64,000 bases of DNA from Mycoplasmatota bacterium (GTDB lineage Bacteria > Bacillota_I > Bacilli_A > MAG-NZ), in NCBI GenBank assembly GCA_018394315.1, contig CP074575.1:124001-188000 (forward strand), given 5' to 3'. Below, one piece after another: positions 1 to 64,000 of this stretch (positions are counted from its first letter, which is position 1; every line of letters begins with the position of its first letter). The notes under the pieces are model-generated. The model searched no databases. It saw only the letters and a program-made list of their open reading frames with translations, and was not told the DNA's origin. The position numbers and the translations under genes were made by a program.

Positions 1-790
1 TAGAATGATAAATTCCCTCTTCTGGACAAACAGATTGGTCAATTGCATATATTACTGTTAATAAATCATGTATTACGCATCCTGTGTATCTACTATGCTT
101 CCAATATGACTCTATATAAGGCCCAACCATTTCAAATAATATTTCGCCTAATTTCCCACCTTCAAGTTTCATGAAAGTTAAGTCATTACCTGTAAACACA
201 GAGGCATGAGTTACATCTAATCCAATCATATGAATAGGTACGTCGGTACCGATACTAAACATAATCTCTACGGCCTTAGCGTCATACCAATAGTTAAACT
301 CAGCTACTGGAGTAATATTACCTCTATGTACTCCACCACCCATTGTCCATATTACTTTTACTTTTTTCATTGTTTCTGGATCTTTTTCAATTGCTAATGC
401 GATATTAGTAACTGGTCCTAAAGCTATTATTTCAATTTCACCTGGATTAGCTTTAACAGTTTCTAAAATATAATCAACTGCATGCATATCAGATAATTTA
501 GACTCATCATAATCTAGTTTTACTCCACCTAAACCATCGGCTCCATGAGTAGCTCCAGCATCTTCACTAACCTTAAGCATAGATTCTCCAGCACCTTTAT
601 ATACCATACAATCATAGTCCATTAGGTGTACAAGTTTTAGTGCGTTTGTTGTTGTAAATTCAATTCCTTTGTTTCCTGCTACTGTACAAATCCCTAATAC
701 GTCCATATCTGGTTGTTTCATAGCTGCTATAATTCCATATGCATCATCGATTCCTGGATCTGTATCAAATATTATTTTTCTTTTATCCAT
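1..790 (-). CDS. Nucleoside hydrolase (IU-NH family), 3' end runs off the window edge
   Basis: Not in the ORF track. Manual translation from ATG 790 gives MDKRKIIFDTDPGIDDAYG... with the DxDxGxDD motif, later LGPVTNIALA and AEFNYWYD; AGGTG RBS upstream. Confidence 0.92.
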   Translation of the reverse strand, partial: MDKRKIIFDTDPGIDDAYGIIAAMKQPDMDVLGICTVAGNKGIEFTTTNALKLVHLMDYDCMVYKGAGESMLKVSEDAGATHGADGLGGVKLDYDESKLSDMHAVDYILETVKANPGEIEIIALGPVTNIALAIEKDPETMKKVKVIWTMGGGVHRGNITPVAEFNYWYDAKAVEIMFSIGTDVPIHMIGLDVTHASVFTGNDLTFMKLEGGKLGEILFEMVGPYIESYWKHSRYTGCVIHDLLTVIYAIDQSVCPEEGIYHS

Positions 791-798
791 TTTCACAC

Positions 799-1776
799 CT
801 ATTTTAAAATATAACCTTTCTTCTTCATCAGCTCATAATCAGCAACGTGTTCTGGGAATATTGTCTTAAAGAATACGTCAAAGAACTTAACTTTATCAAC
901 TTCCATACACATCTTTGCATTAATTGGGTAATCGCCATCGAAGTCCGAAGGAACATCAAATCCAACTACAGACTCCCCTATACATAAATCTTCTGTTTCA
1001 ACATCTATATTACATGGATAAGCTTTCATAATTGACTCATCTATTAAGTAAGATACCAATAACGGATCATTAATTATACAACCCAATGTTCTTTCTTGTT
1101 CCCAGTGAAAATCTACATAAAACTGTGTAATATCATAAACATACTGAGCAACTTCTCCACCGAATTGTTTAACCATTTCTCTCATGTTTGGACTAAATAA
1201 GATATCGTATGTTACATCTAATCCAGCTACGGTAACATTAGGTAGATTTGCTTTGAAAAATCTTTTTGCTGCATGCGGATCTACCCAAAAATTATACTCA
1301 GCAACCGGGCTACAGTTACCATGAATTTTAGCAGCTCCACCCATAACAACAATTCTACCGACTTTTCTCATCGTCTCAATATCTTTTTCGATAGCTAAGG
1401 CTAAATTAGTTAATGGCCCTAAAGCACAGATTGTTACTTCATTTGGATTCTCTTTGATAGTATCTAAGATAAAATCAATAGCACCATCATTGGCTTTTCC
1501 CTTAACCTTATAATTCATTCCACTTAATCCATCAGGCCCATGTGTGTCTGTTGCATCTACATAGTCTCTAACAAGTGGTAATTCAGCCCCTTTATATACA
1601 GGAATATCTCTTCCTGCAATTTCTAAAGCTTTAATTGCATTTATACTCCCTTGATTTACTTCAACGTTACCACTAGCAACAGTTATTCCTACAATATTTA
1701 AGTCAGATTTTGCTGCGAGTAATATAGCAAGTGAATCATCAATTCCAGGATCTACATCTAATATTATTTTCTTCAT
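799..1776 (-). CDS. Nucleoside hydrolase (IU-NH family)
   Basis: DVDPGIDD, HGPDG, LGPLTNLA, AEYNFWVDP motifs. Confidence 0.95.
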   Translation of the reverse strand: MKKIILDVDPGIDDSLAILLAAKSDLNIVGITVASGNVEVNQGSINAIKALEIAGRDIPVYKGAELPLVRDYVDATDTHGPDGLSGMNYKVKGKANDGAIDFILDTIKENPNEVTICALGPLTNLALAIEKDIETMRKVGRIVVMGGAAKIHGNCSPVAEYNFWVDPHAAKRFFKANLPNVTVAGLDVTYDILFSPNMREMVKQFGGEVAQYVYDITQFYVDFHWEQERTLGCIINDPLLVSYLIDESIMKAYPCNIDVETEDLCIGESVVGFDVPSDFDGDYPINAKMCMEVDKVKFFDVFFKTIFPEHVADYELMKKKGYILK

Positions 1777-2645
1777 CTTTCTAGCTCCAAGTCTTCTAAG
1801 TAAGGCATTGCAGTCTGAGCTCCTATCTTTTGAACAGTTTTAGAAGCAACTAAGTTTGCAATTTCGATTGCCTTCTTTAAATTAAAATTATTAAATAAAC
1901 CGTACGCAAGTGCTCCATTGAATGAGTCACCAGCACCGGTTGTATCTACTACATCAACCTTAAATCCTGGTACGTTTACAATACTGTCGCCATTATGGTA
2001 ATATACACCTTTATCTCCGCTAGTCATAATTACTTTATTTGGATATTGCTTTAAAACATTCTCCATTGAATCATTAAATATCATCTCTAATTCAATTTCG
2101 TTTGGAGTCAGATAATCTACTTTCTCGATTAATTCTAAGTCTAAATCTACAGCTGGAGCCGGATTTAAAATTACCTTAATACCTCTTTCATTACATACCT
2201 CAGTAACATACTCAACGGTTTCTAAAGGAATTTCTAACTGTAATAAGACAATTTTCGCATTATCAAACGCAGATAAATTATTCTTTACTAATTCCTTTGT
2301 TACCTCATTATTTGCTCCACTAACTACAATTATCGAATTATCACCTTCAGCAACTGTAATTTGAGCAATTCCACTAGGTACACCATCAATTTTTTTAACA
2401 TAATCCGTGTTAACGTTTTCATTTTTGAAGTTATTTAATGATAACTCCCCGTTTGAATCATTACCTACACAACCTACAAATAAAACTTCAGTTCCTAATT
2501 TTGCAGCACCTACAGCTTGATTAGCTCCTTTACCACCAGGTAAGGTAGTAAAATCGTTTCCAGTTATCGTCTCTCCAATTTTAGGAAATTTATCACTGAT
2601 CGTAATCAAGTCTGTATTGATACTTCCAACAACAACTATATTCAC
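1773..2645 (-). CDS. rbsK: Ribokinase
   Basis: GSINTD, PGGKGANQA and VDTTGAGDSFNG PfkB motifs. Confidence 0.95.
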   Translation of the reverse strand: MNIVVVGSINTDLITISDKFPKIGETITGNDFTTLPGGKGANQAVGAAKLGTEVLFVGCVGNDSNGELSLNNFKNENVNTDYVKKIDGVPSGIAQITVAEGDNSIIVVSGANNEVTKELVKNNLSAFDNAKIVLLQLEIPLETVEYVTEVCNERGIKVILNPAPAVDLDLELIEKVDYLTPNEIELEMIFNDSMENVLKQYPNKVIMTSGDKGVYYHNGDSIVNVPGFKVDVVDTTGAGDSFNGALAYGLFNNFNLKKAIEIANLVASKTVQKIGAQTAMPYLEDLELER

Positions 2646-2649
2646 TTTA

Positions 2650-3606
2650 TCACCCTTTCGTAGTATCCCGTACTACTAATTCTGTATCCAATATTACATT
2701 TTCTTTAATAGTTTCTTTTGTATCAATCATCTTTAATAATATTTCACTAACTTTATTACATAACTCGTCAATCGGCTGGGCAATTGTCGTTACTTTAGGA
2801 TATACTTGCTTGGATAATTGAATATTGTCAAACCCAACGATTTGTATATCATCAGGTATCTTAATGTTTCTTTCTAAACAAGTACTAATGAATCTAATTG
2901 AATCTATATCTGTCCAAATAAAAACGCCATCATATTTTTTTACTATTTCATTTACATCGTAACCAGAATCAACACACAAAGACGTAAACTCCATATCTTT
3001 TTCTAAGCATACATCTTCAAATGCTTTTTTTCTAAGTGTTGCAGGTTCGTTACTGAGTGATCCATGTAAATGCAATAATTTCTTACACCCATTTTCAATC
3101 AAACAGTTTGTCGCTTGAACTCCACCTTGATAGTGGTTAGATGTAACAGTAACAATAAAATCATTTGGATTATCATCAATTCTATCTAAAAGTACTATTG
3201 GTAAATCACTCTCAATTAATCTGTTTGATAAATAACCAGTAGCTGTAATTACTCCATCAATTCGATTTTGAAGAATCACATCAACATATCTTTCTTCTTT
3301 TTCTATACTTTCATTGGTATTGCATAAAATCATTTTATATCCAAGATCGGATAAATTAGTTTCAATAGAATTTGCCAACTCTGGAAAGAATGCATTTGAT
3401 ATTGTAGGTATAACCAAAGCGATTGTATAAGATTTTTTACTCTTAATGGATTGTGCAGCAGCGTTAGGATAATAATTTAACTCGCTCATAGCAGATTCTA
3501 TTTTGTTTGCAGACTTATTTGAAACATAGCCCTTCTTATTTAGGAATCTCGAGACAGTGGCTATTCCTACCCCAGCTTTTCTCGCTACGTCCTTTATCGT
3601 TTTCAT
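2650..3606 (-). CDS. rbsR: LacI-family repressor (RbsR-like)
   Basis: MKTIKDVARKAGVGIATVSR HTH; start moved to ATG 3606 after a GGAGG RBS. Confidence 0.88.
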   Translation of the reverse strand: MKTIKDVARKAGVGIATVSRFLNKKGYVSNKSANKIESAMSELNYYPNAAAQSIKSKKSYTIALVIPTISNAFFPELANSIETNLSDLGYKMILCNTNESIEKEERYVDVILQNRIDGVITATGYLSNRLIESDLPIVLLDRIDDNPNDFIVTVTSNHYQGGVQATNCLIENGCKKLLHLHGSLSNEPATLRKKAFEDVCLEKDMEFTSLCVDSGYDVNEIVKKYDGVFIWTDIDSIRFISTCLERNIKIPDDIQIVGFDNIQLSKQVYPKVTTIAQPIDELCNKVSEILLKMIDTKETIKENVILDTELVVRDTTKG

Positions 3607-3619
3607 TTTCCCTCCAATA

Positions 3620-3695
3620 TGGAAATGTTTCCACACTTTAATAATACTCCTACATGGAAGCGTTGTCAATGAAAATATGGAAATGTTTCCATATT
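3620..3695 (-). promoter_or_regulatory. SigmaA promoter (TTGACA-17-TATTAT) overlapped by three LacI-type operators
   Basis: -35 at 3664-3669 and -10 at 3641-3646 on the minus strand; operators TGGAAATGTTTCCA (3620-3633 and 3678-3691) and TGGAAGCGTTGTCA (3655-3668). Confidence 0.8.
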
Positions 3696-3891
3696 CTTAT
3701 AGAAATCTTACTCTCTGACAAATATATTTTTAGTAACCACAAATTATAATTAAAAGAGTTATGCCTATTTTATCCTTTACTAAAAAAATTTTAACTTTAA
3801 TCTTTAAAAGATAATCTATAATCATATATATGAGTGGATAAACTAATCAAAACTGTTATAATAAGATGACATTAACAATTGAGGTGGAGAA

Positions 3892-4806
3892 ATGTTTGAT
3901 TATATAAAAGAAATAGCAAAACTTAAGAAAGAAAAAAACGCTGTTATTTTAGCGCATTTTTATCAAAGACCAGAAATCCAAGACATTGCTGATTATACGG
4001 GTGACTCACTTTATTTAAGTAAGGTTGCTAGAGATATAGATGCTGAAATGATAGTTTTTTGTGGAGTTCATTTTATGGCAGAGACTGCTAAAATATTATC
4101 TCCCGACAAATTAGTTATTTTACCCCGCGAAGATGCTGGTTGTCCTATGGCTGATATGGCTACAGCCACTAAGCTGAAAGAATACAAAAAGAATAATTCA
4201 GATACTAAAATCGTTAGCTACGTAAATACCACTGCTGAAATCAAAGCTCTTAGTGATGTATGCGTTACATCTAGTAATGCTGAAACCGTTATAAAAGAGT
4301 TTAAAGACGAAAAACTTATGTATGTTCCTGATCAAAACTTAGGTTCTTATTTAAAAGATAAGTTTGATTTAAGAATGGACTTATGGCCTGGTTTCTGTTA
4401 TGTTCATAACAGATTTAATTTAGAGGATATTGAAGCAATGAAGCATAAATATCCTAAAGCTAAATTTTTAGCCCATCCCGAAATGAAATTAGAGATTGTA
4501 AAGCAAGCTGATTACGTCGGTTCAACAAAAGCACTTTTAGAATATACAAAACAAAGTGATGATAAACAGTTTTTAGTAGGTACTGAAGTAGGTATCATAC
4601 ACCAAATGAGACTAGCTAGTCCAGATAAAGAATTTATTGAAATCAATCAAGATTTTTATTGCCGTAACATGAAAAAGACTCGTTTAGAAGACCTATATAA
4701 TGCGTTACTTAACGAAGAAACAAAAATAACTATACCTGATGAAATTCTAGAACCTGCAAGAAAATCCTTGGATATTATGTTTGAAATAACTGAAAAAAAT
4801 GCATAA
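3892..4806 (+). CDS. nadA: Quinolinate synthase
   Basis: ILAHFYQ, FCGVHFMAE, AGCPMA, YVNT, CYVH, AHPE, CRNMK motifs. Confidence 0.97.
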   Translation: MFDYIKEIAKLKKEKNAVILAHFYQRPEIQDIADYTGDSLYLSKVARDIDAEMIVFCGVHFMAETAKILSPDKLVILPREDAGCPMADMATATKLKEYKKNNSDTKIVSYVNTTAEIKALSDVCVTSSNAETVIKEFKDEKLMYVPDQNLGSYLKDKFDLRMDLWPGFCYVHNRFNLEDIEAMKHKYPKAKFLAHPEMKLEIVKQADYVGSTKALLEYTKQSDDKQFLVGTEVGIIHQMRLASPDKEFIEINQDFYCRNMKKTRLEDLYNALLNEETKITIPDEILEPARKSLDIMFEITEKNA

Positions 4807-6280
4807 GACAAATTGTTTAATAATTGGTGGAGGATTAGCAGGTCTTTATGTTGCTTTACAAATAAAAGATAAGAATGTGACAATTCTAACAAAGAAAGAT
4901 ATAAAGAAAACTAATACATATTTAGCTCAAGGAGGAATAGCAGCTGAGATGACTTCAGATATTTCTTCTTTAGAAAAACATATTAACGATACGTTAAGAG
5001 CAGGGGCATGGCATAACAATCAGGAGGCTACTAAAAACTTAGTTTTTGAAGCAAAAGAAAATATATTAGAGTTAATCGATTTAGGCGTTAATTTCGATAA
5101 AGATACTAAAGGACAAATCTATAGAACACTTGAAGGCGGTCATTCAACAAGTAGAATCCTTCATGCAGGCGGAGATGCTACTGGAAAAGCAATCATGGAT
5201 GCGCTTATAGCCCAAGTTTTAAGTAAAGATAATATTGAAATAATATCTGATAGCATGGCTATTGACTTACTAGTTGATAATAATACGTGTTATGGCGTTA
5301 CTTATTTAGACAATGAAGAAAATCTAAAACATATATATTCTGATGTTACTGTAGTTGCTACAGGTGGATTAGGTGGAATTTATAAGTTTTCCACAAATCC
5401 CAAATACGCAACTGGTGATGGTATTGGACTAGTAGCTAGAGCAAATGGAGAGCTGAGCGACTTAGAATTCATTCAATTTCACCCTACTGCATTTTATGAC
5501 TCACTGGAAAAGAATCAGTGCTTCTTAATATCTGAAGCAGTTAGAGGAGAGGGTGCTTATTTATTTAACTCTGAGGGTGAAAGATTTATGAAATCTTATA
5601 GCGATTTAATGGAATTGGCTCCTCGCGATATAGTTTCTCAGAGTATTATTAAAGAAATGTATGATACTTGGAATGTATGTGTATACCTAGATGCTACACA
5701 TCTAGGTATAGAGAAATTAAAGAGAAGATTTCCTACAATATACGGCGAATGCCTTAAACGTGGATATAAGATGGAACAAGATTTAATTCCAGTAATACCA
5801 GTTCAACATTATTCAATCGGTGGAATAAAAACTGATCTGCTCGGTAAAACATCTATTCAAAATCTATATGCAAATGGAGAATGCGCATCAACTGGTGTAC
5901 ACGGAGCCAATAGATTAGCAAGTAATTCATTGTTAGAATGTATTGTGTTTGGAAATAGAATCGCTAGAGATATTAATAGTTCAAAAGAATCAATTAAAGA
6001 GTTCGAAAAAGTACAAATACCACAGAACTTAAATATAAGTTATAAACCTGTAAAAATAGAGATAGCAGAAATCATGGATAAATATGTTGGCGTTATTAGA
6101 ACTAAAGAACAATTAGAAATAGCAAAGAAGATAGTAAAGAAACATCTTGAAAATTTAAAGAGGAATCCAAATAACTCAAAAAATTATTATCAAGTATTAA
6201 ACATTGCTACGAGTGCTTACTTAGTAATAGAAAGTGCAATAGCAAGACCAAAAAGTATAGGATGTCACTATATAATTTAG
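4799..6280 (+). CDS. nadB: L-aspartate oxidase
   Basis: GGGLAG FAD motif, AQGGIAA, QFHPT, SEAVRGEG, HGANRLASNSLLE. Confidence 0.95.
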   Translation: MHKTNCLIIGGGLAGLYVALQIKDKNVTILTKKDIKKTNTYLAQGGIAAEMTSDISSLEKHINDTLRAGAWHNNQEATKNLVFEAKENILELIDLGVNFDKDTKGQIYRTLEGGHSTSRILHAGGDATGKAIMDALIAQVLSKDNIEIISDSMAIDLLVDNNTCYGVTYLDNEENLKHIYSDVTVVATGGLGGIYKFSTNPKYATGDGIGLVARANGELSDLEFIQFHPTAFYDSLEKNQCFLISEAVRGEGAYLFNSEGERFMKSYSDLMELAPRDIVSQSIIKEMYDTWNVCVYLDATHLGIEKLKRRFPTIYGECLKRGYKMEQDLIPVIPVQHYSIGGIKTDLLGKTSIQNLYANGECASTGVHGANRLASNSLLECIVFGNRIARDINSSKESIKEFEKVQIPQNLNISYKPVKIEIAEIMDKYVGVIRTKEQLEIAKKIVKKHLENLKRNPNNSKNYYQVLNIATSAYLVIESAIARPKSIGCHYII

Positions 6281-6289
6281 AGGTGAAAT

Positions 6290-7105
6290 ATGAATGATAT
6301 AAAAATAATAATAGAAAATGCTATTAAAGAGGATATGCCTAATGGTGATGTTACAACTGATAATCTTATTGATGATGATTCACTAATATCTGGTGAATTC
6401 ATCGCAAAGGAAGACGGTGTGATTTCCGGATTAGAAGTTGCTAAATTGGTATTTTCATATTTTGATGGTGTAACAATAATCCCAAATAAATGTGATGGTG
6501 ATTATGTATCTAATAAAGAAGTAATAGCCACAATCAAAGGTAAAACCAAAAGCATACTAAAAGGTGAAAGATTAGCTTTGAATATTATGCAACGAATGAG
6601 CGGTATCGCAAGTAGTACAAGAAAACATGTTGACTTAGTAAAAGACTATAACTGTAAAATTTTAGATACTAGAAAAACAACTCCTAATTTAAGAATACTA
6701 GAAAAATTGGCAGTGAAACACGGTGGAGGAACTAATCATAGACTAAACCTTAGCGATATGGTTATGATTAAAGATAACCACATAAAAGCCGCAGGGTCAA
6801 TTACAAATGCTGTTAACATTATTAAACAAAAGACCAATGACATCAAAGTTGAGGTTGAAGTTGAAAATTTAGCTATGTTTAAAGAAGCAATAAATTTGGA
6901 AGTTGATATTATCATGCTTGATAATATGAGTAATGATTTAATGAAAAAGGCTGTTGAATTAAATAACGGAAAAAAATTAGAAGCGAGCGGAAATGTAAGC
7001 CTTGACAGACTAGTTGGCATAGCCAAAACGGGAGTTGATTATATCTCAGTTGGCAATCTTACACATTCATATAAATCTTTAGATATTAGCTTGAAATTAA
7101 AATAA
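6290..7105 (+). CDS. nadC: Quinolinate phosphoribosyltransferase
   Basis: DTRKT, HRLNLSD, IKDNH, MLDN, EASG motifs. Confidence 0.97.
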   Translation: MNDIKIIIENAIKEDMPNGDVTTDNLIDDDSLISGEFIAKEDGVISGLEVAKLVFSYFDGVTIIPNKCDGDYVSNKEVIATIKGKTKSILKGERLALNIMQRMSGIASSTRKHVDLVKDYNCKILDTRKTTPNLRILEKLAVKHGGGTNHRLNLSDMVMIKDNHIKAAGSITNAVNIIKQKTNDIKVEVEVENLAMFKEAINLEVDIIMLDNMSNDLMKKAVELNNGKKLEASGNVSLDRLVGIAKTGVDYISVGNLTHSYKSLDISLKLK

Positions 7106-7125
7106 GGAATCAAATTCCTTTTTTT
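7104..7125 (+). terminator. Intrinsic terminator after nadC
   Basis: AAGGAAT-caa-ATTCCTT followed by a T run. Confidence 0.65.
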
Positions 7126-7171
7126 ATTGGAAATTTTGCACATAATAATATATAATAGTTCTGCTTAAAGC

Positions 7172-7210
7172 CGCAGTTCGAAACCATCCTGCGAAATCAA
7201 AACTAGGAGG
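7172..7210 (+). ncRNA. preQ1-I riboswitch overlapping the RBS
   Basis: Stem CGCAG/CTGCG, loop TTCGAAACCATC, A-rich tail AAATCAAAACTAGGAGG, directly upstream of a queuosine-precursor transporter. Confidence 0.9.
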
Positions 7211-7215
7211 AAATT

Positions 7216-7893
7216 ATGAATAATGAATTACTATGGGTAAGTTGGATAATAATCAACTTCGTACTAATCACTGTATCATATAAATTATTTGGAAAAACTG
7301 GACTTTTCATCTGGATTGCTTTTGGTACAGTTTTAGCAAATATTCAAGTAACAAAGAATATAGAACTATTCGGATTCGAAGCTACACTGGGTAATATTAT
7401 GTACGGAACCCTGTTCTTAGTAACAGATTCACTTGGAGAGTTATATGGATATAATGAATCTAAAAAAGCAGTTCAAATAGGATTCTTCACTTTAATTTCA
7501 ATGGTTATTATTATGCAAGTTGCACTTCTATTTACACCTACCACCTGGGATGAAGGTCACAGCGCGTTAAGTTACACTTTTGGCTTGATTCCAAGAATTG
7601 CTTTGGGTAGCGTTATTGCATACTTAATAAGCCAATTCCTTGATATTAACTTATTCATTAAGTTCAAAAACAAGTTCCCGAGTGACAAATATCTTTGGTT
7701 AAGGAATAATGGTTCTACAATTATTTCTCAATTTGTTGATACAATAATATTTGTTCCGATTGCATTCTTAGGTGTTTATGATTTTAATATTGTAACTTCA
7801 ATTTTCTTTACTACTTATTTCATTAAAGTACTAGTAGCGTTTTCAGATACACCGTTTATTTATTTAATTAAGAAAATTAAACCTCTTAGATAG
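7216..7893 (+). CDS. Queuosine precursor transporter (Vut_1/YhhQ family)
   Basis: Polytopic membrane protein with ANIQV, YLISQFLD, WLRNNGSTIISQFVDT, DTPFIY; preQ1 riboswitch upstream. Confidence 0.92.
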   Translation: MNNELLWVSWIIINFVLITVSYKLFGKTGLFIWIAFGTVLANIQVTKNIELFGFEATLGNIMYGTLFLVTDSLGELYGYNESKKAVQIGFFTLISMVIIMQVALLFTPTTWDEGHSALSYTFGLIPRIALGSVIAYLISQFLDINLFIKFKNKFPSDKYLWLRNNGSTIISQFVDTIIFVPIAFLGVYDFNIVTSIFFTTYFIKVLVAFSDTPFIYLIKKIKPLR

Positions 7894-7896
7894 TAC

Positions 7897-7927
7897 AGAA
7901 AAAGTTGATAATTTCAACTTTTCTTTT
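7897..7927. terminator. Bidirectional terminator between convergent genes
   Basis: AAAAGTTGA-loop-TCAACTTTT. Confidence 0.7.
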
Positions 7928-7941
7928 ATAAATCATTAGCT

Positions 7942-8466
7942 TTATTTCACATTTTTCTCAAAGTAACTTTGTTTATAACTACAAACAGGACAAACTAACG
8001 GAGCATTAGGTCCATTATGAAGATGTCCACAGTTAATACACTTCCATTCACTTGCATTGCCTTCAAAAAACTTCACAGCATTTAAGTCGTTGAGTAGTGA
8101 CTGATATCTATCTTCATGTTTATGTTCGATTATGGCTACTTGCTCAAAAAGTCTTCCTATATCATCAAAGCCTTCTTCAAATGCATCTTGAGCGAATTGT
8201 TTATACATCTCAGTCCACTCATAGTTTTCACCATTAACTCCATCTTGAAGATTTTCAGCAGTACTCTTTATCCCATGAATAAATCTATACCAAATTTCTG
8301 CATGAGCCTTTTCATTGTCTGCAGTTTCTTTAAAGATATCTGCAATCTGCTCATATCCTTCTTCTCTTGCTTTCTTCTCGTAGTAAGAGTACTTGTTCCT
8401 TGCTTGTGATTCTCCAGCAAAAGCAACTATTAAGTTATTTTCAGTTTTTGTATTTTTAAGTTCCAT
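7942..8466 (-). CDS. rbr: Rubrerythrin
   Basis: AFAGESQARNKY, ExxH motifs, C-terminal CxxC...CPVC rubredoxin domain. Confidence 0.95.
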   Translation of the reverse strand: MELKNTKTENNLIVAFAGESQARNKYSYYEKKAREEGYEQIADIFKETADNEKAHAEIWYRFIHGIKSTAENLQDGVNGENYEWTEMYKQFAQDAFEEGFDDIGRLFEQVAIIEHKHEDRYQSLLNDLNAVKFFEGNASEWKCINCGHLHNGPNAPLVCPVCSYKQSYFEKNVK

Positions 8467-8572
8467 ATTATCACCAATAATATATTATCCAGAACCACAA
8501 AAAATATCCATAAAGTGGGTATTAGTTATATCTTTTTTAATTAAGCGATTCTCTTAAATAAAAAAAAGAAAC

Positions 8573-9712
8573 TCAAATTGAGTCTCTTAGTTTTAGTAGT
8601 TTAGCTATATTTATAGATGTTAAGTATAAATTTTCTTTTGTAGAAGCCATTATTTTATCTAGAGAATCTACTCGATTCACTACAGAAAAAACAGCATCAA
8701 ATCCATTATCAAGTAACGTTTCAACAGAATCACCAAATACTGCTGAAATTCCTATACAATTTATTCCTTTTTTCTTTGCTCTTCTAGCTACTCCAATAGG
8801 TGCTTTATTCATGATTGTTTGTGAATCAAATCTTCCTTCTCCTGTAATTACTAAATCACAACCATCGATTAATTCATCAAACTTCAGGAAATCAAGTACA
8901 ATATCGATTCCGCTTTCTAGTTTCCCGTTAAGAAAAGTCATTAGACCAGCTCCAAGTCCTCCTGCTGCACCAGCTCCAGGCACATTTATTATATCTTTGT
9001 TTAGGTCTCTTTGAATTACTTCAGCTAGTCTAGATAAGTTTTGATCCATAACTTTAACCATATCAGAGTTTGCACCCTTTTGAGGTCCATAAACATATGA
9101 TGCACCATTAAGGCCAACTAGAGGATTATCAACATCACAAGCAACAATTATCTCAGTATTTGTTATCCTATTATCTAGATTTGTTACATCAATTGAATGT
9201 AAATTGCTAAGTCCCTCATTATTATTTTCTATTGGTAGGCCTGATTCATCTAAGAAACGTACCCCTAATGCACTTGCCATTCCGATACCACCATCATTAG
9301 TAGCACTACCACCTATACCAATGATTATCTTTTCTACACCATTTTCCAGTGCATCTAAAATCATTTGCCCTGTCCCATAGGTAGATGTTATCAATGGGTT
9401 TCTTTTATCTATAGGAACTAATCCTATCCCACTTGCGGTAGCCATCTCAATAAAAGCAGTTTTTGAATCGCCACTTATACCATATATCGCATTTACTTCA
9501 TCTGAAATTGGTGATAGTACTTTAACATTAATTAATCTACCTTCAGTAGCATCTATTAATGATTCAACAGTGCCTTCTCCACCATCTCCTATTGGGATAA
9601 CTTTAATATCAGATTCGGGTATACAATCCTTAAAACCTTTTTCGATTACTTGTCCAACTTCTAACGAAGATAGAGATTCTTTATATGAGTCACTAGCAAT
9701 TATTATTTTCAT
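8573..9712 (-). CDS. garK: Glycerate kinase
   Basis: DSYKESL, DGGEG, GGSATNDGG, GAAGGLG, TGEGRFD. Confidence 0.93.
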   Translation of the reverse strand: MKIIIASDSYKESLSSLEVGQVIEKGFKDCIPESDIKVIPIGDGGEGTVESLIDATEGRLINVKVLSPISDEVNAIYGISGDSKTAFIEMATASGIGLVPIDKRNPLITSTYGTGQMILDALENGVEKIIIGIGGSATNDGGIGMASALGVRFLDESGLPIENNNEGLSNLHSIDVTNLDNRITNTEIIVACDVDNPLVGLNGASYVYGPQKGANSDMVKVMDQNLSRLAEVIQRDLNKDIINVPGAGAAGGLGAGLMTFLNGKLESGIDIVLDFLKFDELIDGCDLVITGEGRFDSQTIMNKAPIGVARRAKKKGINCIGISAVFGDSVETLLDNGFDAVFSVVNRVDSLDKIMASTKENLYLTSINIAKLLKLRDSI

Positions 9713-9724
9713 ATTTCTTTCCTT

Positions 9725-11074
9725 TTATAACAGAATTAATCCTAAGATCAATGTTGTAATTATTGATGCAATACCCATAAATAATGTAGCAATCGAATGT
9801 GTCTTATATGCAGTTTGAGTATCCATTCCTGCAGTCTGTGATACTACCCAGAAATAACTATCGTTAGAGTGTGAAATTGTCATAGCACCAGCACCAATAG
9901 CCATTACAGTCAACACAGCACCAATTTCGCTACCTAATCCTAATGCAGGTAGTAATGGAGCAACTATAGATGAAGTTACAACCAATGCAGTAGTTGATGA
10001 ACCTTGTGCAGTTTTAAGTGCAGCAGCAATAATGAATGGTACTAATAACCCTACTGATAATACTGATAAATTATCACCAATATATCCAGCTATAGTAGTC
10101 GCTTTGATCGCGGCACCAAACGCACCACCAGCAGCTGTAATTAATAATATAGGAGCAGCGATTCTAATTCCAGTATTTACAATATCGTTAAATGTAGATT
10201 TTGAATCTTTAAGTAATGGTAAAGCAGTAAATAAACCAATTAATAATGCAGTTGTAGGTTTCCCTAAAAAGTTAAACATTTGATAAATAGTTCCTTCACC
10301 AATTGGCTTAGCAGGTAAGTTAACTATCGTACCAAGCGAAATTAATAATACTGGCAATAAGATAGGTAAGAATGCCATGAAAGTTGATGGTAAAACACCA
10401 TAATTTTCTTCAATAATTTCATCATCTAAGTCAACAGATAATACTGAGTCATCAACTCTTTTTCCGATGAATTTTGCATAAATGTATCCTGCAGTAAGAG
10501 CTACTAAAGATACAAACACTCCAAATAGGATAACTAATCCTAATGAGTTTTCAATACCTAAGTTCCCCGCTGCAGCAATAGGCCCTGGAGTTGGTGGAAC
10601 TAGAGTATGCGATGCATATAAACCAACTGATAGGGCAACAGTCATCGTAACCATTGAAGATTTTGAAATTTTAGCAAGTGATTTTTTCAAAGGTGCTAAA
10701 ATAACATAACCAGAGTCACAAAACACTGGAATTGAAACTAACCAACCAACAATCCCCATAGCTAATGTTGGATTCTTTTTCCCAACAGTTTTTAAAGCAA
10801 AGTTCGCCATAGTAATTGCAGCTCCAGATTTTTCTAATATTACACCAATTATCGTACCTAAAATAATAACGATACCAATGTAAGCTAATAAACCTCCGAA
10901 TCCACTTCTTATTACACCATCTATATCACTAACTTTAACTCCCCCTAGTAGAGCGAAAAAGTAAGCTGATAATAAAATTGCTAAGAATGGGTGTAATTTC
11001 ACTTTATTAATCAAGAAGATCATTAAAGCAATAGTAATAACTAATAAAATTACTAAACCAAATCCTGTAAACAT
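9725..11074 (-). CDS. GntP-family permease (likely D-glycerate)
   Basis: LHPF, PVFCDSG, PPTPGP, AQGSSTTA, SHSNDSYFW; between cdaR and glycerate kinase. Confidence 0.9.
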   Translation of the reverse strand: MFTGFGLVILLVITIALMIFLINKVKLHPFLAILLSAYFFALLGGVKVSDIDGVIRSGFGGLLAYIGIVIILGTIIGVILEKSGAAITMANFALKTVGKKNPTLAMGIVGWLVSIPVFCDSGYVILAPLKKSLAKISKSSMVTMTVALSVGLYASHTLVPPTPGPIAAAGNLGIENSLGLVILFGVFVSLVALTAGYIYAKFIGKRVDDSVLSVDLDDEIIEENYGVLPSTFMAFLPILLPVLLISLGTIVNLPAKPIGEGTIYQMFNFLGKPTTALLIGLFTALPLLKDSKSTFNDIVNTGIRIAAPILLITAAGGAFGAAIKATTIAGYIGDNLSVLSVGLLVPFIIAAALKTAQGSSTTALVVTSSIVAPLLPALGLGSEIGAVLTVMAIGAGAMTISHSNDSYFWVVSQTAGMDTQTAYKTHSIATLFMGIASIITTLILGLILL

Positions 11075-11165
11075 TATAAATTCCTCCTTCTAAATTTAGT
11101 TAATTTTATCATTTAAACAATTTTAGATAAATTGTCTCGGTAGCCAAAAAAAAGCGATTTCATTG

Positions 11166-12212
11166 TTAATATTTTGTCTGAATCGACAATAGAGATAATC
11201 TAATTTTAATAAGATCATCAATATCCTTTAGGTTACAAGACGTAATTTCTTCGATTCTCTTTAATCTATATTTAAGTGTATTAACATGAATAAATAAATC
11301 ATCTGCACTTTTTGAAAGTGAAAGCTTATTTTTAATAAATGAATCAAAGGTTTTCACTAGTAACTCATTATTATTTAATTCAATCCCTTCAGTGAAAAAG
11401 TTAGATAAATTACTATCGCTTTTATTAAGTTTAAAGAAAAAGTAGTCTAACCTATGTTCCTTACATAAGTACAACTGTTTATTAGTGATTCGGTATTTCT
11501 CTATATAGTTTATTATTTTATATTCTAAAGCAACCTTAGAAAAATCAATAATCCTTGAGATAATAGCTTTGTGACCTGATTTTTCAATGTTATCGATTAT
11601 TTTACTAATTTTTTCTTCACTATCACTAGTTATTATTACTATTTTCTTATCATTCATTGAAGCTTTAATAAAACTTACACCTTCTAACAATCCACTAATC
11701 TTTGCATTAGGCTTGATGAACTTTACTATTAAATTGAATTCTTCTCTGATAAAGTTCATGGCCTGCAGTTTTCTATTTATTAAATCACTGTTAATTAAGT
11801 CAAAGAGTATTTCTAAAACAACCTGCTTTTCATATTTATCTATATCACTTTTCTTCTTTGCGACAAATTGTTGTGTTATAAGACTTTCAAGACTTAGTTT
11901 AAGAATTTCTGAAAAAACTCCTACTTCATCAGGGTTACCTGTAATACCAACTGCACCTATTACTTTACCTTCAGAGTGTACAGGCAAATTTATGCCGGGT
12001 TTTACGTTACTTGACTCAGACTCATAAACCGCATAATTCTTTACCTCTCCTTTTATAATAGAATGTGCAAAAGCATGATATTTGCCCACTCTACTTAAAT
12101 CACTAGAACCCACAATAATACCATTAACATCAAAAATATTTACGTTATGTTTGATAAGTCCACTTAATCTCGTTGCTATATCTATTAATATTTCTTTTTC
12201 TAGTCCAACCAT
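11166..12212 (-). CDS. cdaR: CdaR-family sugar-diacid regulator
   Basis: N-terminal diacid-recognition domain (NVNIFD..GIIVGS, GINLP, GITG) and C-terminal PucR HTH (LFIHVNTLKYRL). Confidence 0.88.
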   Translation of the reverse strand: MVGLEKEILIDIATRLSGLIKHNVNIFDVNGIIVGSSDLSRVGKYHAFAHSIIKGEVKNYAVYESESSNVKPGINLPVHSEGKVIGAVGITGNPDEVGVFSEILKLSLESLITQQFVAKKKSDIDKYEKQVVLEILFDLINSDLINRKLQAMNFIREEFNLIVKFIKPNAKISGLLEGVSFIKASMNDKKIVIITSDSEEKISKIIDNIEKSGHKAIISRIIDFSKVALEYKIINYIEKYRITNKQLYLCKEHRLDYFFFKLNKSDSNLSNFFTEGIELNNNELLVKTFDSFIKNKLSLSKSADDLFIHVNTLKYRLKRIEEITSCNLKDIDDLIKIRLSLLSIQTKY

Positions 12213-12240
12213 TTTACTACCTCACACAAATATTATATCC

Positions 12241-12268
12241 AAAAAAATCACCTCTAAAAGAGATGATT
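12241..12268 (-). terminator. Terminator ending the ort-ora-arc-alr operon
   Basis: Minus strand AATCATCTC-tttta-GAGGTGATT followed by a T run. Confidence 0.7.
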
Positions 12269-13334
12269 AAAATCGATAGTTATTCATTTTAATTACTTCA
12301 CCATTTTTCTTATATACCCTTGGAACTCTATCAGAAATTGAACAAACTATTTCGTAGTTGATGGTATTTAAGTCAATAGCTAACATATCAACAGTAATAT
12401 TATCATTGATTAAGGCAACAATATCATTTTTCTTGATTGTGTCATCAACTAAAATCATCAATTGGTCCATACAAACATTCCCTACTATTTTATATTGTTT
12501 GTTATTAATTTCTACGCTTCTTCCCTTATGGTATCTTAAAAACCCATCAGCATAACCTATAGGAATTGTAGCGATAAATGAATCCATAGTAGCCGTAAAT
12601 GTTGTGCCATATCCTACTGATTCACCTTTATTTATTTTCTTAACGTTAGTTACCCTTGAATATAGCGAAAAAGCTTGTTTTAGTTCTACTGGTAATTTTC
12701 CTTCGTAAGGGCTTAAGCCATACATAGCAATACCCAATCTACCTGCAGTAAAAAAGTTACGATAAGCTAGCATCCCAGCACTATTATTAACATGAATAAG
12801 GTTTTTATCTAGGTCTAACTCATTAAGCTTTGCAACTTGATTCTCATAATAAACATCATCACTTCCCGCAGTAGCTAAATGAGTATAAATACCTTCTAAA
12901 TTTAAATTTTTAGATTTATTGATTTTTTTAATAATTTCTTTAATCTCGTTAGTATCCCTAAAACCTATTCTATTCATTCCTGTATCAATTTTTAGTTGAA
13001 CATTTAAAAAACCATCATAATCTATATCGTCAATAATCGTTAAAGAGATATCATTTTCACTAGCTAAGTCAAAATAATCTTCGCTAGTATATCCAAGAAC
13101 TAGTATAGGTGCAGTGAAATATTTCCTAAGTCTTAAAGCCTCATCTAAGAAGGCTACAGCTAAATGCGTAGCCCCAGCAGATAAAGCAGCCTCAGCAACT
13201 TCTAAATCACCATGACCATAACCATTTGCTTTTACAACTGCATAAAGTTTGTCATAATCAGTATAATTTTTTATAACACTTACGTTGTGCTTGATACGAT
13301 CTAAATCTATCTCAGCCCAAGTGTCACGAAACAT
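12267..13334 (-). CDS. alr: Alanine racemase
   Basis: AVVKANGYGHG PLP lysine motif, DTGMNRIG, VGYG, GNVCMDQ. Confidence 0.95.
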   Translation of the reverse strand: MFRDTWAEIDLDRIKHNVSVIKNYTDYDKLYAVVKANGYGHGDLEVAEAALSAGATHLAVAFLDEALRLRKYFTAPILVLGYTSEDYFDLASENDISLTIIDDIDYDGFLNVQLKIDTGMNRIGFRDTNEIKEIIKKINKSKNLNLEGIYTHLATAGSDDVYYENQVAKLNELDLDKNLIHVNNSAGMLAYRNFFTAGRLGIAMYGLSPYEGKLPVELKQAFSLYSRVTNVKKINKGESVGYGTTFTATMDSFIATIPIGYADGFLRYHKGRSVEINNKQYKIVGNVCMDQLMILVDDTIKKNDIVALINDNITVDMLAIDLNTINYEIVCSISDRVPRVYKKNGEVIKMNNYRF

Positions 13335-14341
13335 TATTTTAAAGTCGCATACATTACAGCTTTAATAGTATGCATTCTATTTTCAGCTTCCTGGAATACA
13401 ACAGAATGTTCACTCTCAAAGACTTCATCAGTTACTTCCATTTCACCAGTAGCCACTTTTTGATATCTTCTACCTAATTTAGATGACATTTCTCTACCAA
13501 CATCAGTCTGTGAATCATGGAATGCTGGTAAACAGTGCATAAAGATAACATCATCTTTAGCATTCTTAATCATTTGCATATCCACTTGATAATCTGCTAA
13601 TAATTTAACTCTTTTTTCCCATACTTCAGTTGGTTCACCCATAGATACCCAAACATCAGTGTATATAACATCTGCATTTAAAGTACCTTCTGCAACGTCT
13701 TCAGTGAAAGTAAGTTTAGCTCCTGTTTCTTTTCCAATTTGTCTACATTTATCAATCAACTCTTGATCAGGCCATAAGCTTCTTGGTGCTAATGCAGTAA
13801 AGTCCATACCCATTTTAGCTGCACCAATCATTAATGAATTACCCATATTGTTTCGAGCATCACCTACATAAGTAAACTTAACGCCTTCTAAAGTACCTTT
13901 ATATTCTAAAATCGTTAAGAAGTCCGCTAATATTTGTGTCGGATGATACATATCTGTTAAACCATTCCATACAGGTACACCAGCATATTTACCTAATGTC
14001 TCAACATCAGATTGTTTATATCCTCTAAATTCAATACCATCGTACATTCTACCAAGTACTCTTGCCGTATCGGCAACAGACTCTTTTTTATTCATTTGAG
14101 ATCCGTTTGGTCCTAAATATGTTACACCCATTCCTAAATCCATCGCTCCAACTTCAAATGCACAGCGAGTTCTAGTCGAATCCTTTTGGAAAAGAATAAC
14201 GATATTTTTGTCTGTAAGTACTTTATGTGGTATTCCATCGTACTTCTCTTTTTTAAGTCTCGTAGACAAATCTAACAGCTTCTTGATTTCTTCTGGAGTG
14301 TAATCCAGCAATGTAATAAAACTTCTACCTTTAAAACTCAT
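13334..14341 (-). CDS. arcB: Ornithine carbamoyltransferase (catabolic by context)
   Basis: [21 protein letters not shown]; directly follows arcA. Confidence 0.95.
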
Positions 14342-14360
14342 TTTAAATCCTCTCTTTCAG

Positions 14361-15548
14361 TTATTCTCTAATTAATGGCATACTCATGCATCTAGGCCCA
14401 CCACGTCCACGTGATAATTCACTAGATGGTATAACATGAATCTTTACACCATTTTCTACTAAGAGTTTATTAGTAACCGTATTTCTTGAATATACAATTA
14501 CTTCTCCAGGAGCAATAGCTAATGTATTTGCTGCATCGCTCCATTGTTCTCTTCTTGAGTCAATATAATCGCCACCACCACATTTTATCAGTGTGATATC
14601 TTTTTTTAGATAGTGGGATAAAATATTCTCTAAGGTATCTTTAATTTCTTTTATTTTTAATCTTCCTCTTTCATTTGTGATTTCAAACACTTCGGTCGGA
14701 CCAATAATTCCACCATGTAGAGTGAATTTATCATGATCCACTTGTGTTAATACAGTATCTAAGTGCATGAAAGCACGAGAATTAGGAATATAAAATGCTA
14801 AAATTGTTTGAAAATTTGTTCTATTGAATAAAGTTTTACCAATTTTTTCTACAGCCTCAGGTTGAGTTCTTTCACTAATACCAACAGCTATAATCTCCTC
14901 ATTTAGGATTAATATATCTCCACCTTCAATAGATAATTTTTCATCTCGGTTATAAAATCTCTCAGTATGCATAAAATCAGGATGATATTTGAATATATAG
15001 TCAGCATAAATAGTTTCACGATTTCTAGTTTCTGTTCTCATATGATTGATAGAAACACCTTCACCAATACTCGTAAATGGATCTCTAGTAAAGTATAAGT
15101 TTGGCATAGGGTCAGTTGCGAATGGATACTTATCAATATAATCTAATAATCTTCTTCTCGGTAAAGATAACTCACTATTTCTAATACCACCCATAGTTTT
15201 TAGAACAAGTTCTAAGTTTGGTAATTTAACTAAATATTCATAAGCAGCTATCCTTTTAGTATGAGAGTTCATATTTGCTTCACTTAAGAATTGGTACAAG
15301 AATTGTTCCTTTACTCTGTTATCTTCTAAAACTTCAGCCATTAATTCTTCTAAATATACTACTTCCACACCATTTTCTCTTAAAACATTTGAAAAAGCAT
15401 CATGCTCTTCTTGAGCAAGTTCTAACCATGGAATATCATCAAATAGTAATTGATCTAAAAGACTAGGAATCAAATTATCTAATTCACTACCTGGTCGGTG
15501 TAACAACACTTTTTTTAATCTACCAATTTCTGAATGTACCTTTATCAT
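14361..15548 (-). CDS. arcA: Arginine deiminase
   Basis: SEIGRL, FTRD, EGGD, MHLDT and [14 protein letters not shown] catalytic motifs. Confidence 0.97.
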
Positions 15549-16558
15549 CCGATTACCTCTTTCTTAACATATGGACTTGTAGCTAGTCTTAGTAAAGCAC
15601 CATATTTTAACTTAAATTTAATAATATCTCCTACTTTGTAATCACCAGCAATAATCAAGTGATCACTACTAGCTCCTAAAATTTCTCCATCAAAAATGAG
15701 CCCAGATTCATCAACATCTTGTTTTCCTACCGCAACTATAGCTCTCATAATGTTCCCTTTATCAATAAATAATGGCTTATTACCAAATGCATCCATTCCA
15801 ATTTCTCCGACTGGATGACTTGGTTTTTCTTTTACTTCTACAACCTCAGCCTCTAAAGTAAACACATCATCATATAATCCATCTAGTATTTCTCCAAAAG
15901 CAGTTTCACGTCCAAGAACTATCGCTTCACCAAGCCTTAAGTTATTTATAAGTGATAGATCTTCTAAATATAAACTAGAAGAATTTCCACCTGAAATAAC
16001 TTCAATTTTGGCACCCTTACTCTCAATTGCTTCTCTTAATTCATTCAATAACTCTAAATGCTTTCTATTAGGTATAATACCTCCATAACATGTTAGATTA
16101 GTACCTATTCCGTATAAGCTTAGATTATCTAAGTCCAAAATTTCTTCAATAAAATTCAATTCCTCTTCAAACCATATCCCTTCTCTAAGGTCTCCTAGGT
16201 CAAACATCAGAATGATTTTTATCTTCTTGTTGTGTAGTTTTGCTTCATTATTAAGCTTTTTTATCGTATCCATTTCACTAATCAAGACGATATCAGTAAC
16301 TTGGACAACTCTATCCAACTCGCTTTGCATTGGTATTCTAAGTAAGACTTTCGGTAAATCTGTACTTATCTTTTCCAAATTATCGATTCTTGAATCAGCC
16401 ACAAAACTAATTCCACCGTCAATCATTGCTTTTACTGCCTCTTCCATAGCACAAAACACCTTAGTAACACCCATTACTTTTATTGGATAAAGTTTATTAA
16501 CTAAAAATTCAGTATTATGTTTTAGTTTTTCTAAATCTACGATCAGTCTTGGATACAT
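15545..16558 (-). CDS. orr: Ornithine racemase
   Basis: Fold-III PLP racemase: [32 protein letters not shown]; within the ora cluster. Confidence 0.9.
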
Positions 16559-17841
16559 TAAACTAAACTTCCCTTCAATAATCTAAATGCAACTTCTGGA
16601 TACTTTTTACTTAGTGCTCCTAAAGAAGCCATAATATATTTGCTGTCCACTAAAATCTTAGCGTTAATAGGTAATAATTTCTTAGTGTTTTCCTTTAAAA
16701 CTTCAGTAACTATTTTTTTACCGTTTAAGTTAACAAGAGCTCCACCTGTTAAAACTATATATTTAACATCCGTTAAGTCCTTACCCTCAACAAGTTTCTT
16801 TACTCCACTACTTGTATAAAATTCTTTATATTCTCCAGCATGTCTATTTAGTGACTCTTTAACAGCTGTGTAGGTTAACTTTGAGACAAGCTCAAATTCA
16901 TCATTTGATTTAGGAATAGGACTATAATTTTTAAGCAAATAATCCAAATTAGAAAAACCACTTAAATCAGTCAATTCCACTAAATTATCTTTATTAACAT
17001 ATACACCCAAATCACCCTCTACAGTACGTTTTGCATTAGGTTCTGGAGTGATTACATTATCATTTATATAACTAGTTACAGAATGAATATCTGTAGTGGC
17101 ACCACCTACATCAATTACTATTAGATCACCCATCTTAGAAGCAAGTAACTTTGCACACTCCATAACTGCTCCCGGAGTTGGTATAATACTATCAGTAAGT
17201 GTTTTAATATTATCCATTCCTTTAGCATGAATTATATTATCTTCAAAAACCTTATGAATTACCTTTCTAGTAGGTTCTACGTTTAAGTTATCAATCTTCG
17301 GGTATACATTATCTACACATGTTACATCTTTAAGAATGCACTTGATTTCTTCAGTGTTTTCTAAGTTACCCGCATATATGATTGGTACATCTAAACTTAG
17401 ATTCTTAATCATTTCTGCATTATAAAGAGCGGTTTCCCTTTCTCCATAATCTACTCCACCAGCTAATAAAATGATATTTGGGTTAATCTTATTAATCTTT
17501 TCTAAATCAAAGGGTTTTAGTTTGCCAGCTGTAATAAAATGAATATTAGCACCTGCCCCTAATGCTGCTTCTTTTGCAGCCTTAACAGTCATATCATATA
17601 CAAGTCCATGTACAGTCATTCTAAGACCACCAGCAGCACTACTTGTCGCAAACATTTCTTTATACTTAAAATCATTAACTTTATATAAATTTTGGAAATC
17701 TTCTATAGCACCATTAACTCCGATAGTTACATCTTCTACTGTAGTAGGATGAACCCCTTGACCAATTAACCCTATATCAAAATTAAATACATTGACTAAA
17801 GTTATAGTGCTACCAATTTCAACTATCAAAAAGTCGTACAT
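16558..17841 (-). CDS. oraF: GlmL-like ATPase, ornithine aminomutase reactivating factor
   Basis: EIGSTIT, SSAAGGL, DVGGATTD, RTVEGDLG; follows oraE. Confidence 0.85.
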   Translation of the reverse strand: MYDFLIVEIGSTITLVNVFNFDIGLIGQGVHPTTVEDVTIGVNGAIEDFQNLYKVNDFKYKEMFATSSAAGGLRMTVHGLVYDMTVKAAKEAALGAGANIHFITAGKLKPFDLEKINKINPNIILLAGGVDYGERETALYNAEMIKNLSLDVPIIYAGNLENTEEIKCILKDVTCVDNVYPKIDNLNVEPTRKVIHKVFEDNIIHAKGMDNIKTLTDSIIPTPGAVMECAKLLASKMGDLIVIDVGGATTDIHSVTSYINDNVITPEPNAKRTVEGDLGVYVNKDNLVELTDLSGFSNLDYLLKNYSPIPKSNDEFELVSKLTYTAVKESLNRHAGEYKEFYTSSGVKKLVEGKDLTDVKYIVLTGGALVNLNGKKIVTEVLKENTKKLLPINAKILVDSKYIMASLGALSKKYPEVAFRLLKGSLV

Positions 17842-20006
17842 TATTTTCTATTTTTGATTAAAGATGTTGCTACATGAAGTCCCTTTGTTCCTCTACCGAA
17901 TGCATCATCTACACCCGTTTCTAAAGCTAAGTCCCTAGAAACTTGAGTACCACCGGCAATAATCTGGATCTTATCCCTAACCCCTTTTTCGGTAGCATAA
18001 TCATGCGCCTTTTTCATGGTACGGTAATGAATATCATCATGAGAAATTATTGTAGACATTAAAACAGCTTCTACATCTAATTCAATGGCTGCATCAATTA
18101 ATTTTTCTATCGAACAAGATGTTCCTAAATAATGAATATCTATTCCATATTTCTCGATACCACCATGTTTAATATCGATAATTTCTCTTAACCCTACGGA
18201 ATGTTCATCTTCACCCACTGTAGCAGCTACTATAGTCATAGACTTTTTCTTAATCGCATCACGAATTTCGTCTTCACTTAAAACAGGAATTTTTTTTGGT
18301 ATTACTAATTTTGAAATATCGATATCAAAATCAACTTTACCTTTAAGTTGAATTCTACTTCCCTCAACTGGATGTAAAACTTCTTTATGAATTACCTCAA
18401 CCTCACTTAGATTCATTATCTTACCAATCTCGATAGCTGCATATTCTGCAGTACGAATATCAGTAGGTAAGGTAATATCCACCTGAACAGTACCATCTGC
18501 AAGCCACTCAACTTCTGGTTTCAGTAAATTAGAGTTTCTATACTTCTTTGTTTCATCTAATCTTAAATATACATTATCAGATTCATCCAACTCATCTATA
18601 AATACGATTTTTTCAGGTTTTTCTAAAGTACAACCATCTATTAAGTCAGATGGATTATCCACTCCGTACTGAGCAAAGTTATTATATCCAAAATGTGCTG
18701 ACACTGGAGCTAAATAATCTTCATCTCTTTCATAAACACTTCCACTACTTAATCCACCATCTATTTCACGAGCAATACCATCAGCATTTCGTTCTGGATA
18801 CTCTCCTGAATCAACGAACATTCCAGCTTCTACAGCTTCGAAATATCCACCGTATTCTAAAACCTCTTCCATAAACAATATCGCACGCTCTTGAATTTCT
18901 CTTTTCGTCTCATATAAATAACCTGAGTCTTTCAATTCAACCATGCTTAAAATGTCATCCATACCAATCATTGCTTGTTTAGCTGTATCAGTAGCTTCAA
19001 TGTTATACATATGCCAAGGAACATTTCTACCTTCATCAGGTGTGATTGTTGATTGAATATCAGCACTCGTTAACTTTGATATCAATAAATTTAAAACATG
19101 AGTAACAGTCGCTTCACGAGTGCTTGAATCCATATACTTAGTATTCATCTGAGCTCTCATTTTATAGTCAGAGAAGAATTCTCTTAAAGCAACTGCATAC
19201 GGTAAATTCAATTTTAAATCAGGTGCAGGAGGTGCAGCTGGAGGTACAGTACTTAAAGCTATATCCTCTTTATTCATACCTGACCTTTCACTAAACACAG
19301 AGTTAATCGCATGTTGAACTAATAATTCAGGCATAACTTTCCATGCATCTCTTGCTGTAGCGTTTGCATTATGCGCGCCATCAATTTGAAGAATATTAGC
19401 TGATGCCATAATCTTCTTACTTTCAGCAGCATCTACAAACGAACGAATCATATTTATATTTCTATATAAAACATTATATTGAGGGTCTTGGTGAGCTCCG
19501 TTAACACCCTCTTCTGCAAACATAACTGCAATCTCTGGACCAGCAACACCAGATACGTATGAATGATAATTTAGTGGTCTTCCCACTTCTTCTTCAATCA
19601 TGTCTAGAGCTTTTCTTTGAGCTCTAACTTGTTTTCTAGTTACTGGGATTCCCCCGATTCCTTGAGGAGTACCTTCAAGCAATCCATCAAAATGTGATTG
19701 TCCTGCAGTTCTAATAACCATCAAATGATCAGCACCATGCCAGGCTGCCATTCTCATTCTTCTTATATCATCCTCAAACCTTCCTGATGCAATTTCAGTA
19801 GTGATAACCGAATCAGGTTGAGGGTCTATATCATTTAAATTTCTCGCTCCAGGTAAAGCGATACTATTCTTCATTGGTTTTGATGCATCTTGATAAGTAA
19901 ATGGTCCATACTCAAAACTACCTTTTTCACGCCATGTCCATCCTTTTCTCTTTGGACGGTAATTTTCTAAATTAGATAAAATCTCTCTTATATCTAGTTT
20001 CTTCAT
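17841..20006 (-). CDS. oraE: D-ornithine 4,5-aminomutase large subunit (AdoCbl/PLP)
   Basis: EIASGRFEDDIRRMRMAAWHGADH, B12 motif DEHSVG, PLP lysine in IDIKHGG. Confidence 0.96.
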   Translation of the reverse strand: MKKLDIREILSNLENYRPKRKGWTWREKGSFEYGPFTYQDASKPMKNSIALPGARNLNDIDPQPDSVITTEIASGRFEDDIRRMRMAAWHGADHLMVIRTAGQSHFDGLLEGTPQGIGGIPVTRKQVRAQRKALDMIEEEVGRPLNYHSYVSGVAGPEIAVMFAEEGVNGAHQDPQYNVLYRNINMIRSFVDAAESKKIMASANILQIDGAHNANATARDAWKVMPELLVQHAINSVFSERSGMNKEDIALSTVPPAAPPAPDLKLNLPYAVALREFFSDYKMRAQMNTKYMDSSTREATVTHVLNLLISKLTSADIQSTITPDEGRNVPWHMYNIEATDTAKQAMIGMDDILSMVELKDSGYLYETKREIQERAILFMEEVLEYGGYFEAVEAGMFVDSGEYPERNADGIAREIDGGLSSGSVYERDEDYLAPVSAHFGYNNFAQYGVDNPSDLIDGCTLEKPEKIVFIDELDESDNVYLRLDETKKYRNSNLLKPEVEWLADGTVQVDITLPTDIRTAEYAAIEIGKIMNLSEVEVIHKEVLHPVEGSRIQLKGKVDFDIDISKLVIPKKIPVLSEDEIRDAIKKKSMTIVAATVGEDEHSVGLREIIDIKHGGIEKYGIDIHYLGTSCSIEKLIDAAIELDVEAVLMSTIISHDDIHYRTMKKAHDYATEKGVRDKIQIIAGGTQVSRDLALETGVDDAFGRGTKGLHVATSLIKNRK

Positions 20007-20368
20007 TAGAATTTCTCCTTAAGCAAATCTATGTGCTTACCTTCAACTAATTCCATCCCTGCTTGGCGTATAGGAATTCCTAATTTAGAAGAAATGAAGT
20101 ATACAACATGTCCAGCACCTTTTTTCATTAAATCAAGATCAATAACCTTATCGACTATTTGCTTAATTTCAATTGAAGAGAATCCCATTCTAAGTAATAC
20201 ACTTCTTTCAATTGAAGGAGAAGTGTTATTTTTAGCTAAATCAACTAATGGATCAACGATTTTATTAGCTAACTTCCAGAATCTTTCCTTAAGTTCTTTA
20301 TCGCTTAAATTCTTTAGTTCATTACGACGATTTAAAAAATCATCTTCTCGTCTAACTACTTTACTCAT
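20006..20368 (-). CDS. oraS: D-ornithine 4,5-aminomutase small subunit
   Basis: TSPSIERSVLLRMGFSS signature. Confidence 0.95.
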   Translation of the reverse strand: MSKVVRREDDFLNRRNELKNLSDKELKERFWKLANKIVDPLVDLAKNNTSPSIERSVLLRMGFSSIEIKQIVDKVIDLDLMKKGAGHVVYFISSKLGIPIRQAGMELVEGKHIDLLKEKF

Positions 20369-20387
20369 CTAAAATCTCCTTATTAAA

Positions 20388-21239
20388 TTATTTTACTTTG
20401 GGAATAAACCCTAGACAAATTGCACCTGGACCAGAATGAGATCCAACTGCTGGTGTTAATGGATAATCAAAAACATTATGTATATCTTTTTCCTTAAGTA
20501 ACTCTCTAATAACAGTGCATTGTTCTGGATTATTTGCGTGTATCAATATATATTCACCATCAATACCTTTTGTTTCTTCTAAGACTTTCTCTACAACTCT
20601 ATTTATAGCCTTTTTAAGTGTTCTAATCTTCTCTACAGAAACAACTTTTCCATCTCTAGTTAATTCTAATAAGGGCTTGATTTTCATCATACTCCCAATA
20701 AAGCCACTTGCATTAGACAAACGTCCGTTCTTAACTAGATATTTTAATTCAGGAACCGCAAAAACAAGTCTAGCGTTTTCTTGAATATAATCTAAAACAG
20801 GAATAATTTCTTCAATGCTTTTCCCTTCACTAATCATTCTTGAAGCTTCTATAGCTATGTATGCCTCAAGGTATGCTACAGTTTTTGAGTCATAAACTGT
20901 AACTTTTAAGTCTTCTATCATATCAGCAGCAATCAAACAACCTTGATATATTCCACTTAAAGCAGATGAAATTGTTATAACTAAAATCTCTTCATATCCT
21001 TTTTCACGACACTTCTTAAAAACTTCTAATATCGAACCTGTCGATGGTTGTGCCGTTTTTGGCATTACATCAGGATTTGACTCTATTTTTCTGTAAAACT
21101 CTTCAGCAGTTATTTCTAAATAATCCACAAATTCTTCTTCACCAAAAAGTACTGTTGATCTAATCACTTCAATATCATAAGGATGATCAACATAATCAAC
21201 ACCTGCATTGGTACATACTACTACACCTATTTTGCTCAT
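20388..21239 (-). CDS. DegV-family fatty-acid-binding protein
   Basis: PKTAQPS, ISSALSG, LKYLVKNGR, KIKPLL, HSGPG. Confidence 0.93.
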   Translation of the reverse strand: MSKIGVVVCTNAGVDYVDHPYDIEVIRSTVLFGEEEFVDYLEITAEEFYRKIESNPDVMPKTAQPSTGSILEVFKKCREKGYEEILVITISSALSGIYQGCLIAADMIEDLKVTVYDSKTVAYLEAYIAIEASRMISEGKSIEEIIPVLDYIQENARLVFAVPELKYLVKNGRLSNASGFIGSMMKIKPLLELTRDGKVVSVEKIRTLKKAINRVVEKVLEETKGIDGEYILIHANNPEQCTVIRELLKEKDIHNVFDYPLTPAVGSHSGPGAICLGFIPKVK

Positions 21240-22646
21240 TTAAATCTCCCCCAATAATTTTTCTAATTTATTTTTATCGATCCTCAATTCTTCACATAAA
21301 TAATCTGTGTCAACTAGATTATTTTTCGTTAAAGAGTGTACTTTTATTACACTTCTTAAATAACTTTTTCTTAAATCATCTATATTTAGCTTTCTTGCGC
21401 TTATTAGTGATGGATTTCTTGGTAAAATAATTGATTTACCTGGAACTTCATCCTTAGGATTTCCAAATTCAACATTGATTCCATTTTCAATAGCAAACGA
21501 TAATTGTGGTTGAATATGCTTACCAGCACCAGTATATTCTGTTTCCTGAACGACAATTATTTCGTCTTCTTTCATCTTTTGCGCTAAGCTAAACGCAACA
21601 GCTAACGAAGTATTTCCTGCTGGACCTCTTTCTAAACCCTCAAGCTCAGCGAGCATTTCAGTAACAAAAAAGACTTCTCCTTGAGATACAGTATAATACT
21701 CATCCATATATCTTAAAGGTCTACCTGCACTTCTTGGAACATCACTTCTGTCTGGATTTATACTAAATGGTATCCCAAATCCAGTATGACCAGTTGTAAA
21801 TGATTTCTTATTAAAATCTTTATCACTTGCCATATGTAATCCACTTAAATTGACACTAGCAGCAATAACCAAACTATCAGCGTTAGCTCTTAAAAGTCCT
21901 CTAGCTGTACCAGTTAAATTTCCACCACCAGCGTTCGTACAAACGACAGACTCAGGAAACTTACCATATTTTTCCTTAGTTTGTATTGCTAACTCATAAC
22001 CTAATGTTTCTACTCCACCAATACCAAATGGAGTGTATAAACTAGCGTTAAAATAACCAGTTTCCTCTAAAAGTAATAATAATTGATAAAAGAGTTCTGG
22101 ACCAACAGTTAGTCTTACAACTTCAGCACCAAACGCTTCACACTTTCTGGCTTTTTCTATGATTTCGGGTTGACCCTTTAATTCAGAATCATAACATTCC
22201 TGTACAATAATACATTTAAGACCATGTTTAGCAGCTTGAGATGCTACAGCAGCTCCGTAATTCCCACTAGTAGCCGCAATAACACCCTTAAATCCTAATT
22301 TCTTAGCATGATACACACTAATTGATGCTCTTCTTGCTTTGAATGATCCGCTAGCATTACACGCTTCATCTTTAAGTAAGATTTTTGCACCATATCCCGG
22401 TTTTGCATATTTTCTAGCAAGCTTAGTAATATTTTTAAGATCTAACAATGGAGTGTTCCCTACACCATTATCTCTTTGAATAGTTTCCATTAAATCATAA
22501 TCATATCCAGTACTATCCATCATTTTTTCAAAATCAAAACCAATTCCATCATTTTCAAATTCTTTATAGTCCAATCCAACAGACTTTAGTAATATTTCAT
22601 TTTTTCTAGCCATTATAGCTTCATATGTTTTATCCATCAATTTCAT
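21240..22646 (-). CDS. ortB: 2-amino-4-ketopentanoate thiolase beta subunit
   Basis: NASGSFKARR, ATSGNYG, SFTTGHTGFG, QETEYTGAGKH. Confidence 0.95.
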   Translation of the reverse strand: MKLMDKTYEAIMARKNEILLKSVGLDYKEFENDGIGFDFEKMMDSTGYDYDLMETIQRDNGVGNTPLLDLKNITKLARKYAKPGYGAKILLKDEACNASGSFKARRASISVYHAKKLGFKGVIAATSGNYGAAVASQAAKHGLKCIIVQECYDSELKGQPEIIEKARKCEAFGAEVVRLTVGPELFYQLLLLLEETGYFNASLYTPFGIGGVETLGYELAIQTKEKYGKFPESVVCTNAGGGNLTGTARGLLRANADSLVIAASVNLSGLHMASDKDFNKKSFTTGHTGFGIPFSINPDRSDVPRSAGRPLRYMDEYYTVSQGEVFFVTEMLAELEGLERGPAGNTSLAVAFSLAQKMKEDEIIVVQETEYTGAGKHIQPQLSFAIENGINVEFGNPKDEVPGKSIILPRNPSLISARKLNIDDLRKSYLRSVIKVHSLTKNNLVDTDYLCEELRIDKNKLEKLLGEI

Positions 22647-22920
22647 CTCTTAAAATTTCCTTGATTTTCATAATATGCGAAACATAATTACCATAACCTA
22701 ATTCATAAGTTGGATTTTCCTTAATCAATATACCCTTAACAACTCTACCTGTAATAGTCTTAATGCTAACTTCTTCTTTCAAATCAGCATCATTGACCAA
22801 AAAACCTTTTACAAACATTTCATAAGGAACTTTCTTTGTCTCTTCCGGAATTTTTGCAGTTCTATCTTCAGAACTTAACACAATAATATGTACTTCTACA
22901 TATGAATCTTTTCGTATCAC
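22630..22920 (-). CDS. ortA: 2-amino-4-ketopentanoate thiolase alpha subunit
   Basis: PEETKKVPYEMFVKG, TITGR, NPTY; probable GTG start at 22920; overlaps ortB. Confidence 0.9.
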   Translation of the reverse strand: MIRKDSYVEVHIIVLSSEDRTAKIPEETKKVPYEMFVKGFLVNDADLKEEVSIKTITGRVVKGILIKENPTYELGYGNYVSHIMKIKEILRDEIDG

Positions 22921-22998
22921 ATTATCACTTCTTTCATACAGAATTTTCCACTTTTTATTATACATTGAAATTATTTTTATGTATATGCTTTATAGAAG

Positions 22999-23020
22999 AA
23001 AAAAAGCGACTATTGTCGCT
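22999..23020 (-). terminator. Terminator after the MFS gene
   Basis: Minus strand AGCGAC-aata-GTCGCT followed by a T run. Confidence 0.75.
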
Positions 23021-23022
23021 AA

Positions 23023-24285
23023 TTAGTCTACGCTTCTTAAATAACCTCTAATGTTCTTATTTGACATAAAGAAAATCATAATAAGAAAAACAATAGTGAT
23101 ATTTGAAACTAACAACACTTGAATTCCTGCTACTTGAATTAAGAATCCACCAAGTAGCGTTGCAAGTGGAATTGCAGCTCTACTCATAGTATCAATTACA
23201 CTATAAGCTCTACCCCTAAATTCTTGATCTATTGTGATAGCAAATGCTGTACCAATAGGTATATTTAAATACATCAGAAGAATTCCTTCAAAGAACATCA
23301 ATCCAATTATTAACCCATAGAATAGGTTAAATTCAATTTTCCCACTTAGGATAAAATTAAATAGAATAGCCACAAAAATAAAAACTAAAGCCATTAGAGG
23401 CATTCCTGTATATTGAGCTTTCATAACACTAAGTTTTCTCGCAATATTTCCAATTACAATTGCTCCAACCAAAGTACCAATCGCCGCAGAAACCTGAACT
23501 AGCGAATACTGAAAAACTGTAGTCTTTAATAATTGATTGAACATATATGGAAATGCATTAACAGTCAAAGGAACAAAAGCGAAATTTAGGAGCAATATCC
23601 CTATCATGAGTGACATTAGCCCTCTTTTATTGAATAAGTATTTAAAGCCAACTTTTAAATCAATAAGTCCCTCTTTAACAGTAAGTCTTTCAGCACTCTT
23701 CTTGTAACTATACTTAATAAATATTTCTGACATTCCAGAAAATACAAATGTAAGACCGTTAATAATAAAAATCCCTGTAATTCCTATAATATCATAGAGT
23801 AATCCAGTTAATGTAAGTCCTATAATGGTTTGTAAACTGTGTATCATACTCATTGAGGCATTTGCGGCTTGTAAATCCTCCTCATCAACTATATCTACTT
23901 GTAAGCTACTCACTGCAGGTCCAAAAAATGCTCCATTAATAGATAAAATTATCGTAGCCACATAAAGTACTATCATAGTCGTTGATAAGCTTAAATCTTG
24001 ATAAATAAAGTAACCTGCACCTAAAATAACGATACCTCTAATAAAATCTGTAATATATACTATTTTAACCTTATTAAATCTATCAGCTATTACTCCACAA
24101 AACGGAGTTAATAATAAAGAAACTATTCCTCCAGTAGCTATATAAATAGCAGACTGTAATGCGCTTTTAGTCAATTCAAGTATAAACCAAGCAACACCAA
24201 GATTATAGAATGTGTTTCCAATGCTTGATACTAAATTACCAAAGAATAATAAAGAAAAATTCTTATTGGTAAATACCTTTTTCAT
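23023..24285 (-). CDS. MFS transporter (DHA3/MefA-like)
   Basis: About 12 hydrophobic segments, GVIADRFNK motif A, FRGR. Confidence 0.85.
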   Translation of the reverse strand: MKKVFTNKNFSLLFFGNLVSSIGNTFYNLGVAWFILELTKSALQSAIYIATGGIVSLLLTPFCGVIADRFNKVKIVYITDFIRGIVILGAGYFIYQDLSLSTTMIVLYVATIILSINGAFFGPAVSSLQVDIVDEEDLQAANASMSMIHSLQTIIGLTLTGLLYDIIGITGIFIINGLTFVFSGMSEIFIKYSYKKSAERLTVKEGLIDLKVGFKYLFNKRGLMSLMIGILLLNFAFVPLTVNAFPYMFNQLLKTTVFQYSLVQVSAAIGTLVGAIVIGNIARKLSVMKAQYTGMPLMALVFIFVAILFNFILSGKIEFNLFYGLIIGLMFFEGILLMYLNIPIGTAFAITIDQEFRGRAYSVIDTMSRAAIPLATLLGGFLIQVAGIQVLLVSNITIVFLIMIFFMSNKNIRGYLRSVD

Positions 24286-24668
24286 ATTCCATCCCCCAAA
24301 AAACTACCTGTAATCACTTTATAAATAATAAATTGGTCATATTCTAACAAAATATATTCATTATAATAATACTACTTACACTATAATATCACAAATTTTT
24401 CCATATTTATAGAGGAAAAAGAAATCAATAGAATGTATATAGTACCGAATTTTTCAATTTGACAGCTTTCTACAAGCATATTTTCAAAATCTTTACTACA
24501 TTCTATATATTTCTAGGGAGAATAACTTTATCTACTTAAGGCATTACAAGAAGCAATATATGGTGTTAAGTCTAGTATAAATCAACTTTCTATTATAAAT
24601 TGTGGCCCGAATTCTTGTGATAAGATTTTCAAAACATAATTACTTCTCCATTTCAAACTAAAAAACAA

Positions 24669-24694
24669 TAAAACATTCCACAGGGAATGTTTTA
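24669..24694 (-). terminator. Terminator of the padR-DUF1700 transcript
   Basis: TAAAACATTCC-4nt-GGAATGTTTTA perfect hairpin. Confidence 0.7.
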
Positions 24695-24865
24695 CCTTAC
24701 TAGATATAGAATTTTAAAATAACAGGTAATTAACTAAATTTGACACTATATCTTTTCTTCTTTCTGAAAGAAGTTAATCAACGTTAATAACAAACTTCAA
24801 TTCTAGTTTTTATAACCAAAACCATATATAAAATGTACACATATTATCCCCTCCTACTCTTAACA

Positions 24866-25714
24866 TTAATAGCTTCTGTCATTCTTTGCATTATCTTCAC
24901 CATACATTATTACGCCAGCAATCGGAATTATCAGGAATAACAACCAGGTTGGATGCCATATATCAAATACAATTCCAATCACTGAATAAATCACTGCTGA
25001 ACCAATACTAATCCAACTCATGATTCTTTCTCTTGTTTCCAATAGTTCACTATTATTAAAGACAGATATTTGTACATGCCCTGAATATACACCTAATATA
25101 AATGGTACAAAGAATACTATCCAATTATGGTTTAGAATTTCATATGTATCCATATATAAGTAAGCAATTGATGTAATAATAATAATTACAGCAAGCAATA
25201 TATTCTTAGGATTTTCTCTATCTACAAACAATCCTAGAATTGGAATTATCATAAACATTAACCAGGTTGGATGCCAAATGTCATACATAAATCCGTATAC
25301 AAGATATATCGAAACTACGACCATTGGCGATAGAGATGTTAGAAACGTCATAGTCGTCATAGTTCTTCTAGTGCCTACAATTGCCGTAATTGGTACAATC
25401 ATAAATACTAGCCAAGTTGGATGCCATAAATCGAATCCAAATCCAAGTAAAGCATATATTATACCTGCAATAAAAGGTGATAACGCGGTTAGCCTGGTAC
25501 TACCATAATCAACCTTTCGTTCATCCTTCAGACACTTCGCTATAGCCTTAGGCGAACCTAATCGATTAATAATGTCTATCTCAGACATTCCATTCTCTAT
25601 CGCCTCTTCAATAATCGCTTCATGATCACTGATAATATCTTCAACTACATCTCTTCTTAATTCGTAATAATATAGATACTCTTTTAACTTTTTAATAAAC
25701 TCTAATCTATTCAT
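24866..25714 (-). CDS. DUF1700/HAAS-domain membrane protein with WHPTW repeats
   Basis: N-terminal MNRLEFIKKL...GMSEIDIINRLGSPKAIA; downstream of padR. Confidence 0.8.
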   Translation of the reverse strand: MNRLEFIKKLKEYLYYYELRRDVVEDIISDHEAIIEEAIENGMSEIDIINRLGSPKAIAKCLKDERKVDYGSTRLTALSPFIAGIIYALLGFGFDLWHPTWLVFMIVPITAIVGTRRTMTTMTFLTSLSPMVVVSIYLVYGFMYDIWHPTWLMFMIIPILGLFVDRENPKNILLAVIIIITSIAYLYMDTYEILNHNWIVFFVPFILGVYSGHVQISVFNNSELLETRERIMSWISIGSAVIYSVIGIVFDIWHPTWLLFLIIPIAGVIMYGEDNAKNDRSY

Positions 25715-26024
25715 ATTTCCCCTCCATAATTTTTAAAACACTAGCTATAAACATATTCCATGATTCTTCTAATTCAACGAATTTCTTTTTACCTAGGTCT
25801 GTAATATTAAAATACTTTCTAGGAGCCCCTACTCCTACATTCTTCTTTTCAATAACTAAGAAACCATCATTGGTCAATCTCCTTAGAATAGGGTAAATTG
25901 TATTCTCGTTTACATCTAGGTCATTGCTAATTACTTCTAGTATTTCATATGTACTCATAGCTCTTGAACTTAGAATTTTCATAACACAAAGCTCAACTAC
26001 ACCCCTTTTAAATTGAGAATTCAA
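25707..26024 (-). CDS. PadR-family regulator
   Basis: QFKRGVVELCV, TIYPILRRL, RKYF; TTG start at 26024 after GGAGGTG. Confidence 0.9.
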   Translation of the reverse strand: MNSQFKRGVVELCVMKILSSRAMSTYEILEVISNDLDVNENTIYPILRRLTNDGFLVIEKKNVGVGAPRKYFNITDLGKKKFVELEESWNMFIASVLKIMEGKYE

Positions 26025-26045
26025 TATAATCACCTCCGTGTTTTT

Positions 26046-26112
26046 TGTGTAGTACACTATTATAATATACTATTAATGTGTAAAACGCAATAACTTTTTT
26101 GTGTTTTACACA
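26046..26112. promoter_or_regulatory. Three TGTGT-N3-ACACA-like sites over the padR promoter
   Basis: Sites at 26046-26058, 26077-26089, 26100-26112; minus-strand TTGCGT-17-TATTAT. Confidence 0.6.
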
Positions 26113-26195
26113 AAAAAAATAATTTTGCCTTTCACTATGCATATTCCTTACTAAGGAGTATAATATATTTTGGGTGTAACTAGGGGAGAAAGATT

Positions 26196-27428
26196 ATGGT
26201 ATTTATAACGTTATTCATTTCTGTAATATTTATATTATTACTTGCAAACAAAAAAATAAATTTAGGTATATCATTTATACTTGGAAGTATTCTTTTATTA
26301 ATAATTAATCAAAAGGGACTCTCAACAATGATTGGAGTCTTAGAAAACACATTCAGTGATAAAATGGCTCTTACTTTATTACTTACAATAGCTTTAATTA
26401 CAGTTTTGGGTAGAGTGATGCAAGAGTACAAAATACTTGACAAAATGATTGGTTCATTAGAGTTTGTATTAAGGAGTGCAAAATTAACTATAATGCTTGC
26501 ACCAGCATTCATTGGATTATTATTAGTAAGTGGTGGTGCGTTGATGTCTGCACCATTAGTTGATAAACTTGGAACTAAATTGAGTTTATCAAGTGATAAG
26601 AAAGCTTCGATTAACATGTTATTCAGACATGGATTATATTTTATATATCCATTCTCTTCTACAATGATCCTTAGTGCTCAATTAGGAGAGTTTATCGTAT
26701 GGGATTTTATTAAAATAGCTCTTCCTGTAACATTACTTTTTTATATAGTTAGTTATATAGTATTACTAAGAAATGTTCAAGACACACCAAAGACAAAGAT
26801 TAATATCAAGGAGTATTTTAAAAATATACTTATATTTATGATATACTCTTCACCTTTATTAAGTAGCATAGTTTTATCAATAATATTCAATATGCCATTT
26901 TATCAAGTATTACCTGTAGGTATAGTTATTGCTTATATTATTCACCTATTTGATAAAAAAAGGAATTCAAATAAAGTGAAAGATAATTTCCCTCTTCTAT
27001 TAATAAAGGGAATAAACTTCAAACTTGTGTTCACCGTAGTAGGGGTATTAATATTTAAAAATTCACTTGGGGAAGTAGATAATCTACAAGAAACACTAAC
27101 AAATCTACTTGCTACAGGTATTCCAATAGAAATAATAATAATATTAGCGAGTGCATTCATTTCTTTTTCATTTGCATCAGTAAACCCGAGTGTTATTATT
27201 CTTTATCCAATCATTTTACCTTTAGCAATAAACTATGATACGAAACTTATATACGCATTACTAATTTATGTAACAGGATTCATCACTTATTATATTTCAC
27301 CACTACATTTATGCCAAATACTTACACTAGATTACTTTAGGATTAACCTAAAAGATTTATATAAAAATTATAAATTCATCTTACCAATAACTTATATATT
27401 AACTATTATTTGGTACATTATGTTATAG
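26196..27428 (+). CDS. DUF401-family membrane protein (putative transporter)
   Basis: PAFIGLL..GGALMSAP, INMLFRH, SPLHLC motifs; many TM segments. Confidence 0.8.
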   Translation: MVFITLFISVIFILLLANKKINLGISFILGSILLLIINQKGLSTMIGVLENTFSDKMALTLLLTIALITVLGRVMQEYKILDKMIGSLEFVLRSAKLTIMLAPAFIGLLLVSGGALMSAPLVDKLGTKLSLSSDKKASINMLFRHGLYFIYPFSSTMILSAQLGEFIVWDFIKIALPVTLLFYIVSYIVLLRNVQDTPKTKINIKEYFKNILIFMIYSSPLLSSIVLSIIFNMPFYQVLPVGIVIAYIIHLFDKKRNSNKVKDNFPLLLIKGINFKLVFTVVGVLIFKNSLGEVDNLQETLTNLLATGIPIEIIIILASAFISFSFASVNPSVIILYPIILPLAINYDTKLIYALLIYVTGFITYYISPLHLCQILTLDYFRINLKDLYKNYKFILPITYILTIIWYIML

Positions 27429-27455
27429 AAAAGGATGCAAAAATTGCATCCTTTT
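27429..27455. terminator. Bidirectional terminator
   Basis: AAAAGGATGCAA-aaa-TTGCATCCTTTT. Confidence 0.8.
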
Positions 27456-28494
27456 AATCTAGATAATTTCTCATGTCGCCCATGATAGCTCTTGGTACAG
27501 GTAAATCTAGCATTGTTTTTAATCCTGGTTTTGCATTAATTATATGAGGAATCATATTAACACACATTGCTATTGTTCCAATTCCACCATCAACTTCTGG
27601 ATTTATACTCATATTGATTTCAGGAGTACCTGTTAATTTAATATAATCACCAGTATGCGTACCTTCCATTTCTGGTTCAATTTGCTGTGGATGAATCATA
27701 TCTATTTTCAGTTCGCCATCAACATATCCTTGTCCAGTCATATTCACACCAGCAACATCATTAGCTTTTGCAAATCCATATGGTGACTTTCTATCAATAT
27801 TAGTAATAATAGGTTTCATTTGCTGTTTAAATTCAGAAACTTCCCAACCAACTGCTTCTGCAATCATACCAACACTTTCAGCAAATCCAACATGTCCTGC
27901 CATCGTTCCGTCTTCAACTTTATTCATAAAAGTATCAACTTTCATTCCAACACCTTGCTCTTCCATTACTGTTGGACCAAATGGTGATAAACTGTTAACA
28001 CGTTTACATTCTACTTTAGTTAAGTCAGTCATAGCACCAGTTAAACATACGGCTAATAAATCCATCATTAATCCAGGATTAATACCTGTACCTAAAATAG
28101 ATACATTATTTTCTTTAGCTATCCTATCTAATTCTTTAGCTAATTCTGGTTCCTGAGCTTTTGGGTAAGCCATTTCTTCAGCTGTTGAAATAATATTAAT
28201 ACCTTTTTCTAAAACTAGTTTAAGTCTTGGAAAAGCTTTACTTGTAAACGAATCAGTAGCGGTAATACAAACATCGATATCTTGATTCAATACTTCATCA
28301 ATATTATCATTTATGAAAACTTCACTTCTTCCATTTCTTTCAACACCTAGTAACTCATAAAGCTCTTTTCCTACTAACTCTTCATTAATATCACATACGC
28401 CGACAACTTCAACACCAGTTTTTGTAACTAATGATTCAACTGCACCTCGACCCATAGCACCGAAGCCCCATACTGCAACTTTAATATTTTCCAT
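27454..28494 (-). CDS. ord: 2,4-diaminopentanoate dehydrogenase
   Basis: WGFGAMG Rossmann motif, STAEEM, GTGINPG, NSLSPFG, HPQQ, LPVPRA. Confidence 0.93.
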   Translation of the reverse strand: MENIKVAVWGFGAMGRGAVESLVTKTGVEVVGVCDINEELVGKELYELLGVERNGRSEVFINDNIDEVLNQDIDVCITATDSFTSKAFPRLKLVLEKGINIISTAEEMAYPKAQEPELAKELDRIAKENNVSILGTGINPGLMMDLLAVCLTGAMTDLTKVECKRVNSLSPFGPTVMEEQGVGMKVDTFMNKVEDGTMAGHVGFAESVGMIAEAVGWEVSEFKQQMKPIITNIDRKSPYGFAKANDVAGVNMTGQGYVDGELKIDMIHPQQIEPEMEGTHTGDYIKLTGTPEINMSINPEVDGGIGTIAMCVNMIPHIINAKPGLKTMLDLPVPRAIMGDMRNYLD

Positions 28495-28504
28495 ATAAAT
28501 CTCC

Positions 28505-28867
28505 TTAATTTATTTTTGCTCCAAATGGTAGCAACGCTAACAAAGCAAATTTAAAATGTTGCTTCCCAAATGGAATACCAATTATAGTTATTGAGAGTAA
28601 TATCCCTATTACTATATGACATAAACATAATTCCCAGCCAAATAGTATTAACCAGATAATATTTCCAATTAATCCACCGACTCCAAACTCTCCTACTTGT
28701 ACGTCTCGTCCAAATGGCCAAAGAACTAATTTACTAATTTTAAAACACTGTAGACCAAATGGAATACCTATAATAGTTATTGAAAAAAGCAAACCCGTTA
28801 AGAACCAAAATATAGCTGATAATAATCCACCAAAAATCAACCATATTAAGTTACCTATTAAACTCAT
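28505..28867 (-). CDS. yccF: YccF-domain membrane protein
   Basis: Duplicated GN(L/I)IW...ITIIGIPFG...PFG units. Confidence 0.88.
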   Translation of the reverse strand: MSLIGNLIWLIFGGLLSAIFWFLTGLLFSITIIGIPFGLQCFKISKLVLWPFGRDVQVGEFGVGGLIGNIIWLILFGWELCLCHIVIGILLSITIIGIPFGKQHFKFALLALLPFGAKIN

Positions 28868-28966
28868 TCCTCCACCTCCATTAATTCACTAAGATTATAA
28901 CAAAATTTCTATGTTTTTCCTATCATTTTTTTAAATGTCTTAAAATTTAAAAAAGCGAGTGATAGA

Positions 28967-29144
28967 ATGAAACTAACTTTTTCCAAAAACGATGTATTAG
29001 ATGCCTTTAGATATTACAAAGATATCATTAATGCAAAAAGAAATACTTAAATATATCTATGAAAATATGACTGCGGGTAATGGATTAATAATACGGGAAA
29101 TTAAACATAGATTTGGTATAGCTTGGATTATCATTGCATGTTAG
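28967..29144 (+). pseudogene. Degraded VOC/PhnB-family remnant
   Basis: Fragments MKLTFSKNDVLDAFRYYKDIINAK* and ...EIKHRFGIAWIIIAC* resemble the PhnB N- and C-termini; the middle is missing. Confidence 0.5.
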
Positions 29145-29162
29145 TAAAATAAAAAGATGCAC

Positions 29163-30050
29163 TCAGCATCTTTTTGAATAATATTTAGGTACCTCTAATT
29201 TAAAATCATCATAGTCCTCTAGAATCATCTCAATTAGAGAATCATTATCATCCATTTGCTCAGGGTAATATTTATAAGTCCACACTACTGAGTTAAATAA
29301 CCCCATAGCTAAATAAAGCCTTAGAACAATGAATTCATCTTTTGTAAATCCATATCCATCAAATAAACCGATAACATATTCTAATGAAAAACTTCGTGAA
29401 AAAACCGAAGCCCTTTCAAATTCTATTACATAATCTGAATATTTGCATCTATTAAAATCATAGCATCCAATATAGCCGTTTTCATCAAAAACACTATTCT
29501 CTAGATGAAAATCTCCATGTAAAAATTGAGCTTTTCTATCTTTAAGAATATAAAGATTATTTCTTATGAACTCAACAATCAAGTTCTCTTTTATAATGCT
29601 ACACGATAGTTCTTTAAATTCTGAGTAAATTCTCTCAAACTTCTTTGTGAAGACTTTAAATATGTCTATCTCCTTCTCACTCTCAATGCTGTGTATTAAT
29701 TTTAATTCCTTTCCTGATGAAACACCAATCTTATATTGCAGTTCCTTGCTGTATTTCGTTACAGCATCACCAGTCTCTCCTTCTATAAATGAAAAGATAG
29801 TATAACACTTATCGAACTCCTCAACAAAACCGTAGAAAATTACTCTTGGACATTTAACTCCGATAGAATATAATTCTTCCATCCTACTAACTTTATCTAA
29901 AATCTTATTCTTTTCACTGATATTGTGTATTTTCAAAACAAAATGATTCTCGTTATAATAGTGATATTTCTCGTCAAAAGAATACCCACCCTCAAGAACT
30001 AAAAGTTCTTTTATACCGTGCTTTTTCTTTATAATATCTATATATGACAT
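29163..30050 (-). CDS. Aminoglycoside phosphotransferase/choline kinase-like protein
   Basis: HGDFHLEN and YDF motifs; ATG 30050 after AGGAGG. Confidence 0.85.
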   Translation of the reverse strand: MSYIDIIKKKHGIKELLVLEGGYSFDEKYHYYNENHFVLKIHNISEKNKILDKVSRMEELYSIGVKCPRVIFYGFVEEFDKCYTIFSFIEGETGDAVTKYSKELQYKIGVSSGKELKLIHSIESEKEIDIFKVFTKKFERIYSEFKELSCSIIKENLIVEFIRNNLYILKDRKAQFLHGDFHLENSVFDENGYIGCYDFNRCKYSDYVIEFERASVFSRSFSLEYVIGLFDGYGFTKDEFIVLRLYLAMGLFNSVVWTYKYYPEQMDDNDSLIEMILEDYDDFKLEVPKYYSKRC

Positions 30051-30148
30051 AATCCCTCCTATATAAGATCTAATCAAACAAATCTTGACAAAAAAATATA
30101 ACCGTTTACATAATAACATATATCATCTATAATACAATCAGTAAGGAA

Positions 30149-30661
30149 GTGTTTACCGTGATAGCAAAAGATGCTAGTAGATACACTATTTTCATCTTTA
30201 TTGTCTTTATATGTACATATTTAATCCGCATAAGAATTCCGATCCCAGGTGAGGGGGGTCTTATTCATGCTGGTAATGTTGCTTTATTTGCAATAGCTAT
30301 AGTATATGGAAAGAAAGCAGGAGCTATTTCAGGTTCAATTGGTATGACATTATTTGATCTTTTGAGTGGTTGGACTAATTATGCAATTGGTACCTTAATA
30401 ATAAGATTTGTTTGCGGCTTTGTTGTAGGGGTAGTAGCCCATTCTCAAAATGAGTGTGGAAAAAGTGCATATAGAAATATATTAGCGATGTGCTTTGGAG
30501 TAGTAATCATTGTCCTAGGATATTATTTCTATGAAATATTCTTTATCTATCATGGCGACTATATTATTCCAATTCTGCACATGCCAAGTAATATATCTCA
30601 GTCCATTATTGGCATAATATTTGCAATGCCGATAATTAAATTCTTACAAAAAAGTAGATAA
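30149..30661 (+). CDS. ECF transporter S component
   Basis: IPIPGEGGLIHAGN, GMTLFDLLSGW; pyridoxine/HMP-type S-component-like, substrate uncertain. Confidence 0.8.
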   Translation: MFTVIAKDASRYTIFIFIVFICTYLIRIRIPIPGEGGLIHAGNVALFAIAIVYGKKAGAISGSIGMTLFDLLSGWTNYAIGTLIIRFVCGFVVGVVAHSQNECGKSAYRNILAMCFGVVIIVLGYYFYEIFFIYHGDYIIPILHMPSNISQSIIGIIFAMPIIKFLQKSR

Positions 30662-30706
30662 AACTTTCTTTAGTTTAAAATCTTTTAAATTATTGAGGTT
30701 ATAAGT

Positions 30707-30738
30707 AAAAAAATAATTCAACATGAATTATTTTTTTT
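30707..30738. terminator. Bidirectional terminator
   Basis: AAAAAAATAATTCA-loop-TGAATTATTTTTTT. Confidence 0.65.
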
Positions 30739-31441
30739 ATGCAGATAGATAAGCTTCTTTAACTTTTTCATTGGATAAGAGTTCGTTAGAATCTCCTTCT
30801 ATAATAATTTTACCTGTCTCAAGTACATAGGCTTTATTCGCTATTTGTAAAGCTCTATTTGCGTTTTGTTCTACGAGTAGAATTGTTGTTCCGTTCTTGT
30901 TTATATCATTAATAATATTAAATATTTCATCTACTAATAGTGGCGCTAATCCCATCGATGGCTCATCTAACAATAAAAGTCTTGGTCTAGACATCAAAGC
31001 CCTCCCTATAGCTAACATTTGTTGTTCCCCACCTGAAAGGGTTCCAGCGGATTGCGACTCCCTTTCCTTTAATCTTGGAAACCGTCTAAATATATTTTCT
31101 AAATCTTTAGTAATCTCGTCTTTATCATTTCTACTATAAGCACCCATCAACAAATTATCCATTACAGACAAATTAGAAAACACTCTTCTACCTTCAGGTA
31201 CATGGCTCATACCCAATTTAACTATCTCATAAGGCTCTAGCCCCGACAAATCTAAATTATCATATATTACTGAGCCTGAAGATTGATTTAAAATAGAAGA
31301 AATAGTTTTAATGATAGTAGTTTTTCCAGCACCATTTGATCCAATTAGCGTTACAATTTCACCTTCAGAAACTTCAAACGAAATTCCTTTTATAGCATGA
31401 ATTTTACCATAATGAACATGCAAGTCTTTAACTTTTAGCAT
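30737..31441 (-). CDS. livF: Branched-chain amino acid ABC ATPase
   Basis: GSNGAGKT, VPEGRRVF, LSGGEQQM, DEPSMGLAP. Confidence 0.95.
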   Translation of the reverse strand: MLKVKDLHVHYGKIHAIKGISFEVSEGEIVTLIGSNGAGKTTIIKTISSILNQSSGSVIYDNLDLSGLEPYEIVKLGMSHVPEGRRVFSNLSVMDNLLMGAYSRNDKDEITKDLENIFRRFPRLKERESQSAGTLSGGEQQMLAIGRALMSRPRLLLLDEPSMGLAPLLVDEIFNIINDINKNGTTILLVEQNANRALQIANKAYVLETGKIIIEGDSNELLSNEKVKEAYLSA

Positions 31442-31452
31442 TCTATTTCCTC

Positions 31453-32211
31453 CTATTCACCTAAATATGCTTTTATAACGTTTTTATTAACTCGAATTTC
31501 TTCAGGAGTACCTTTTGCGATAATTCTACCATAGTCAATTACAACTAGTCTTTCGCATATACCCATAACTAACTTCATATCGTGCTCAATCAATAATATA
31601 GCAATATCAAATTTATTTCTTATAAAATTAATAGTTTCCATCAATTCTTCGGTCTCTTGAGGGTTCATCCCTGCAGCTGGTTCATCTAAAAGGAGAATTT
31701 TAGGTGAAGTTGCTAGAGCTCTTGCTATTTCAAGCTTTCTTTGTTTACCATATGGTAAGTTCTTAGCTAGAGTGTTAGCAAAACCATCTAACTCAAAAAC
31801 TTTTAACAACTCTAGACAAATTTTCTTGGCTTCTTTTTCTTCCTGCCAATACTTCGGAGTACGGAAAATTGAAGATATAATAGAGTAATTCATTTCGTTA
31901 TGATAAGCAATCTTAATATTATCGAGTACGGTTAGTTCCTTAAATAATCTCCAGTTAACATATTGAATATTGTAGTTTTACCAGCACCATTTGGTCCAAT
32001 AAGTCCTAATCATGCTTACATTATCAAGTAATATTTCTCCACTAGTTGGTACATATACTCCAGTTAACATATTGAATATTGTAGTTTTACCAGCACCATT
32101 TGGTCCAATAAGTCCTACTAACTCATTCTCACCTATAGATAATTCAAAGTCATCAACAGCAACTAATCCACCAAAAACCATACGCAGATTTTTAACATCT
32201 AATAATGCCAT
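31453..32211 (-). pseudogene. livG: Branched-chain amino acid ABC ATPase interrupted by an in-frame TAA inside an overwritten 57-nt block
   Basis: N-half GPNGAGKT and C-half RLFKELTVLDN...LPYGKQRKLEIARAL are in one frame, 759 nt in total; stop at 31978-31980. Confidence 0.88.
31949..32117. repeat. Exact 60-bp direct repeat (31949-32008 and 32058-32117)
   Basis: CTCCAGTTAACATATTGAATATTGTAGTTTTACCAGCACCATTTGGTCCAATAAGTCCTA occurs twice, offset by 109 bp. Confidence 0.97.
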
Positions 32212-33206
32212 TAATTGTCACTCCCATCTATAGGTTTTTTCTTTGTTCTTCTTTTGAATTTATTTAATATATTTGTCAAAGAAAATTCAGATGTTCCAAA
32301 TAGTCCTTGAGGTCTAAATAACATCATAACAATAAGTAATAAAGAGTAAATTAATAATCTGTAATTAGCAAATTCTCTTAATACTTCAGGTAAGAAAGTT
32401 AGGAATATTGAAGCTAGTATAGCTCCTGTTAAGCTTCCCATTCCTCCTAACACGACTATAACAAAAATATCAATAGACTTGATAAATCCAAATGCAGCAG
32501 GAGCTAAATAAGCCATTTGGAAAGCATAGAGTGCTCCTCCTACTCCACCAAAGAATGCAGCTACTGCAAATCCCAATATCTTATATTTTGTTATTGGTAT
32601 CCCCACCGCTTCCGCAGCTATTTCATCTTCGCGAATTGATAATATGGCTCTCCCATGTCTTGATTTCATTATTAAAACAATAATTGTAACTACAATTACA
32701 GTAGTCCAAAATGCTGTTGGGAAAGATAATATTCTTGGAATACCAGATAATCCTTGTGCTCCACCTGTAAAACCAAGATTTGTAATAATAACTTTAATTA
32801 CCTCCCCAAAACCTAAAGTCATAATACCCAAATAGTCACCACGTAATCTTAAAGCTGGAGCACCTACAATAACACCAGCCAAAGCTGCTGAGATTCCACC
32901 AACAAGAGCAGCAATAATAAAAATTATAACATTTGGTAAACTTGATGTTTTAAGCATTATTCCTGTAAGTGCAGAACTATATGCTCCAATAGCCATAAAT
33001 CCAGCATGACCCAAAACAAGTTGACCTAAAAATCCTGTAGCCATATTTAAGCTTGTTGACATAACAATACTAATGCAAACCAATACCAAAATTGTATAGT
33101 AGTATCTATTTAATACATTAGCAGAAATTAAAGAATATAATATTAAGAAAACAGCGAGTAAAGCGGCGAAGTTTCTAATGTAAGATTTCATCGAAGTATT
33201 TTTCAT
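32211..33206 (-). CDS. livM: BCAA ABC permease
   Basis: GQLVLGHAGF, LRLRGDYL, IREDEIAA, LGGMGS. Confidence 0.93.
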   Translation of the reverse strand: MKNTSMKSYIRNFAALLAVFLILYSLISANVLNRYYYTILVLVCISIVMSTSLNMATGFLGQLVLGHAGFMAIGAYSSALTGIMLKTSSLPNVIIFIIAALVGGISAALAGVIVGAPALRLRGDYLGIMTLGFGEVIKVIITNLGFTGGAQGLSGIPRILSFPTAFWTTVIVVTIIVLIMKSRHGRAILSIREDEIAAEAVGIPITKYKILGFAVAAFFGGVGGALYAFQMAYLAPAAFGFIKSIDIFVIVVLGGMGSLTGAILASIFLTFLPEVLREFANYRLLIYSLLLIVMMLFRPQGLFGTSEFSLTNILNKFKRRTKKKPIDGSDN

Positions 33207-33209
33207 ATT

Positions 33210-34103
33210 TTACACCTTCTCCTTAACATTTTTACCTAGTATACCAGTAGGTCTTACTAGTAATACTAAAATCAATATTCCAAATACTATTGCGTCTGCC
33301 CAAGAACTTGAAATATACCCCTTTGTCAGTGTTTCAACGATTCCAATAGTAAATCCACCAAGCATCGCTCCAGGAATGCTTCCGATTCCTCCGAATACTG
33401 CAGCAACGAACGCCTTCAGACCAGGCATTGTACCCATCGTTGGATAAACTTGTGTATATGCAACACTATATAATACACCACCCAAAGCACCTAAAGCAGA
33501 ACCAAGTGCAAAAGTTAGCGAGATAATTCTATTTACATTTATACCCATAAGTACTGCAGCTTCTTTATCCTCAGAAACAGCTCGCATTGCTTTACCGGAC
33601 TTAGTTTTTTGGATAAACAGTTGAAGCAATACCATAAACAATACAGAAATTATGATAGTTAATATAGTAATTTTAGGTATACCAATGCTTCCTATAAAAA
33701 TTGGCTCTTTAGATACTAATCCAGGCATAACCTTAGGTTCAGCTCCAAATATTACTAGAGCTAAGTTTTGTAAAAATAAACTCATACCTATTGCAGTAAT
33801 TAAAGCAGAAATTCTAGGCGCCGTTCTTAGTTTTTTATACGCAATTCTCTCTATAATGATACCGATTAATGCTGCTAACCCCATCGAAATTAAGATAATA
33901 ACAATAAGTGGTAACTCTATAGGTAATGTTGTTGCTATTAAGAATGCAAAATATGCGCCAAGCATCATTACTTCACCATGGGCAAAGTTTATTAATTTGA
34001 TAATTCCGTATACCATTGTGTACCCAATTGCCACTAATGCATATATACTTCCAACATTTAATCCATTAATTAATTGTTTAATTAATATTTCCATAAATTC
34101 CAC
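33210..34103 (-). CDS. livH: BCAA ABC permease
   Basis: YALVAIGYTMVYG, NFAHGE, GKAMRA, GGIGSIPGA. Confidence 0.94.
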   Translation of the reverse strand: MEFMEILIKQLINGLNVGSIYALVAIGYTMVYGIIKLINFAHGEVMMLGAYFAFLIATTLPIELPLIVIILISMGLAALIGIIIERIAYKKLRTAPRISALITAIGMSLFLQNLALVIFGAEPKVMPGLVSKEPIFIGSIGIPKITILTIIISVLFMVLLQLFIQKTKSGKAMRAVSEDKEAAVLMGINVNRIISLTFALGSALGALGGVLYSVAYTQVYPTMGTMPGLKAFVAAVFGGIGSIPGAMLGGFTIGIVETLTKGYISSSWADAIVFGILILVLLVRPTGILGKNVKEKV

Positions 34104-34125
34104 CCCAAAAAGTTCTATTTAAATA

Positions 34126-34159
34126 TAATAATAAGGAAGGAATTTACCCTCCTTATTAT
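34126..34159 (-). terminator. Hairpin between the binding-protein gene and livH
   Basis: ATAATAAGGAAGG-loop-CCCTCCTTATTAT. Confidence 0.6.
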
Positions 34160-34172
34160 GTAAAGTAATGTC

Positions 34173-35294
34173 CTATTTTGCTTCTACCTTATCAACTAAC
34201 AAATGCTCTCCGTCAAGTAATTGAATCATAGAAATTGACTTAACAGGATCTCCATTAGAATCAAACTGAATCGAACCTGTCACTGCATTTTCAAATTTAA
34301 GTGATGCTAACTCACTAACGACTTTAGCATACTCAGTACTTCCTGCTTCTTCAATTGCCTTCACCATAGCATACACAGCATCGTAAGCTAAAGCCGCTAA
34401 TGAATTTGGAGATTCATTATACTTGGCTTCATATGCAGAAATGAAATTTTGTATAACTTCAGCTTCATCAGCCTTTGAATAATGGCTACCGAAGTAATAC
34501 CCATCAGCAACTTCAGCATAGTCATCTTCAATTCCATCCCATCCATCTCCACCGATAAATGGTACAGTCATCCCTAAATCTTTTGCTTGTGTTAAAACAG
34601 CTCCAACTTCAGCAACGTATCCAGGTAAGAATATTGCCTCAGCATCAGTAGCAGCGATTTTTGTTAACAAAGAACTATAATCGTCATCCCCAGCACTGTA
34701 TGCTTCCGTAATTACAACTTCTCCACTCGCTTCAAACTCTTCGATAAATGCCATAGCTAATCCTTCAGAGTAAGCATCATCTTTGTTGTATAGTACAGCC
34801 GCTTTATCAACTGATAATGAATCAGATGCAAATACAGCTGCAACAGATCCTTGATAAGAATCCGTATAACATGCTCTAAATACATTTTCAGCATTCAAAG
34901 TTACTTCAGGATGAGTTGCTGTTGGAGTTAAAACAGGTACACCATCTAAAACAGCTAAATCTTTAATTGCTAACGTAACACCACTAAATGTCGCACCGAC
35001 TAATGCAGTGATTTCATCTTCATTCAGTAATCTATTATAAGCATTTACGCCCTCAGTTCCATCACCTTTACTATCATAAGCAATAACCTGCCCATCTAAA
35101 CCAAGTACACCGCCATTAGCATTAATTTCTTCCATTGCTAATTCAGCTCCTTGTTTAACCGCAACACCGTATAGACTGTAGTCTCCAGTTAAAGGACCAA
35201 TAACCCCAATTTTTACATTTTTCCCACTAGAACTACACGCTGAAAAGCTTAATAATGCCATAATTGCTACAATAATTGTTAATGCTTTTTTCAT
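34173..35294 (-). CDS. BCAA ABC substrate-binding lipoprotein (LivK/J-like)
   Basis: Lipobox FSAC, GPLTG, INANGG, YDAV; start ATG 35294. Confidence 0.9.
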   Translation of the reverse strand: MKKALTIIVAIMALLSFSACSSSGKNVKIGVIGPLTGDYSLYGVAVKQGAELAMEEINANGGVLGLDGQVIAYDSKGDGTEGVNAYNRLLNEDEITALVGATFSGVTLAIKDLAVLDGVPVLTPTATHPEVTLNAENVFRACYTDSYQGSVAAVFASDSLSVDKAAVLYNKDDAYSEGLAMAFIEEFEASGEVVITEAYSAGDDDYSSLLTKIAATDAEAIFLPGYVAEVGAVLTQAKDLGMTVPFIGGDGWDGIEDDYAEVADGYYFGSHYSKADEAEVIQNFISAYEAKYNESPNSLAALAYDAVYAMVKAIEEAGSTEYAKVVSELASLKFENAVTGSIQFDSNGDPVKSISMIQLLDGEHLLVDKVEAK

Positions 35295-35474
35295 TTTTTC
35301 CCCTACTTTCATTTAGATATATTGCGAGAATACTATCATAAAATAATTACCAGTTCAAGTTTTTTTTTAATTTGGTATTTTTAGAATGAAAGATAACCTT
35401 TTCATTGATATTGGTCATTTTTTCATAAAAAAAAATCCCGAAACTTCAGGATTATCATTTATTGTAAATAACTA

Positions 35475-36080
35475 TTATTGTTTTATACTTACACCATATT
35501 TTAAGATATTAATTCTCTTATTATACACTTCAAGAGCCTCTTCTATTGAATAAAAATCAACTTTAATAAAAGCAATTATTCTTTCAACCGCAGAAATAAT
35601 AAGATTAAATAAATCTAATATATCTTCGGGTTTTTCTAGTCTTACTTTAGTTGTATCAACTAAATTAAATATATCTGATATTTTCTTAACTAGATTATTT
35701 GTATATCTCTTCGCATACAAATATGATTCTGAGAAATCAATATTGAAAATTCTACTTACTGAATTAGTATATGTTTCAGGAGATCTAACAAATTCTATAA
35801 ATGTATTTTGAATTGATGAGAAGAATTCCCCACTAGAACTTATCAATTCGTTTTTAAAAATGTTAATAACTCCATCGGCAACTTTTTCTAAAATGTAGTA
35901 GTAAAGTTCATCAATGCACTCAAAATACTTATAAAAACTAGCCCTTGATATATTAACTCTTTTAATAATTCTTACAACCTTTGCACCCTTAAGTGTATAT
36001 AAATCAAATTCTTCAATAGCTGAATCAATAATCATCTGTTTTTTATGTGGCTTTAGATTAAAAAATGTTTTACTTGGCAT
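35475..36080 (-). CDS. TetR-family regulator
   Basis: MPSKTFFNL..K, ISRASFYKYF HTH. Confidence 0.88.
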   Translation of the reverse strand: MPSKTFFNLKPHKKQMIIDSAIEEFDLYTLKGAKVVRIIKRVNISRASFYKYFECIDELYYYILEKVADGVINIFKNELISSSGEFFSSIQNTFIEFVRSPETYTNSVSRIFNIDFSESYLYAKRYTNNLVKKISDIFNLVDTTKVRLEKPEDILDLFNLIISAVERIIAFIKVDFYSIEEALEVYNKRINILKYGVSIKQ

Positions 36081-36094
36081 AAGTTCCTCCCGAA

Positions 36095-36562
36095 TTATTC
36101 ATAATTTTGTAATAACGCGATCACAGGTACTAATAAAAAGATAACCCAATGAGGATGCCATAAATCTAAAAAGAAACCTAGATATAGATAAATAATTATT
36201 ATGATAGAAGCTGATATTGGAATTACAGAATACTTAAACCGGTAAAATTTAGCATTATAAACTAATACAAGAAAAGGAATAAATGAGACTATTATTAATG
36301 TGTCAATCCAGTTACTAGTAAAATATGCTACACCTACATAAAGTAAAGTAATAAATGGAATCAACCCTCGATAAAACAATGGACCCCTTGTATAGTTGAA
36401 TAACAAATCAAGTAACCACCACAAAAACACAGGAAATCCATATAAGTACCAAGTGGAACTCCACATATCTTTTGTAAATCCAATCCATATATATACTATT
36501 GAAATCAAAATAATTGAAGATGCTACTAATTTAAGTGCATTAACCAATTTTATTCTTTTCAC
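36095..36562 (-). CDS. Membrane protein with a WHP-type motif
   Basis: Hydrophobic; LWHPHWVIFLLVP near the C-terminus. Confidence 0.7.
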   Translation of the reverse strand: MKRIKLVNALKLVASSIILISIVYIWIGFTKDMWSSTWYLYGFPVFLWWLLDLLFNYTRGPLFYRGLIPFITLLYVGVAYFTSNWIDTLIIVSFIPFLVLVYNAKFYRFKYSVIPISASIIIIIYLYLGFFLDLWHPHWVIFLLVPVIALLQNYE

Positions 36563-36590
36563 AATATCACCTTTCCCTTTTTATATGATA

Positions 36591-37256
36591 TCACAAAATA
36601 TAATAAGCGACAGCAAAATAATGAAATAACGCACCAGCAAGGACAAAAATATGCCAAACAAAATGGTGATATTTAAATTTACTAAGTGCATAAATAAATG
36701 CTCCAATTGTATATACGACTCCGCCAATAATTAAGTAAATTACTCCTTGGGTAGACATCGAACTTATTATTTGTTTTATTAATATAATCGATAACCATCC
36801 CATAACTACATAAGCTAAGGTAGCTAAGAAATTATACTTACCTATAAACAATGATTTGAAAACTATTCCTAATAATGTGATTAAGATGAGTATTCCATAT
36901 ACAATATAAGCTAAATCAGTTTTTGCAGCGCTAAAAACAAAAGGAGTATAAGTACCTAATATTAATATAAAAACGAAACTATGATCTAATCTCTTGAATA
37001 TACTCCTAGTAGTATAGTGTCTAATTCCATGATACAAAGTACTCATTAAAAACATTAAAAATAGTGTAATTCCATAAAAAGAAAACGCAATTACATCTGT
37101 TATATCCCCTTTAGTACTTGCTATATAAACCAATTGAATTAATGAAATTCCAGCAATCACTGCACCAATTCCATGACTTACAGAATTAGCAATGTCTTCT
37201 CCAATTTTATATGGAAATAATTTCTCCCTTGGTATTTTCATATTAATCGATTTCAT
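36591..37256 (-). CDS. Hemolysin III/TrhA (PAQR) membrane protein
   Basis: ANSVSHG, STLYH, DHSF, GTYTP, HFVWHIFV. Confidence 0.92.
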   Translation of the reverse strand: MKSINMKIPREKLFPYKIGEDIANSVSHGIGAVIAGISLIQLVYIASTKGDITDVIAFSFYGITLFLMFLMSTLYHGIRHYTTRSIFKRLDHSFVFILILGTYTPFVFSAAKTDLAYIVYGILILITLLGIVFKSLFIGKYNFLATLAYVVMGWLSIILIKQIISSMSTQGVIYLIIGGVVYTIGAFIYALSKFKYHHFVWHIFVLAGALFHYFAVAYYIL

Positions 37257-38091
37257 ATGCCGCCACTCCTATAATACCTGGGCCTGTATGAACACCAAGT
37301 ACAGGTGTGATTTCACATATATCAATTTCATTTACGTTAAGTTCTAATTTTAACCTATTCAAAAACTTTTGAGCTTTTTCTAGGTTATTACCATAATGAA
37401 CAGTTAAGTTTATTTTCTTACTATGATACTTCTCAAGTAAAACATCAACTAATTTCGTAAGTGCGCGATTGTTTCCTCTTGCCTTGACTCTCGTATAATA
37501 AATACCATCATCACCTACGCATATTATTGGCTTAATTCTAAGAATATCTGCAATTGTTCCTTCCACTTTTCCAATACGTCCACCAGCTTTTAAATATTTA
37601 AGAGTCTCGATAGAAAATATAGTAATCATCTTGTTAAACCTTATATCATCAAGATTAGTGACTATCTCATTAAGCTCAAGACCATTATCTATCATCTTAT
37701 TGGCTTCCATTACTAGATAACCAAGTCCCATTCCAAGTGTTTTAGAATCATATAGTGCAATCTCTATTCCCTTAGTTTCAGTAGCTACTAATCTAAAAAC
37801 ATTATGGGTACCACTAAGATTTGATGAAAGATTTATAATCAGTAACTTTTCATAACCTTTATTCTTGATACTTTCTATAATTTCTTCTACATCGCCAACA
37901 TTTGATAAACTAGTTTTCACATCATGTGCATCAAGCTTTTCATATACCTCACTAGAAGAAATTTCGATTTGATCTTTAAATATTTTGCCATCCATAGAAA
38001 TGTTTAATGGTAGTACAAATATATTCTTATTATTCAAAAGATAATCTTTTGATAAATTGCATGTTGAATCAGTTAATATTGCTGTTTTCAT
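37243..38091 (-). CDS. DegV-family protein
   Basis: TDSTC, SSNLSGT, LKAGGRI, HTGPG. Confidence 0.93.
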   Translation of the reverse strand: MKTAILTDSTCNLSKDYLLNNKNIFVLPLNISMDGKIFKDQIEISSSEVYEKLDAHDVKTSLSNVGDVEEIIESIKNKGYEKLLIINLSSNLSGTHNVFRLVATETKGIEIALYDSKTLGMGLGYLVMEANKMIDNGLELNEIVTNLDDIRFNKMITIFSIETLKYLKAGGRIGKVEGTIADILRIKPIICVGDDGIYYTRVKARGNNRALTKLVDVLLEKYHSKKINLTVHYGNNLEKAQKFLNRLKLELNVNEIDICEITPVLGVHTGPGIIGVAAYEID

Positions 38092-38149
38092 AATACACCT
38101 CCTATAATTATTTTATTTTATAGACATTAACTAAACAATAAACAAAAAA

Positions 38150-38207
38150 CTAAAGATGTATACTCTTTAGATATCAAGGAAAAAATCTCTTTATAATAAG
38201 AGATTTT
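38150..38207 (-). terminator. Two tandem terminator-like hairpins after the ABC permease
   Basis: AAAATCTCT/AGAGATTTT (about 38182-38207) and CTAAAGA/TCTTTAG (38150-38170), each followed by a T run on the minus strand. Confidence 0.6.
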
Positions 38208-38988
38208 ATTTATATTTTATTAGTATTGACTCTAGATATAATAATAAGAAATACATTATACTAGTTAATACTCCTAGTAATACTATACTCATCATAACCA
38301 AATCCAGCTGGAATACTTGACTTCCATATATAATCAAGTGCCCGAGGCCTGCTCTAGATACTAAAAACTCACCCATTATGACTCCAACCCACGTTAATCC
38401 CATTGTCACTTTTAATGTTGAGATAATTGTTGGATAATTAGAAGGTATTATCACTTTAATTAATAGTTGTAATTTATTCGCTCCAAGTGATTCAAGCAAT
38501 TTAATTTTATCCTTATCAACTTCGTTAAATCCGCTTAAGATATTTAAGATAGTTACAACCAAAGATATTAGCACAGTCATAGTAATAATTGATTTCAATC
38601 CATTTCCAGCCCAAACAATAATAATTGGACCAAGAGCCACTTTTGGAAGTGCATTTAAAATAACTAAATACGGATCGAAAACCTTATTAAGAAAATCTGA
38701 CCACCATAGAATTATTGCGATAAGAAAACCAAGCCCTGTACCAAGTATAAATCCTATCATTACCTCAAGTAACGTCTGAAAAATATGAGTATAAACTGTG
38801 TCATTAGATTTAATAAATGTTGATATAATTTTTGAAGGAGACGAGGTAATAAATGAATCAATCAATCCGACTTTAGCTGCAATTTCCCACACTATAATAA
38901 ACATTAATAATAAGACAATTTGAGTGGCTAATATGGAGAGTTTTCTTTTTTTAATTTTTTTGATATATTTAGAACGTTCATTAGTCAT
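38206..38988 (-). CDS. NitT/TauT-type ABC permease (YtlD-like)
   Basis: NALPKVALGP, GEFLVSRAGLG. Confidence 0.88.
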   Translation of the reverse strand: MTNERSKYIKKIKKRKLSILATQIVLLLMFIIVWEIAAKVGLIDSFITSSPSKIISTFIKSNDTVYTHIFQTLLEVMIGFILGTGLGFLIAIILWWSDFLNKVFDPYLVILNALPKVALGPIIIVWAGNGLKSIITMTVLISLVVTILNILSGFNEVDKDKIKLLESLGANKLQLLIKVIIPSNYPTIISTLKVTMGLTWVGVIMGEFLVSRAGLGHLIIYGSQVFQLDLVMMSIVLLGVLTSIMYFLLLYLESILIKYK

Positions 38989-39715
38989 AATTCTTCAACT
39001 CATTCCAAATATAATCAAAATATCCAGGAAACTTAGTGTTTCTTCTTCTTTCTAGAGGAGAAAGTCTATTAAAATCTAATTTAACAACTTTTTGTACCGA
39101 TGCTGGCCTTTCAGATAAAATCACAATCCTATCAGAAAGAGATATTGCTTCAGCTATATCATGAGTTACGAAAATAGCAGTTTTGTTTTCCTTCCTCAAT
39201 ATCTTCCAAACATCCTCACCAACCAATAGCCTAGTTTGTGAATCCAATGCTGAGAAAGCTTCATCAAGTAGTAAGACATTAGGTTTAATAGCTAGTGTTC
39301 TTATTAAGGCAACTCTTTGTCTCATTCCACCTGATAACTGATGAGGATGATGATCTTTAAAATCAATAAGACCATATCTTTTTAGTAAATCAAGAGTGTA
39401 TTCCTTGGATTCATCAATATCCATTTTCTGAATTTCAGGTCCTATTAAACAATTATCGAAAATCGTTCTCCATTCAAAAAGGTGATCTCTTTGAAGCATA
39501 TACCCGATTTTCCCTTTAACATAAATCGAACCAGATTGTGGTTTAATTAAACTGGATATAAGATTAAGAATTGTTGACTTCCCACAACCAGATGGTCCAA
39601 TGACACTAATGAATTCCCCTTCTTTAACATCGAATGACACATCTTTAAGTGTTTCTGTTTCTGATTCCTTAGACTGAAAAGTATGAGATACATTTTTTAA
39701 ACTAATTTTAATCAT
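38981..39715 (-). CDS. NitT/TauT-type ABC ATPase (YtlC-like)
   Basis: GPSGCGKST, YMLQRDHLFEWR, LSGGMRQR. Confidence 0.9.
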   Translation of the reverse strand: MIKISLKNVSHTFQSKESETETLKDVSFDVKEGEFISVIGPSGCGKSTILNLISSLIKPQSGSIYVKGKIGYMLQRDHLFEWRTIFDNCLIGPEIQKMDIDESKEYTLDLLKRYGLIDFKDHHPHQLSGGMRQRVALIRTLAIKPNVLLLDEAFSALDSQTRLLVGEDVWKILRKENKTAIFVTHDIAEAISLSDRIVILSERPASVQKVVKLDFNRLSPLERRRNTKFPGYFDYIWNELKNYD

Positions 39716-39734
39716 AAGTATCTCCCCCTATATA

Positions 39735-40715
39735 TTACTTAAGAGCTTTTTCTGCAAATGAATTGTTAATTACAATTTCTGAGTTAATTCTCTTTTCTAA
39801 ATGTCCTGATTCAATTATTATATCTTGTAAATAATCGAAGCTTTCTACCTCAAGCAGTGGGTTCAAATCCCAAATTGACTGATCCTTATATCTTTGAACT
39901 GACATTTGAATTAGTTCAATATCTGTCTCTTTAAAGAATGGTTTAATCTCATTCGCTATGTCTTCTGAGTTATTTTCACTTACCCAAATTTGTGCTCTAT
40001 AGATTGCGTTAGTAAATTTTTGAATTATATCCTTATTTTCTTCAATATAACTTTTCTCAGCCATATAAACCGTATATGGTAATTCACCACTTGATTGACC
40101 AATTGATGATAAAACGTGATATCCATTTAGTTCCATCATACTTGCAGTTGGCTCAAATAAAGCTACGTAGTCCCCCGTTCCTGAAGAAAATGCTCCTGCA
40201 GTAGCCGTGAATGCTAAGTTTGTTATCACTTCTAAGTCATCATTAGGTGTTAGACCATTTTCTTTTAGAATATGCTCTAGTACTATTTCAGGCATTCCTC
40301 CAGGTCTACCACCAATAATTGTAGTATCTCCTAAATTCTCCCATGCGAAATTTTCTTCATTCCTTCCGACTAAAAATGAACCATCTTTTTGAGTTAATTG
40401 AGCAAAATTCACAATGTAATCTTCTTTTCCTTGATTATACACATATATAGTCGCCTCAGCCCCAGCTAAACCGATATCAGACTCCCCAGATAAAATACTT
40501 GTAACTACCTTATCAGCACCATAGGCTGTTGTATATTCAACTTGTAACCCTTCATCCTCAAAATACCCTTTGTTAAGCGCAACATATTGAGGCGCATAAA
40601 ACACAGAGTGTACAACTTCAGAAAGTCTCACCAATTGAAGTTCATCAGACTCTTTATCACATCCTACAGTTAATAATGTAAATAAAGTTAAAAATAAAAT
40701 TAAAACTTTTTTCAT
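39735..40715 (-). CDS. NMT1/THI5-like ABC binding lipoprotein (YtlA-like)
   Basis: Lipobox TVGC, EVVHSVFYAPQYVA, GGRPGGMP. Confidence 0.88.
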   Translation of the reverse strand: MKKVLILFLTLFTLLTVGCDKESDELQLVRLSEVVHSVFYAPQYVALNKGYFEDEGLQVEYTTAYGADKVVTSILSGESDIGLAGAEATIYVYNQGKEDYIVNFAQLTQKDGSFLVGRNEENFAWENLGDTTIIGGRPGGMPEIVLEHILKENGLTPNDDLEVITNLAFTATAGAFSSGTGDYVALFEPTASMMELNGYHVLSSIGQSSGELPYTVYMAEKSYIEENKDIIQKFTNAIYRAQIWVSENNSEDIANEIKPFFKETDIELIQMSVQRYKDQSIWDLNPLLEVESFDYLQDIIIESGHLEKRINSEIVINNSFAEKALK

Positions 40716-40741
40716 ATTTCCCTCCCTTTGTTAAACTAATT

Positions 40742-40770
40742 TATTTTATGGGTTTAAGCATCTATTTGTG
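40742..40770 (-). promoter_or_regulatory. Putative sigmaK-type promoter
   Basis: Minus strand CACA-N16-CATAAAATA, matching mACm-N16-CATAnnnTA. Confidence 0.5.
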
Positions 40771-40921
40771 ATGCACTTTTGTAGTTTAAGTTATTTAATT
40801 CAAAGATAGAAAATAATTGAAATATATTATCAAAATCTTAGAAAAGTAACATAATATAGTATATAATTAGGTTGATCTAAAATATGGGACTTGTTTACAA
40901 GCCTAAAATTAAGGAGAAGAA

Positions 40922-41479
40922 ATGAAAAATACAAGAGAATTAGTTTTAAATGCGATCTTTATCGCACTCATTATGGTAATGACATGGGTACCTCAGTTGG
41001 GTTATATTCAGCTATTTCCCACAATCGGAATTACTATTATCCATATACCTGTAATCATTGGGGCATTGGTATATAAAAGAAGTGGATTTATTCTAGGAAC
41101 AGCCTTCGGTTTAAGTTCATTATTTGTAGCACTGACTAGACCATCGTCACCGATTGATTTATTATTCCAAAATCCACTTGTTTCTGTCTTACCAAGGATT
41201 TTATTCGGATTAGTAATTTATTATTTATATACTTTACTGAATAAATATATAAATAATGTAAACTTAACATTAATACTAACTGCATTTCTATCTACATTGA
41301 TTCACTCAATATTAGTACTATTTATGATTTATGTGTTTGGAATTGAATTACTTGGTGGTTCTGAAGTTGCTTTAAGAATAATAGGTTCTATCTTAGTAAC
41401 AAACGCTAGCCTAGAAGCATTAGCAGCAATATTAATTGGAGTTCCAATCATTAGGAGGCTTCATGCTTTTATTGATTGA
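40922..41479 (+). CDS. panT: ECF S component, pantothenate type
   Basis: LGYI, TIIHIPVIIG, NPLVSVLPRI; overlaps coaX. Confidence 0.85.
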   Translation: MKNTRELVLNAIFIALIMVMTWVPQLGYIQLFPTIGITIIHIPVIIGALVYKRSGFILGTAFGLSSLFVALTRPSSPIDLLFQNPLVSVLPRILFGLVIYYLYTLLNKYINNVNLTLILTAFLSTLIHSILVLFMIYVFGIELLGGSEVALRIIGSILVTNASLEALAAILIGVPIIRRLHAFID

Positions 41480-42200
41480 TGTTGGTAATTCTAACATAGT
41501 TTTAGCTCATTATGATTATGAAATAAAAGATGTCTTTAGACTTAATACTAGAAAAGACTTTACTGCTGATGAATATAGTATGTTGTTAGATGGAAGATTA
41601 AAGAATCAAAAATATGATGGGATAATTATCTCTTCAGTTTCACCTATAGTAACAGAAAGCATAGATAGATATTGTAAAAAGTATTTATCAATTACTCCTA
41701 TGATTGTTGGTCCAGGAGTAAAAACTGGGATAAATATTAAAACAGATAATCCAAAAGAAGTTGGCTCAGATTTAATTGTTTCAGCAGTTGCATCGTTTAG
41801 GTATGCTGAAAACTCAATTATAATAGATTTAGGAACTGCAACTACAATAACACTTGTTGAAAACAAAATGATCAAAGGTGTCGTAATTGCTCCTGGAATA
41901 AAAACCGGTTTAGAAGCATTAATTAAAGATGCATCTTTATTACCTGAAGTTGACATTAAAAAACCAAGAAATATTCTTGGTACTAATACTATTGAATGTA
42001 TCCAATCAGGTATAATTAATGGTCATGTTTATATGCTTGAAGGTTTCCTTAACAAAATAAACAAAGATTACAAGATAATTATTACTGGAGGATTTTCACC
42101 AATAATTGGAGAACTAATTAATAATGATTGTATAGTTGTTAGGGATTTAATTCTTGAGGGATTAGTAGATATTTATAATAAAAATATAAGAGCATCTTAG
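41463..42200 (+). CDS. coaX: Type III pantothenate kinase
   Basis: IDVGNSN, SSV, VGSD, DLGTATT, TGG; ATG 41463 after AGGAGG. Confidence 0.95.
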   Translation: MLLLIDVGNSNIVLAHYDYEIKDVFRLNTRKDFTADEYSMLLDGRLKNQKYDGIIISSVSPIVTESIDRYCKKYLSITPMIVGPGVKTGINIKTDNPKEVGSDLIVSAVASFRYAENSIIIDLGTATTITLVENKMIKGVVIAPGIKTGLEALIKDASLLPEVDIKKPRNILGTNTIECIQSGIINGHVYMLEGFLNKINKDYKIIITGGFSPIIGELINNDCIVVRDLILEGLVDIYNKNIRAS

Positions 42201-42210
42201 ATGCTCTTTT
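42188..42210. terminator. Terminator between convergent coaX and hcp
   Basis: AAGAGCATC-tta-GATGCTCTT. Confidence 0.75.
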
Positions 42211-42215
42211 CTATA

Positions 42216-43856
42216 CTAATGATTTAAAATTAGTCGTTCTATATCTCTTTCTACAGTACTAATTGCTCCTAAACTATAATTCTCTATCAAGAAATTAGCA
42301 ACATTTTTAGATAGGAATCCAGGAATTGTTGGTCCTACCGTTATATGATGAACTTTTAAATGTAGTAATGCTAGTAGTACTATAACCGCTTTTTGTTCAT
42401 ACCAAGCGATGTTATAAACGATAGGTAAATCATTGATATCACAACTAAATACTTTTGCTAACTCTAATGCAGTCACAACTAAACTATATGAGTCATTACA
42501 TTGCCCTGCATCTAAAACTCTAGGTATTCCGTCAATATCTCCAAGTTTTAATTTATTGTATCTATATTTAGCACATCCTGCAGTCAAAATAACAGTATCT
42601 TTTGGCAGCGCTTTAGCAAAATCAGTATAGTAAGTTCTTGATTTGAATCTACCATCACACCCTGCCATAACCACGAATTTTTTAATTGCTCCAGATTTAA
42701 TAGCTTCAACTATTTTATCAGCTAATTTTAGGACTTGCCCATGAGCGAAACCTCCAACAATTTCTCCTGATTCTATTTTCTTTGGTGGTTTGCAATGCTT
42801 TGCGTGTTCAATTATTTCGCTAAAATCCTTCTCCCCGTCCTTATCTGCTTCAATGTATTTCCATCCGGGATACCCTGTTGAACCAGTTATATACATTCTT
42901 TCATTGTAAGTAGAGAATTTCTTTGGAGGTACTATACAATTTGTTGTAAATAAAACTGGACCATTAAATGTTTCAAACGACTCAATCTGATCATGCCATG
43001 CATTTCCATAGTTTCCGTAAAGATGATCATACTTTTTCAAAAGGGGATAATAGTGAGCTGGCAACATCTCGCTGTGAGTATAGATATCGATTCCAGCATC
43101 CTCTGACTGTCTTAACAATTGATCTATATCACGTAAATCATGGCCAGAAACTAATATTCCAGGTCTTTTTCCAACCCCAATTTTAACCTTACTAATTTCG
43201 GGCTCTCCATAAGCAGTAGTATTAGCTTCATCAAGGATACTCATTACTTCAACACCAAACTTACCAGTCTCATCAATCATTTCAACATAAAATCCCAAGT
43301 CATGATCTTCTAACATCGAGGCAAGAGCACGTCTAGTAAACTTGGCTGCTGCTTCTGAATGTTTTCCTAGTCTGTTAGCATGAGAGTGGTATGCCGCCAT
43401 TCCCATTAGTCCATATAAAACAGTTTCTTTTGCACTTCTAACATCCTCATCAGAGGTAGAAAGAACACCATTTTTCTTACCTTTATTGATTATTTCATCA
43501 ACACTTGTATCAGTCCAGTTAACAGCATCTAAGTCACTATCGAATTTGATACCTTTTTTTAAGTTTTCCCTATACTGGATCCCTTCCTTTATCACTCTTT
43601 CAAAGTGTTCTTCATTAAAGTTCGCGTTTGTAATCATTTTAAACAAACACTCCATAATGAAGACATCAACTCTTTTTAACTCCGCGCCTTCTTTTTCTGC
43701 TTCATTAGCTACATAGCTTAATCCTTTTAAAACATACTTGAGCGCATCCATCTTTGTTGCTAATTCCGGAGTTTTTCCACACACACCAATTACTTCACAA
43801 CCTGTATTTTTCGCAGTTTCCTGGCATTGATAGCAAAACATCTTCATTTTTATCAT
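42216..43856 (-). CDS. hcp: Hybrid cluster protein (hydroxylamine reductase)
   Basis: [43 protein letters not shown]. Confidence 0.97.
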
Positions 43857-43959
43857 TCCTTTCTCTTTATTTTTGTTCAGAATGAAAATTTAAATACCAA
43901 TAAATTCAAAAAGGACACGTTCTTTAGAACGATATCCTTATCTTTTATTTGATTATTTA

Positions 43960-44913
43960 CTAATACACAATATCTAACGAGGTAGGATAAATCATTAATC
44001 CTGTTTTTTTGCTTGACTTAGCATTCTCAATATAATCTTCAACACATTTATCATTACTCAAATTCAAAACCATCCCTGCAGAAAAAGTTGAATTTTTGTA
44101 CTCATGCTGGTAATTACTTAGTAATTGATAGCCTAACGAGTCATGATGTATAGGAAGCTTTATTGTTTCTTTTTTTGACTTATCTTTTAAATAAATCAAG
44201 ATTTCATCAAAACTTTCCTGATCCTTTGCTAAACAAAGAAGTGGATTATTTTCTTCATTTTTCTTATATCTAACATACCCTATGCGATTACCTTCTTTCA
44301 ATAAAGTAAACGCTTCTACACTAGGGCTATGGGAAACATAACTCATCAATGATGGATCATATAGAACTGTTAAGTCAACATTTTCAAACCATTTCATATA
44401 TAAGTCATGTATAAATGGTATATCTTCTTCTATAATTAACTTTTCCTTTAATGTAGTTGGTTCATTATCTTTTACTTCAACTAATGCAAAAGATTCCCCA
44501 ATAGTATGAGGGATATACCCAAATCTTGGGTAATAAGTATCATGCCCAAATAAAAATGATAAATCATACCCTTTTTCTTTTGCAAGTTGATGAGACTTCT
44601 CAATAAGAGCTTGTCCAATTTTTTTACCTTGTAGTTTAGGTATAACACTTACAGGACCTAAACTAACTGCCTTTTTTACTTTACCATTAATAGTGATGTT
44701 AAAAGGTATCAATAAAATATGTCCTACAACAATGCCATCAATCTCTGCTACAAGAGAAAAATCACCATCAAATTCTTTCAATCTTCTTGCACAGTCTATC
44801 ATTCCATTTTCAGATACATAATTACTTTGAAATTCTTTTAAAAATGCTTTGTAATTCACTTCAGAAATATCATAAAAGTCCTTTATCTGTTCTTTACGAA
44901 TTTTTACTTTCAT
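43960..44913 (-). CDS. GNAT N-acetyltransferase with C-terminal extension
   Basis: LGPVSV.PKLQGKKIGQAL, GHDTYYPRFGY. Confidence 0.85.
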   Translation of the reverse strand: MKVKIRKEQIKDFYDISEVNYKAFLKEFQSNYVSENGMIDCARRLKEFDGDFSLVAEIDGIVVGHILLIPFNITINGKVKKAVSLGPVSVIPKLQGKKIGQALIEKSHQLAKEKGYDLSFLFGHDTYYPRFGYIPHTIGESFALVEVKDNEPTTLKEKLIIEEDIPFIHDLYMKWFENVDLTVLYDPSLMSYVSHSPSVEAFTLLKEGNRIGYVRYKKNEENNPLLCLAKDQESFDEILIYLKDKSKKETIKLPIHHDSLGYQLLSNYQHEYKNSTFSAGMVLNLSNDKCVEDYIENAKSSKKTGLMIYPTSLDIVY

Positions 44914-44938
44914 ATTCTACTCTTTCCATTTAAATTAT

Positions 44939-45397
44939 TTATACTAATTCATATAATTTGTCATAGTCAATTTCTTCTTTTGACTCCGTCGCTTTAGCAA
45001 TAACCTTAACTGCTAATCTTTCTAAGAAATTACATTTTTCTAGTTGATACGCACCACCTACATAATTGATTACATTTGCATGTTGTTTCATTTCTTCTGA
45101 AAAATTAAGATTAATTGCTTTTTCTTGTTCAATTCCTTTTTGCATTCCACATAAGAAGATACTTAACTTCTTCTTCAAGAGTCTATTTTCATTCTTAGTA
45201 ACAAATTTTTTCAACTCTTTACGGATTTGTCCTGCATAAACACTTGAACCCAATATAATTCTATCCGCTTTCAAGAAGTCATTGATATCAATTTCATTTA
45301 CATTGATTGCTTTTGATTCCACGATTCTTTCCTCAAGTTTTAATGCACATTTTTCTGTTGTCCCATATTTTGTTGCATAAATAATTAATGTTTTCAT
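44939..45397 (-). CDS. Flavodoxin-domain protein (HemG-like fold)
   Basis: YATKYGTTEKCA, GSSVYAG. Confidence 0.85.
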   Translation of the reverse strand: MKTLIIYATKYGTTEKCALKLEERIVESKAINVNEIDINDFLKADRIILGSSVYAGQIRKELKKFVTKNENRLLKKKLSIFLCGMQKGIEQEKAINLNFSEEMKQHANVINYVGGAYQLEKCNFLERLAVKVIAKATESKEEIDYDKLYELV

Positions 45398-45414
45398 AAT
45401 TTTTCCCCTTTTAT

Positions 45415-45807
45415 CTATCTTATAAGAGCAACTTCAATCGCTTCTAATATTGCTATAGACGATGCTGTCGCTCCACTTATAGTATCTACTTTTAAACTTT
45501 GAAATTTTAATACGTCTTCGATAATAACTTCTGCCTTTGTCCCTAAAGCATTTAAATGTTCAAGAATATTAATTTCTGTTATTATTTGATCTTGGACTGT
45601 TATTTCAACTCTAACTCCAAAATTTCCATCTTCAGTAAAATACTCTCCAAAATAGTTTCCATCCTCAACTGTAATCAAATTTAACTCTTCTTGCTCTAGA
45701 GCATAAACAATTTCCATTTTCTCTCTTAATGTTAATATTAAACTTAAAGCAAATATAACCATAACACCAATAATAATCATAGATATCACAATTAACCTTT
45801 TTTTCAT
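45415..45807 (-). CDS. Membrane-anchored FMN-binding domain protein
   Basis: N-terminal TM, DGNYFGE, DTISGAT covalent flavinylation motif. Confidence 0.85.
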   Translation of the reverse strand: MKKRLIVISMIIIGVMVIFALSLILTLREKMEIVYALEQEELNLITVEDGNYFGEYFTEDGNFGVRVEITVQDQIITEINILEHLNALGTKAEVIIEDVLKFQSLKVDTISGATASSIAILEAIEVALIR

Positions 45808-46389
45808 TTAATCACTTCCTAATAAAAATTCAATTTCATTTTCTATATCTTCTAACCAGTCCTCAAGTGTAAAATCATCTCTTTTCCCAATATAAAACAT
45901 TATCTTTGCATGTATAGATGATGAAAGAATATTTGAAATAATTTCTATATTCTCTTGGACATATGAGCTTTTAATCTTCTTTAAAGTATCGTTTAGCAAG
46001 AGTGCAACTTTAGGAACATTTGTTCTTATCAGTTGTTTTGGCCTTTCTCCATAATCCAGTATGTAGATTATTCTATATACATCCGGTCTCATTGTCATAA
46101 ATTTAAAATATTCATGAGCGAGTTTTACTATTTGCTTCTTTGGATCCAAATTATCATCCTTGAACTGCACGATATACTCATATGAATCATCTAAATAAGA
46201 AAGACCTGTACAAGTTAGGAGTGAATTTAAATCACTAAAATAGTTGTATATAGTTGCATAACTATACCCAGCCCTCTCACCAACTTTTCTTACAGTAACT
46301 TGTGAAATACCAAAATCCGATATTATATCCTTCGTTGCTTGAATAAAGTAATTCTTCACTCTTTGCTTTTGAATTTCCTTCATTATCAT
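45808..46389 (-). CDS. TetR-family regulator
   Basis: VTVRKVGERAGYSYATIYNYF. Confidence 0.9.
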   Translation of the reverse strand: MIMKEIQKQRVKNYFIQATKDIISDFGISQVTVRKVGERAGYSYATIYNYFSDLNSLLTCTGLSYLDDSYEYIVQFKDDNLDPKKQIVKLAHEYFKFMTMRPDVYRIIYILDYGERPKQLIRTNVPKVALLLNDTLKKIKSSYVQENIEIISNILSSSIHAKIMFYIGKRDDFTLEDWLEDIENEIEFLLGSD

Positions 46390-46403
46390 ATTTCCACTCC
46401 CAC

Positions 46404-46462
46404 ATTAACACTGTTAATATTGTTAACAATGTCAATATAGCACCAATTCATTCTATAGTCAA
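46404..46462 (-). promoter_or_regulatory. SigmaA promoter with tandem TTAACA-N-TGTTAA operators
   Basis: TTGACT (46457-46462), 17-nt spacer, TATATT with TGn extension; operators at 46405-46417 and 46423-46435. Confidence 0.7.
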
Positions 46463-46484
46463 CAAAATTCGAGTGTTTCTGAAT

Positions 46485-46512
46485 AAAAAAAGGATTAGTA
46501 ATCTAATCCTTC
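46485..46512 (-). terminator. Intrinsic terminator
   Basis: AAGGATTAG-4nt-CTAATCCTT with a T run on the minus strand. Confidence 0.75.
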
Positions 46513-46516
46513 ATGC

Positions 46517-47026
46517 TTATATGTGTTTTAACTCATTTGTTACTAAGTCTTCTAATACAGTTTTCCATTTTTCCCTTGCCTCTTCTTTAGTTAATTCAGA
46601 AATTTGGTTTACCGCTAGGAACTTCCATAATAGAATAAAATCATCATTGAGCCCATCAATGTATTCCTTTTGAAAAGTTAATTCCTCTTTTTCAAGTATT
46701 TTCCGTTCCATTATATATATACAGTCTCTATAAGCATTAATAGGTTTAAAATATTTACCCGCACTACTCATTAAATTCTCAGCGAGGTATAGTTTGCTCT
46801 TTATATCACCTAAATATTTCATCTTCACCAAGTCACTAGAAATATCCCATTCACGACTTAACTCTCCTATATATCCCACTGCTTCATCAATTGCCCTATC
46901 GGCATTTGCTAGCATTATAAGGTTTTCTTGTTGTTCTTTACTGTTTAGATTGTTTACTTTTAGAATTAAGTAAAAATTTGATAACAATAATATAGAAATT
47001 ATAAGAAGTAACTTTTTCTTGTGCAT
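46517..47026 (-). CDS. Hypothetical protein with N-terminal TM/signal segment
   Basis: ORF with GGAG RBS before ATG 47026; no family recognised. Confidence 0.65.
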   Translation of the reverse strand: MHKKKLLLIISILLLSNFYLILKVNNLNSKEQQENLIMLANADRAIDEAVGYIGELSREWDISSDLVKMKYLGDIKSKLYLAENLMSSAGKYFKPINAYRDCIYIMERKILEKEELTFQKEYIDGLNDDFILLWKFLAVNQISELTKEEAREKWKTVLEDLVTNELKHI

Positions 47027-47069
47027 ACTAATCTCCAATCTAGTTTCTTTTAAATCTTCTATTATATAA

Positions 47070-47240
47070 CTATTTTTTTATCCCCTGTATTATTGCTCCA
47101 ACTATCAAACCTATACCAGAGCCTACACCTACAAAAACACTAATATTCTTAGAAAGAATCACACTTAATATTAATCCTATGCTTGCTCCTCCTATAAGAC
47201 ATAACGAGACAAAATAATCTTTCATTTTATTAATTTTCAT
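47070..47240 (-). CDS. Small two-TM Gly-rich membrane protein
   Basis: GGGAGGT RBS before ATG 47240; GVGSGIGLIVGA. Confidence 0.6.
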   Translation of the reverse strand: MKINKMKDYFVSLCLIGGASIGLILSVILSKNISVFVGVGSGIGLIVGAIIQGIKK

Positions 47241-47323
47241 ATACCTCCCAATTGTATCATTCAAGTTACGCCAAATTATAACACAGATAAGCTCTTTAGT
47301 CATCTATTTTAAAGACATCTAAT

Positions 47324-47968
47324 TTACTCAGTTTTCTTTACTTTATCTTTATTTCTAAAATTAACAACAAGTATAAACGTGATGTACCCTAAGAAATATA
47401 TGAAAATAAGAATCATGTTTGTATGATCTTTTCTTAATGCGAATAAGGATAGACATAATTCAAGAATAAGTTGTAATGTAGTAATAAGTAAAATACTGAG
47501 TTGTAATTCTAAAATAAATTTTCTTAGATTACTAACATCATACTCTACCTTTGAATCAAATCCCGCCATAAAACTATATGACTCAGTTTTAAGTATAAGT
47601 TGAAATATTAAATATACTGGCACAGAGCATAGAAGATAGAGAATCACAAAGACTCTGCTAGCATCAGTATAAAGAAATAAATAAACAGAACCTAAAACAA
47701 TTAAGATAAACAATAACATGTTAATAAACTTAGCACTTCTTTCACGTCTATCAAAACTTTGTACTTTCCCATCCATAAGAGTGTCAATAGAAACATCGTA
47801 TAAGACAGCAATCTGATTTAACGTTTCAACATCAGGGTAAGTTTTTCCCCTTTCCCAATTGGATACTGCTTGCCTAGAGACCCCTAGGTCGCTTGCCATA
47901 TCTGTTTGACTAAGGCCTCTTTCTTTTCTTACTTTTAAAACTGCTTTCCCTATTAATTTAGCATTCAT
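47324..47968 (-). CDS. XRE-family HTH protein with C-terminal membrane domain
   Basis: RKERGLSQ..VSRQAVSNWERGKTYPD followed by TM helices. Confidence 0.88.
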   Translation of the reverse strand: MNAKLIGKAVLKVRKERGLSQTDMASDLGVSRQAVSNWERGKTYPDVETLNQIAVLYDVSIDTLMDGKVQSFDRRERSAKFINMLLFILIVLGSVYLFLYTDASRVFVILYLLCSVPVYLIFQLILKTESYSFMAGFDSKVEYDVSNLRKFILELQLSILLITTLQLILELCLSLFALRKDHTNMILIFIYFLGYITFILVVNFRNKDKVKKTE

Positions 47969-48227
47969 TACTTTCACCTCAATTTCATTCTATCGTTGTA
48001 TTAACAATTACACAATGTTTTCCAAATAAATTACCCGCAATTAATACTTGCTAGCAAAGAAAACAAATAATAATTCCATTAATTTAGCTGATGAAATAAG
48101 ACTATTATTCTAAGTAGTACTAAAATTTCAACACTTAATAAATAACGCCATTATTAGTTATTTTGATATTGTCACTATCGCCTTTGATTCATAATATAAA
48201 GTGGAAAAAGAGTTAGGAGGTGATAAA

Positions 48228-49079
48228 ATGAATGACCATTATGAGGAATGCAAACATACTAGTGAAAAAAATGTACCAATTGGATGGTCAACACTTTCAT
48301 ACTCAAATGAAACACATGTACCTGTTCCAGAAGAGCCTAATTCGGATTCATGGCAAACGGTCTACTTTAAGCGAGATAAGTCCAGGTTTACAGATTTAGA
48401 TGGTATTACTGTTCCTTTGGAGATCAGAAGACCTGATATCAGTATTGATTTCGCGGGAGAACAATTATACGATGTAGAAGATACACTAAGATATTTAAAT
48501 AGGCGCGAAAAAAAAATAGCGACTTATTGGGGCGAGGGTCCCGCTACGAAACAATGGACACCAATAATAGATAAATTAATCGATACATATAAAATATCCG
48601 CTCCAAGGGCAGGGAGAATATTAGCTGCAGTTCACTCTGGATTAAACGATGCTTTTATTATATCTTGGTACTTCAAATTCAAATGGGACATCGCAAGGCC
48701 TAATCAACTCAATCAAGAATTAGAGTCGTTCCTAGATACTCCAAGACATCCAAGTTATCCATCTGGTCATGCTACGGTTGCGGGTACAGCTGAAATACTT
48801 CTAAGTTACTTTTTTGAATCAGAAAAGGATAAATTGAAAGATCTAGCAGAAGAATGTGCAATGAGTAGATTATATGCTGGTGTACATTTTCCAATCGACA
48901 ATAGTGAGGGTCTACGTCTTGGCCGACATATTGGACGACTAATTGTTAAACAGTTAGAAAAACAATATGATGCAGATGGTTCTAAGGTAGATCTGAGAAT
49001 CACTGAATTTAAGGATGCAAATCTAATACCTCCACCGTATAAACAAGCCATTCCTTTTAATCGAGAAAAAGATGACTAA
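48228..49079 (+). CDS. Vanadium-dependent haloperoxidase / PAP2-superfamily protein
   Basis: KFKWDIARP, PSYPSGH, SRLYAGVHFPID; ATG 48228 after AGGAGGTG. Confidence 0.85.
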   Translation: MNDHYEECKHTSEKNVPIGWSTLSYSNETHVPVPEEPNSDSWQTVYFKRDKSRFTDLDGITVPLEIRRPDISIDFAGEQLYDVEDTLRYLNRREKKIATYWGEGPATKQWTPIIDKLIDTYKISAPRAGRILAAVHSGLNDAFIISWYFKFKWDIARPNQLNQELESFLDTPRHPSYPSGHATVAGTAEILLSYFFESEKDKLKDLAEECAMSRLYAGVHFPIDNSEGLRLGRHIGRLIVKQLEKQYDADGSKVDLRITEFKDANLIPPPYKQAIPFNREKDD

Positions 49080-49169
49080 ATTGATTTAATTTTTTGAGGT
49101 AGTGAATGTCATCGAAAGTACTAATGAGCCATTACATACTTTTTTAGAGCATATAATGGCTCACTTTTT

Positions 49170-49706
49170 TTATTTTTTATAGAATGAGTTAATATATTTT
49201 ATATACCATCCAAGGAGCATTGTATAAACTATAATATTCCCTAAAATCATTAGGGACCATCTTGCATAATGCGGAGTTAGAAAACCTAATATATAAACAG
49301 TTCCCATACCTATAATATAAAAACTCAAAAATCTACGTTTAAGACTTGTATTAACATGTTCTTTATCTAGTAGTAGTCTTGGAGCAAAAGTTACAGTCGC
49401 CCAATGTGAAAACATACCTAGTTGGATTAAGAGAACTACTATGAAATTTCCACCTGACCAAGGACTCATACCAAAGATAAACCATTCAAAAAGTAAACCA
49501 ATCACACCAAAAATCACAAAATGCTTCCAAGGTGAATTTTCTGTTTTATTTGCATACCAATATCCAATCAGAATAAATGCTCCATAAAAAACAAGTACAG
49601 TAAAAACCATCTCAATCCATAAACCTTTGGCAATCCCCATATTTATTATTTCAACAACGAACGCAAAAATATATCCGATTAGCAATGTATAAACATATTT
49701 TTTCAT
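49170..49706 (-). CDS. Hypothetical membrane protein
   Basis: About 6 TM segments; AGGAG RBS. Confidence 0.7.
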   Translation of the reverse strand: MKKYVYTLLIGYIFAFVVEIINMGIAKGLWIEMVFTVLVFYGAFILIGYWYANKTENSPWKHFVIFGVIGLLFEWFIFGMSPWSGGNFIVVLLIQLGMFSHWATVTFAPRLLLDKEHVNTSLKRRFLSFYIIGMGTVYILGFLTPHYARWSLMILGNIIVYTMLLGWYIKYINSFYKK

Positions 49707-49866
49707 AATATATCTCCTTATTTATAGTATAGTATCCTTCAAAGTAAAACATCAAGTATCTTCGCTTGATGTTCATAAGCCTTATTGGGCAAGTGAATGT
49801 AATAGGTGGGTTTAAATATATTTAAAAGGATTATGCTTCTGTTTAATAAAGAACACTACTATCAAC

Positions 49867-51087
49867 TCAATTGTTTGATCCTACCAATAACTTACTAACG
49901 ACTTCTCTACACTCTTCCTCAGTCATAATTTTAGGTACAGGATAATCTGGGTTTGCTTCTTTTATGGCACGTTTAGCAATTAAAGGAATGTCTTCTTCTT
50001 TTAGTTCCTTAATCACTGACGGAATATTCATATTCCTGTTCATATTTTTAATCTGTTCAATGAACTTACTCGCTAAAACTTTCTCTCCTTCTTCTTTTTT
50101 TCCAATGCCTCCAATAATAGCAAGTTTTGCTAATTTATTTTCAGCATATTTACCAAAGTACTCTAATATGTAAGGAAGTATAACTGCATTGGCTAATCCA
50201 TGAGGTACACCATAAAGGCCCCCAAGATTGTGCGCTATTGCATGTACATAACCAACTGAAGTTCTTGTAAAAGCTGAGCCTGCATAATAAGAGGCTAAAG
50301 CCATATCCTGACGTAAATTTACATCACTACCATTATTATAGACATCTTCTAGTTTATTAAAAATAATTTCCACAGCCTTTTCAGCCTTTTTATTAGTAAA
50401 TTTTGTTCCATGTAAGCCAATATAAGCTTCTACTGCATGAGTTAATGCGTCCATACCAGTTGTTGATGTGATGTGTGGTGGTAATCCGATTGTTAGTTCA
50501 GGATCAAGGACAGCAATTTTTGGAACTAATTTTGTATCGCTAATGGCATACTTCTCGTGAGTGTTAGGATCTGAGACTACCGCTGCTACAGTGGTTTCAG
50601 AACCAGAGCCAGCGGTTGTAGGTACAGCAAATAATGGGGGCAATGTCTTTCTTACCTTAAATAATCCTTTCATGTCCCTAATGGATTTATTATTTGTCAC
50701 CCTAGCTGCTGCAACCTTTGCACAATCCATAGGTGAGCCACCACCGAATGCAATCATAGCTTCACATTGATTATCTATGTAAACTTGACGTGCCTCTTCA
50801 ATATTATAAATTGTTGGATTAGGTTGTACGCGATCATATACTGTATACTTGATTTCATATTCATCAAGACTTAAAAATAAGCGATCAAGTAAACCTAAGT
50901 CCATTAATACTTTATCTGTCACAATTAATACATTACTTAAACGCTTTTGTTTTACCTTGCTTGCTAGGTCTATCATACAACCCGCACCAATTACTAACTC
51001 AGGGACAGGAAATTTTAAGCACTTAATTGCTATTTTAAATATATAATGACGTATTCTATACAATATAATTTTGAGATTCCAAATCAT
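49867..51087 (-). CDS. Iron-containing alcohol dehydrogenase
   Basis: GGGSPMD, PTTAGSGSE, DALTHAVE, HAIAH, HGLAN. Confidence 0.94.
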   Translation of the reverse strand: MIWNLKIILYRIRHYIFKIAIKCLKFPVPELVIGAGCMIDLASKVKQKRLSNVLIVTDKVLMDLGLLDRLFLSLDEYEIKYTVYDRVQPNPTIYNIEEARQVYIDNQCEAMIAFGGGSPMDCAKVAAARVTNNKSIRDMKGLFKVRKTLPPLFAVPTTAGSGSETTVAAVVSDPNTHEKYAISDTKLVPKIAVLDPELTIGLPPHITSTTGMDALTHAVEAYIGLHGTKFTNKKAEKAVEIIFNKLEDVYNNGSDVNLRQDMALASYYAGSAFTRTSVGYVHAIAHNLGGLYGVPHGLANAVILPYILEYFGKYAENKLAKLAIIGGIGKKEEGEKVLASKFIEQIKNMNRNMNIPSVIKELKEEDIPLIAKRAIKEANPDYPVPKIMTEEECREVVSKLLVGSNN

Positions 51088-51127
51088 TTACAATTCCTCC
51101 TCTTTTTTTCACTAATTTTCTAATTCC

Positions 51128-51376
51128 TTACCCACCTGCAACAGGAAACAAAATAAACATAATATCTTTGTCATCAATCTCTGTTTTTCTAAGTAGTGAC
51201 CTTTTGTACTTTTTATTGTTTATAAAAATGATGGCGCTTTTAAGATCAACATATTTTATATTATCAAACTGCTCACCTACGGTTTTCAATACGTCGTCAA
51301 CGTATTTTTCTTTGACCTCAATTTCACTTGTTTGTGTTTCTATTCTTAAAGTTCCAAGAAATCTAACTATTGCTAT
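51128..51376 (-). CDS. MoaD/ThiS-family sulfur carrier with ATA start
   Basis: Manual translation (M)AIVRFLGTLRIETQ...AIIFINN...FILFPVAGG*, 82 aa ending in GG; GAGGTG RBS 6 nt before ATA. Confidence 0.88.
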   Translation of the reverse strand: MAIVRFLGTLRIETQTSEIEVKEKYVDDVLKTVGEQFDNIKYVDLKSAIIFINNKKYKRSLLRKTEIDDKDIMFILFPVAGG

Positions 51377-51387
51377 TTAAATCACCT

Positions 51388-53292
51388 CTAACAATCTATA
51401 TTTAGTTTCTTCATTAACTTCTCTTTTGGAACACCTGTATTGTCCCATCCTCTAGATTTATAATATTTTGCCTTTAAGTATTCAAGAGGTACTTTTGATA
51501 ATTCATTATCTACGTCTTGTATTTTATCTGTTAATCTTTTAGGTAAACTGTCATCTTCTTTTTGCCAACCAAGTTTATAATTGATCATTTTCTCTAAGTT
51601 ATATCCACGTTCACCAATTGTTTTAAATTTCCCAAAGTCCATCTTCATCCCAGTACATAATTTTATACCTTTTATATGATGTAAGACAGGCAATTGAATA
51701 GGTAATTTTTTAAGTTTATTAATGCATTGAACAGTTGAAGCAGCAATATGAGTTGTCAATAACCAGTTTACAAAGTGAGTTATTTTCCTCCCTGGTTTCT
51801 TAATAAAATAACTAGGTATCATAGCATATAGTGTGAATAAGCACTGTCCTCCTGCGGAACACGTTTCCATTAAATTCTGCAACAAAATAGTCAACTGCGC
51901 CTTATTAACCTTAGAGTAAGGGTCCATATTCAATGCAAATACTTCAAGTAATACTAGGTATCCTGCATTTAAGTGACATCCCCCTCTATTGGAAATCGCA
52001 TATCCTAGACCTAGCCCGACAGCTCCTCTAGGTGTATAGGCTGATAGTTCCATTCCCTTGGAGTGCATGGCAAACTCTTTTCCTCCATATTTCTCTGATA
52101 ACCATTTAACACCATTGGCAAGTTCTTTACCAATACCTTCTTTATAGGCTATTTTACGAATAGTTTCTGATATATTATCTGTTTCACCAAACTTTAATCC
52201 ATTGTCCCATAAACCAGCTTCATTTAGTTCCATAGCGAAAGCTATAATCCCTGCTGTAGTGATACTATCCATTCCTAGTTCGTCCATTTCAAGATTCCAC
52301 TTTAGTACCATCTCCATATTATTATTCTCAATATTAGCTGTGAAAAGACTTAACGTTTCAAGTTCAGGTCCCTTTACATTTTGTCCATTTACTTCTACTA
52401 ACCTTCCACATTGTATTGGACATGTTACACATCCCTTGTTTCTCACAAGGTATTCTGTTGCCAAAGTTTCACCAGATACTTTTTCAAAGTCATTATATTG
52501 CCCGTATTTAAAATTCTTTGTTGCGAGTATTCTATTTAAATGCATAGGTGTTATCAAGCCTGCAGTTCCTAACTTAGGTAATTGCTCTCCCGTTAACGGA
52601 TGCTTCTTTAATATATTTGTCCATCTTTTAATGTAAACTTTATACTTTTTTTGATATACTCCGATACTTTTAGCTTTATGCGTACCTTTAGCAGTTATAG
52701 CTTTGAGGTTTTTAGCTCCCATTACGGCCCCAACGCCCCCTCTTCCAGCAGTTCTTTCTTGACTAAATACACCTGCATGACTTACTAGATTTTCTCCTGC
52801 TACCCCAATAACTATTTTACCTGCAGTTCTATCCAATGCTTCTTGAGTTACATTAGTGTTTTTTCCAAAAATATCTGATGCGTCATGAAATTTGATTTGG
52901 TCGTCTATGATTTCAATCCATGTTTTATCTTGACATTTTCCCTTAATGATTAAAGCATCGTATCCTGCCTTCTTTAACATTAGACCGAAATTACCACCAC
53001 AATTAGAAGAAGTTATTAATCCAGTTTGTGGAGATAATGTAGACATATTAAATCTACTAGATGCTGGTGCATTAGTACCTGTTAAGGGTCCGGTTGTTAT
53101 AACTATGATATTATCTTCATGAAAAGGACCAATACCCATATCCAGATTATCGTATAATATTTTTGCAGCCATTATTTTCCCACCTAGATATTTCATCCTA
53201 TCCTCATCAGACCAAGGATATTCTTCCACAGATTGGGTTGTCAAGTTGATCATTAAGACTTTTCCCATATACCCGCCTAATTTTGTGCTCAT
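51388..53292 (-). CDS. aor: Aldehyde:ferredoxin oxidoreductase (W/Mo-pterin)
   Basis: GGYMGK, YLGG, GPLTG, GAKNLKAI, CVTCPIQC, GPELE, GMDSI, RGGCH, YYKSRGWD. Confidence 0.93.
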   Translation of the reverse strand: MSTKLGGYMGKVLMINLTTQSVEEYPWSDEDRMKYLGGKIMAAKILYDNLDMGIGPFHEDNIIVITTGPLTGTNAPASSRFNMSTLSPQTGLITSSNCGGNFGLMLKKAGYDALIIKGKCQDKTWIEIIDDQIKFHDASDIFGKNTNVTQEALDRTAGKIVIGVAGENLVSHAGVFSQERTAGRGGVGAVMGAKNLKAITAKGTHKAKSIGVYQKKYKVYIKRWTNILKKHPLTGEQLPKLGTAGLITPMHLNRILATKNFKYGQYNDFEKVSGETLATEYLVRNKGCVTCPIQCGRLVEVNGQNVKGPELETLSLFTANIENNNMEMVLKWNLEMDELGMDSITTAGIIAFAMELNEAGLWDNGLKFGETDNISETIRKIAYKEGIGKELANGVKWLSEKYGGKEFAMHSKGMELSAYTPRGAVGLGLGYAISNRGGCHLNAGYLVLLEVFALNMDPYSKVNKAQLTILLQNLMETCSAGGQCLFTLYAMIPSYFIKKPGRKITHFVNWLLTTHIAASTVQCINKLKKLPIQLPVLHHIKGIKLCTGMKMDFGKFKTIGERGYNLEKMINYKLGWQKEDDSLPKRLTDKIQDVDNELSKVPLEYLKAKYYKSRGWDNTGVPKEKLMKKLNIDC

Positions 53293-53388
53293 AAAATACT
53301 CCTCTCTTTTCTATATATTAATATCTTACTTTTTCCCAATATCTTGTAGTTTTAATACAGTAAACTGTCTTCTAGCATATAATTTACT

Positions 53389-53937
53389 TTACATTTTTAT
53401 TGCTATATATTTAGTTATATCCGCTAATGGAATGTCTTTAATTCCTAATAATGATTGTAGAACTAAACCATCTAGACTACTTAATATTATTTGTGCTAAT
53501 ATTTCTATATTGTTTTTAGATGCATTCGGAATTTGAGCTATCCCCTCTTTGATCATCCCTAACCACTCTCTATAAACAACTTGATACTTACCTAGTATCT
53601 CTTCGTTACCAGACAAAGCTTCATGAACTAAATAGATATGTATCCTACTTCTAGCGCCATGCTCTAATATTGTTTTATAAAAATTCTCAATAATCATTTC
53701 ATAATCGTTACTCTCTTTTGCGTTGTTGACTACTTTAAGTATTTGATGTGACAGCATATTCATATATTGGTCTGCTAAATCAAATAATAAATCAGCTTTA
53801 CTTTTGTAATAATAATAAAGTGTTCCTTTTGACATGCTCATTTCTTCTGCTAATTTTGCTAGGGTTAATTTATTTAATCCTTGTTCAGTGATAATACTAT
53901 TGGCGGTTTCTAAAATTTTAACTCTCTTGTCTTGCAT
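53389..53937 (-). CDS. TetR-family regulator
   Basis: LAKLAEEMSMSKGTLYYYYKSK. Confidence 0.92.
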   Translation of the reverse strand: MQDKRVKILETANSIITEQGLNKLTLAKLAEEMSMSKGTLYYYYKSKADLLFDLADQYMNMLSHQILKVVNNAKESNDYEMIIENFYKTILEHGARSRIHIYLVHEALSGNEEILGKYQVVYREWLGMIKEGIAQIPNASKNNIEILAQIILSSLDGLVLQSLLGIKDIPLADITKYIAIKM

Positions 53938-53950
53938 CTCTTACCTCCTC

Positions 53951-53980
53951 ATTAATTAGTCGGTCATCCGGCTGATTAAT
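53951..53980. promoter_or_regulatory. Putative TetR operator
   Basis: ATTAATTAGTCGG-tcat-CCGGCTGATTAAT (11 of 13 positions inverted) next to the tetR RBS. Confidence 0.65.
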
Positions 53981-54047
53981 AATATCATAATTTATAGTTT
54001 TAATCAATGATCATAGTGGTCTTAGGGACAAATTAAATTATAAAAAA

Positions 54048-55064
54048 CTATAATAAATCATTACTCTTATTTACTCTATATATACAATACTTGATTAAAT
54101 TCTTAATATGATTCACATTACTCGAAAAAAGAACATGAAGTCCTGGCCTCCAGTTAACTTCTATTATATTTAGTTTATTATCCTCATCAATACAAATGTC
54201 AACTCCCAACTGATTAAGTTTATTATTATAATGCTCATCCAAATACTCTGATATCTGTAGCCCAAGAAATTTGAGTTTGTTATGTATAACACGCCAATCA
54301 TCATTAAATTGGTTTTTCAAATAATAATTAATGTGTGCAGAATAGCCACCTTGGCTGATATTAGAAACTCTATACTTCCTTTCTGAGATTCTAGGATAAA
54401 CACTTACAATAACGTATTTTCCACTAGAATCTTTTTGAGTGTGTACTCTAAAATCTGCAGGTAATCCAGCTTTTGTTTCAGAAACGATGAACTGTTGAAG
54501 GATATACTCAGTTAAATCTAAACGAGACAATGTATGCTTTAAATTCCTTACTATCTCCTCTTTACCATCTTTATAAATACTATATTGGTTTCCCTCTTTT
54601 ATGATAAATATAACTCTTTTCCCCTTACTACCAACCGATGGTTTTAGAACAGCCTTTGAGTGTTTATCGACAAACTTTATTACTTGTTTAATTGTTCTTA
54701 CTACTATACTATCAGGTAAGTAATTTTTAAATACTGGGTGCTTTTGTAAGAGATTATTAATATACTCTTTATTATGTATTTTTGATTCAGTGAAAGGAAC
54801 TTCTTTTCCAAGTCTTAACTTGTTTTTCTTTTGTTTCTCAGTTTTCATGCGACTCGTATTAATTACTATATCAGGATATGGAAATTCTTTTTGTTTCCAC
54901 TCTTCTTCATAGTAATATCCATAAATTTTCTTGTTAGTAAAATCTATTTGACTTGGAGAGAAATAGAATAAGTCTACACCCTCTAATTTCGCAACAGCGG
55001 CCAGTGTGTAGATTCTTGATACTGTGTTTGGGTCTCTACGAGAATGCATTACTCCAATCAACAT
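54048..55064 (-). CDS. YheC/YheD-family ATP-grasp protein
   Basis: FPYPDIV, KPSVGSKG, YILQQFI, DFRVHTQK, SNISQGG, GVD, EVNWRPG. Confidence 0.85.
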   Translation of the reverse strand: MLIGVMHSRRDPNTVSRIYTLAAVAKLEGVDLFYFSPSQIDFTNKKIYGYYYEEEWKQKEFPYPDIVINTSRMKTEKQKKNKLRLGKEVPFTESKIHNKEYINNLLQKHPVFKNYLPDSIVVRTIKQVIKFVDKHSKAVLKPSVGSKGKRVIFIIKEGNQYSIYKDGKEEIVRNLKHTLSRLDLTEYILQQFIVSETKAGLPADFRVHTQKDSSGKYVIVSVYPRISERKYRVSNISQGGYSAHINYYLKNQFNDDWRVIHNKLKFLGLQISEYLDEHYNNKLNQLGVDICIDEDNKLNIIEVNWRPGLHVLFSSNVNHIKNLIKYCIYRVNKSNDLL

Positions 55065-56218
55065 AATAATCCCTCCTTAAATTGAAATTCAATTTCGCTC
55101 GTAGCAGAAAGTGCATTTTTTCTTGCTTCGACCTTATTACTCCCTGTTGCGATAACATAACCTATCTCAGATGGTTCACTTATTGAATTCCCCCTTCTTG
55201 TACGCATGAAGATTTTCTCGATACCTTTCTTTTTCATAGCAGCATTCGTTCCAGTGACCCTTACTAAAACACCTGACTCATTTATAATAATAAATTTGCT
55301 ATAAACATTTCTTTTAACTGATGGAATTAAAAATTCCTTACCAAGGTAAAATCGAATTATCTGTTCAATATAATTAATATTGGATGCACTATAGATAATA
55401 TCGTTTAAACTATCCTCTGATACATTCGGCTTAAGATCAACCAAATGATAGTTGTCACCACTTTTATTAACTTCAATACAAAAAACACCATTCCTGTAGT
55501 TAAATTCATAGATAATTGCTTTTATCATATCCATTTCAGCGTCTATTACATTTAAGTTTTCGCTTAGTGTATAGCCGCTAACTACAAGAGAGTTATTCTT
55601 TGTTAAAATCATATCAAATTTTAGCTTAATAAGAGAAATAGGTTTCCCATCTTTTACTAGTACTTCAATTCGGTACCGTTCTTCATTATATCCTTCTATA
55701 TATACTTTTTCTAAGTCATAATGGGAAGGAATATCCGTAATTGAACTTACAACATTTAACTCTCTAGGAGTTTCTATGCTCCTAATAATCAAAGGAAATT
55801 CTAAAATATTACTATTTTTATCCAAAGATACCTGTTTTGGCATGAAAGGATATCTCCTTAGTTTTGTCCAAGTTAATGACATGTTTTCCATTTCTTGTAT
55901 CGCTTTTGTGTTTGATGTATTAATAGTATATCTATCTCTTAATCTAGACGATAGTGCGCTATATCCATCTATGAAACTTAGTATCGACTCCACTTTAAAA
56001 AAATCATCCATTTGATTATTAATATAATCGCAAATATTTTTGTAGGATAATTCTTCCATATATATCATTTCGTGAACATCTGGATATTCAATTCTTTGAC
56101 TAATTTGTTTTTTGTTGTTTGTTAATAGGATTGTATATAAATTCATATCTTCACAGGCCCTTATTGCTTCCCTACTGGTACCCGACTTAGAAGTTTGTAT
56201 AAAAATTACAACCTTCAT
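55058..56218 (-). CDS. ATP-grasp-fold protein with degenerate active site
   Basis: N-terminus KSGTSREAI..EYPDVH and C-terminal GYVIATG resemble Bacillus L-amino-acid-ligase-like ATP-grasp proteins. Confidence 0.72.
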   Translation of the reverse strand: MKVVIFIQTSKSGTSREAIRACEDMNLYTILLTNNKKQISQRIEYPDVHEMIYMEELSYKNICDYINNQMDDFFKVESILSFIDGYSALSSRLRDRYTINTSNTKAIQEMENMSLTWTKLRRYPFMPKQVSLDKNSNILEFPLIIRSIETPRELNVVSSITDIPSHYDLEKVYIEGYNEERYRIEVLVKDGKPISLIKLKFDMILTKNNSLVVSGYTLSENLNVIDAEMDMIKAIIYEFNYRNGVFCIEVNKSGDNYHLVDLKPNVSEDSLNDIIYSASNINYIEQIIRFYLGKEFLIPSVKRNVYSKFIIINESGVLVRVTGTNAAMKKKGIEKIFMRTRRGNSISEPSEIGYVIATGSNKVEARKNALSATSEIEFQFKEGLLC

Positions 56219-56398
56219 GGTAACTCACCTCATATTTATCATATGATTTCTTATTATTCCAATGTAGTATATATTAATCAAACTATCATACAATCCCTTC
56301 CATAAACCCTTTTGAATTTTCGTATAAAAAAAAGAGGCACTTTAAACTCCTGGCTTGAGTTTAAGATAACCTCTAATTATATTTATAAGTTAAAATGA

Positions 56399-57394
56399 TT
56401 AATTTGTGTAGAAGTACTCAGTTAAGTCGATTTCATCGTTTTTAACTTTGTTAATACCTTCAGTAACTTTATCTTGAATTTCTTGACTGAATCCTTCTTC
56501 ATAAACTGGAATGAAGATTTCTTCTTTAATTCCTGCAGCATGAACTTTTTTACCTTCTAATGTACCATCTAAGAATTTACCAACTGCCCATACATAGAAT
56601 GTTTCAAAATCAAATTCAACAGACGCTTGAACTACTTCAGAAATATCATTTTGGTTACTTGAGAACCCAACAAATTTAACTTGAGGATCAGCTTCTTCAC
56701 ATGCAGTAATAGCACCTAACCCAACTTGATTTGCATATACAAACATAACATCAACATTATTAGTTGAAATAGTTGTTTGAGTCATTTGCTTACCTTTATT
56801 TACATCACTCCAGCTATCAGCATTAGCTCTAAATGATTCAGGAGAGTCGATACCTCTTGCAGCAGCACCTTCTTCAGCAACTTTTTCATATACATCTAAT
56901 AAATCATTCATTGGTGCGTTAATCGAACCAGAAATAGTTCCGATTTTCCCATTAGTTGTTAATTCACCAGCGATAATACCTGCAAGATAACTAGCTTCAT
57001 ATTCTTTTGGGAATATTGGAGCAACATTATCATATTCTGCAATACTACCATTTACCATTACAAATGTAGTGTCTGGATAATCTTTTGCAACTGTGTTTGC
57101 AGCAGTGTCAAATTGGCTACCAGCACCCATAATTAACTTGTAACCTCTTTCTGCATAACTTCTAAATGTAGAAACAAAATCTGCATCCTTAACATTTTCA
57201 ACATACTCTATGTTAGTGTTCAATTGCTCGTTTGCAGCAACTAGTCCTGCATAGTTTGTTGCGTTCCAACTTTGGTCATTAATAGGACCTGGAAGTATTA
57301 GTACCATACCATCAGATTCGTCAGTTTCTGATTTACATGCTCCTAATGTTAGAACTAATACTACGACTAATAATACTTTAAAAATTCCTTTCAT
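56399..57394 (-). CDS. BMP-family nucleoside-binding lipoprotein
   Basis: Lipobox LGAC, PGPINDQSWN, EASYLAG. Confidence 0.9.
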   Translation of the reverse strand: MKGIFKVLLVVVLVLTLGACKSETDESDGMVLILPGPINDQSWNATNYAGLVAANEQLNTNIEYVENVKDADFVSTFRSYAERGYKLIMGAGSQFDTAANTVAKDYPDTTFVMVNGSIAEYDNVAPIFPKEYEASYLAGIIAGELTTNGKIGTISGSINAPMNDLLDVYEKVAEEGAAARGIDSPESFRANADSWSDVNKGKQMTQTTISTNNVDVMFVYANQVGLGAITACEEADPQVKFVGFSSNQNDISEVVQASVEFDFETFYVWAVGKFLDGTLEGKKVHAAGIKEEIFIPVYEEGFSQEIQDKVTEGINKVKNDEIDLTEYFYTN

Positions 57395-57411
57395 ATTTCC
57401 CTCCTATTTTT

Positions 57412-58320
57412 TTATTCTTTATTATAAGGTACACCTAGCTTAGCCGGAATGTTGAAAGAATTTCTAGTTATGGTTAAAATGATAGTTAGTATATATGGTA
57501 ATGCGATAAAAAACTCATTTGGAATTACCATACCCTCCATAACCATAAACCTTATTCCGATAGCTTCTGCTAATCCAAAAGCTAAGGCACCAAACAATAC
57601 ACCATAAGGTCGCCAATTCCCTAAGAAACAAATAGCAAAGGCGATCCATCCTCTTCCACCTATGATACTTGAAGTAAATAGTCCTAATATCGTAAGTGAA
57701 TAAAATGCTCCTGCAATCCCACAGAATGCACCGGCAATCAACAACATTGTGATTCTAACTCTATTTACATCAACACCTGCAACATCTACTGCTTCTGGAT
57801 TTTCTCCTGTGGATCTTATGATCAGTCCATAAGATGTTTTATACAGGACATAAAATGACGCAGGTACAATGAAATACATTATATATGTTAATAAGTTCTG
57901 ATCAAAAAATATTGGACCAACAAATGGTATCTTGCTCAGTAACGGAATCGCGATAGTTTGAAGCGGAGTAACTTTTAATGGAATAACAGGAATTCCAAAA
58001 ATTACTCTAAACAAGAAAGTAGCTAATCCAAGCGCTAAGATATTTAACGCCGTACCCGTTACTACTTGATGTTGCTTATATTTTACAGTTACTATTCCAT
58101 AAATAAATGTTAATAATACTCCACTAATAATTGCGAATATAAAACCAATAAGTAAACTACCACTTATATAGGCTCCAACAAATCCACCAAAAGCACCCAT
58201 CAAGAACGCGCCTTCAATTGATGTATTCATAACCCCCGAACGTTCAGTAAACATTTCAGAAATTGCACCATACAGTAATGGAGTACTCATCATTAAAGCT
58301 GTCGCTAACGTATCTATCAT
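57412..58320 (-). CDS. Nucleoside ABC permease
   Basis: ERSGVMN..IEG, GENPEA, GRGWIA, ALPY. Confidence 0.9.
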   Translation of the reverse strand: MIDTLATALMMSTPLLYGAISEMFTERSGVMNTSIEGAFLMGAFGGFVGAYISGSLLIGFIFAIISGVLLTFIYGIVTVKYKQHQVVTGTALNILALGLATFLFRVIFGIPVIPLKVTPLQTIAIPLLSKIPFVGPIFFDQNLLTYIMYFIVPASFYVLYKTSYGLIIRSTGENPEAVDVAGVDVNRVRITMLLIAGAFCGIAGAFYSLTILGLFTSSIIGGRGWIAFAICFLGNWRPYGVLFGALAFGLAEAIGIRFMVMEGMVIPNEFFIALPYILTIILTITRNSFNIPAKLGVPYNKE

Positions 58321-59411
58321 TTGCTCACCCCATCAACTAGTTTCTTTTTATCTCGATTAATTTTCATTACTCTTCTAAAATAATAAGAAATTATAACAAA
58401 TAAAGTTACACACCCCAGCATTAAATAAGTAAAACTAGTTGGAGTTTTGGCCCTCATAGTCATTTCAATACCAATAACTTGAATTCCCCCAAAAAGTAGT
58501 GCAGCAAAAATAACTCCTATAGGGTTACCATTAGCTAATATAGCTATACCTATTCCTAAAGCACCAACTTCAGCGTAATAACCTTGAATCACCATATATT
58601 GTATACCGTTTACTACTAAAAACCCTGCTAATGCACCCATAGCTCCAGATATAGCAAAAGTAATAATAGTTGTCTTACTTGAATTAATCCCTGCTTGAAC
58701 CGCAGCACTTGCATTATTACCTACAGCTCTTACTCTAAAACCAAATGGAGTTTTAAATAATATAAGCCATAGGGTAACAGCAGTTAATACTGCTAAAATA
58801 AAACCTAAATGTAATCTAGTACCGCCCCAAATAATAGGTAACCTCATACTCTCTGGAATTACATCTGTCTGAGGGTATTCACCTCTTGTTTCTCTTAAAG
58901 AAGTACGAAGTAAAAAGTTCATAAAGGCGATAGCAACATAGGTAGACATCATACTAATAAGAAACTCATTAGCACCTTTTTTTGCCTTCACTAATCCAAT
59001 AAGTCCGCCATATATAGCACCAGCAACTATTGTTAACGCCATTACAACTATAATACCAATAAAGCCTGGAACAACGTCCCCAATCGATAACGATATAGCA
59101 ACTGCTACAATCGTACCAATATAGAATTGTCCTTGAGCACCTATATTAAATAAATTAGCTTTGTAAGTAAATGCAAATGCTAATCCGGTAAAGATTAAAG
59201 GCGTTGCCTTAACTAAAATTTCAGCAAATGTATACTTATCTGACATTACTGAGGCAGTTGCAACACTAAAAGCTTCTATAGGATTAATTTTAATAAGTAA
59301 CAACATGATCCCACTAATTAGAATTCCAGCAATTATAGCAACAACGTTAGTCACAACTAAATCTTTGAAATCCGGATCAGAAAATTTAGTCTTAATTTGA
59401 TTAATCATCAT
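58317..59411 (-). CDS. Nucleoside ABC permease
   Basis: TPLIFTGL, FNIGAQGQ, GFRVRAVG. Confidence 0.9.
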   Translation of the reverse strand: MMINQIKTKFSDPDFKDLVVTNVVAIIAGILISGIMLLLIKINPIEAFSVATASVMSDKYTFAEILVKATPLIFTGLAFAFTYKANLFNIGAQGQFYIGTIVAVAISLSIGDVVPGFIGIIVVMALTIVAGAIYGGLIGLVKAKKGANEFLISMMSTYVAIAFMNFLLRTSLRETRGEYPQTDVIPESMRLPIIWGGTRLHLGFILAVLTAVTLWLILFKTPFGFRVRAVGNNASAAVQAGINSSKTTIITFAISGAMGALAGFLVVNGIQYMVIQGYYAEVGALGIGIAILANGNPIGVIFAALLFGGIQVIGIEMTMRAKTPTSFTYLMLGCVTLFVIISYYFRRVMKINRDKKKLVDGVSK

Positions 59412-59414
59412 CTA

Positions 59415-60929
59415 CTACCTCACTTCTTCTTTCCAACCAGCCATCAACAATCCAACCTTTTCAGGAGTGAGTTCATCGGGGCTATATATTCCTTGTAATT
59501 CTCCTTGATAAATAACACCAATTCTATCACATAATCCGAATATTTCAGAAAGTTCTGTTGAAACTAGCAAGATCCCTTTTCCGTTTTTACTTTCTCGTAC
59601 AATACTTTTATGCACATGATTGATTGCCCCTAAATCTAAACCTCTAGTTGGCTGATCAAGAACAATCAGTTTGCTTCCGTTATCAACTTCTCTAGCTAAG
59701 ATTACCTTTTGTTGATTTCCTCCGGACAAACCACCAGCTTTTGCATCTGGACCATGTGCCTTTATACTAAAATCTCTGATCTTGTTATTAGTATATGAAT
59801 TTAACTTTTCTTTATCAATTAGTTTCCCTGCTAACCATTTATTCTCAAAACTTGACTTAAGAAACATATTTTCAGCAATAGTCATATCAGATATCATAGC
59901 ATCTCTATGTCTATTCGATGGAACATAGCCAATACCTGCTTTTATTCTCTCATACACACTTAAAGAGCCAATATCCTCATTTAAAAGAGTAATTTTTCCA
60001 TCTACTAATTCTCTTACTCCACTTATTGCTTCACATAGTTCTTGTTGTCCATTTCCACTAACGCCGGCAATTCCAAATATTTCACCTTTTCTCACGGTAA
60101 GCGATAAATTATTTAACACCTTTATTCCGTCTCGATCAACACAAGTTACATTAGTCATATCTAAAACGTTTTCATTTTCTACAACATGACTTATCGATTT
60201 TGTAGGTGTTTGATTCAACTCTCTACCAACCATTAAATTAGCTAGTTTTTTCTCATCTGTTTCTGTTTTTTTAACATTACCAACTAATTCACCATTTCTC
60301 ATTATTACAATGTTGTCAGCTACTTCCATAACTTCATTTAATTTATGCGAAATGAAAACGACTGAATTACCACCTTTGACAAAGTCTTTAATAAACTTCA
60401 TTAGATTCGTGATTTCTTGCGGAGTTAAAACAGCAGTAGGTTCATCCATAATTAAGATTTCTGTGTTTTGAAACAACGCTTTAAGTATTTCTACTTTTTG
60501 TCTTTCTCCAACAGATAAATCCCTTATTATTGAATTTGGATTAAGGTTAAATCCATACTTATCGGATAACTCTTTTATTTTATTTGTGCATTCATTGACA
60601 TCAATATTACCCTTAACATGTCCTAATATAATGTTCTCAGTTACCGTATGTGCTTCAACAAGGGAAAAATGCTGTTGAATCATCGATATACCATATTTCA
60701 TTGCATCTTTAGGAGAGTCAATACGTGTTTCTTCTCCATTAATTAAAATCTTTCCTTCATCTTGATGATACAACCCATATAGAATCTTCATTATTGTACT
60801 TTTCCCAGCTCCGTTTTCACCAAGTAAAGCTAATACTTCACCCTCATGCAGGTCAAAAGATACATCTTTATTGGCAATTACTTTTGCAAAGTACTTAGAT
60901 ATATTCTTTAGTTCAATTACTTTCTTCAT
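59415..60929 (-). CDS. Nucleoside ABC ATPase (duplicated NBD)
   Basis: GENGAGKST, LSVGERQ, GVSGNGQ, LSGGNQQK. Confidence 0.93.
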   Translation of the reverse strand: MKKVIELKNISKYFAKVIANKDVSFDLHEGEVLALLGENGAGKSTIMKILYGLYHQDEGKILINGEETRIDSPKDAMKYGISMIQQHFSLVEAHTVTENIILGHVKGNIDVNECTNKIKELSDKYGFNLNPNSIIRDLSVGERQKVEILKALFQNTEILIMDEPTAVLTPQEITNLMKFIKDFVKGGNSVVFISHKLNEVMEVADNIVIMRNGELVGNVKKTETDEKKLANLMVGRELNQTPTKSISHVVENENVLDMTNVTCVDRDGIKVLNNLSLTVRKGEIFGIAGVSGNGQQELCEAISGVRELVDGKITLLNEDIGSLSVYERIKAGIGYVPSNRHRDAMISDMTIAENMFLKSSFENKWLAGKLIDKEKLNSYTNNKIRDFSIKAHGPDAKAGGLSGGNQQKVILAREVDNGSKLIVLDQPTRGLDLGAINHVHKSIVRESKNGKGILLVSTELSEIFGLCDRIGVIYQGELQGIYSPDELTPEKVGLLMAGWKEEVR

Positions 60930-61173
60930 TCTTAGAATTTCACCTCATCACTTCTATAGTATAATACTCTTAACATATTCTGATTATTTCTGGTTTTATT
61001 CTATTTATGTTTACGAAAAGATTTTAACTCAAATTATATTTGGTAGATACTTATATGATATCAAAGTTGTCTTAATCTAAACACATTCATAAAATATCAT
61101 TGAGTCTTTGAAACTTGTACTTAACATTTCATTTCCAATTAATATTATTTCCTTATATTCTTATTTCTTGCAG

Positions 61174-61197
61174 AAAGAATCCTTATTAAAGGATTCT
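61174..61197 (-). terminator. Hairpin after ygeW
   Basis: AGAATCCTT-4nt-AAGGATTCT. Confidence 0.65.
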
Positions 61198-62389
61198 ACT
61201 CAAAGTGTCTAACTGTACCTTTATCTAATAATTTAGTTAAAGTTTCTTTTGGATTCTTAACTTTACTTAAGAACATCATAGCCGCAATTATATATGGTTT
61301 ATAACTTGCTTCTTTATATGTTGGAACTCTATATCTATCAAATACTGATGCAGCTACTTCTCCAGCTTCACAACTTACATCAGTTATATCAGCAGGTAAA
61401 CAGTGCATGTATAATGCCTTACCATTCTTTGTTAGTTTCATCATTTCCTCAGTACATTCCCAGTCCTTATGATTTGCGTTCTGAGCTAACAATTCTTTTT
61501 CTAATTCATCAATTCCATCGAAGTCTCGTTTTCCATATAAATCAGTTCTTTTCTCCATAGCTACAAATGGAGCCCATGATTTTGGATATACGATATCTGC
61601 ATCTTTAAATGCTTCTTCCATTGAATTCGTTTTAGTAAATGATCCACCAGACTTCTTTGCGTTTTCTTTAGCTACTTCTTCAACATCTGACATTATTTCA
61701 TATCCTTTAGGATGTGCTAATACTACATCCATCCCAAATCTTGTCATTAGTCCTACTATACCTTGTGGTACTGATAATGGTTTACCGTATGATGGTGAGT
61801 ATGCCCAAGTCATCGCAATTTTCTTACCTTTAAGATTCTCTACACCACCAAACTCATTGATTAGATGTAACATGTCAGACATTGATTGAGTTGGATGATC
61901 GATATCACATTGTAAGTTTACTAAAGTTGGTCTTTGTTCTAACACACCATCATTATTACCTTCTACAACTGATTTCGATACTTCTCTCATATATGTATTT
62001 CCTTTACCGATATACATATCATCTCTAATACCAATGACATCTGCCATAAATGAAATCATATTAGCTGTTTCTCTTACTGTTTCTCCGTGTGCTACTTGTG
62101 ATTTTCCTTCATCTAAATCTTGTACTTCTAATCCTAATAAGTTACATGCACTTGAGAAACTAAATCTTGTTCTTGTTGAATTATCTCTAAATAATGAAAT
62201 CCCTAATCCACTATCAAAGATTTTTGTTGATATATTTTGTTCTCTCATTCCTCTTAATATATCAGCTACTTTATATACTGATGCGATTTCATCATCACTT
62301 TTTTCCCAAGTTAGCAAGAAATCATCGTTATGCATTTTACTGTGATCTAGTTTACCTAGTTCATCAATCATATTTTTAATATCTTTCAT
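61196..62389 (-). CDS. ygeW: Knotted carbamoyltransferase YgeW
   Basis: DFLLTWEK, FRDNSTRTR, HPTQ, WAYSPSYGKPLSVPQG, YPKSW, HCLPAD; ATG 62389 after GGAGG. Confidence 0.95.
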   Translation of the reverse strand: MKDIKNMIDELGKLDHSKMHNDDFLLTWEKSDDEIASVYKVADILRGMREQNISTKIFDSGLGISLFRDNSTRTRFSFSSACNLLGLEVQDLDEGKSQVAHGETVRETANMISFMADVIGIRDDMYIGKGNTYMREVSKSVVEGNNDGVLEQRPTLVNLQCDIDHPTQSMSDMLHLINEFGGVENLKGKKIAMTWAYSPSYGKPLSVPQGIVGLMTRFGMDVVLAHPKGYEIMSDVEEVAKENAKKSGGSFTKTNSMEEAFKDADIVYPKSWAPFVAMEKRTDLYGKRDFDGIDELEKELLAQNANHKDWECTEEMMKLTKNGKALYMHCLPADITDVSCEAGEVAASVFDRYRVPTYKEASYKPYIIAAMMFLSKVKNPKETLTKLLDKGTVRHFE

Positions 62390-62400
62390 GTTACCCTCCA

Positions 62401-63591
62401 TTATTTAACGTACATAGTTGGTAATGCAGCGTATACTGCAGCACACTTAACTAAGTCCGCCTTCCAAGTTTTTTCATTAGGTGCATGTGCTTCCTCTTCT
62501 TTACCTGGTCCAAATCCGATACATGGTATTTCTTCTCTACCCATGATTGATACACCATTTGTTGAGAATGTCCATTTATCTACTTTAGGTGTCCCATACA
62601 TACCTTCATATGCTTTCACCATTGCTTTTGTTGCATCGTGTTCTTCTGGTAATACCCATGTTGGGAAGTAACAATCTGTTTCATATACTAATCCTGTATA
62701 AGCAGGTCTATCATATTTATACATTGATACTACTGCATTATGTTTTTTTACTGCTGGTAAATCTCTTATTTCTTCTAATGCTGATAAATAAGTTTCTCCA
62801 TCAGTAAGTCTTCTATCAATTGAAATTGCACAACTATCAGCTACTGCACATCGTGATGGTGAAGTAAAGAATATTTCTGATACAGCTAAAGTACCTTTAC
62901 CTAAAAATTCATCATAATGTAATTTATCATTTAAAGCTTCAACCTCTTTTAAGATTTCCGCCATTTTATATATTGCGTTAGATCCACGTTCTGGTGCTGA
63001 ACCATGACAAGATACTCCAGCTACATCTACTCTTATTTCCATTCTTCCTCTTTGACCACGGTAGATGTTTCCATTTGTTGGTTCTGTTATTACTACAAAC
63101 TCAGGTCTAACTTTATCTTCATTAATTATATATTGCCAACATAAACCATCACAGTCTTCTTCTTGTACTGTACCTGTTACTAATACTGTGTAACCGTCTA
63201 TTAGGTTTAAGTCCTTCATTATTTTAGCTCCATATACTGATGATACAATTCCACCTAACTGGTCAGACGCTCCACGTCCACCAATTTCTTCTTCAGTTTC
63301 ATATCCTTCATATGGATCAAACTCCCAGTTATCTAAATTACCTACACCAACAGTATCAATATGCGCATCATATGCGATTAAAGTTCCGCCAGTACCCATA
63401 TAACCTAATACATTTCCTTGAGGGTCAATTTCTACTTTATCGAATCCTACTTTTTCCATTTCCTCTTTAATTCTTAATACTGTTTTTTCCTCATCACAGC
63501 TTTCTCCTGGTATTTCGATTAAGTCTCTTAAAAACTTAGTCATGTCAGCTTTGTAACTTTCAGCTTTGTTTTTTACTTCTGTAAAATTCAT
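62401..63591 (-). CDS. ygeY: YgeY-family M20 hydrolase
   Basis: [45 protein letters not shown]. Confidence 0.95.
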
Positions 63592-63619
63592 TTTAAATCC
63601 TCCACTATTTTTATTATGA

Positions 63620-63645
63620 ATTAATTGAAAACGCTTTCAATTAAT
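63620..63645. promoter_or_regulatory. cre-like / LacI-family operator upstream of ygeY
   Basis: ATTAAT-TGAAAACGCTTTCA-ATTAAT; the core matches the cre consensus. Confidence 0.75.
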
Positions 63646-63670
63646 CAAGTTGAAATACTCTATATAAATA

Positions 63671-64000
63671 CTATTCTATATAATTATAAATACTGAACTT
63701 GGAAATCGAAAAATATTTTGCTACTTTCTCACCCGATTTGGTTATTAAAAACGCACCCGCTCTATGCAAGTATCTAATTGCCTCAATCTTTTCTTTTTTA
63801 TTCATTAATTCTACTGACTTTCCAACATATTTTACTGATTGTTCTATCAATGCATCTAAAACCTCATTAATATTGGTTGGAATCTTATCAATCTCTTCAT
63901 CTTCTCCCGTTGTTAAAAGTAACTTTTCTAATGCCTCTTTTGCGTTATTAAGATCAGTTATATCAAAATTTATCGAGAATACACCGTTTATTCTATCCTC
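63671..64000 (-). CDS. YheO-like PAS-HTH regulator, 5' end outside the window
   Basis: Manual translation ...GVFSINFDIT...KKEKIEAIRYLHRAGAFLITKSGEKVAKYFSISKFSIYNYIE*. Confidence 0.85.
   Translation of the reverse strand, partial: EDRINGVFSINFDITDLNNAKEALEKLLLTTGEDEEIDKIPTNINEVLDALIEQSVKYVGKSVELMNKKEKIEAIRYLHRAGAFLITKSGEKVAKYFSISKFSIYNYIE

Follow-up and report, generated by a model that had tools for sequence, protein, structure and literature searches.

A ten-gene arc-ora unit and its predicted transcription signals

The window analysed here is a stretch of 64,000 nt, positions 124,001-188,000 of the forward strand of contig CP074575.1, from the genome of a Mycoplasmatota bacterium (GCA_018394315.1; GTDB lineage Bacteria; Bacillota_I; Bacilli_A; MAG-NZ) that we call G000, its relatives being likewise labelled by G numbers. 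On the minus strand lie ten genes in the order ortA-ortB-degV-oraS-oraE-oraF-orr-arcA-arcB-alr. All ten ORFs were found where the first-pass annotation had placed them, together with the overlaps it had described (TAATG at 20006, 17841, 16558 and 13334, and ATGA at 15545-15548). From ortA to alr, the successive junction gaps are -17, 0, 19, -1, -1, -1, -4, 19 and -1 nt.

The unit had been said to be bounded by terminators, and intrinsic-terminator-like hairpins with U-tracts are present on the minus strand at both ends. The first (23005..23020) ends the upstream MFS gene and would insulate the operon; G004 and G005 have a hairpin plus U-tract at the matching position. The second (12246..12268) has a 10 bp stem and overlaps the alr stop codon. 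A folding scan along the entire operon gave these two as the best hairpin-plus-U sites, the next-best hairpins, with imperfect stems, lying near 12753 inside alr (-8.1 kcal/mol) and near 18064 inside oraE (-6.1), and it revealed no terminator at the orr/arcA junction that would split arc from ora. Upstream of ortA we predicted a sigma-A promoter, TATACA-17-TATAAT (22957..22985, minus strand; 10/12 matches), that is conserved in G004 and G005. Since the ATG that would open the longest ORF overlaps the -10 box of this promoter, the ortA start was retained at the GTG at 22920, as annotated earlier. Promoter-like matches overall were at chance level (89 found against 93.4 +/- 9.2 expected), and so were the internal ones, which include weak matches inside orr (15896) and arcA (15019). 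The close spacing of the genes, the terminators on either side and the conserved promoter mark the operon, on sequence grounds, as the single transcription unit that had been proposed. A co-regulated route had further been proposed; ord and arcC lie outside the operon, so that co-transcription does not cover the whole route in this genome.

Overlapping the -35 box is a degenerate, putative cre-like (CcpA) site (22980..22993, minus strand); compared with the cre consensus, it has 3 mismatches in G000, 0 in G004 and 1 in G005. A CcpA-like LacI protein is encoded in G000 (285 bits, below the cut-off of 442). Among the relatives, cre-like sites occur in 12/20 cluster leaders compared with 24/91 other leaders, as expected for catabolic genes.

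Identity of the encoded proteins

NCBIfam cut-offs were passed by OrtA, OrtB, OraE, ArcA, ArcB, Alr, DegV and Ord. Orr and OraF fell slightly below theirs (429.7 against 480 bits for NF040742 and 585.6 against 600 for NF040744, respectively), those families still being the best match. The products of ortA (22630..22920, GTG start, 96 aa) and ortB (21240..22646) are the small subunit and the PLP-dependent large subunit of AKP thiolase, with 108.7 bits to NF040739 (cut-off 70) and 800.7 bits to NF040741 (cut-off 550). Lys103 of OrtB lies within the SGSFKAR motif. Between ortB and oraS, degV (20388..21239; TIGR00762) encodes a FakB-like fatty-acid-binding protein; it occupies the same spot in G004, is absent there in G005 and was not found at this position in the clusters of other families, and it is probably a passenger gene.

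The small and the AdoCbl- and PLP-dependent large subunits of D-ornithine 4,5-aminomutase are encoded by oraS (20006..20368; PF16552, OAM_alpha, 168 bits) and oraE (17841..20006; NF040743, 1337.7 bits). OraE aligns over its full length to PDB 3KOW, the C. sticklandii structure, its His602 and Lys613 corresponding to His618 and Lys629 of that enzyme; the OraS-OraE pair is present with both the B12-binding His and the PLP Lys. The next gene, oraF (Or-4; 16558..17841), specifies a GlmL-like putative mutase reactivase that also passed TIGR01319. Ornithine racemase, encoded by orr (15545..16558), carries Lys33 and Cys157, both invariant in 6/6 aligned sequences, and an acid-base Cys/Lys pair is known for this enzyme (PMC13397332). 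In the alanine racemase encoded by alr (12267..13334; TIGR00492, 300.6 bits), Lys35 and Tyr242, the Fold III racemase acid-base pair, align with Geobacillus Alr structures. The sole ornithine carbamoyltransferase found in the genome is that of arcB (13334..14341; NF003286 and TIGR00658 passed), other matches (two YgeW-like, PyrB) being about 25% identical. Finally, the arginine deiminase of arcA (14361..15548; TIGR01078, 495.1 bits, cut-off 489.1) has its catalytic residues Asp156, His262, Asp264 and Cys387 intact.

A proposed route from arginine to acetyl-CoA and D-alanine

Two steps are encoded outside the operon. The gene for 2,4-diaminopentanoate dehydrogenase, ord (27454..28494, minus strand; NF040740, 496.9 bits, cut-off 400), lies 4.5 kb upstream, with a terminator and further genes in between. 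It follows a yccF-like gene (28505-28867; PF03733) in a unit of its own, and is separate in G004 and G005 too; Ord, OrtA and OrtB are all encoded. The single arcC (G000:C1:13017-13919) is 123 kb from the operon and is unlinked also in G001, G004 and G005.

The first-pass annotation had claimed a route running from arginine through citrulline, L- and D-ornithine and 2,4-diaminopentanoate to acetyl-CoA and D-alanine. Family matches and active-site residues, by which we assigned each enzyme, support this route, the flux through it being predicted. ArcA, a hydrolase whose direction is toward citrulline, would open it, and ArcB would then release L-ornithine and carbamoyl phosphate, a catabolic direction that we infer from the adjacency of arcA; the unlinked ArcC would convert carbamoyl phosphate into ATP. 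Orr would turn L-ornithine into D-ornithine, and OraSE, with B12 and PLP and kept active by OraF, would form 2,4-diaminopentanoate. This would be oxidised by Ord to 2-amino-4-ketopentanoate (AKP) and cleaved by OrtAB to acetyl-CoA and D-alanine, which Alr would equilibrate with L-alanine. The glycine reductase (selenoprotein) whose cluster G000 encodes elsewhere probably takes up the reducing equivalents that Ord would yield, which would make a true Stickland pair. For the reductive branch, neither an ornithine cyclodeaminase nor a PrdA-like match was found in G000. As regards B12, the genome has a DUF4430 gene preceded by a cobalamin riboswitch, and two other B12 mutases; a search for adenosyltransferases of the CobA and PduO types gave a weak CobA match and no PduO match. 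No alanine dehydrogenase was found in G000, and L-alanine may therefore just be excreted or go into protein, as in C. sticklandii. Because carB was not found either, alongside a full pyrB-pyrC-pyrD-pyrF-pyrE set, ArcB may additionally feed carbamoyl phosphate to pyrimidines. Judged from its genes, the operon is probably the catabolic unit of an anaerobic amino-acid fermenter that uses the ornithine made by the arginine deiminase (ADI) pathway rather than exchanging it.

Linkage of arc to ora among relatives and the missing exchanger

We then looked at arc-ora adjacency in other genomes, scoring arcA as linked when it lay within 12 kb of oraE on the same strand. Linkage was found in 27/33 relatives with both genes, a count that overstates independence through kinship and other three-gene losses, and it comes in four layouts across six families; G004, G005 and both G001 fragments have the gene order of G000. 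In the Clostridia sample, arcA lay beside ora in 0/14 genomes with both genes (same contig) and at 0/20 loci. A single clade of linked ArcA proteins was rejected (AU p 3e-57, 26 versus 22 rows), so the link has been made or broken more than once. The first-pass annotation had thought the fused architecture possibly undescribed, and had named a gene order already common and described as what would speak against it. The order is common among relatives, a printed description of it was not found, and the metabolic coupling has already been described, as an excerpt of PMC3091704 makes clear. The operon arranges known pathways in a new way, and linkage of arc to ora is what relatives with both usually show.

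The claim that ornithine is consumed and not exchanged was borne out in that no ArcD/ArcE-type antiporter was recognised in the operon, in the 64-kb window or in the genome, where the exchanger search gave one weak DcuC-family match and one APC permease far under the ArcD cut-offs. A YfcC, APC or NhaC antiporter occurs in 0/27 linked clusters compared with 14/18 arcAB clusters of ora-less genomes, a contrast that is not significant when corrected for kinship on the ArcA tree (p 0.5), whose four independent pairs comprise two as predicted, two uninformative and none against. G033 and G047 keep arc apart from ora, and in both YfcC adjoins arcAB. Three of the 18 ora-less clusters likewise have no antiporter, and G049 and G089 carry YfcC genes elsewhere in the genome.

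For the mollicute-related Bacilli as a group, we give even chances to a history in which ADI was joined repeatedly to B12-dependent ornithine oxidation, the exchanger was replaced and alr was recruited for the final step; after wall loss alr would serve to clear D-alanine, and in walled members the operon would also be a source of D-alanine and carbamoyl phosphate.

Role of alr and alternative readings

The operon alr is the only copy in the genome, which also holds murC, murD, two murE, murF, mraY and ddl. This gene set, with no alanine dehydrogenase, makes a purely catabolic Alr unlikely here, and most likely the enzyme has two uses in G000, clearing D-alanine during arginine use and supplying it to Ddl otherwise. 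The catabolic role originally assigned to Alr is best shown by ddl-less relatives: alr is retained in 17/17 such genomes with oraE (within 12 kb of it in 14 of the 17) compared with 3/47 without oraE, and in family f12 the corresponding figures are 4/4 and 0/8. G005 has the same gene order, no ddl and one weak Mur-ligase-domain match only. A strict motif search in the Alr of ddl-less genomes found the PLP-lysine motif in 11/12 and the tyrosine motif in 8/12. Where relatives have neither ddl nor Mur ligases, clearing would be the one role left to the enzyme and the reason for the survival of alr; the pathway probably explains its retention where cell-wall genes are gone, and operon hitch-hiking could also keep it.

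A purely catabolic Alr in G000, with wall D-alanine coming from OrtAB or unneeded, seems to us unlikely. It would fit alr being the last gene of a catabolic operon, translationally coupled to arcB, and keeping the same position in the ddl-less G005. Haloplasma contractile, in the excerpted text of PMC7761423, combines a near-complete peptidoglycan pathway with no visible wall, and mur genes therefore need not imply a wall. Besides the gene set given above, what argues against it is a quick tree in which Alr is placed with the stand-alone Alr from G002 (support 96, G002 on a long branch), a genome of the same family that has ddl and lacks both oraE and arcA. Still less probable is a housekeeping wall gene that sits behind arcB by chance and is functionally unconnected with ornithine breakdown. 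The single copy and the walled-type gene set would agree with it, as would the 17/25 oraE+ ddl+ genomes whose alr is found elsewhere or is separated by a contig break and an Alr tree that tracks families with no single operon clade; yet in 22/42 relatives alr belongs to the ora cluster or adjoins it, at four different positions (behind arcB, behind orr, ahead of arcA or ahead of ord), 5/20 Clostridia loci have an alr-like gene close to ora, and retention in ddl-less genomes depends on oraE. The double use of Alr is the reading that we prefer.

As to the operon itself, arcAB might be separately transcribed or uncoupled, ADI serving ATP, pH control or carbamoyl phosphate while ornithine exits by an unrecognised exporter. 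The 4-nt orr/arcA overlap with no terminator between, internal promoter matches at chance level and the reappearance of the link across six families in four layouts render this improbable, slightly more so than the chance placement of alr, even though arcC and ord are unlinked and weak promoter-like matches do occur in orr and arcA. The full pyr set and missing carB mean, moreover, that ArcAB may be needed constitutively, for which a parallel has been described in Thermococcus (PMC13260591). A mainly biosynthetic unit, in which ArcB would make citrulline from ornithine and ora-ort would supply wall D-alanine, is very improbable. ArcB is indeed the sole carbamoyltransferase of its kind, and, according to bioRxiv 2020.01.04.894915, alanine derived from ornithine can support the synthesis of the wall in C. 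difficile; however, genomes that lack ddl and Mur ligases keep the same cluster intact, cre-like sites are commoner in its leaders than in others, and the established direction of ArcA is toward citrulline. We thus retain the catabolic unit as the preferred interpretation.

Comparison with known systems

With ord-ortA-ortB-oraS-oraE-or4(oraF)-orr(-nhaC) of Clostridium (Acetoanaerobium) sticklandii and Clostridioides difficile, G000 shares the six-gene core and its order, but ord is detached, NhaC is missing, there is a degV insertion and arcA-arcB-alr come after orr; the order given for C. difficile in the excerpted preprint is ord-ortA-ortB-oraS-oraE-ARF-orr-nhaC (bioRxiv 2020.01.04.894915). 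With the arcABC operons with ArcD/ArcE of Lactococcus, Streptococcus, Pseudomonas and mollicutes it shares arcA followed by arcB and, in the genome, ArcC, and relatives of G000 likewise have a cre-like site at the promoter, whereas the operon contains no exchanger and arcC is unlinked. The 124 clusters of PMC5300872 have arcD or arcE; because they were defined by these genes, that study says nothing on exchanger-less clusters. C. sticklandii itself ferments arginine by an ADI pathway that feeds oxidative and reductive ornithine branches, and the conversion of arginine via ornithine to acetate and D-alanine is described in PMC3091704, which, in the same excerpt, neither places the genes in one operon nor mentions an alanine racemase. 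Beyond the route of G000, that organism has an Arg/Orn antiporter and a proline branch.

The enzymes and their chemistry are all of known kinds, and the operon joins two established pathways. The expected end products of arginine in this large and poorly studied group of anaerobic Bacilli would be acetate, alanine and ammonia, not exported ornithine, and such cells would be sinks for ornithine and would consume B12 rather than cross-feed others. The route also offers a testable reason for alr in genomes without ddl or Mur ligases, with the caution that alr is not a sign of a cell wall. Alr was also considered as a DadX, and this assignment was rejected (152 bits against the DadX cut-off of 600; no second housekeeping alr). 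DadX is the catabolic alanine racemase of the dadAX operon of Proteobacteria and resembles the G000 enzyme in being sited in a catabolic operon, but it works from L- to D-alanine for DadA, whereas the catabolic direction of the G000 Alr would be from D to L.

The arc and ora genes lie in one predicted operon

The ten genes ortA-ortB-degV-oraS-oraE-oraF-orr-arcA-arcB-alr lie where the first-pass annotation had placed them (12267 to 22920), all on the minus strand, and the gaps between them, from ortA through alr, are −17, 0, 19, −1, −1, −1, −4, 19 and −1 nt. A hairpin followed by a U-tract stands at both ends (23020-23005 and 12268-12246, minus strand); these two were the best hairpin-plus-U sites of a fold scan, which gave none at the orr/arcA junction. 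Promoter-like matches overall were at chance level (89 found, 93.4 expected), and internal promoters were rejected since such matches could not be distinguished from chance. Thus neither an internal promoter nor an internal terminator, which the first-pass annotation had named as what could split arc from ora, was supported, and, judged from the sequence, its description of a single operon stands. Upstream of the first gene, the element TATACA-17-TATAAT at 22985-22957 is kept in two other genera of the same family, and its position puts the ortA start at the GTG at 22920. No Rfam family exceeded its gathering score between 8000 and 32000. The idea that degV has a function here was dropped, this gene being absent from the operon of the related genome G005 and from the clusters of other families. 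Directly past the downstream terminator (8573-12212) lies an ordinary sugar-acid module composed of a CdaR-like regulator, a GntP-family permease and a glycerate kinase.

OrtA, OrtB, OraE, ArcA, ArcB, Alr and DegV passed the NCBIfam cut-offs; Orr and OraF scored slightly below theirs, yet these families are their best match, and the OraS family match comes from Pfam. The motifs that we take to mark the catalytic sites of ArcA and ArcB are present in both proteins, and Lys35 and Tyr242 occur in Alr. The whole length of OraE can be aligned with the C. sticklandii structure, and the B12 histidine and the PLP lysine are retained. For Orr, no solved structural relative was found at E 1e-5; it carries the Lys/Cys pair described in PMC13397332, which together with PMC3958899 supplied the residues used for comparison. 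The proposed route from arginine through ornithine to acetyl-CoA and D-alanine is, with good confidence, the right reading of this operon.

Two genes of the route are encoded elsewhere: ord at 27454-28494, behind a yccF-like gene, and the single arcC of the host genome, 123 kb from the operon. Both are likewise unlinked to the operon in the relatives G004 and G005.

Ornithine consumption and exchange

The first-pass annotation held that ornithine is consumed rather than exported. No arginine/ornithine exchanger was found within the window, and tblastn revealed no NhaC homologue in the host genome, which has one weak DcuC-family match and one APC permease far under ArcD scores. A polar amino acid ABC importer is also encoded elsewhere in this genome. 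Clusters of arc genes with exchangers are the subject of a survey (PMC5300872). Across the genomes compared, a YfcC, APC or NhaC transporter accompanies none of the 27 clusters with arcA and oraE no more than 12 kb apart on the same strand (hereafter linked), some of these loci stopping at contig edges. Twenty-six genomes have arcA without oraE; 18 of them show an arcA-arcB cluster, with a transporter of these types beside 14, none at 3 and one cluster cut off. This distribution fits a replacement of ornithine export by consumption in the linked clusters. Against such a replacement stand an independent-pairs test of ora linkage versus antiporter presence, whose four pairs on the tree (two as predicted, two uninformative; p 0.5) were too few for significance, and YfcC genes elsewhere in two genomes (G049 and G089). 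In each of the three antiporter-less arcABC clusters of genomes without oraE, arcC is followed by a related soluble protein of 435-436 aa with no NCBIfam match at 1e-30 (L134:2699-4009, L147:9116-10423 and L151:2688-3998); at a guess, it may be another means of ornithine use, such as a decarboxylase.

Alr is retained with ornithine breakdown

The most interesting point is the persistence of alr where a genome lacks wall genes. Of the 150 genomes scored, all 17 that lack ddl but have oraE retain alr, as against 3 of the 47 that lack both, kin genomes in these counts not being independent; one of the three exceptions is only 68% complete. In family f12, where ddl is absent throughout, alr occurs in 4 of 4 genomes with oraE versus 0 of 8 without. 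G005, which belongs to the family of the window and shares its gene order, contains no ddl and a single weak Mur-domain match, as do three other ddl-less genomes tested. Where wall genes were not found, one use of Alr is therefore linked with ornithine breakdown. Fourteen of the 17 ddl-less genomes with oraE have alr and oraE no more than 12 kb apart, and alr may alternatively have been kept by hitch-hiking inside the operon.

The catabolic role first proposed for Alr, D-alanine to L-alanine, is best seen in such relatives, and as the sole role it is probably too narrow for the host genome itself. There, murC, murD, two murE, murF, mraY and ddl are all present (MurC, MurF and Ddl under curated cut-offs), no second alr exists, and the operon copy is also the sole recognised route from L-alanine to D-alanine for Ddl. 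In a quick tree this Alr groups with the stand-alone Alr of G002, a relative without oraE that sits on a long branch. A dual role, in ornithine breakdown and in D-alanine supply for Ddl, is the best reading for the host.

Layouts of the joined cluster

The gene order, thought at first to be possibly undescribed, is one of several: oraE was found in 42 of 151 genomes (the host and 150 relatives), 33 of these also have arcA, and the two are linked in 27 of the 33, in four layouts. The order of the window occurs in four genomes of its own family, f1, in one as two fragments. Eleven genomes of f12 and f15 have ord-ortAB-oraSEF-orr-alr-arcABC, and another eleven, of f4 and f17, have arcABC-ord-ortAB-oraSEF-orr, with alr in front in two. 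The fourth layout (ald, MerR-like regulator, arcA, ord, ortAB, oraSEF, pduO, orr, alr) was seen in one f14 genome (L056 of G107), where Ald beside the cluster would complete the conversion of D-alanine to pyruvate. As for the six unlinked genomes, two are contig breaks in matching order, two have arcB in the ora cluster with arcA apart, and two have a separate arcAB-YfcC operon.

Among 300 scored Clostridia genomes (the class of Paratissierella segnis), oraE was present in 24 and the arginine deiminase in 14 of the 24, both on the same contig in none of the 14. No arcA was seen in the 20 oraE loci fetched from these 24, several of which stop at contig edges. A separate search with Orr as query gave only eight loci (three in genome contigs, five in metagenome contigs), none with arcA nearby. 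Literature searches of a collection with few subscription papers returned no published description of a joined arc-ora operon, and the parts available of PMC5686429, PMC11129491, PMC10982811, PMC12786226, PMC7761423 and PMC8397711 do not describe one. The operon joins two known pathways in a new arrangement, which is frequent in this lineage and was not observed among the sampled Clostridia.

Inheritance of one ancestral fused operon, unchanged, was rejected: besides the four layouts, ArcA proteins from linked clusters do not form a single clade (AU p 3e-57, 48 rows). This test used a simple model, dropped six long-branch or edge rows, left out three linked proteins truncated at the edge of their locus and scored the two contig-break cases as linked; its group was set by gene order and tested after a first tree had been viewed. 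The link between arc and ora has therefore arisen, been lost or been refilled on more than one occasion, perhaps through repeated loss or gene replacement.

Several clusters carry additional genes. In five f15 operons, ord and ortA are separated by the gene for a 366-617 aa membrane protein that ends in a potassium-channel-like Ion_trans_2 domain (L047:15854-17707, L048:2860-4479, L049:15625-16983, L050:15726-16826 and L036:2274-3839), and G144 has a membrane protein of similar size at the same place. Several f4 and f12 genomes (L054, L059, L060, L160, L161, L162 and L164) have two weak OraE-like matches immediately upstream of the arginine-ornithine operon, separated from it in f12 by a PduO gene; they are probably lysine 5,6-aminomutase subunits, and amino acid fermentations that use B12 seem to be grouped together in these genomes. 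At L164 (G053), oraE is split into three fragments and ord into two, through broken genes or sequencing errors.

Regulation of the cluster

Leaders were scored with what we take to be the cre consensus. A cre-like site overlaps the −35 box, perfect in G004, with one mismatch in G005 and three in the host. Sites with at most one mismatch were found in 12 of 20 cluster leaders of relatives versus 24 of 91 other leaders at the same loci, and in 86 of 816 leaders of the host, which encodes a CcpA-like protein scoring below the cut-off. Catabolite repression of the cluster is plausible at group level and is uncertain in the host.

Other fermentations of the host genome

The host genome (2.17 Mb, 31% GC, single contig, 93.6% complete) has a cobalamin riboswitch, two further B12 mutases and, at L165 (C1:1613700-1621300), a complete gene cluster for the selenoprotein glycine reductase (GrdA and GrdB, both with TGA read as Sec, GrdC, GrdD and GrdE-like). 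A second GrdE/GrdB-like pair lies near a BCCT transporter (C1:231300-233700), and tRNA-Sec is also present. L168 (C1:345000-353500) and L169 (412700-417200) hold genes for the fermentation of lysine (2,3- and 5,6-aminomutases, beta-keto acid cleavage enzyme, CoA transferase) together with the methylaspartate glutamate mutase route. The genome thus encodes three fermentations of amino acids that depend on B12, yet searches for the adenosyltransferases CobA and PduO gave none; alanine dehydrogenase and ornithine cyclodeaminase were likewise looked for and not found.

Of five genomes examined, one has carB, which was not found in the host, G005, G049 or G089. In Thermococcus, ArcB provides carbamoyl phosphate where the synthetase is absent (PMC13260591); in the host, carbamoyl phosphate may come from ArcB, two YgeW-like carbamoyltransferases or ArcC. 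Pyrimidine genes lie at L170 (C1:941362-946999: pyrB, pyrR-like, pyrC, pyrK-like, pyrD, pyrF, pyrE). A gene set that we take to be ygeW/ygeY/ygeX-like exists as near-identical twin copies at C1:62689-67794 and 185196-191150, the latter in the far end of the window.
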